Assembly (NCBI GenBank): GCA_049700215.1
Contig: JBNAVT010000037.1
Coordinates: 1 to 14,661, forward strand
From: Thermoproteota archaeon
GTDB taxonomy: Archaea; Thermoproteota; EX4484-205; JAAOZP01
Length of the DNA: 14,661 nucleotides
Direction: 5' to 3'
Shown here: piece by piece, positions 1-14,661 of the stretch
How the letters are laid out: each line of letters begins with the position of its first letter
How positions within the stretch are numbered: the stretch's first letter is position 1
Made by a program: the position numbers and the translations under genes
The notes under the pieces: generated by a model
Told to the model about the DNA's origin: nothing
The model's input: only the letters and a program-made list of their open reading frames with translations
Database searches by the model: none

Positions 1-390
<390 letters not shown>

Positions 391-431
391 GTTGGAACAG
401 GTGAAAACCTGCCTGTGACGCTTTCACAAAA

Positions 432-439
432 TTTTTAAA
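432..439 (+). promoter_or_regulatory. TATA box (TTTTTAAA) upstream of RNase P RNA
   Basis: A/T octamer centred about 26 nt upstream of the first base of the P1 helix (460-462). This is the usual archaeal TATA-to-start spacing. Confidence 0.6.
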
Positions 440-459
440 CGTTATTCGGAACTATGCTT

Positions 460-773
460 CAGGCAGGGGGGAAGTTGAAGGACGGGCGTCGGGTCCGAAG
501 AGGGCCTGGGGAAACTCCCTTCTTGGTGCGGGTGCTGCAGCGCCGCGAGGCGCAGGGGGAGACCCCTAGGCTGAGACAGAAACGAAGCCCCTCCGGGAGG
601 AATGTGGATGAAGAATACTGACGACTCCTGGAACGGGCGTGAAACGGGCTCAGCCTGCAGCAAGCAAGGCCGAACAGGCCAGGTGAGTAACCCGCATGAT
701 GGCCAGGTGGGCCGCTTAGTCGAATCCCGTCTCGAACAGAAAAGGGGTTACTCTCAACATCCCCCCTGCCTGT
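460..773 (+). ncRNA. rnpB: RNase P RNA (archaeal type A-like, ~313 nt)
   Basis: P1 is 13 bp: CAGGCAGGGGGGA (460-472) with UCCCCCCUGCCUG (760-772). P2 pairs GACGGG (481-486) with CCCGUC (726-731). P3 is a hairpin, GGGUCC (491-496) / GGGCCU (502-507). A CR-I-like GGGGAAACUCCC lies at 508-519 and a CR-V/J2-4-like AACAGAAAA at 735-743. P4 pairs AAC(U)CCC (513-519) with GGGGUU (744-749); it keeps the bulged U and shows one compensatory G-C to C-G swap relative to the consensus as I remember it. GCAAGCAAGGCCGAACAGG (659-677) and GGCCGCUUAGUCGAAUCCCGUC (709-731) resemble conserved M1-type strings. Confidence 0.85.
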
Positions 774-1228
774 ACGCTCTGCATTTCCACGAGGATGATC
801 CTAGGAAGTGCACAACCCTCGTTTTGAAGAAGCACGGCATGATTAAGGTGGTTTCGAAAATATCCCGGGTCCCTAAGCGCTCCATAATCTTAAACCCTGA
901 GGCCACGGTTACGCTTTCACCCGGGGACAGGGAGATTGCGGTGAAGCATGGGATAACAGTCATAGACACCTCCTGGAAATCCGCAGACAACAGTGTCTTC
1001 CACCTTCTTAAAGCACCGTTTCAGAGGAGGCTGCCTAGGCTGCTGGCGGCGAACCCTGTTAACTACGGTTCTCCGAGCATTCTCTCAAGCGCTGAAGCCC
1101 TGGCCGCAGCCCTCTTCATACTCGGTTTCCCAGAGCAGGCCTTAAGCATTCTTTCAAAGTTCAAATGGGGCGGCTCCTTCATACAGCTTAACCGTGAGCT
1201 GTTGGAGAATAGTCGTCCTGAAACCTAG
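707..1228 (+). CDS. tsr3: Tsr3-type 16S rRNA aminocarboxypropyltransferase (DUF367); start uncertain
   Basis: The translation LYALHFHEDDPRKCTTLVLKKHG...VIDTSWKS...LLAANPVNYGSPSILSSAEALAAALFILGF...KFKWGGSFIQLN matches Tsr3 from about nt 770 onward. The only in-frame ATG/GTG/TTG codons upstream of the conserved DDPxKCT motif are GTG 707 and ATG 602/608. All three lie inside the RNase P RNA gene. Confidence 0.8.
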   Translation: MGRLVESRLEQKRGYSQHPPCLYALHFHEDDPRKCTTLVLKKHGMIKVVSKISRVPKRSIILNPEATVTLSPGDREIAVKHGITVIDTSWKSADNSVFHLLKAPFQRRLPRLLAANPVNYGSPSILSSAEALAAALFILGFPEQALSILSKFKWGGSFIQLNRELLENSRPET

Positions 1229-1232
1229 CCGA

Positions 1233-2419
1233 CTATTTTAAATCGTCCAGAGTCTTGACAACTATCTCCCTAGGCATCTTCTCAACAGTCCCTATTCTCT
1301 CGCCGACCATGATCTTCACACTCTTGCTTTGAGCCAGGTCTAGAAGCCTCTGTGAAACTATCCCGTCGAAAATAACTCCGGCAACATTGTCAAGCCCGCT
1401 CAGCCTGTCGTAAAGCTGGCTTACAGGCACCTCCTCGATAATCTCCCCATCCTCGTCTAGGAGAATCGCGGTGAAGGACTCCTTAACCCTTTCTCTAAGA
1501 GTCTTCATAACGTTCAGAAGGTTTTCAGGGGCGACAGGCTTAGCCGCCGCCTGCAGAGTAGCTAGATAAGTGTTCACGTCAACCCTCCTGCCTATCATGT
1601 CAAGGATTTCAATCGGCTTCATCTCCTCCACCTCCCTGCCCTGTGGAGCCTTGCCCACGTAGTCTATCTTAGCACCTCTTCTCAGAAGCTCTTTCACAAT
1701 CATGTCGCCAACCCTGTCTCCGTCAGCCAGCACCGTAACCTCCTTCTTTCTGTGAGTCAGGTTAACCACGTACTGGGGAATGTTCACACCGTTGGTTGCA
1801 ACAACGTTCTTAACACCCGCCTTCATGAGATTGGTTAAATCAGCCCGGCCCTCCACGATGAACAGTGTTTCACTCGCCTCCGCCTCAGGCCCGCCTTCAA
1901 CATCGGCAGCGAGACTAACTATTTTACCGACGTCGCTGACCTCGCTGACCTGGCTTATCATCTGAATCACCTCGCTCCTTTGAGAGGCCGACCACCTCTG
2001 CATAATGTCCTTGGCCCTCTCCATGATCCTCCTCCTCTTCTCCTCCCTAACGTCTTCGACACCGAGTAGTTTAAACCGGGCGTCGTAGGGCCCAACCCTC
2101 TCTATGCTTTCCAGCGTCGCTGCTAGAAGAGCCGCAGTAGGCTGGTCAAGATTATTGGGTATAGTCACGTTTCCAACCGTCTTCTTATCGTCTTTCTTCA
2201 GCTCAACTTCTATTCTCCCAAGCTTGCCGCTCTTCTGGAGCTTCTTCAGGTCGAGGGTGTCTCCGAACAGACCTTCAGTCTGTCCGAATATAGCGCCTAT
2301 AATATCGTGTTTCTGCGGGAATCTTCCCTTTTAAAGAAGATTCTCTCCACAACTCCCTCGACTTCAAACTCCACTCTAATCACGTACTTCGCAACCGGTG
2401 GGGGCTGTTCAGCACCCAT
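1233..2419 (-). CDS. dnaG: Archaeal DnaG primase-like Toprim protein, interrupted by a 32-nt BHB intron (spliced product about 384 aa)
   Basis: Exon 1 is 2419-2345 (MGAEQPPPVAKYVIRVEFEVEGVVE). Exon 2 is 2312-1233 (KHDIIGAIFGQTEGLFGDTLDLKKLQKSGKLGRIEVELKK...). The Toprim core is LFIVEGRADL ... VLADGDRVGD. A purine-rich SD-like GGAGAGGAGG lies 10-20 nt upstream of ATG 2419. The ORF track shows only 1233..2168 because the frame is broken at 2313-2344. Confidence 0.85.
2313..2344 (-). other. Bulge-helix-bulge (BHB) intron inside the dnaG coding sequence (32 nt; boundaries +/-2 nt because both bulges are AGA)
   Basis: On the minus-strand RNA the outer helix is GUU (2353-2351) / AAC (2311-2309). 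The central 4-bp helix is GUGG (2350-2347) / CCGC (2318-2315). The 3-nt bulges are AGA (2346-2344) and AGA (2314-2312). The inner 8-bp helix is GAAUCUUC (2343-2336) / GAAGAUUC (2326-2319) with a 9-nt loop. Excision removes 32 nt and restores the frame. Confidence 0.75.
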
Positions 2420-2485
2420 TTCCACCAAGCCTCCTCTCCTCTACGGATAAGCATGCTTTCATCAATCTCATAAAGCATCACCGTC

Positions 2486-2971
2486 ATGCTACTGTTCAAA
2501 GGGGATTTAAACTTTTTATCCTGGGATAAGGAGACCAAGCGGGTGCTGTTGCCCAGGCTTAGGAAAACGGCGAGCAGGCGCAACGCTGCTTCAGCAGAAT
2601 CAGTAAGCAGGATAATACGGGAGCTGAGCCTCGGCGACACGGGGCAGCTCATAGTGGTTGAGGGAGCCAAGGACAGGGAGGCACTGGTTAAACTCGGGGT
2701 TAAAACCAGGATAATGACTCTTAGACGCTTCATCAGGCTCGCCGCCACCAACTGGCTGGAGAGGGAAAGCGTTTCGGAGATAATTATCCTGACTGATTTC
2801 GACAGGAGGGGCAGGTCGCACAGCGTAAAAATAAGGAAAATCTGCTCGGGAAGAGTGAGGATTAACACGGAGTATAAGTCTAGGCTTAAGCAGGCTTTAG
2901 GAGGCTGCGCTAAGGAGGTTGAAGGCATACCCAGCTTCATCAGGGGTAAGGCTGAGCAGGAGGCTGTTTAA
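2486..2971 (+). CDS. Small Toprim-domain protein (archaeal small primase-like / RNase M5-like type)
   Basis: 161 aa with the Toprim acidic motifs IVVEGAKDREALVKLGV and IIILTDFDRRGR. A T5 run (2988-2992) lies just downstream of the stop. The antisense ORF 2380..2940 is a low-complexity shadow. Confidence 0.75.
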   Translation: MLLFKGDLNFLSWDKETKRVLLPRLRKTASRRNAASAESVSRIIRELSLGDTGQLIVVEGAKDREALVKLGVKTRIMTLRRFIRLAATNWLERESVSEIIILTDFDRRGRSHSVKIRKICSGRVRINTEYKSRLKQALGGCAKEVEGIPSFIRGKAEQEAV

Positions 2972-3151
2972 GCTCGGCCTGACGTCCTTTTTCACAGCAT
3001 GCTTACTGCATGCTCCGAGGCTTCTTAAACCGAGCTCTGCTGTTTCGCCGTCCTGGGTCCTCCTCCCTCACAGCAGAGCTTAAGCCCTATGCTCGGTTAG
3101 ATCCGCTTTCGGACGGCTCGTCTAGGATAAGCCTCCGCATGCTTTTAAGCT

Positions 3152-3589
3152 TTAACGCTTTAAAAAACCCTTCTCGTCAACCTCGCCCATTCTAACCCTG
3201 GTGCTGGATATGGGTTCGGAATCCTCAGCCTCCAGGAGGGGAGCTAGAAGAACCTCCAGGGGGGGTAAGCCTTTTTCACGCCTAATCCTGTTTATAAGCA
3301 GCCCGTTTCCCAGTGTGGGGAAGGTCACCAGCAGGGCTCCCTCCTCCAGGGTCGCCGCGGGACCGGCGAAATCATCCAGCTTCAAAACCAGGCTCCTGCA
3401 CCCGATGCTCCTTAGAAAACCCGAAACCTTCTGGAAGCGCTCTGCGAAAGCCTCAACCATGTGGGGCTTGCCGGCTGCAAACTCGTCTGAAGCAACCCCG
3501 ACGATCACGCTCCTGCCCAAGGCTGCTGCCAACCCTAGGAGGAGCATGTGCCCCCTGTGAAACCTGTCGAAAGTACCGCCCAGTATCAC
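3152..3589 (-). CDS. coaD: Phosphopantetheine adenylyltransferase (archaeal cytidylyltransferase-family PPAT)
   Basis: N-terminal GGTFDRFHRGH (HxGH nucleotidyltransferase signature) and C-terminal ISSTRVR motif, 145 aa. GTG start at 3589 with GAGG about 7 nt upstream. Confidence 0.75.
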   Translation of the reverse strand: MILGGTFDRFHRGHMLLLGLAAALGRSVIVGVASDEFAAGKPHMVEAFAERFQKVSGFLRSIGCRSLVLKLDDFAGPAATLEEGALLVTFPTLGNGLLINRIRREKGLPPLEVLLAPLLEAEDSEPISSTRVRMGEVDEKGFLKR

Positions 3590-3605
3590 CGTCTTCCTCT
3601 TGACA

Positions 3606-4571
3606 ATGGTTAGGGAACCCCCGGAAACCCATTTAAAGCCTTCCCCCGGAATTGGAAGCCGGCTGTTGAACGAGGAGGAGAAGGAGAAATACTTTGCAGC
3701 AGGCGAGATCGCCAGGAGGGTTAAGAAGGAGGCTCGTCAACGGGTTAAGGCTGGAGCGAGGCTCGTAGACCTTTGCGAGGAAATAGAGGATCGCATAAGG
3801 CAGCTCGGCGGCCAACCGGCTTTCCCCTGCAACATAGGGTTGAACGAGGTTGCGGCCCACTTCACACCGCCCCCGGGGTTTGGAGGCGAGGTTCCAGAGG
3901 GCTCGCTGGTTAAAGTGGATCTTGGTGTTCACGTTGACGGCTGCATTGTAGACACCGCGTTCACAATACCGCTCTCCCAGGTGGACAGGGAGATGGTTGA
4001 GACTGCTGAGAAAAGCCTTGAAAAAGCATCCAGCGTGCTGAGAAGCGGTGTTAAAATCAGCCAGGTCGGCGAGGCTGTTGAAAACACGGTTAAGTCGAGA
4101 GGCTTCAGGGTGATAAGAAACCTGACCGGCCACCAGATAGATCGTTTCAACCTTCACGCGGGGCTTTCAATCCCGAATCTTAAAACGTTCAGCGCTGAGA
4201 AGCTTAGGAGAGGCATGGTTGTGGCGATAGAGCCCTTCGTGACGCTGGCCGACGGTGCGGGCGAGGTCGGCGAGGCCAGTCAAGTCTACATCTATCGCTT
4301 CAAAAACTTCCCCGTAGAATACAAGGGAAGGTTCAGCAGCAGGGTTGAGAGAATGCAGAGCACGTTCAGAACCCTCCCGTTCTGCGAAAGATGGTTTTCA
4401 AGCCTCTTCAAGGAGGCTGGTGAAAGCGTCTTCAACAATATTGTTGGAGACCTGGGTAAAAACCTGGTTTCCTACCCGGTTCTGGTTGAGAGGAGCGGGA
4501 GGAAGATAGCTCAGGCCGAGGATACTTTCCTGATACTTGAGGACTCTGCTGTAAACCTGACTACAGGCTAG
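3606..4571 (+). CDS. map: Methionine aminopeptidase, type 2 (archaeal)
   Basis: GGQPAFPCNIGLNEVAAHFTP, KVDLGVHVDGCIVDTAFT, NLTGHQIDRFNLHAG, VVAIEPF and AQAEDTFLI are the metal-ligand blocks of archaeal MetAP2. The start is ambiguous: ATG 3606 (TTG 3600) or TTG 3666. TTG 3666 gives an N-terminus colinear with Pyrococcus-type MetAP (NEEEKEKYFAAGEIARRV). Confidence 0.88.
   Translation: MVREPPETHLKPSPGIGSRLLNEEEKEKYFAAGEIARRVKKEARQRVKAGARLVDLCEEIEDRIRQLGGQPAFPCNIGLNEVAAHFTPPPGFGGEVPEGSLVKVDLGVHVDGCIVDTAFTIPLSQVDREMVETAEKSLEKASSVLRSGVKISQVGEAVENTVKSRGFRVIRNLTGHQIDRFNLHAGLSIPNLKTFSAEKLRRGMVVAIEPFVTLADGAGEVGEASQVYIYRFKNFPVEYKGRFSSRVERMQSTFRTLPFCERWFSSLFKEAGESVFNNIVGDLGKNLVSYPVLVERSGRKIAQAEDTFLILEDSAVNLTTG
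3632..3637. promoter_or_regulatory. Palindromic TATA element (TTTAAA), possibly shared by divergent coaD and map
   Basis: This is the only TATA-like element between or near the two divergent starts. It lies about 27 nt from a predicted minus-strand start near 3608 (coaD, 19-nt leader with GAGG). It lies about 27 nt from a predicted plus-strand start near 3661 (just before TTG 3666). Confidence 0.4.
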
Positions 4572-4990
4572 TAGCGCTCCTCCTGCCGCCCACCCTCCAA
4601 GTATATTGCTGTGATAACCATCCTGTTTTCGACACCAGTGTCCTGGCTCTTGGGACACCGGGGGCACTCCCCACCGTATCCGTAAACATAGTCCCCCTCG
4701 CGGAAAGGCCTGACAGCCTTATAGCTGCATTTCGAGCATTCTTCAACCGTTAAAACAACTATCTTCCTCTCCTTCAGCATTTTCTGCACGCTAACCTGGT
4801 ATCTTCTTATCATGTAGAATGTTGAAACCAGTCCGGTTAAACCGGTCATTATGAAAAGCATGTTCGTAAAACTGTCATTCCTACCGGTGCCCGTGACCCC
4901 TTGAACAAGAAGGATCAGCGAGAAAAGAATGAGTAGGCCAAGCAGGAAGAAGTAGAACGGGACTAAAAGACTAGCCGGGCTTTTCTCCAC
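4568..4990 (-). CDS. Small membrane protein with a C-terminal zinc ribbon
   Basis: Two hydrophobic helices (LLVPFYFFLLGLLILFSLILLV and MLFIMTGLTGLVSTFYMI) are followed by CSKC...CPRC. GTG 4990 is preceded at 9-nt spacing by GGAGG (5000-5004), which overlaps the TAG stop of the upstream gene and suggests translational coupling. The longest ORF starts at TTG 5032. Confidence 0.6.
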   Translation of the reverse strand: MEKSPASLLVPFYFFLLGLLILFSLILLVQGVTGTGRNDSFTNMLFIMTGLTGLVSTFYMIRRYQVSVQKMLKERKIVVLTVEECSKCSYKAVRPFREGDYVYGYGGECPRCPKSQDTGVENRMVITAIYLEGGRQEERY

Positions 4991-5003
4991 TGCCCTCAGC
5001 CTC

Positions 5004-6107
5004 CTACTGGGCGATGCCCATCGTGTTGCCAACGCCTATCACCATCACCGTGTCGCCTTCGGAAGACTTCTCAACTATCCTTTTTAAAAGAAGCTGATGC
5101 GCCTCCTCAACCCCGCTGAGAACATCCTTGGTCATCGGCGTGATCGCCTCTTTCAAAGACATTTTTATAATCATCCCGTAGAGAGGAATCGCCTTCCTGG
5201 TCGCAACCTCCTCAATCTTGTATTTTTCAGTGCCTATTCCACCGATGATTGCTCCAACGCCTTCAGCAATGCTCCCGGTTTTCTCACCCTCCAGCTTGAG
5301 CCCAGCGTCCACCATGAATATTATTTTGAAACTCTCTTTTTCACTAAGCTTCATCAAAGCATCCCCGGGAGTACCCACAGCCCCTCCAGGGCCCTTGGCC
5401 TTCATAAAGTATACTCTCCTCCCCTGAATATTCTTAACAGTGTACACGTTGTCCCTCTCAATGTCAAGCATCTCGCCGCCCCTCATCAGGCGGGCTGCGA
5501 CAAGCGCTCCAGCTCCGTCGCCAATCGGCTGGCCGCTTGAAAAAGCCTGCAGCGCCCCAAGGTAGGCCTCAGCCTCCATCATCACCTGCGGGAGAATAGC
5601 CTGCAGCTGTATTATCAGAATATAGCTTGAAGTCTTCTTGCTCAGAATGTAGTAGTGTCTAACAACCTTATAATAGTAGTTTAAAGCATAGGATGCTTCG
5701 AAAAGATTCATTATGTTTAAAACCTGGCTTTCGTCGAGACCAGGAATTATCTGTTTTATCTCGCCCCTAACCCTGTCCTCCGCCGTCTTAACTATGTGGT
5801 CGAGCTTCCAAACCACCCCGGCTGGATCCATGTCAACCGGGGGAATGGTTACGAACTCGAGATAATTATCAAGGAAACTGTTTATCTCTTCCCTGCCGTA
5901 TTTCTTCAGCTTATCCTTAGTGAACTTTACGGACTCGTCTCTCATCAAGCGTAGTCTTTCAAGAGCATACTCGATGTCTCGAAGCCGGATGATAGTCTGT
6001 ATTTTCTCACCCCAGAACACGAGCGCTAGGAACATCGCCATGTAGAGTATGTTGATTATGTAGCCGATGTCCGTATTGTCCTGTCCTAGGAACAATAGTG
6101 TTTGCAT
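5004..6107 (-). CDS. Conserved archaeal protein of unknown function, resembles DUF1512 (~370 aa, N-terminal TM helix)
   Basis: 367-aa ORF with an N-terminal hydrophobic segment (IGYIINILYMAMFLALVFW). Length and overall character fit the archaeal-only DUF1512 family as I remember it. A TATA-like CTTAAATA lies at about 6143-6152 on the minus strand. The antisense ORFs 5097..5540 and 5218..5427 are shadows. Confidence 0.6.
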   Translation of the reverse strand: MQTLLFLGQDNTDIGYIINILYMAMFLALVFWGEKIQTIIRLRDIEYALERLRLMRDESVKFTKDKLKKYGREEINSFLDNYLEFVTIPPVDMDPAGVVWKLDHIVKTAEDRVRGEIKQIIPGLDESQVLNIMNLFEASYALNYYYKVVRHYYILSKKTSSYILIIQLQAILPQVMMEAEAYLGALQAFSSGQPIGDGAGALVAARLMRGGEMLDIERDNVYTVKNIQGRRVYFMKAKGPGGAVGTPGDALMKLSEKESFKIIFMVDAGLKLEGEKTGSIAEGVGAIIGGIGTEKYKIEEVATRKAIPLYGMIIKMSLKEAITPMTKDVLSGVEEAHQLLLKRIVEKSSEGDTVMVIGVGNTMGIAQ

Positions 6108-6190
6108 CTATCTTTACGCCGCTGGTTTTCCAGCCTGAGAATATTTAAGCCTTTAATGGGAATTTTACGCTTGATTAACAATCCGGGTGG

Positions 6191-6332
6191 ATGGTTACCG
6201 GCTTTCAAGCCTCGCGTGGCCGAAGACCACACTAATGTTTGAAACGGAGCCGTGTTTAACTTCCGTGTTCGGAACGGCTCCGCGGGTTTCCCCTGTACGG
6301 GTGTTTCCACGGCTCCTATGGCCGGTAACCGG
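6191..6332 (-). rRNA. rrf: 5S rRNA (stand-alone gene) with a 17-nt insert in loop C
   Basis: Helix I is 10 bp, 6330-6321 with 6202-6193. Helix II pairs GAGCCGUG with CACGGCUC. Conserved strings: GGAAACACCCGU ... UUCCGAACACGGAAGUUAAAC. The gene is about 140 nt, against about 123 nt once the insert is removed. Confidence 0.85.
6278..6294 (-). other. 17-nt BHB-flanked insert (candidate mini-intron) in 5S rRNA loop C
   Basis: The central 4-bp helix is CCGU (6300-6297) / GCGG (6283-6280). The bulges are ACA (6296-6294) and AGC (6279-6277). The inner stem is GGG/CCC closed by a GAAA tetraloop (6293-6284). The outer helix is weak. Removal leaves a 13-nt loop C, ACCCGUUCCGAAC, the same length as in canonical crenarchaeal 5S rRNA. 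Confidence 0.5.
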
Positions 6333-6353
6333 GAGGGAGGGAGAGAGCCCCAC

Positions 6354-6360
6354 TATTAAA
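6354..6360 (-). promoter_or_regulatory. TATA box (TTTAATA) for 5S rRNA
   Basis: Located about 25-28 nt upstream of the first helix I nucleotide (6332) on the minus strand. Confidence 0.55.
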
Positions 6361-6372
6361 TTTTTCTCCCGC

Positions 6373-8265
6373 TTAAAAAACAGTTTTTAAATATGATCCG
6401 CATAAGCATCTTTCTTCAGAAACAGGGTTAATCCTGCCGCAGCTTGCACACATTGTTTTCGGAGAATGCATGAGGAAGCTGATCCTACCTGCTTTCCTCA
6501 GGACCCCAAGCTCCTCTAAACCCTGAAGATGAATAATGTTAGACTCAGGCGTAAGGCTCTTAAGCCTGGATTCAAACCTGAACCATTCTTCGAAAGCCGT
6601 GTTCCTCGGGAAAACGTTCACACGGCTTCCTCCAAACCTCTGCGCAGCCTCCTCGTGGCTCACAAGGCTGACGAGCACCCTGTTCTCCCTCTTGGAAGAC
6701 TTATGGATAAGCTCGTTAACCCCTTTAACGATCTTCTCAGCCTCCGGGAAACTGGTGGAAACATCCTGAGAGTCAACGAGCCTGCAGGCAGCGTCGTAAA
6801 GCCCGGTTAACTCTATTATTGAGCAGCTTTTCTCCGAGAGGAAGTATGTTTCACCGTTAACCCTGCTCGACAGGGGGAGGAGCTTCCTGTCCTCCATGAT
6901 GCTTCTCAAACTCTCCCTCTTAAGCTCGAAAGCCTCGATGATCCTGCTCACGATCTCGCTCAGGTTTTTCCAGAAGGCGTCCTCGTTCAGAGAGGAGTTT
7001 TCAAGAATACGCGGCAGGTTCAGGCTTACAGAGCTCAAGATACCTGTTCTAACATAGTTGCCGGCGGCATCGTTTAAAACAGCAAGATGGTAAGTGGGAC
7101 AGGAGTTTTGAGAACCCGCTAGCACGAGGGCGCCTCCAGCGTTTAAAATCTTCGCTAAACTGCTCGCGAAGCCCTCTTCAAAAACCTTCCTGTCGTAGCC
7201 GACGAGCGAGAGAGAAAAACTGGATAAAACCGTTTTCTCAGCTATTTCCCCAAGCCTTCTCAAGAGCTCGGAGGCAATGGATTCCAGCTCCACGCTTAAA
7301 ATAATGTTCCACCTCCTCTGGCTTATCGCAATGCTCTTCAAAAACTCTTCTAAAAGCTCCAGGTCCCAGCTGTCTAAGAGGAGGCTGTTCGCATGCATGG
7401 AGGAGCTGCTGAACGCCTCGACGATCCTCCACGCGGCCTGCTTAAGCGACGACTCTCCTCCGGAGAAAGCAATATACGAATGGGTTTTCAAAAGGCTTAG
7501 GCTCGCCAGCGAGTTTACAGGCTCGTCTGGCTTAAACATGAAGCTGGCTAAATGATTAATGTTAACCGTTCCACTGAGGTGCGCGTCACCCACTTCCCTC
7601 GGAAGCTTGGCGAGAAACGCGTACTGCCTTAAAACCTCTTCACCAGCCTCGTTCACAACATCGTCGAGGCTCCGCTTAACAGATATCAGCTCAGAAACGT
7701 CGTGCACAGGCAGCCCAAGCCTCGTCAACCTGTGCCTGTAATTCTCCATCTTCTTCTCAAGAAGGACAGCATTAACATACTCCCTGATAAGGGGCGCGGT
7801 TAAATACTTCACTCCGAGAGAATACAGTCTCTCCTCTATCTCCAAGGCTATTGTTTCGGCAGTATCCTGATCCATGCCGGCCTCCCTGACGAGACACTCC
7901 TCAATCCTCTTCCTTTCGAAAAGCTCGATCGACGAGTCTGTTCTCCTGACGAGGAGAACATTCTCCTTCCTCCTGAGCGATTCGAAAAGATTCATAGCAT
8001 GGTTCAGAACATCCTTGCCCAGCGGGGTTATCACGTATATCTTGTTCTCAGGCTTATACTCGACAAGCCCGTTCTCCATAAGCTTGCTCAAATGGTATGC
8101 GAACTTCCCAGCGTCGCTGAACCTGTCAAGCCTAACAGTCTTCATCAGCTCACTGTATCTGAGCGAGTTCTTCTCCAGAATTTTCAGTATTTCAACTCGT
8201 ACTGGAAACCCCAGTGCCTTGAAGATGTCGCTCAACGTTTTGAAACCCTTGTTTTCCTCCTCCAT
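6373..8265 (-). CDS. wHTH (ArsR-like) + ATP-cone + NrdD-like domain protein without a glycyl-radical motif; putative nucleotide-sensing regulator
   Basis: The N-terminus SDIFKALGFPVRVEILKILEKNSLRYSELMKTV...FAYHLSKLMENGLV looks like an ArsR-type winged helix. VLLVRRTDSSIELFERKRIEECL...LTAPLIREYVNAVLLEKK looks like an ATP-cone. LPREVGDAHLSGTVNINHL resembles the NrdD 'aH..G.ihiHDl' block with HDL degraded to NHL. The C-terminal CASCGRINPVSEERCLCG is a Zn ribbon, and the protein ends 8 aa later with no RVxGY motif. ATG 8265 is preferred over GTG 8283 because the TATA TTAAAATA (8304-8297) predicts a transcription start near 8275. Confidence 0.65.
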   Translation of the reverse strand: MEEENKGFKTLSDIFKALGFPVRVEILKILEKNSLRYSELMKTVRLDRFSDAGKFAYHLSKLMENGLVEYKPENKIYVITPLGKDVLNHAMNLFESLRRKENVLLVRRTDSSIELFERKRIEECLVREAGMDQDTAETIALEIEERLYSLGVKYLTAPLIREYVNAVLLEKKMENYRHRLTRLGLPVHDVSELISVKRSLDDVVNEAGEEVLRQYAFLAKLPREVGDAHLSGTVNINHLASFMFKPDEPVNSLASLSLLKTHSYIAFSGGESSLKQAAWRIVEAFSSSSMHANSLLLDSWDLELLEEFLKSIAISQRRWNIILSVELESIASELLRRLGEIAEKTVLSSFSLSLVGYDRKVFEEGFASSLAKILNAGGALVLAGSQNSCPTYHLAVLNDAAGNYVRTGILSSVSLNLPRILENSSLNEDAFWKNLSEIVSRIIEAFELKRESLRSIMEDRKLLPLSSRVNGETYFLSEKSCSIIELTGLYDAACRLVDSQDVSTSFPEAEKIVKGVNELIHKSSKRENRVLVSLVSHEEAAQRFGGSRVNVFPRNTAFEEWFRFESRLKSLTPESNIIHLQGLEELGVLRKAGRISFLMHSPKTMCASCGRINPVSEERCLCGSYLKTVF

Positions 8266-8598
8266 CTTGATAATAATCTGCACAATAAGGTAAAACTATT
8301 TTAACTTAATGCTGAGGCTAACCCTCTCATTCTCATGCGAAAAAGGCGTGTTTACTACTGCACTGGAGAACAAGTCTGTTTAAAACCGTGTCGAGAGAAA
8401 TGTTTCTCAACAGTTTAAAACACAGCCTCGTTTAACCCGGCGTTTAACACCCGTATCACTGCACAAGCATCTGAGTCAAAACTCTGCTCTACTCCCGCCA
8501 CCCGGTTCGGACAGGGGTTCTCAAGCAAGCCGTAGAACGTGAAAGCACTGTTAACGAAACGCTTTTAAGCCTGTTGGCTAAAGCAAGCCTTAAGGGGC

Positions 8599-8738
8599 GG
8601 GGGCGTGGGCTAAAAGTTTCCCCCAAGAGGGAAACCGGCTAACTTGGCAGGCTTCAGAGGAAAGCGGCCAGATGGCTCGGGCCCATGCGATCCCGGTTCG
8701 AACGCACCTGAATGATGCCGAAAATCCGGGCGCCCCCA
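8599..8738 (+). tRNA. tRNA-Pro (anticodon CGG) with three introns (29, 16 and 22 nt)
   Basis: The acceptor stem is GGGGGCG (8599-8605) / CGCCCCC (8731-8737) with discriminator A73. The predicted introns are 8614-8642 (position 15/16), 8656-8671 (27/28) and 8703-8724 (59/60). The spliced 73-nt cloverleaf reads GGGGGCG UG GGCU AACUUGGCA GGCU U CAUGG CUCGGGC CCAUG CGAU CCCGG UUCGAAU CCGGG CGCCCCC A. The T-loop intron sits in a perfect hBHBh' whose outer helix is the T stem. A TATA CTTTTAAG lies at 8562-8569. CCA is not encoded. Confidence 0.8.
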
Positions 8739-8906
8739 TCGCTTGCAATAAATTGTCTCCTGTTTAAAAGCGATAGTTATCCACTTGCTAGTTACTTAAC
8801 ATGCGCTTAATTTTAACCTTCTCAATTCCGCCTCGAACTTGAACCTTAATTCATACTTATGATACCTGTTACATTTAACGATAAAGTTAAATCAATTGAA
8901 TGTTTA

Positions 8907-9000
8907 TGGGGGCACTGGGATTCGAACCCAGGTCTCGTGGGGTCTCGGAATTTTTAATCTCCCAAGCCACGGAGCCTAGACCATGCTAGCCGATGCCCCC
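8907..9000 (-). tRNA. tRNA-Pro (anticodon UGG) with a canonical 37/38 intron (19 nt, 8942-8960)
   Basis: The minus-strand RNA reads GGGGGCA UC GGCU AGCAUGGUCUA GGCU C CGUGG CUUGGG[AGAUUAAAAAUUCCGAGAC]C CCACG AGAC CUGGG UUCGAAU CCCAG UGCCCCC A. The BHB has central helix CUUG/CGAG, bulges GGA and ACC, and the anticodon stem as outer helix. A TATA TTTTTAAA lies at 9021-9028 on the minus strand. Confidence 0.9.
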
Positions 9001-9105
9001 GGCAGATTTCCCCCCTGTAATTTAAAAAGATTTTGTTTCGGATAATGTGAGATGATGCGGAGTGTCTAAAACACTTTAAGGAATTATTTTGCTGCATTTA
9101 AAGAA

Positions 9106-9214
9106 TGCCGGAGGCGGGTCTCGATCCCGCGACCTCCAGATTATGAGTCTCATCAACCCCTTAGGGTTCTGGCGCTTTAGCCTCCTAGGGTCTAGCCATC
9201 TGAGCTACTCCGGC
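9106..9214 (-). tRNA. tRNA with anticodon CAU (elongator Met or Ile2) with two introns (15 nt in the D arm, 20 nt in the anticodon stem)
   Basis: The acceptor stem is GCCGGAG/CUCCGGC with A73. The spliced form reads GCCGGAG UA GCUC AGAUGGCUA GAGC G CCAGA CUCAUAA UCUGG AGGUC GCGGG AUCGAGA CCCGC CUCCGGC A (74 nt). The introns are about 9177-9191 (ACCCUAGGAGGCUAA) and about 9148-9167 (ACCCUAAGGGGUUGAUGAGA). Their boundaries were inferred from the cloverleaf, because the BHB motifs are relaxed. A TATA lies at 9242-9248 on the minus strand. Confidence 0.8.
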
Positions 9215-9328
9215 ACCCTTTTTCTTCAAGGGAGAACCGGGTTTTAAATTTTTATCCAAGTATCTGTATAAACACCCGTTTTAAGCGCGGGCTAAGCTAG
9301 CTGTGTCAACCCGTTTTCTAACCTGCGC

Positions 9329-9700
9329 CTAGGCTTGCTCCAGGCTTGGGAACCCGAGCGCCTTCAAGACGAGTCTCAAGCCTTCTTCAGTAACCTTCTG
9401 CCCAGACACGACTCTGCTTCTCTCAGGGTGAATTATAAACCCCTTGTACATCCCGCCCATGTTGATGATGTAGAAAACCTGTATTACGAATATCAGCATG
9501 TTGAGCTGTTTACTCGTAAGCCTCTCGAGAAGCAGCCTCTCTGTTTTCAAGGATATTGCACATCTCTTCCTGAGGCTCTCGACGAGGCTCTCCCTGTCCT
9601 CATCCATAACCGCCACCACGTCCGCCACTGTTAAACCCTGCTCCTTAAGATAGTCGTCAACAGCCTTCTTAAGCGGGATAAAGTAGCTTGGAAGGCTCAT
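9329..9700 (-). CDS. Hypothetical protein (123 aa), probably co-transcribed with asnS
   Basis: The ATG at 9700 is only 7 nt downstream of the asnS stop (9708-9710). There is one central hydrophobic segment (LNMLIFVIQVFYIINMGG). No family was recognised. Confidence 0.5.
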   Translation of the reverse strand: MSLPSYFIPLKKAVDDYLKEQGLTVADVVAVMDEDRESLVESLRKRCAISLKTERLLLERLTSKQLNMLIFVIQVFYIINMGGMYKGFIIHPERSRVVSGQKVTEEGLRLVLKALGFPSLEQA

Positions 9701-9707
9701 TTCAGCC

Positions 9708-11009
9708 TCATGGGTAGACGATCGTCCGCGTCCGGGGATACGGGACCGCGTACTTAATACTGGGCAGCCGCAGAATATGGGCTAGGAGCCTTTCAAACCC
9801 TAGGCCGAAGCCTGAATGCGGGACTGAGCCGTACTTCCTGAGGTCAAGATACCAAGCGTAGTCCTCAGGATTATAGCCTGACTCCACTATTCTATTCAAG
9901 AGAACATTATGGTCGTCAATCCTCTGCCCGCCGCCGATTATCTCACCGTACGGCCAGACCAGAAGGTCTGCTGCAAGCACAACCCTGGGGTCCCCGGGGT
10001 CAGGCATATGGTAGAAGGCTCTGACCTCCCTAGGGTAGTGGGTCACGAAAACCGGTTGCCCAACCTTGGTGGCGATAATCTTCTCCTCCCTGACGCCTAG
10101 GTCCCTGCCCCACTCCATCTCCACGCCGCTGCTCCTCAAGAGCTCAACAGCCCGCGTGTAGGTTATTCTCTTAAAGGGTTTTTCGAAAGGCTTGAAACCA
10201 GGGTTGAACCTTTCAACATCCTCCCTGTGCTTCTCGTAGAATTCTCCAACAACCTCCGTAAGCATGTCCTCCTCAAGCTGGAGCAGCTGGTGGAAATCCA
10301 TGTTGCAAGCTTCAACCTCGAGATGCCAGTATTCCGAGAGGTGTCTCCTCGTCTTAGACTCCTCCGCCCTGAAGCTCGGCTGGAAGCAGAAGACTTTTTC
10401 AAGCGAGAAGATCGCGCTCTCAAGATAGAACTGTGAGCTCTGAGTCAGGAAAGCCTTCTTGTCGAAATACTTGACTTCAAACATTCTCGCACCCCCCTCG
10501 GTTGCAGCAGTAACTATCGATGGCGCGCTGACCTCGTAGTAGCCGTGGTCTAGAAGCCACTGCCTCAGCATTGTTGAAAGAGAAGACCTGAGCTTCAAAA
10601 CAGTAGTCATGGTTCTGCCGCGTATGAAAAGATGACGGTACTTCCACACGGTTTCAGGGGGCATGTTCCTCCTTAAGGGAGGATCCTCCAGAGAGGGCGA
10701 CACTATCCTTACGGCTTCAGCCAGAAGCTCAACACCCCCGGGGGCGCGGGCATCCCTCCTGACAAGCCCCTCGACAACGAGCGAGGATTCTCTCCTAAGC
10801 CTCTTAACCTGGTCGAAAACCTGCTCCCCAACCATGTTCCTCTTGACGACGGCCTGCACCACGCCGGTGGAGTCCCGGACCCTTAGGAAAACCAGTTTGC
10901 CGACAGTATTCTTCACGTAGAGCCAGCCGCGGATCCTAGCTCTGCCTCCGACGAGGCTCGCTAAGCCTGCGACACGCTGCTCCTCCACGTCGCGGGATTC
11001 AGGGGTCAA
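9708..11009 (-). CDS. asnS: Asparagine--tRNA ligase (class IIb aaRS; AspRS paralogue is less likely)
   Basis: Motif 2 region FRAEESKTRRHLSEYWHLEVE, AFLTQSSQFYLE (lacks the AspRS QSPQ proline) and motif 3 YGSVPHSGFGLGFERL (the PHSGFG form typical of AsnRS; AspRS has PHGGFG). There is an N-terminal OB-fold anticodon-binding region. Start is TTG 11009, with GTG 10988 as an alternative. Confidence 0.75.
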   Translation of the reverse strand: MTPESRDVEEQRVAGLASLVGGRARIRGWLYVKNTVGKLVFLRVRDSTGVVQAVVKRNMVGEQVFDQVKRLRRESSLVVEGLVRRDARAPGGVELLAEAVRIVSPSLEDPPLRRNMPPETVWKYRHLFIRGRTMTTVLKLRSSLSTMLRQWLLDHGYYEVSAPSIVTAATEGGARMFEVKYFDKKAFLTQSSQFYLESAIFSLEKVFCFQPSFRAEESKTRRHLSEYWHLEVEACNMDFHQLLQLEEDMLTEVVGEFYEKHREDVERFNPGFKPFEKPFKRITYTRAVELLRSSGVEMEWGRDLGVREEKIIATKVGQPVFVTHYPREVRAFYHMPDPGDPRVVLAADLLVWPYGEIIGGGQRIDDHNVLLNRIVESGYNPEDYAWYLDLRKYGSVPHSGFGLGFERLLAHILRLPSIKYAVPYPRTRTIVYP

Positions 11010-11040
11010 GTCAGACTGGTTCCTACGGCGGTCCCTACGG

Positions 11041-11074
11041 ATATAAACGTATCTTGGGGCTAAACAGTTTTAAC
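11041..11074. promoter_or_regulatory. Divergent promoter region: TATA TTTATAT (minus strand, asnS) and GTTTTAAC (plus strand, dys)
   Basis: ATATAAA at 11041-11047 is about 27 nt from a predicted minus-strand start near 11018. GTTTTAAC at 11067-11074 is centred about 27 nt upstream of ATG 11098, which implies a leaderless dys mRNA. Confidence 0.45.
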
Positions 11075-11097
11075 CAGGGGCGGGAGCATTTCTCGCC

Positions 11098-12033
11098 ATG
11101 AGTAGGGAAGTTGTTGACTACAGGCTGGAAGGGGTTAAAGATTTCTCGGAGCTTCTTGGCAGAATGGGGCAGGGATGGGGGTTTGAGGCAGCGCAGCTTG
11201 CGAGGGCCCACGAGATCATGCTTGAAATGGTTAGGGACAGGGAGTGCGTTAAATTCCTGTCTCTGACTGCAAACATTGTTTCAACAGGCTTGAGGGGAGT
11301 CATTGCTGAAATGGTTGAGAAAGGGCTGTGCGACGTCATAGTAACCACGGGCGGGACCTTTGACCACGACATCGCTAAAAGCATGAGGAAATACTACAGG
11401 GGGGAGTTCATCATGAACGACAGGGATTTGAGGAAGAAGGAAACCCATAGGCTTGGAAACATCCTTATTCCGCAGGACTCCTACGGGGTGGCGATCGAAT
11501 CCTTCACAATACCCCTGCTTAGAGAAATAACGAGGGAGAAGAAGGTTTTCAGCAGCAGAGAGCTTGCGGAGGAGGTTGGGAAAAGGCTGAAAGACAGGAA
11601 CTCGATACTCCGGGCAGCGTACGAGAAGAAAGTGCCTGTCTACACGCCTGGGCTTGTCGACTCAGCGTTCGGCACGCAGCTCTTCATATTCTCGCAGACG
11701 AACGAGTTCAGCCTGAACCTTTTGAAAGACATGAAGGAGCTTTCAGACATTGTTTTCTCCTCCAGGAAAACCGGCGCTCTAATACTCGGGGGAGGAATAA
11801 GCAAGCACCACACTATCTGGTGGAACCAGTTTAAAGGAGGGTTGGACTACGCTGTCTCCCTCACGACAGCATACGAGTTCGACGGAAGCCTCTCGGGAGC
11901 AAGGCTCGAGGAAGCAATAACCTGGAACAAGGTTAGGGAGAACGCTGCCATAGCGCTCGTCCACGTGGATGTCACGCTGGCCCTACCTCTTCTGCTTGCA
12001 GCGGTCTACGAGGAGACAGGGGGAAGAGGCTGA
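11098..12033 (+). CDS. dys: Deoxyhypusine synthase
   Basis: 311 aa with typical DHS blocks: LSLTANIVSTGLRGVIAEMV, DVIVTTGGTFDHDI, HRLGNILIP, ALILGGGISKHH and DGSLSGARLEEAITWNK. Confidence 0.9.
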   Translation: MSREVVDYRLEGVKDFSELLGRMGQGWGFEAAQLARAHEIMLEMVRDRECVKFLSLTANIVSTGLRGVIAEMVEKGLCDVIVTTGGTFDHDIAKSMRKYYRGEFIMNDRDLRKKETHRLGNILIPQDSYGVAIESFTIPLLREITREKKVFSSRELAEEVGKRLKDRNSILRAAYEKKVPVYTPGLVDSAFGTQLFIFSQTNEFSLNLLKDMKELSDIVFSSRKTGALILGGGISKHHTIWWNQFKGGLDYAVSLTTAYEFDGSLSGARLEEAITWNKVRENAAIALVHVDVTLALPLLLAAVYEETGGRG

Positions 12034-12191
12034 GCCACGCCTGCTCAGACAGGGCTGCCGCTCGTAAAGACAGCTCTCTCCCAAGTCGTCTAGGCGCGCT
12101 GTTGAAAACACTGGTTTAACAGCGGCTGACGTGAAAGTACGTTCAACGCTGCTACAGCCTCAGGCTCAGAAGCCGCGTTGGGGGGCTAGAG

Positions 12192-12545
12192 TTGAGCGTT
12201 CCCGCAGGCAGCTCCGCCGAAGCCGTCCAGCGTCTTGAAGCGTCTTCCCTAAGCCTCTGGTCCCTGGAGAACCCGTGTCTCCACACGCTTAGGAGCGAAA
12301 TCACGCGTGGCGGCATTGTTGCCGACAAGACTGATACTAATATAGGAATATGCTCAATAGTGGCCGTGGGCAACAGCAACCCTGTTTCCGAGGGGAAGTA
12401 TATTGGGAACCAGCGGAGGGTTCACGAGGGACGCGCGATGGCTGTTATCCGCTCCAGCGGTGAACCGGGGGAAATCGTTCTAACCGCCGCCGCAGACGGA
12501 ATCCCGCCTGTCAGCGTAACCATTCAAGCCAGGAGACAGAGCTGA
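12192..12545 (+). pseudogene. Remnant of a glycoside hydrolase (GH2-type beta-galactosidase) C-terminal beta-sandwich domain
   Basis: The last ~60 aa, SIVAVGNSNPVSEGKYIGNQRRVHEGRAMAVIRSSGEPGEIVLTAAADGIPPVSVTIQA, resemble the C-terminal 'GNGDP.SHE...N.R.AFNG....IVQS....G.I.LTA...GL....V.I' block of GH2 enzymes as I remember it. Less than 0.5 kb of space separates it from dys, so the ~800-aa catalytic part is absent. Confidence 0.4.
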
Positions 12546-12602
12546 ATACAGTGGTCGAAACCACTGGTTAAACCCGCAGCCATAAACCTTAGGGTGAAAA
12601 CA

Positions 12603-12630
12603 GCGGGCCCGGAGGGATTTGAACCTCATA
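12603..12630 (-). pseudogene. tRNA 3'-fragment-like sequence (T-arm plus acceptor 3' strand); possible att remnant
   Basis: The minus strand reads GAGGUUCAAAUCCCUCCGGGCCCGC followed by UGUUUU. GGUUCAAAUCC is the canonical T-loop context, but the T stem is one G short. No matching 5' acceptor strand, D arm or anticodon arm can be built from the upstream sequence. Confidence 0.4.
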
Positions 12631-12681
12631 AGCCTGTCGCAAGAAAAACCTCTTTCCCCTGGTGTACAGGTCTTCAACCGC

Positions 12682-13353
12682 TTACTTAGCAGGTGGATGA
12701 TCTAACCACAAGAAAACCTCCTGTTTTTCTGTATCCACGTCTAGGATTGTTAATTCCTCAGCGTTGTCCTCCATACTATATCCTAAGATGCAGGTTGCAA
12801 TCTTATATTCAATGAGCTTATTGGCAAGGAAATGAATATATTCCAAAAGGGGTTCCAGATCGCAATTCCTCGCCCTCACAATTATCTTGTTAAAGCGCTC
12901 CGATTCTAGTTCACAGAATATTACAGTTGTTGGGATCACCACTAAACTCCTTCCACTTTCTAATAGAGGCTTGACTCTGGGATGATTCTTAAACTTCTGA
13001 ATGAGACTTTGCTCACGCATTTCATAGGCTTCTTTAACAAACGATAGACTGTTTCTATATGCTCTCTCGTTTGAAGCCATGCGATCGTATAGGTTAACGG
13101 TAACAAAGTATATCTTGTCCGCCTTGGCTAACGCAGTGTCAAAGAGACTGTTGACCAAGCCTTCTAAATCTTTAAGTTTGCTCACGTACACCGTGATTTC
13201 GAAAAGTATGTTCTCATATCTACCATCCACCGTGATGGAAAATTCCTCCGTTGTGGTTCTCCATCTCTTGTTTAGGTATGCCCGCACGTTCCTTTCAGCT
13301 AATTCCGGGTCGTCGCCCCATCCCCAAACTCTAGCCCTTTCCATCCTTCTCAC
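12682..13353 (-). CDS. Hypothetical protein (223 aa) in the low-GC island
   Basis: Uninterrupted ORF whose start overlaps the stop of the LAGLIDADG gene by 23 nt (an alternative ATG at 13344 overlaps by 14 nt). No motif was recognised. Confidence 0.55.
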   Translation of the reverse strand: MRRMERARVWGWGDDPELAERNVRAYLNKRWRTTTEEFSITVDGRYENILFEITVYVSKLKDLEGLVNSLFDTALAKADKIYFVTVNLYDRMASNERAYRNSLSFVKEAYEMREQSLIQKFKNHPRVKPLLESGRSLVVIPTTVIFCELESERFNKIIVRARNCDLEPLLEYIHFLANKLIEYKIATCILGYSMEDNAEELTILDVDTEKQEVFLWLDHPPAK

Positions 13354-14245
13354 CTTTTAATCTTCTATACTCTCTAAATGCCTCTATGTGCTCAGGCTTA
13401 AAGCTTCCTATCTCATCCATAAACTTTTCACACTCCCTAGCTGGGACTGAAAAATAATAGCGTATACCGTCTGACCTTTCATCTTTTTCAATTTCATAAG
13501 GATGAAAGCCCAAGTCCATAAGTATTTGACGCAAGCCATCTAAGCCTTCTTTACATCTTGAGTAAAATCGTACTTGAAATCGCTTTCCATGGACTATATA
13601 TGCACTTCCGTCTCCAGAAAAGAAACCCTTCAAATATGCTCTCTTCCCCTCGTAATCTAGATGTTCTTGGGGTACTCTAAATTCATAAGCTCCTATCTTA
13701 ACGTCATAATCGCTTAAATCATAGAATACGCTTTTGGAATATACTGCCGCAGTAATTAAACCACCCCTTCTTTCATAATGATGTGGTGTCATATCATACA
13801 TCTTCTTAAATGACTCATCAAATAACTCTATAAGTACCCTGTCTTTGGAGTAAAATCTTGTCGAATAATCCGTATGATGTCTTCCTTTTGAATTTATTTT
13901 TTGATGATAAGCGTTACTTCCATCAGAGGATATTAGCCCAAAGAGTACTGCCTTCTCAAAGGTAGCTATTTCCCTTACGCCCTCTTTTGACACTTCAAGA
14001 AGCATTCCACGGCTCAGTGGGAAGAGGATTCTTCCTTCCTCGACGCGTGCCTCTGAAAACACGCCGATGATGGTGGTCTCCTTGATTAATTCATATTCGC
14101 CATCCTTTGTTTCGTGTACCTCATATTCTCCAAAGGATCTTTCCTCATGAAGGGCTTCTTCACATTCATCTTTTCTACCGGTATCCTCTGGCTCTCCCTG
14201 AAGAAATCTCCTCTGGTGCTGTCTTACGGCTGAGCCTCCTCCCAT
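13331..14245 (-). CDS. Free-standing double-motif LAGLIDADG homing-endonuclease-like protein
   Basis: There are two LAGLIDADG motifs, LFGLISSDGS and YLKGFFSGDGS, about 115 aa apart. Both keep the catalytic Asp at motif position 8. A ~95-aa acidic N-terminal extension is present if ATG 14245 is used; internal ATG 14005 would give a canonical ~224-aa enzyme. No Hint/intein blocks were seen, and the gene is not inside an rRNA intron. Confidence 0.75.
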   Translation of the reverse strand: MGGGSAVRQHQRRFLQGEPEDTGRKDECEEALHEERSFGEYEVHETKDGEYELIKETTIIGVFSEARVEEGRILFPLSRGMLLEVSKEGVREIATFEKAVLFGLISSDGSNAYHQKINSKGRHHTDYSTRFYSKDRVLIELFDESFKKMYDMTPHHYERRGGLITAAVYSKSVFYDLSDYDVKIGAYEFRVPQEHLDYEGKRAYLKGFFSGDGSAYIVHGKRFQVRFYSRCKEGLDGLRQILMDLGFHPYEIEKDERSDGIRYYFSVPARECEKFMDEIGSFKPEHIEAFREYRRLKGEKDGKG

Positions 14246-14248
14246 CCT

Positions 14249-14646
14249 CTATCTTCTCCTTCGCCATCGACTCAGATCCAGAAGGTTGTGAACAGCCAGA
14301 ATCTTCATCGCTTGCTCCTTGTCCTTAAGCCAGAGGTCGATAATTTCCTGGGGCATAATCCCCCTGCACGCTTCACAGTAACATTCTTCAAATCTTATCG
14401 ACGGGTCTCTGAGATCGTAGAATAATCCATTCCAATAATACTCCCCATGCTTAGCCCTCAGGAACCAAGAGAGGTTGCTATAGCTGATGTATACTTCCAG
14501 AGCTTAACACCAACACCATAGAGGAGGAATTCAAAATCGTTTTTCAAACTTCTCTTCAGGGTTAGTAAGATTTGTGGCAGAAAGTAATCCAGCATCTCCT
14601 CCTCGAAGAGCTCCCTCGCGGGCATCGCGAAGGAAACATAGCCCAT
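14249..14646 (-). pseudogene. Frame-disrupted ORF (62-aa N-terminal part plus an 84-codon open frame in the -1 register), upstream of the LAGLIDADG gene
   Basis: ATG 14646 is preceded by AGGAGG at 9-nt spacing, and this frame stops at 14458. A second frame is open from 14503 to the TAG at 14249-14251. It encodes ...EECYCEACRGIMPQEIIDLWLKDKEQAMKILAVHNLLDLSRWRRRR and ends 3 nt before ATG 14245. Confidence 0.4.
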
Positions 14647-14661
14647 TTCAACCTGCCTCCT

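What the first reader, a model, noticed from the sequence alone, without database searches (positions are those of the whole stretch)
2309..2353. Textbook bulge-helix-bulge intron (32 nt) interrupting the protein-coding dnaG gene
**Seen in the sequence.**
- The dnaG frame is broken. The frame that opens at ATG 2419 (MGAEQPPPVAKYVIRVEFEVEGVVE...) runs into TAG at 2299-2297.
- The frame that encodes DIIGAIFGQTEGLFG... through to the stop at 1233 is closed upstream by TAA at 2333-2331.
- The minus-strand RNA across the break folds into a complete hBHBh' motif:
  - outer helix GUU/AAC
  - central 4-bp helix GUGG (2350-2347) / CCGC (2318-2315)
  - two identical 3-nt bulges AGA (2346-2344 and 2314-2312)
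  - inner 8-bp helix GAAUCUUC/GAAGAUUC with a 9-nt loop
- Cutting at equivalent bulge positions removes exactly 32 nt (2 mod 3). The joined sequence GUG GAG AAA CAC GAU reads ...EVEGVVE-KH-DIIGAIFGQTEG...

**Established knowledge.**
- The archaeal splicing endonuclease recognises exactly this motif.
- Crenarchaeota carry many non-canonical tRNA introns, and this window has six.
- As far as I know, mRNA introns in archaea are documented essentially only for cbf5.

**Inference.**
- dnaG here needs BHB splicing to make a full-length protein. I am not aware of this being described for dnaG.
- Without splicing, the DnaG N-terminal domain is separated from the Toprim core, so splicing could also be a regulatory step.
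Basis: partly seen in the sequence, partly recalled or inferred. Interest (0 to 1): 0.88.

Follow-up and report, generated by a model that had tools for sequence, protein, structure and literature searches.

The report
Conserved mini-intron splitting archaeal dnaG
The dnaG gene of this uncultivated hot-spring archaeon (Brockarchaeota) is interrupted by a 32-base tRNA-type (bulge-helix-bulge) intron that is conserved across the whole lineage, which would make it only the second archaeal protein-coding gene family known to need this kind of splicing, and public annotations miss it.

Summary
On the minus strand, archaeal dnaG (2419..1233) is broken at 2344..2313. Removing the 32 nt gives a 384-aa DnaG whose junction (EGVVE|KHDIIGAIFGQ) aligns without a gap to intronless DnaG.

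The decisive evidence is comparative.
- Forty-four further assemblies carry an insert at the same codon boundary. They give 35 distinct sequences from Brockarchaeota and divergent sister groups with 44-51% DnaG identity.
- Insert lengths are 18, 21, 24, 28, 29, 30, 31, 32, 33 and 36 nt. All three frame offsets occur, and inserts that are a multiple of 3 carry in-frame stops.
- The helix sequences differ completely between groups, but the BHB register is kept. Splice sites predicted from coding conservation alone fall on the BHB cleavage positions in 33 of 35 sequences, and in 0 of 35 in any shifted register.
- The intron-bearing genes form one clan in a DnaG tree.
- Every public protein from this clade is N-terminally truncated, including NCBI's call on this very contig.

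This excludes frameshifting, bypassing and sequencing error.

Caveats: there is no RNA-level evidence; free-energy folding prefers a competing register at the 3' site; the endonuclease was not examined.

No paper in the library describes a dnaG intron. I classify it as a new member of a known kind, after cbf5. Interest 0.72.

The parts
2345..2419 (-). dnaG exon 1: ATG 2419-2417 to GAG 2347-2345, 25 codons (MGAEQPPPVAKYVIRVEFEVEGVVE)
   Evidence: Across Brockarchaeota-type relatives the last 19 codons vary at codon positions 1/2/3 at 9/4/14 sites, a coding pattern. The sequence aligns to the N-terminus of intronless DnaG (KY.I....E.EGVVE).
2313..2344 (-). 32-nt BHB intron (AGAAUCUUCUUUAAAAGGGAAGAUUCCCGCAG); contains TAA 2333-2331, which closes the exon-2 frame upstream
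   Evidence: excision restores a 384-aa ORF. (homologous inserts of 18-36 nt at the same codon boundary in 35 distinct sequences). (unique in the window).
1233..2312 (-). dnaG exon 2: 359 codons plus stop 1235-1233; begins AAA CAC GAU (KHD IIGAIFGQTEG...)
   Evidence: NCBI's own annotation of this contig (P0227 = MGB9718611.1, 356 aa) starts inside this exon at ATT 2303.
2309..2353 (-). Whole hBHBh' motif. h: GUU 2353-2351 / AAC 2311-2309. H: GUGG 2350-2347 / CCGC 2318-2315. Bulges: AGA 2346-2344 and AGA 2314-2312. h': 2343-2336 / 2326-2319, extendable to 2343-2333 / 2329-2319. Predicted cuts: 2345|2344 and 2313|2312.
   Evidence: On 16 distinct Brockarchaeota-type sequences, 99.2% of pair cells are standard pairs, against 38-64% in slid controls.
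2297..2299 (-). TAG that ends the exon-1 frame if the intron is not removed (43-aa read-through peptide)
   Evidence: ORF 2297..2428, minus strand.
2430..2434 (-). GGAGG, a Shine-Dalgarno-like element 10 nt upstream of ATG 2419 (inferred ribosome binding site of exon 1)
   Evidence: The AAGGAGGCUUG sequence is conserved upstream of the start in the closest Brockarchaeota loci (L001-L007, L018); the other Brockarchaeota-type loci (L008-L013) have purine-rich but different sequence there. This is inference only.

Best explanation
The window is a 14,661-bp contig of an uncultivated Brockarchaeota archaeon. Its archaeal dnaG gene encodes the Toprim protein that serves as primase and exosome cap subunit. 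The gene is interrupted after codon 25 by a 32-nt archaeal bulge-helix-bulge intron.

Proposed mechanism, step by step:
1. In the pre-mRNA, the codons Val-Val-Glu (GUU GUG GAG) and the start of exon 2 (A AAC) pair with the ends of the insert.
2. This forms an outer 3-bp helix, a 4-bp central helix (GUGG/CCGC) flanked by two staggered 3-nt bulges (AGA, AGA), and an 8-11-bp inner hairpin.
3. The tRNA-splicing endonuclease EndA binds the two bulges across the 4-bp helix and cuts after the second nucleotide of each, at 2345|2344 and 2313|2312.
4. An RtcB-type ligase joins the exons and probably circularises the intron.
5. The spliced mRNA encodes a 384-aa DnaG with the canonical ..EGVVE-KH-DIIGAIFGQTEG.. 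N-terminal domain.
6. Unspliced mRNA can only yield a 43-aa peptide.

Shown here: the sequence anatomy, the restored ORF, the gapless fit to intronless homologues, and conservation of site and BHB geometry through a deep clade.

Inferred: the enzymes, the cleavage chemistry, and that splicing actually happens in vivo.

The intron was most likely gained once in the ancestor of the clade. It has since been inherited vertically while drifting in size (18-36 nt) and sequence.
For: 1. The coordinates and the restored 384-aa ORF check out. The product matches NF003108 DnaG at 381.5 bits against a cutoff of 300.

2. Intronless DnaG of Bathyarchaeia reads EVEGVVEKPDVIGAIFGQTEG. The spliced junction matches this with no gap.

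3. All 14 Brockarchaeota-type species genomes, 11 further metagenome contigs and several divergent groups carry an insert at the identical codon boundary.

4. Insert lengths are 18, 21, 24, 28, 29, 30, 31, 32, 33 and 36 nt, so every frame offset occurs. The 18, 21, 24, 30, 33 and 36-nt inserts leave both exons in one frame but carry in-frame stops.

5. Splice sites were defined only by coding conservation: the end of the VV[ED] codon, and 15 nt before the codons for GAIFGQ.
- With these sites, 28 of 35 distinct sequences show a perfect 4-bp H with h>=2 and h'>=3.
- 33 of 35 show at least 3 of the 4 H pairs; one of the two failures was my own mis-anchoring of L010.
- 0 of 35 meet the criteria in any register shifted by 1-4 nt.

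6. The inner helix is a different sequence in each group but is always a helix: GAAUCUUC/GAAGAUUC; AAACCUAG/CUGGGUUU; AGGUCC/GGGCCU; GGGCC/GGCCC; GGG/CCC.
- Within the Brockarchaeota type, 99.2% of cells are paired.
- 7 of 16 pairs change on one side only (6 always to another standard pair; in the seventh, G-C, one sequence loses the pair), and one pair changes on both sides: UG, GU, UA, GC.
- In L126, two changes in the outer helix (G.U to A-U, G-C to G.U) keep pairing.

7. The variable positions are loops and bulge bases.

8. Intron-bearing genes form one clan in a neighbour-joining tree, with no intronless member inside it.

9. Exon 1 evolves as coding sequence.

10. No conserved start codon follows the intron. 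In the window the first ATG/GTG/TTG in the exon-2 frame is GTG 2168, which would delete the GAIFGQTEGLFG motif.

11. Every database protein of the clade is N-truncated at 371 aa or less, with arbitrary starts. This includes NCBI's call on this very contig.
Against: - There is no transcript, circular-intron or peptide evidence. No full-length (spliced) protein of this clade exists in the 15-billion-protein collection.
- Thermodynamic folding does not favour the full BHB. In the window the BHB conformer is -14.4 kcal/mol against an MFE of -20.6 at 37 C, and it stays disfavoured at 60 and 75 C.
- RNAalifold on the Brockarchaeota alignment predicts the 5' bulge, H and h', but extends H into the 3' bulge.
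- Over 34 sequences, the MFE structure contains the 5' site in 19 and the complete BHB in none.
- Some lineages have a mismatch in H: G.A in the L076, L134 and L128 group, and in L135 and L071. L136 has a mismatch next to the 3' bulge.
- Motifs of the same formal stringency arise by chance at about 0.4 per window. A second one, at 6637-6585 (minus strand), lies in an evidently intact NrdD-like ORF.
- The type of EndA in these genomes was not examined.
Confidence: 0.88

Rival explanations
1. Split gene. Exon 1 is translated as a separate micro-protein (25-43 aa). An N-terminally truncated DnaG is translated from an internal start after the insert. The two either associate non-covalently or the N-terminal piece is dispensable. 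The hairpin is merely an intercistronic structure.
For: Public pipelines annotate exactly this, for example a 356-aa protein starting at ATT 2303 on this contig. No RNA evidence for splicing exists.
Against: - No start codon is conserved after the insert. The starts chosen by gene callers vary: ATT, GTG inside DVIGA, and Leu/Met codons 20-75 residues downstream.
- In the window the first canonical start in frame is GTG 2168, which would remove the most conserved DnaG motif.
- There is no ribosome binding site in the 15 nt between the insert and GAIFGQ, which are constrained as codons KHDII.
- This model does not explain why the insert always preserves two 3-nt bulges exactly 4 bp apart, in register with the codon boundary.
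Confidence: 0.05
2. Translational recoding. The ribosome passes the insert by programmed frameshifting or by bypassing (hopping), as in phage T4 gene 60.
For: In the window the two ORFs overlap and differ by one frame. A stable hairpin lies at the break.
Against: - Across relatives, the offset between exons takes all three values, and in-frame inserts carry one or two stop codons. No single frameshift rule fits.
- Homologues require no extra residues at the junction, whereas frameshifting would add about 10.
- For bypassing, there is no matched take-off and landing codon pair that gives the right frame. Landing AGA-to-AGA in the window continues into TAG 2299-2297 (read directly).
Confidence: 0.03
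3. EndA cleaves the BHB without productive ligation. The motif would then be a decay or regulatory cleavage site, and the gene would be functionally inactivated or down-regulated rather than spliced.
For: Eukaryotic TSEN cleaves some mRNAs to trigger decay (review PMC10485636). Ligation cannot be assessed from sequence.
Against: - Both exons are under coding constraint, and the excision-restored frame is maintained through large sequence turnover of the insert.
- That pattern is expected only if the exons are joined.
- dnaG is a single-copy housekeeping gene in the same synteny in all loci.
Confidence: 0.03
4. Artefact or pseudogene: an assembly or sequencing indel, or a decaying gene.
For: MAG contigs can carry indels. 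The frame is broken.
Against: The same interruption is present in 35 distinct sequences from independent projects and assemblers (NCBI, JGI, ENA, Logan). The exons are conserved and the insert is structured.
Confidence: 0.01

Closest known systems
cbf5 pre-mRNA intron of Crenarchaeota (Watanabe et al. 2002; Yoshinari et al. 2006; Yokobori et al. 2009, PMC2738675)
   Same: - A short BHB-type intron inside the ORF of a housekeeping, RNA-related gene.
- Removal is needed for the full-length protein.
- Inherited within a clade of the TACK/Thermoproteati archaea.
- Partly relaxed motifs.
- Size in the range of tRNA introns.
   Different: - The host gene is dnaG, not cbf5.
- The lineage is Brockarchaeota and divergent relatives, not Desulfurococcales/Sulfolobales.
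- No intron loss was seen in the sample here, whereas gain and loss are reported for cbf5.
- cbf5 splicing is demonstrated experimentally. dnaG splicing is inferred.
BHB intron in the 5' UTR of Haloferax volcanii HVO_1309 (Schwarz et al. 2020, PMC7714728)
   Same: An EndA substrate in an mRNA. The intron is short (46 nt) and flanked by a BHB.
   Different: It lies in the untranslated leader and does not interrupt the reading frame. It occurs in a euryarchaeon with an alpha2 enzyme. It is supported by circRNA-seq and in vitro cleavage.
Non-canonical tRNA introns of Thermoproteati archaea, and rRNA BHB processing sites
   Same: The same hBHBh' geometry, presumably the same enzymes (EndA, RtcB), and similar sizes (quotes 11-175 nt for tRNA introns).
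   Different: The context is an mRNA coding region. Half of the central helix (GUGG) and the outer helix are built from codons, so structure and coding constraints overlap.
Unconventional cytoplasmic splicing of HAC1/XBP1 mRNA (Ire1 endonuclease plus tRNA ligase/RtcB). This comparison rests on my own knowledge; PMC8718801, listed, mentions RtcB and XBP1.
   Same: Works alike: a small intron bounded by stem-loops is removed from an mRNA by a non-spliceosomal endonuclease and a tRNA-type ligase. This changes the reading frame and the protein made.
   Different: The endonuclease and recognition motif are different. The eukaryotic system is stress-regulated. There is no evidence here for regulation.

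Membership tests
Archaeal bulge-helix-bulge (EndA-dependent) intron | Two 3-nt bulges on opposite strands, separated by exactly 4 base pairs | tested here: met
   Window: GUGG/CCGC between AGA and AGA. Across 35 distinct homologous sequences, 28 have 4 of 4 H pairs and the rest have 3 of 4, and only in the exact register.
Archaeal bulge-helix-bulge (EndA-dependent) intron | Flanking helices h (exon side) and h' (intron side) that close the bulges | tested here: met
   Window: h = 3 bp (GUU/AAC), h' = 8-11 bp. Relatives: h = 2-5 bp (0 contiguous in L136), h' = 3-11 bp.
Archaeal bulge-helix-bulge (EndA-dependent) intron | Cleavage at the symmetric bulge positions yields a functional joined product | tested here: met
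   In silico only. Excision gives a 384-aa DnaG with a gapless junction against intronless homologues. The same holds for all ten insert lengths.
Archaeal bulge-helix-bulge (EndA-dependent) intron | Structure conserved while sequence diverges (comparative support) | tested here: met
   99.2% of cells are paired against 38-64% in slid controls. The inner-helix sequences are unrelated between groups. Caveat: most changes within the Brockarchaeota type are one-sided, and H5' is fixed by codons.
Archaeal bulge-helix-bulge (EndA-dependent) intron | The BHB is a favoured fold of the free RNA (not strictly defining, but often assumed) | tested here: not met
   The MFE and RNAalifold structures contain the 5' bulge, H and h', but replace the 3' bulge by a competing register. 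The full BHB is in the MFE of 0 of 34 sequences.
Archaeal bulge-helix-bulge (EndA-dependent) intron | Cleavage by the splicing endonuclease, ligation by RtcB, and release of a circular or linear intron | not testable with these tools
   No RNA or enzymatic data. No spliced-form protein exists in the public collections.
Archaeal bulge-helix-bulge (EndA-dependent) intron | The host encodes an EndA of broad specificity ((alpha-beta)2 or epsilon2), as linked to mRNA and non-canonical introns | not tested
   EndA is not in the window.
Archaeal DnaG (NCBIfam NF003108) | Whole-protein score above the curated cutoff | tested here: met
   381.5 bits against a cutoff of 300 for the spliced product.
Programmed ribosomal frameshift site | A constant frame offset between the two ORFs, with the overlap region translated | tested here: not met
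   Offsets of 0, 1 and 2 occur among orthologues. In-frame inserts carry stops. Homologues have no residues corresponding to the insert.
Translational bypass (T4 gene 60 type) | Matched take-off and landing codons that restore the correct frame | tested here: not met
   In the window, the only repeated triplet at the two borders (AGA) lands in the frame that ends at TAG 2299-2297 (read). No common pair exists across lineages.

The most novel reading that the evidence does not exclude
The intron is not just tolerated but maintained by selection as a splicing-dependent gate on DnaG synthesis.
- It has persisted at one codon boundary through a phylum-level radiation with no loss seen in the sample.
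- It has shrunk to as little as 18 nt, yet it always keeps a BHB and always blocks translation, by a stop or a frame shift.
- Production of the exosome-cap/primase protein DnaG would therefore be coupled to the capacity of the tRNA-splicing machinery (EndA/RtcB), or the excised mini-circle itself might have a role.
- That would make it an archaeal counterpart of HAC1/XBP1-type regulated unconventional splicing.
Probability: 0.15. Interest if true: 0.85.

Novelty: new member of a known kind. Interest (0 to 1): 0.72.

Why it matters
- In the literature I could search, ORF-interrupting introns removed by the tRNA-splicing endonuclease are documented in Archaea for a single gene, cbf5 (2002). There is also one 5'-UTR case. 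A 2023 review states that more probably remain to be found.
- A second, deeply conserved case in a different gene and lineage would show that protein-coding BHB introns are not a one-off.
- It provides a natural series of 18-36-nt mini-introns for studying the minimal mRNA substrate of EndA.
- It offers a clean marker trait for Brockarchaeota and their relatives.
- It also exposes a systematic annotation error: every DnaG of this clade in public databases lacks its first 25 or more residues, which lie in the conserved N-terminal RNA-binding domain described in PMC4227792.
- Gene finders for archaeal MAGs could use the same logic to find further cases: a broken conserved ORF plus a BHB in register.

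Tried and rejected
- **ARAGORN and Rfam on the window.** ARAGORN found none, and Rfam found one tRNA (8907-9000, minus strand) with a 22-nt insert at the canonical position. T-arm-like motifs near 8703 and 12624 (minus strand) hint at more, but I did not resolve them.
- **A generic BHB scanner.** Loose criteria give about 85 hits in the window, so the motif by itself is weak evidence.
- **The second strict hit (6637-6585, minus strand).** I examined it as a possible second mRNA intron and rejected it. The unspliced frame continues into a Cys-rich NrdD-type C-terminus, and excision destroys it.
- **Alternative pairings for the divergent 36-nt group.** I first tried GGAA/UUCC and CUAGAU/AUCUAG. 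They give out-of-frame or stop-containing products, and uncompensated substitutions contradict them. The register GUGG/CCAU with GGGUC/GAUCC fits both the coding and the variation (reasoning, confirmed).
- **Other copies of the intron.** A search of the window for related copies, as a possible tRNA-intron origin, found none.
- **Promoter and terminator scan.** It uses bacterial consensus sequences and was uninformative.
- **Taxonomic names for the divergent groups.** Mostly unnamed. One cluster contains a 'Candidatus Brockarchaeota' partial protein.
- **Literature searches.** Searches for a described dnaG intron or any Brockarchaeota intron found nothing relevant.
Full report
**1. What is in the window**

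On the minus strand an ORF opens at TTG 2428 / ATG 2419 and runs into TAG 2299-2297, giving 43 aa (MVEMGAEQPPPVAKYVIRVEFEVEGVVERIFFKREDSRRNTIL). A second frame ends at stop 1235-1233 and is closed upstream by TAA 2333-2331. The first ATG/GTG/TTG in that second frame is GTG 2168.

Between the two frames the RNA reads GUU GUGG AGA GAAUCUUC uuuaaaagg GAAGAUUC CCGC AGA AAC (2353..2309).

In the archaeal BHB arrangement, each strand runs helix, 4-bp helix, 3-nt bulge, helix. Here that gives:
- an outer helix GUU/AAC;
- a central helix GUGG/CCGC (G-C, U.G, G-C, G-C);
- two AGA bulges;
- an inner hairpin of 8 pairs, extendable to 11.

Cutting after the second nucleotide of each bulge removes 2344..2313, which is 32 nt. 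The joined message encodes 384 aa. That product scores 381.5 bits on NCBIfam NF003108 'DNA primase DnaG' against a cutoff of 300.

**2. Is it more than chance?**

Taken alone, the motif is only moderately unusual.
- A scanner for h>=3, H=4, two 3-nt bulges and h'>=4 returns about 85 sites in the two strands of the window.
- With h'>=8 it returns two sites, against a mean of 0.4 in 40 block-shuffled windows.
- The second strict site (6637-6585, minus strand) sits in an NrdD-like ORF. Its unspliced frame continues into a typical Cys-rich C-terminus, so that site is a chance motif.
- The 63-nt region folds at -20.6 kcal/mol, z = -3.57.

So the motif by itself would not carry the claim. The case rests on its exact coincidence with the frame break and on comparative data.

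**3. Fit to intronless DnaG**

A protein search with the spliced product found thousands of archaeal DnaG sequences.
- Full-length relatives at 42-49% identity (Bathyarchaeia, Caldarchaeales and others) read ..KYVIKARFEVEGVVEKPDVIGAIFGQTEGLFG...
- The spliced window protein reads ..KYVIRVEFEVEGVVEKHDIIGAIFGQTEGLFG.., with no gap and no extra residues.
- Every close relative (74-93% identity, P0001-P0026) is N-terminally truncated. These proteins start at or after IGAIFGQ, with different and arbitrary starts.

That pattern is what gene callers produce when an unmodelled intron cuts off a short first exon.

**4. The insert is conserved across a deep clade**

A scan of one genome per GTDB species returned 14 loci of this type (L001-L013, L018), several titled 'Candidatus Brockarchaeota archaeon'. 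A metagenome scan returned 11 more (L059-L069). It also returned divergent groups with 44-51% DnaG identity: L070-L077, L085, L086, L126, L130, L076 and L128. Contigs for four further truncated proteins gave L134-L138.

All of these have an insert at the identical codon boundary, after the codon for the E or D of VV[ED].

| Group | Insert length (nt) |
|---|---|
| Brockarchaeota type | 32, 29, 30 |
| L070 group | 36 |
| L076 | 33 |
| L134 | 31 |
| L128 | 28 |
| L135 | 24 |
| L137 | 21 |
| L136 | 18 |

All three residues modulo 3 occur. Where the length is a multiple of 3, the insert carries one or two in-frame stops, for example L008 VVERIFV**RFPQKHD and L136 VVERD*PPQKHD.

In every case, excision at the BHB-equivalent positions yields VV[ED]-[KR]-[HS]-D-[IVL]-I-G-A. 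No frameshift or hopping rule can produce that result from ten different lengths. Precise RNA excision can.

**5. The structure is what is conserved**

I fixed the splice sites from coding information only. Exon 1 ends after the VV[ED] codon. Exon 2 starts 15 nt before the first G of the GAIFGQ codons. I then asked whether a BHB sits in register.
- Of 35 distinct sequences, 28 have a perfect 4-bp central helix with h>=2 and h'>=3.
- 33 have at least 3 of the 4 central pairs. One of the two failures, L010, was my own anchoring error and fits by eye.
- No sequence meets these criteria (H at least 3 of 4, h>=2, h'>=3) when the 3' site is shifted by 1 to 4 nt in either direction.

The 5' half of the central helix is always GUGG, because it is made of the codons GUG GAR. 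Its partner varies: CCGC, CCAC, CCGU, CCAU, and CCAA or ACAC with one mismatch.

The inner helix is a different sequence in each group: GAAUCUUC/GAAGAUUC, AAACCUAG/CUGGGUUU, AGGUCC/GGGCCU, GGGCC/GGCCC, GGGC/GCCC and GGG/CCC.

Within 16 distinct Brockarchaeota-type sequences:
- 99.2% of pair cells are standard pairs, against 38-64% in slid controls;
- 7 of 16 pairs change on one side only (6 always to another standard pair; in the seventh, G-C, one sequence loses the pair);
- the pair at the top of the hairpin changes on both sides (U.G, G.U, U-A, G-C).

In L126, two substitutions in the outer helix (G.U to A-U and G-C to G.U) keep pairing. The variable positions are the loop and the first two bulge bases.

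**6. Exon 1 is real coding sequence**

Across the Brockarchaeota-type sequences, the last 19 codons of exon 1 vary at 9, 4 and 14 sites at codon positions 1, 2 and 3. The encoded peptide matches the N-terminus of intronless DnaG. A GGAGG lies 10 nt upstream of ATG 2419 and is conserved in the closest Brockarchaeota relatives (L001-L007, L018).

After the insert there is no conserved start codon and no room for a ribosome binding site. This argues against a two-polypeptide split gene.

**7. Evolution**

In a neighbour-joining tree of the exon-2 proteins, all intron-bearing genes form one clan next to intronless Bathyarchaeia (57 representatives of 121 sequences). No intronless sequence falls inside that clan (L043 is flagged only because its contig is cut).

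A second protein search with a profile of the divergent groups again found only N-truncated relatives. Listing ten clusters showed no member longer than 371 aa. One divergent cluster contains a protein labelled Candidatus Brockarchaeota, so the whole clade may correspond to that phylum in the broad sense.

The simplest history is a single gain followed by vertical inheritance, with drift in size and sequence. I saw no loss, but the tree is a quick distance tree without support values.

**8. Caveats on the structure**

Free-energy models do not favour the complete BHB.
- In the window, the MFE and the RNAalifold consensus keep the 5' bulge, H and h'. However, they pair the UU of GUU with the AG of the 3' bulge.
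- The BHB conformer costs about 6 kcal/mol more at 37 C, and it remains disfavoured at 60 and 75 C.
- Over 34 sequences, the 5' site is in the MFE in 19 and the full BHB in none. In the 36-nt group the MFE uses yet another register (GGAA/UUCC), which would give a stop-containing product.

I do not regard this as strong evidence against the model, for three reasons.
- Nearest-neighbour rules penalise 3-nt bulges and 3-bp helices.
- The enzyme binds both bulges across the 4-bp helix. This point comes from established knowledge of EndA structure (Xue et al. 2006), not from a test here.
- The cbf5 motifs are also described as relaxed.

It does mean 'textbook' overstates the case, and that the 3' site is the weaker half.

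**9. Context**

The window carries:
- the 3' end of 23S rRNA (1-381);
- RNase P RNA (470-762);
- a Tsr3-like gene convergent with dnaG;
- a small Toprim protein divergent from dnaG;
- housekeeping genes (methionine aminopeptidase-like, AspRS/LysRS-class synthetase, deoxyhypusine synthase);
- 5S rRNA and at least one tRNA.

The dnaG/Tsr3/Toprim synteny is shared by the divergent intron-bearing loci. One cluster member, NCBI MGB9718611.1 (P0227), is 356 aa, is labelled 'toprim domain-containing protein [Thermoproteota archaeon]', and lies on a contig of exactly 14,661 bp. Apart from an initiator Met replacing the first Ile, its sequence matches (by eye) the window's exon 2 from ATT 2303. The public annotation of this very contig therefore misses exon 1 and the intron.

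**10. Comparison with what is known**

In the searchable literature, archaeal mRNA substrates of the splicing endonuclease are two:
- the cbf5 ORF intron of Crenarchaeota;
- the 5'-UTR intron of Haloferax HVO_1309.

A 2020 paper says only cbf5 had been reported before, and a 2023 review says more probably remain to be discovered. Searches combining dnaG, Brockarchaeota, BHB and intron found nothing describing this case. The library does not cover subscription journals fully, so prior description cannot be excluded.

The dnaG intron meets every sequence-level criterion of a BHB intron that I could test. The enzymatic criteria are untestable here.

**11. Verdict**

- It is a new member of a known kind: the second ORF-interrupting BHB intron family, in a new gene and lineage.
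- Interest is 0.72. A specialist would be surprised and could test it at once, but the mechanism class is known and splicing is still inferred.

Noticed in passing
window 1233-2303 (minus strand); protein P0227 = NCBI MGB9718611.1: The public annotation of this very contig (14,661 bp) calls DnaG as a 356-aa 'toprim domain-containing protein' starting at a non-canonical ATT. All relatives in the clade are likewise N-truncated, with arbitrary starts (338, 344, 345, 355, 356, 364, 371 aa and others). This is a systematic database error caused by the intron.
   Followed up: yes
window 6585-6637 (minus strand): A second formally strict BHB motif (h 3, H 4, h' 8, 40-nt 'intron') lies inside the NrdD-like ORF 6373-8283. 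Excision would destroy a Cys-rich C-terminus that reads through intact, so this is a chance motif. It is a useful negative control.
   Followed up: yes
window 6193-6329 (minus strand): The 5S rRNA match spans 137 nt. It has a 24-nt segment where the Rfam model has 7 nt, about 17 extra bases in the loop between model positions about 35 and 43. This could be an expansion or a small insert; I did not analyse it.
   Followed up: partly
window 8907-9000 (minus strand); also about 8600-8760 and about 12600-12740 (minus strand): Rfam finds one tRNA with a 22-nt insert at the canonical anticodon-loop position, and ARAGORN finds no tRNA at all. T-arm-like GGTTCGAATCC/GGTTCAAATCC/GCGTTCGAACC motifs near 8927, 8703 and 12624 suggest two further disrupted tRNA genes that standard tools miss.
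   Followed up: partly
window 470-762 (+) versus ORF 602-1228 (+): RNase P RNA lies 89 nt downstream of the 23S rRNA 3' end and overlaps the 5' part of the mechanical ORF for the Tsr3-like protein. The Pfam PF04034 match starts only at residue 95, so the real start of that gene is probably downstream of 762.
   Followed up: no
L070-L077, L085, L086, L126, L133 (DnaG C-terminal half): The divergent 36-nt-intron group has a low-complexity Pro/Glu/Ala-rich insertion in DnaG (for example APEAPIEAHVEAHVEARERPRPPPEIKERLPPEIKEKL). Its length varies between contigs, with exon-2 products of 380-425 aa.
   Followed up: no
protein P0015: A DnaG that is 77% identical to the window protein is labelled 'Candidatus Hadarchaeum sp.' at NCBI/UniRef. 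Other relatives are labelled Thaumarchaeota, Nitrososphaerota or Crenarchaeota. These labels probably reflect binning or naming inconsistencies for Brockarchaeota-type contigs.
   Followed up: no
L083, L084 (metagenome contigs Ga0164311_10002733, Ga0180302_10012516): This intronless DnaG has the same junction residues as the intron-bearing clade (..GIVEKHDIIGA.., DNA GTTGAA|AAACACGAT). It groups with Bathyarchaeota-type sequences in the tree. It shows what an unoccupied insertion site looks like.
   Followed up: partly

Follow-up and report, generated by a model that had tools for sequence, protein, structure and literature searches.

BHB introns are known in tRNA, in 16S and 23S rRNA and in a few mRNAs, and the known archaeal rRNA introns are longer than the 17–33 nt inserts considered here. 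To our knowledge, 5S rRNA is regarded as intron-free in all domains of life. Within archaeal 16S and 23S rRNA genes, BHB introns have been described in the Thermoproteales, the Desulfurococcales and other groups (e.g. PMC4496867). The same motif also serves rRNA circularisation, a BHB-dependent process that concerns 16S and 23S rRNA, not 5S rRNA (PMC12918454, 2026).

Extra sequence within 5S rRNA has so far been described as expansion segments, in Halococcus morrhuae, in Thermoanaerobacterium and as loop-C inserts of clostridia (PMC7812874, PMC7530397). The known archaeal segments are long, self-contained helices without complementarity to the 5S core, and they are retained in ribosomes (PMC7812874, PMC7530397). 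The catalogue of Stepanov and Fox, drawn from RefSeq genomes, contains expanded archaeal 5S rRNA only from Halobacteriales, at site 104/105 (PMC7812874); because RefSeq genomes were used, lineages represented only by MAGs are not expected in that survey. In several Clostridia, expansion helices are located at loop-C positions 34–37, which were judged the least obstructed, and positions 42–43 are blocked by uL5 (PMC7812874). The authors of that study pointed out that excision of expansions cannot be excluded from genes alone and that RNA data are needed (PMC7812874). A full-text literature search, of incomplete coverage, returned no report of an intron in 5S rRNA and none of loop-C inserts in the 5S genes of TACK, Hadarchaeota or DPANN archaea.

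A 5S rRNA gene with 17 extra nucleotides in loop C

The DNA analysed here, referred to as the window, is a stretch of 14,661 nt from a Thermoproteota archaeon. The Rfam 5S_rRNA model (RF00001) matched its minus strand at 6193–6329 over model positions 1–120, with 49.5 bits against a gathering score of 38. With helix I (GGUUACCGG/CCGGUAACC) read from the sequence, the gene extends over 6193–6330 (minus strand) and measures 138 nt, insert included. Its sole large departure from the model is the apex of loop C, which holds 24 nt where the model has 7, an excess of 17 nt. The region reads CACCCGU-ACA-GGG-GAAA-CCC-GCGG-AGC-CGUUCCGAAC-ACGG. The original prediction, made from the sequence alone, had described a 5S gene with extra sequence between the two strands of helix III and had proposed the Rfam covariance model as a means of locating it. 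The full-length match agrees with this description, and the model places the insert in the apex of loop C.

The gene had also been compared with crenarchaeal 5S rRNA, and this affinity was not borne out. The RNA genes recognised by Rfam mark the window as archaeal. The organism is Brockarchaeota-like, within TACK, rather than a classical crenarchaeote, and its 5S gene is nearly identical to the 5S genes of MAGs labelled Brockarchaeota, Thermoproteota or Nitrososphaerota.

Upstream of the gene, an archaeal promoter-like BRE/TATA sequence, AGAAAAA TTTAATA (6354–6367, minus strand), lies about 24–37 nt from the 5S 5′ end. The block GAAAAATTTAATAGTGG was found about 25–30 nt upstream of every Brockarchaeota-type 5S gene, with minor variants at some loci, and we infer that it is an independent promoter of the 5S gene. 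With Rfam, each locus tested yielded a single full-length 5S gene scoring above threshold. Given the conserved promoter block and the single above-threshold gene per locus, we take the 5S gene to be live.

A tRNA-Pro intron in the window calibrates the cleavage rule

The window also carries a tRNA-Pro(UGG) gene (8907–9000, minus strand; Rfam tRNA, 44.9 bits), in which 22 nt stand where the model has 3 and which contains a canonical 19-nt BHB intron at 8942–8960. ARAGORN returned no tRNA in the window, though Rfam detects this intron-containing gene. The motif is of the hBHBh′ type: the central helix H is formed by loop positions 32–35 (CUUG/CGAG), the intron lies at 37/38, and the anticodon stem provides a 5-bp outer helix. 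Cutting past the second base of each bulge (GG/A and AC/C, the slash marking the cut) leaves the 7-nt loop CUUGGGC. This gene supplied both the polarity of the rule, each bulge lying 3′ of its own H strand, and its arithmetic, the intron length being the start of H′ minus the start of H. With an intron-containing tRNA-Pro in the window, the host needs a splicing endonuclease.

In tRNA genes of close relatives, the D loop is enlarged by 35 nt, and a single tRNA carries two inserts. These features suggest introns at non-canonical positions, a typical trait of lineages in which the endonuclease tolerates relaxed motifs; a BHB scan of the D-loop inserts gave too many loose matches to set their boundaries. 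Together with the tRNA-Pro intron, the D-loop inserts lead us to view the lineage as intron-rich, which speaks in favour of splicing of the 5S insert as well.

The loop-C insert forms a relaxed BHB motif

In the 5S gene, the exon strand of the central helix H is CCGU (6297–6300, minus strand, as are all coordinates below) and its intron strand H′ is GCGG (6280–6283). The two strands pair at 4/4 positions (C-G, C-G, G-C and U.G), including one G.U pair. The 5′ bulge ACA (6294–6296; predicted cut C6295/A6294) is flanked by paired bases at either end of it, with the correct polarity in the fold. The local fold continues with an intron hairpin h′ at 6284–6293, in which GGG (6293–6291) pairs with CCC (6286–6284) below a GAAA tetraloop (6290–6287). 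The 3′ stretch AGC (6277–6279; predicted cut G6278/C6277) occupies the right position, with no outer helix closing it. When the local 39 nt are folded, this H-bulge-h′ structure has the minimum free energy. The sequence itself contains each element that had been predicted, namely the 4-bp CCGU/GCGG helix, the ACA and AGC stretches, the GGG/CCC stem and the GAAA loop.

The earlier assignment to the relaxed HBh′ class also stands, with the outer helix, put at about 2 bp, essentially absent. Our scanner found an outer helix of 0 bp, where a strict hBHBh′ motif has an exon-side h of at least 2 bp, and the window motif is of the relaxed HBh′ class. Two outer pairs, G-C and U-A, require a 4-nt bulge and are lost in the CAUUCC variants. 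A GGAA/UUCC outer helix over a 4x5 internal loop was likewise discarded, as it is absent in one relative (L022). The lack of an outer helix counts against the intron reading.

Two other structures were considered and rejected. A K-turn reading of the ACA bulge fails because, by eye, no tandem G.A pairs follow the bulge. Whole-gene folding paired GCGGAGCCGU with the 3′ strand of helix II, which is not a conserved structure: the pairing stems from an 8-nt repeat, GGAGCCGU, present only in the window, L003, L031 and L032, and the other relatives have GGAGCUGU against GGA[A/G]CCGU at the repeat positions.

Applied to the 5S gene, the tRNA-Pro rule delimits a candidate BHB mini-intron of 17 nt, AGGGGAAACCCGCGGAG, at 6278–6294. 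It would separate a 5′ exon (6295–6330), running from the helix I 5′ strand into loop C (...CCCGUAC), from a 3′ exon (6193–6277), running from CCGUUCCGAAC to the 3′ end. The same 17 nt constitute the Rfam excess and the alignment gap against L034, an insert-less relative; the gap begins at the end of the predicted 5′ exon, and the 3′ exon is likewise recovered by Rfam, the rule and the L034 alignment. The predicted excision leaves ...CCCGUAC/CCGUUCCGAACACGG and restores 10 nt between CCCG and GAAC, as in the Rfam consensus and in L034. The product, UAC/CCGUUCCGAAC, reads as a normal loop C of 13 nt within a 121-nt 5S rRNA. The symmetric cleavage originally proposed, with removal of 6278–6294 and a canonical 13-nt loop C as its outcome, is thus supported by the calibrated rule, by the Rfam consensus and by L034.

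The folding energy of the local segment was no better than that of shuffled sequences (z = +0.1), the frequency of the minimum-free-energy structure was 0.18, and the centroid structure showed a competing CGGA/UCCG hairpin. Moreover, loose HBh′-like matches are common, at about 10–15 per 140 nt when any length or position is allowed. The signal therefore rests on geometry, position and conservation, not on stability, and the unremarkable energy of the BHB conformer and the competing hairpin count against an intron. The loose matches and the ordinary folding energy would fit an insert without function, be it a pseudogene, an assembly artefact or a chance BHB look-alike in a neutral insertion. 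When the window insert was shuffled in place and every loop-restoring register was counted, 0.2% of trials gave a 4/4 H together with an h′ of 3 bp or more; for the lineages described below, the corresponding figures were 0.2–1.2% per lineage.

The geometry is close to that of archaeal tRNA introns, whether at 37/38 or non-canonical and of the hBHBh′ or HBh′ type: size range, motif geometry and cleavage arithmetic are alike. Unlike those introns, the Brockarchaeota-type 5S motif has no closing scaffold comparable to the anticodon stem.

Loop-C inserts occur at two sites in four lineages

We scanned 185,579 species genomes with the pattern ACACCCG-N(14-44)-GAACNCGGAAGTTAA, designed so that a 5S gene can match only if its loop C is enlarged. 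The scan returned 23 loci, of which 18 were archaeal 5S genes and five were bacterial; of the latter, four (L005, L008, L017 and L025) reflected assembly duplications or stretches of N, and one was a chance match. In a scan of 241 million metagenome records, with a pattern that also admitted the normal loop length, nine more Brockarchaeota-type 5S genes were found, all of them with the insert, together with one insert-less relative, L034, whose loop reads CCCGUACCCAUACCGAAC. No insert-less Brockarchaeota-type 5S copy appeared among these 241 million records, which were searched with a pattern able to match one. The comparison with the 5S genes of close relatives that the original prediction had recommended therefore gave the insert in all Brockarchaeota-type genes found. 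A scan of viral contigs for the 5S patterns produced no matches, and a lookup of three spurious ORFs spanning the 5S gene for short RNA-derived contigs found nothing on record.

Loop C is expanded at the window locus and 28 others, which come from different studies and belong to four lineages; the inserts occupy two sites and measure 17–33 nt. The Brockarchaeota type comprises 20 loci including the window (13 distinct), with CCGU/GCGG as central helix, ACA and A[G/A]C as bulge sequences, no outer helix and 17–20 nt to be excised. Three species of Bathyarchaeia share the same flanks, have H′ as GCGG once and GCGA twice, ACA and AAC as bulge sequences, no outer helix and inserts of 33 nt. In the four genes of the Hadarchaeota type, the central helix is UCUC/GAG[G/A], the bulges are AU[A/U] and AA[C/U], a 3-bp outer helix CGG/CCG is present and the insert measures 24–27 nt. 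The single nanoarchaeotal gene has UCCC/GGGA, bulges AUA and AGU, a 3-bp outer helix CGA/UCG and an insert of 22 nt. The inserts of the Hadarchaeota type and of the nanoarchaeotal gene occupy a common second site, which follows CAU and lies 4 nt 3′ of the first.

In 29/29 loop-C-expanded archaeal genes, the rule would excise exactly as many nucleotides as exceed the 10 nt that canonically separate CCCG from GAAC. In Hadarchaeota and Nanoarchaeota, the motif is a strict hBHBh′ with both bulges fully closed; a reading of these inserts as plain hairpins with the wrong bulge polarity was abandoned, since the register H = UCUC/GAGG gives strict BHBs. Relaxed motifs in TACK-type lineages and strict ones in Hadarchaeota match known enzyme specificity.

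These loci bear directly on the view that the insert has no function. The assembly duplications and N runs among the bacterial matches of the same scan, the 10–15 loose HBh′-like matches to be expected in any 140-nt RNA and the ordinary folding energy would agree with it. Nevertheless, the insert is present on 29 independent contigs from different studies, in full-length 5S genes that all exceed the Rfam gathering score; the promoter block is conserved, compensatory change keeps helix pairs intact, and the scans turned up no second, canonical gene for the lineage. Furthermore, the position-specific rule, so rarely satisfied by shuffled inserts of any one lineage, holds in all four. We regard a functionless insert as hardly credible.

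Conservation and covariation of the motif

The 13 distinct Brockarchaeota-type genes, the three from Bathyarchaeia and L034 were aligned with MAFFT (alignment A1). The gap assigned to L034 fell exactly at the predicted splice boundaries, and the product loop of the window equals that of L034 in length and is the same in sequence at all but 2 positions. Across A1, 89% of the motif cells pair, versus 38–49% when the partners are slid. The ACA bulge is invariant in 16/16 Brockarchaeota/Bathyarchaeia-type sequences, and the 3′ stretch is A[G/A]C throughout the family. H pairs 4/4 in 14/16 members; the remaining two, both Bathyarchaeia, pair 3/4 with a C.A mismatch arising from GCGA, which counts against the intron reading. 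Since the exon strand is fixed, H never covaries in this family, and its support there is conservation, not covariation. The hairpin h′ has 3–7 bp in the relatives, and its third pair changes from G-C to A-U in two of them. Among the 13 distinct Brockarchaeota-type genes, variable columns number 17/121 in the exons, 7/7 in the intron apex and 0/4 in H′ (GCGG), and the only variation in h′ is compensatory (G-C to A-U).

In the Hadarchaeota/Nanoarchaeota alignment, all h, H and h′ cells are paired, versus 45–66% with the partners slid. In five pairs both partners change, among them a U-A pair of H that becomes C-G and a G-C pair of the outer helix that becomes A-U. As there are only five sequences and all double changes fall on one branch, this covariation is supportive rather than statistical. 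As a small control within the window, the 37-nt extra hairpin of the 23S rRNA (235–271) yielded no 4/4 BHB.

One strand of helix III has two conserved partners

CCGU (6300–6297) is the 5′ strand of inner helix III. In the Rfam structure it pairs with ACGG (6266–6263), the helix III 3′ strand, and this pairing is present in 17/17 sequences, L034 included. The GCGG of the insert mimics ACGG and pairs with the same CCGU; both partners are conserved, and the two pairings are mutually exclusive. The loop-C bases flanking the insert keep the canonical 5S sequence. Similarly, the helix of the Hadarchaeota and Nanoarchaeota motifs would sequester loop-C UCUC or UCCC, and the sequence of both is still canonical.

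The main alternative to splicing is that the insert is retained in the mature rRNA as an expansion segment, a hairpin on loop C. By our own mapping, the insert of the window lies at E. coli 36/37, inside the loop-C zone 34–37 that was judged to offer the least steric obstruction and in which retained clostridial expansions are reported (PMC7812874). This position counts against the intron reading and makes a retained hairpin sterically plausible. The second site, used in Hadarchaeota and Nanoarchaeota, maps to E. coli 40/41 by the same means and adjoins positions 42–43. The hairpin often ends in a GNRA-like loop such as GAAA or GCAA, and fixation of the insert in all Brockarchaeota-type genes seen, with no insert-less allele, fits a lineage-specific expansion segment as well. 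In two respects the inserts resemble described 5S expansions: extra nucleotides sit in an otherwise canonical 5S rRNA, those of the Brockarchaeota type in zone 34–37 like the bacterial ones, and the expanded gene appears to be the sole 5S type of the lineage.

The differences weigh more heavily. Whereas the expansion segments of PMC7812874 are self-contained and without complementarity to the core, the inserts described here are short, obey BHB geometry and pair with the core, where GCGG competes with ACGG for CCGU. Their tip is hypervariable: the apical loop, which would be the exposed functional part of a retained hairpin, is the least conserved element (7/7 positions vary), whereas the junction bases are invariant. 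A retained segment would have no reason to combine a 4-bp helix, a 3-nt bulge and a boundary 2 nt past H′ in four lineages and at two sites; the extra hairpin of the window 23S rRNA, as noted above, does not. In Hadarchaeota and Nanoarchaeota, a retained helix would lock up UCUC or UCCC, yet the canonical sequence persists there. A permanent insert would place helix III in standing competition, a conflict that a transient precursor fold, removed by excision, would resolve. A switch from precursor to mature fold would thus account for the two conserved partners of CCGU, and a permanent insert would not; to our mind this is the strongest single argument for splicing. Retention of the insert therefore seems unlikely to us, although it is the foremost of the alternatives. 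The original prediction had left the choice between a mini-intron and an expansion hairpin open; the comparative data favour the intron, while formally that reservation stands.

A proposed model for splicing of 5S rRNA

In the light of the conserved geometry, the 17 nt at 6278–6294 are quite likely a BHB intron of the 5S rRNA gene, that is, a spliced mini-intron. In the primary transcript, the 3′ part of the intron, GCGG, would pair with CCGU of helix III to form the 4-bp central helix, flanked by the ACA bulge and the short hairpin GGG-GAAA-CCC. The resulting fold would be a relaxed HBh′ substrate of the type accepted by TACK-type tRNA-splicing endonucleases. The enzyme would cut past the second base of each 3-nt stretch, between C6295 and A6294 and between G6278 and C6277, and an RNA ligase would join the exons. 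Once freed, CCGU could pair with ACGG, its permanent partner, and the product would be a normal 5S rRNA of 121 nt whose loop C has 13 nt. What the sequences establish directly is the motif with its geometry and conservation, the agreement in length to the nucleotide and a predicted product of canonical sequence. From these we infer cleavage by the endonuclease, ligation and the absence of the insert from mature ribosomes.

Excision might also proceed without religation, so that two 5S halves of 36 nt and 85 nt would be held together by base pairing, in the manner of bacterial fragmented rRNAs with intervening sequences. The BHB evidence would be the same as for an intron, and pairing in helices I and II could keep the halves together. 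Archaeal BHB cleavage, however, leaves 2′,3′-cyclic phosphate and 5′-OH ends, on which the RtcB ligase acts, and the known exons of archaeal rRNA and tRNA do undergo ligation; in addition, joining would yield a perfect canonical loop C, an indication that selection acts on the ligated sequence. Unligated halves are for these reasons very improbable.

Compared with the BHB introns of 16S and 23S rRNA, the spliced mini-intron proposed here would likewise be an intervening sequence in an rRNA gene with a BHB fold between intron and exon, and its predicted removal restores the conserved core. It differs in that the host is 5S rRNA, in the lack of an ORF and, in the window, in the lack of an outer helix. 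A further difference is that one strand of the central helix is also a strand of helix III, which makes the splicing fold incompatible with the mature one. The BHB processing stems that flank 16S and 23S rRNA employ the same enzyme recognition motif for rRNA maturation, but lie outside the mature rRNAs and release them whole, whereas the present motif is internal to the 5S gene. The BHB intron is thus a known element; what appears to be new is the host, 5S rRNA, together with the spread over two sites and four lineages, and to judge from the genes the inserts of these lineages are probably the first introns seen in 5S rRNA.

With somewhat less assurance, we lean towards a broader reading of the comparative pattern. 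The inserts would be true, spliceosome-independent BHB introns of 5S rRNA, the first in any organism, at two loop-C sites and in at least four lineages. The 3′ end of the intron would act as a decoy for helix III, so that a ribosome-competent fold could form only after splicing, which would thereby become a timing or quality step in the assembly of the 5S RNP.

Should splicing occur, the substrate range of the archaeal splicing endonuclease would reach a third rRNA, and for several uncultured phyla the 5S rRNA length given by gene finders and rRNA databases would be wrong. The exclusive pairing of CCGU with either GCGG or ACGG would then provide a simple system in which control of rRNA folding by an intron could be tested. 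Should the inserts be retained, they would be the first archaeal loop-C expansion segments of 5S rRNA, and odd ones because helix III would be remodelled.

Apart from the 5S rRNA and tRNA-Pro genes, Rfam recognised two further RNA genes: window positions 1–381 match the 3′ end of a 23S rRNA, and positions 470–762 an archaeal RNase P RNA.

Loop-C inserts in other 5S genes, and tRNA genes with introns or intron-like inserts

Loop-C inserts were also found in 5S rRNA genes of other archaeal groups, at a second site that follows CAU. Inserts of 22–27 nt occupy this position in Hadarchaeota-type genes (L006 644–792, L013 3218–3365, L016 304–451, and L023 6457–6602, numbered within each retrieved locus) and in a Nanoarchaeota gene (L021 5120–5257). 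Every one of the five contains a strict hBHBh' motif, a bulge-helix-bulge (BHB) with an outer helix, and its predicted excision would restore the canonical loop.

The Rfam scan identified a tRNA-Pro(UGG) gene on the minus strand of the window (8907–9000) with a canonical 19-nt BHB intron at 8942–8960; ARAGORN reported no tRNA in the whole window. In a close relative, L009, three minus-strand tRNA genes (4221–4327, 4443–4551, and 4763–4869) were located. These show D loops enlarged by about 35 nucleotides; one of the tRNAs carries an anticodon-loop insert in addition to that of its D loop, making two in all. These additional nucleotides look like introns at non-canonical positions; a BHB scan of the L009 inserts did not yield exact boundaries.

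The 5S rRNA gene and its flanking regions

An 8-nt direct repeat, GGAGCCGU, occurs twice on the minus strand within the 5S gene of the window, with one copy in helix II (5' strand, 6309–6316) and the other spanning the junction between the candidate intron and the 3' exon (6274–6281). Owing to this repeat, the minimum-free-energy fold of the whole gene mispairs. Since most relatives lack it, the repeat probably arose by chance.

Downstream of the 5S gene lies a conserved block, TGTTAAT..CGTAAAATT..CATTAAAGGCTT (6142–6180, minus strand), which is retained in nearly all Brockarchaeota-type loci, with the 5S gene on one side and a DUF1512 gene on the other. This block may be the promoter of the DUF1512 gene or an unrecognised RNA element. 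Immediately upstream of the 5S gene, a 636-aa ORF (6373–8283, minus strand) has an unusual domain architecture, combining an N-terminal winged helix with an ATP-cone and a partial match to NrdD (anaerobic ribonucleotide reductase).

23S rRNA, RNase P RNA, and a LAGLIDADG-like ORF

RNA-family scanning (Rfam) placed the 3' end of 23S rRNA at 1–381 and an archaeal RNase P RNA gene at 470–762, both on the plus strand, with the RNase P RNA gene beginning 89 nt beyond the 23S 3' end. Three relatives (L004 1–1031, L014 1–1076, and L024 1–1441) show this arrangement too, which suggests that RNase P RNA is co-transcribed with the rRNA operon or processed out of its transcript. The 23S rRNA 3' domain contains an extra 37-nt hairpin (235–271, plus strand; CUGGG...GGCUGG-GCAA-CCAGCC...CCCAG) with no counterpart in the archaeal LSU consensus of Rfam. 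As no BHB with a fully paired (4/4) central helix was seen in this hairpin, it resembles a variable helix of the usual kind.

Outside any rRNA gene, a 304-aa ORF (13331–14245, minus strand) encodes a domain resembling LAGLIDADG_3 homing endonucleases (E = 9.7e-11). GC content reaches its lowest value in the window here (0.40 versus about 0.51). The ORF may represent a mobile element or a free-standing endonuclease.
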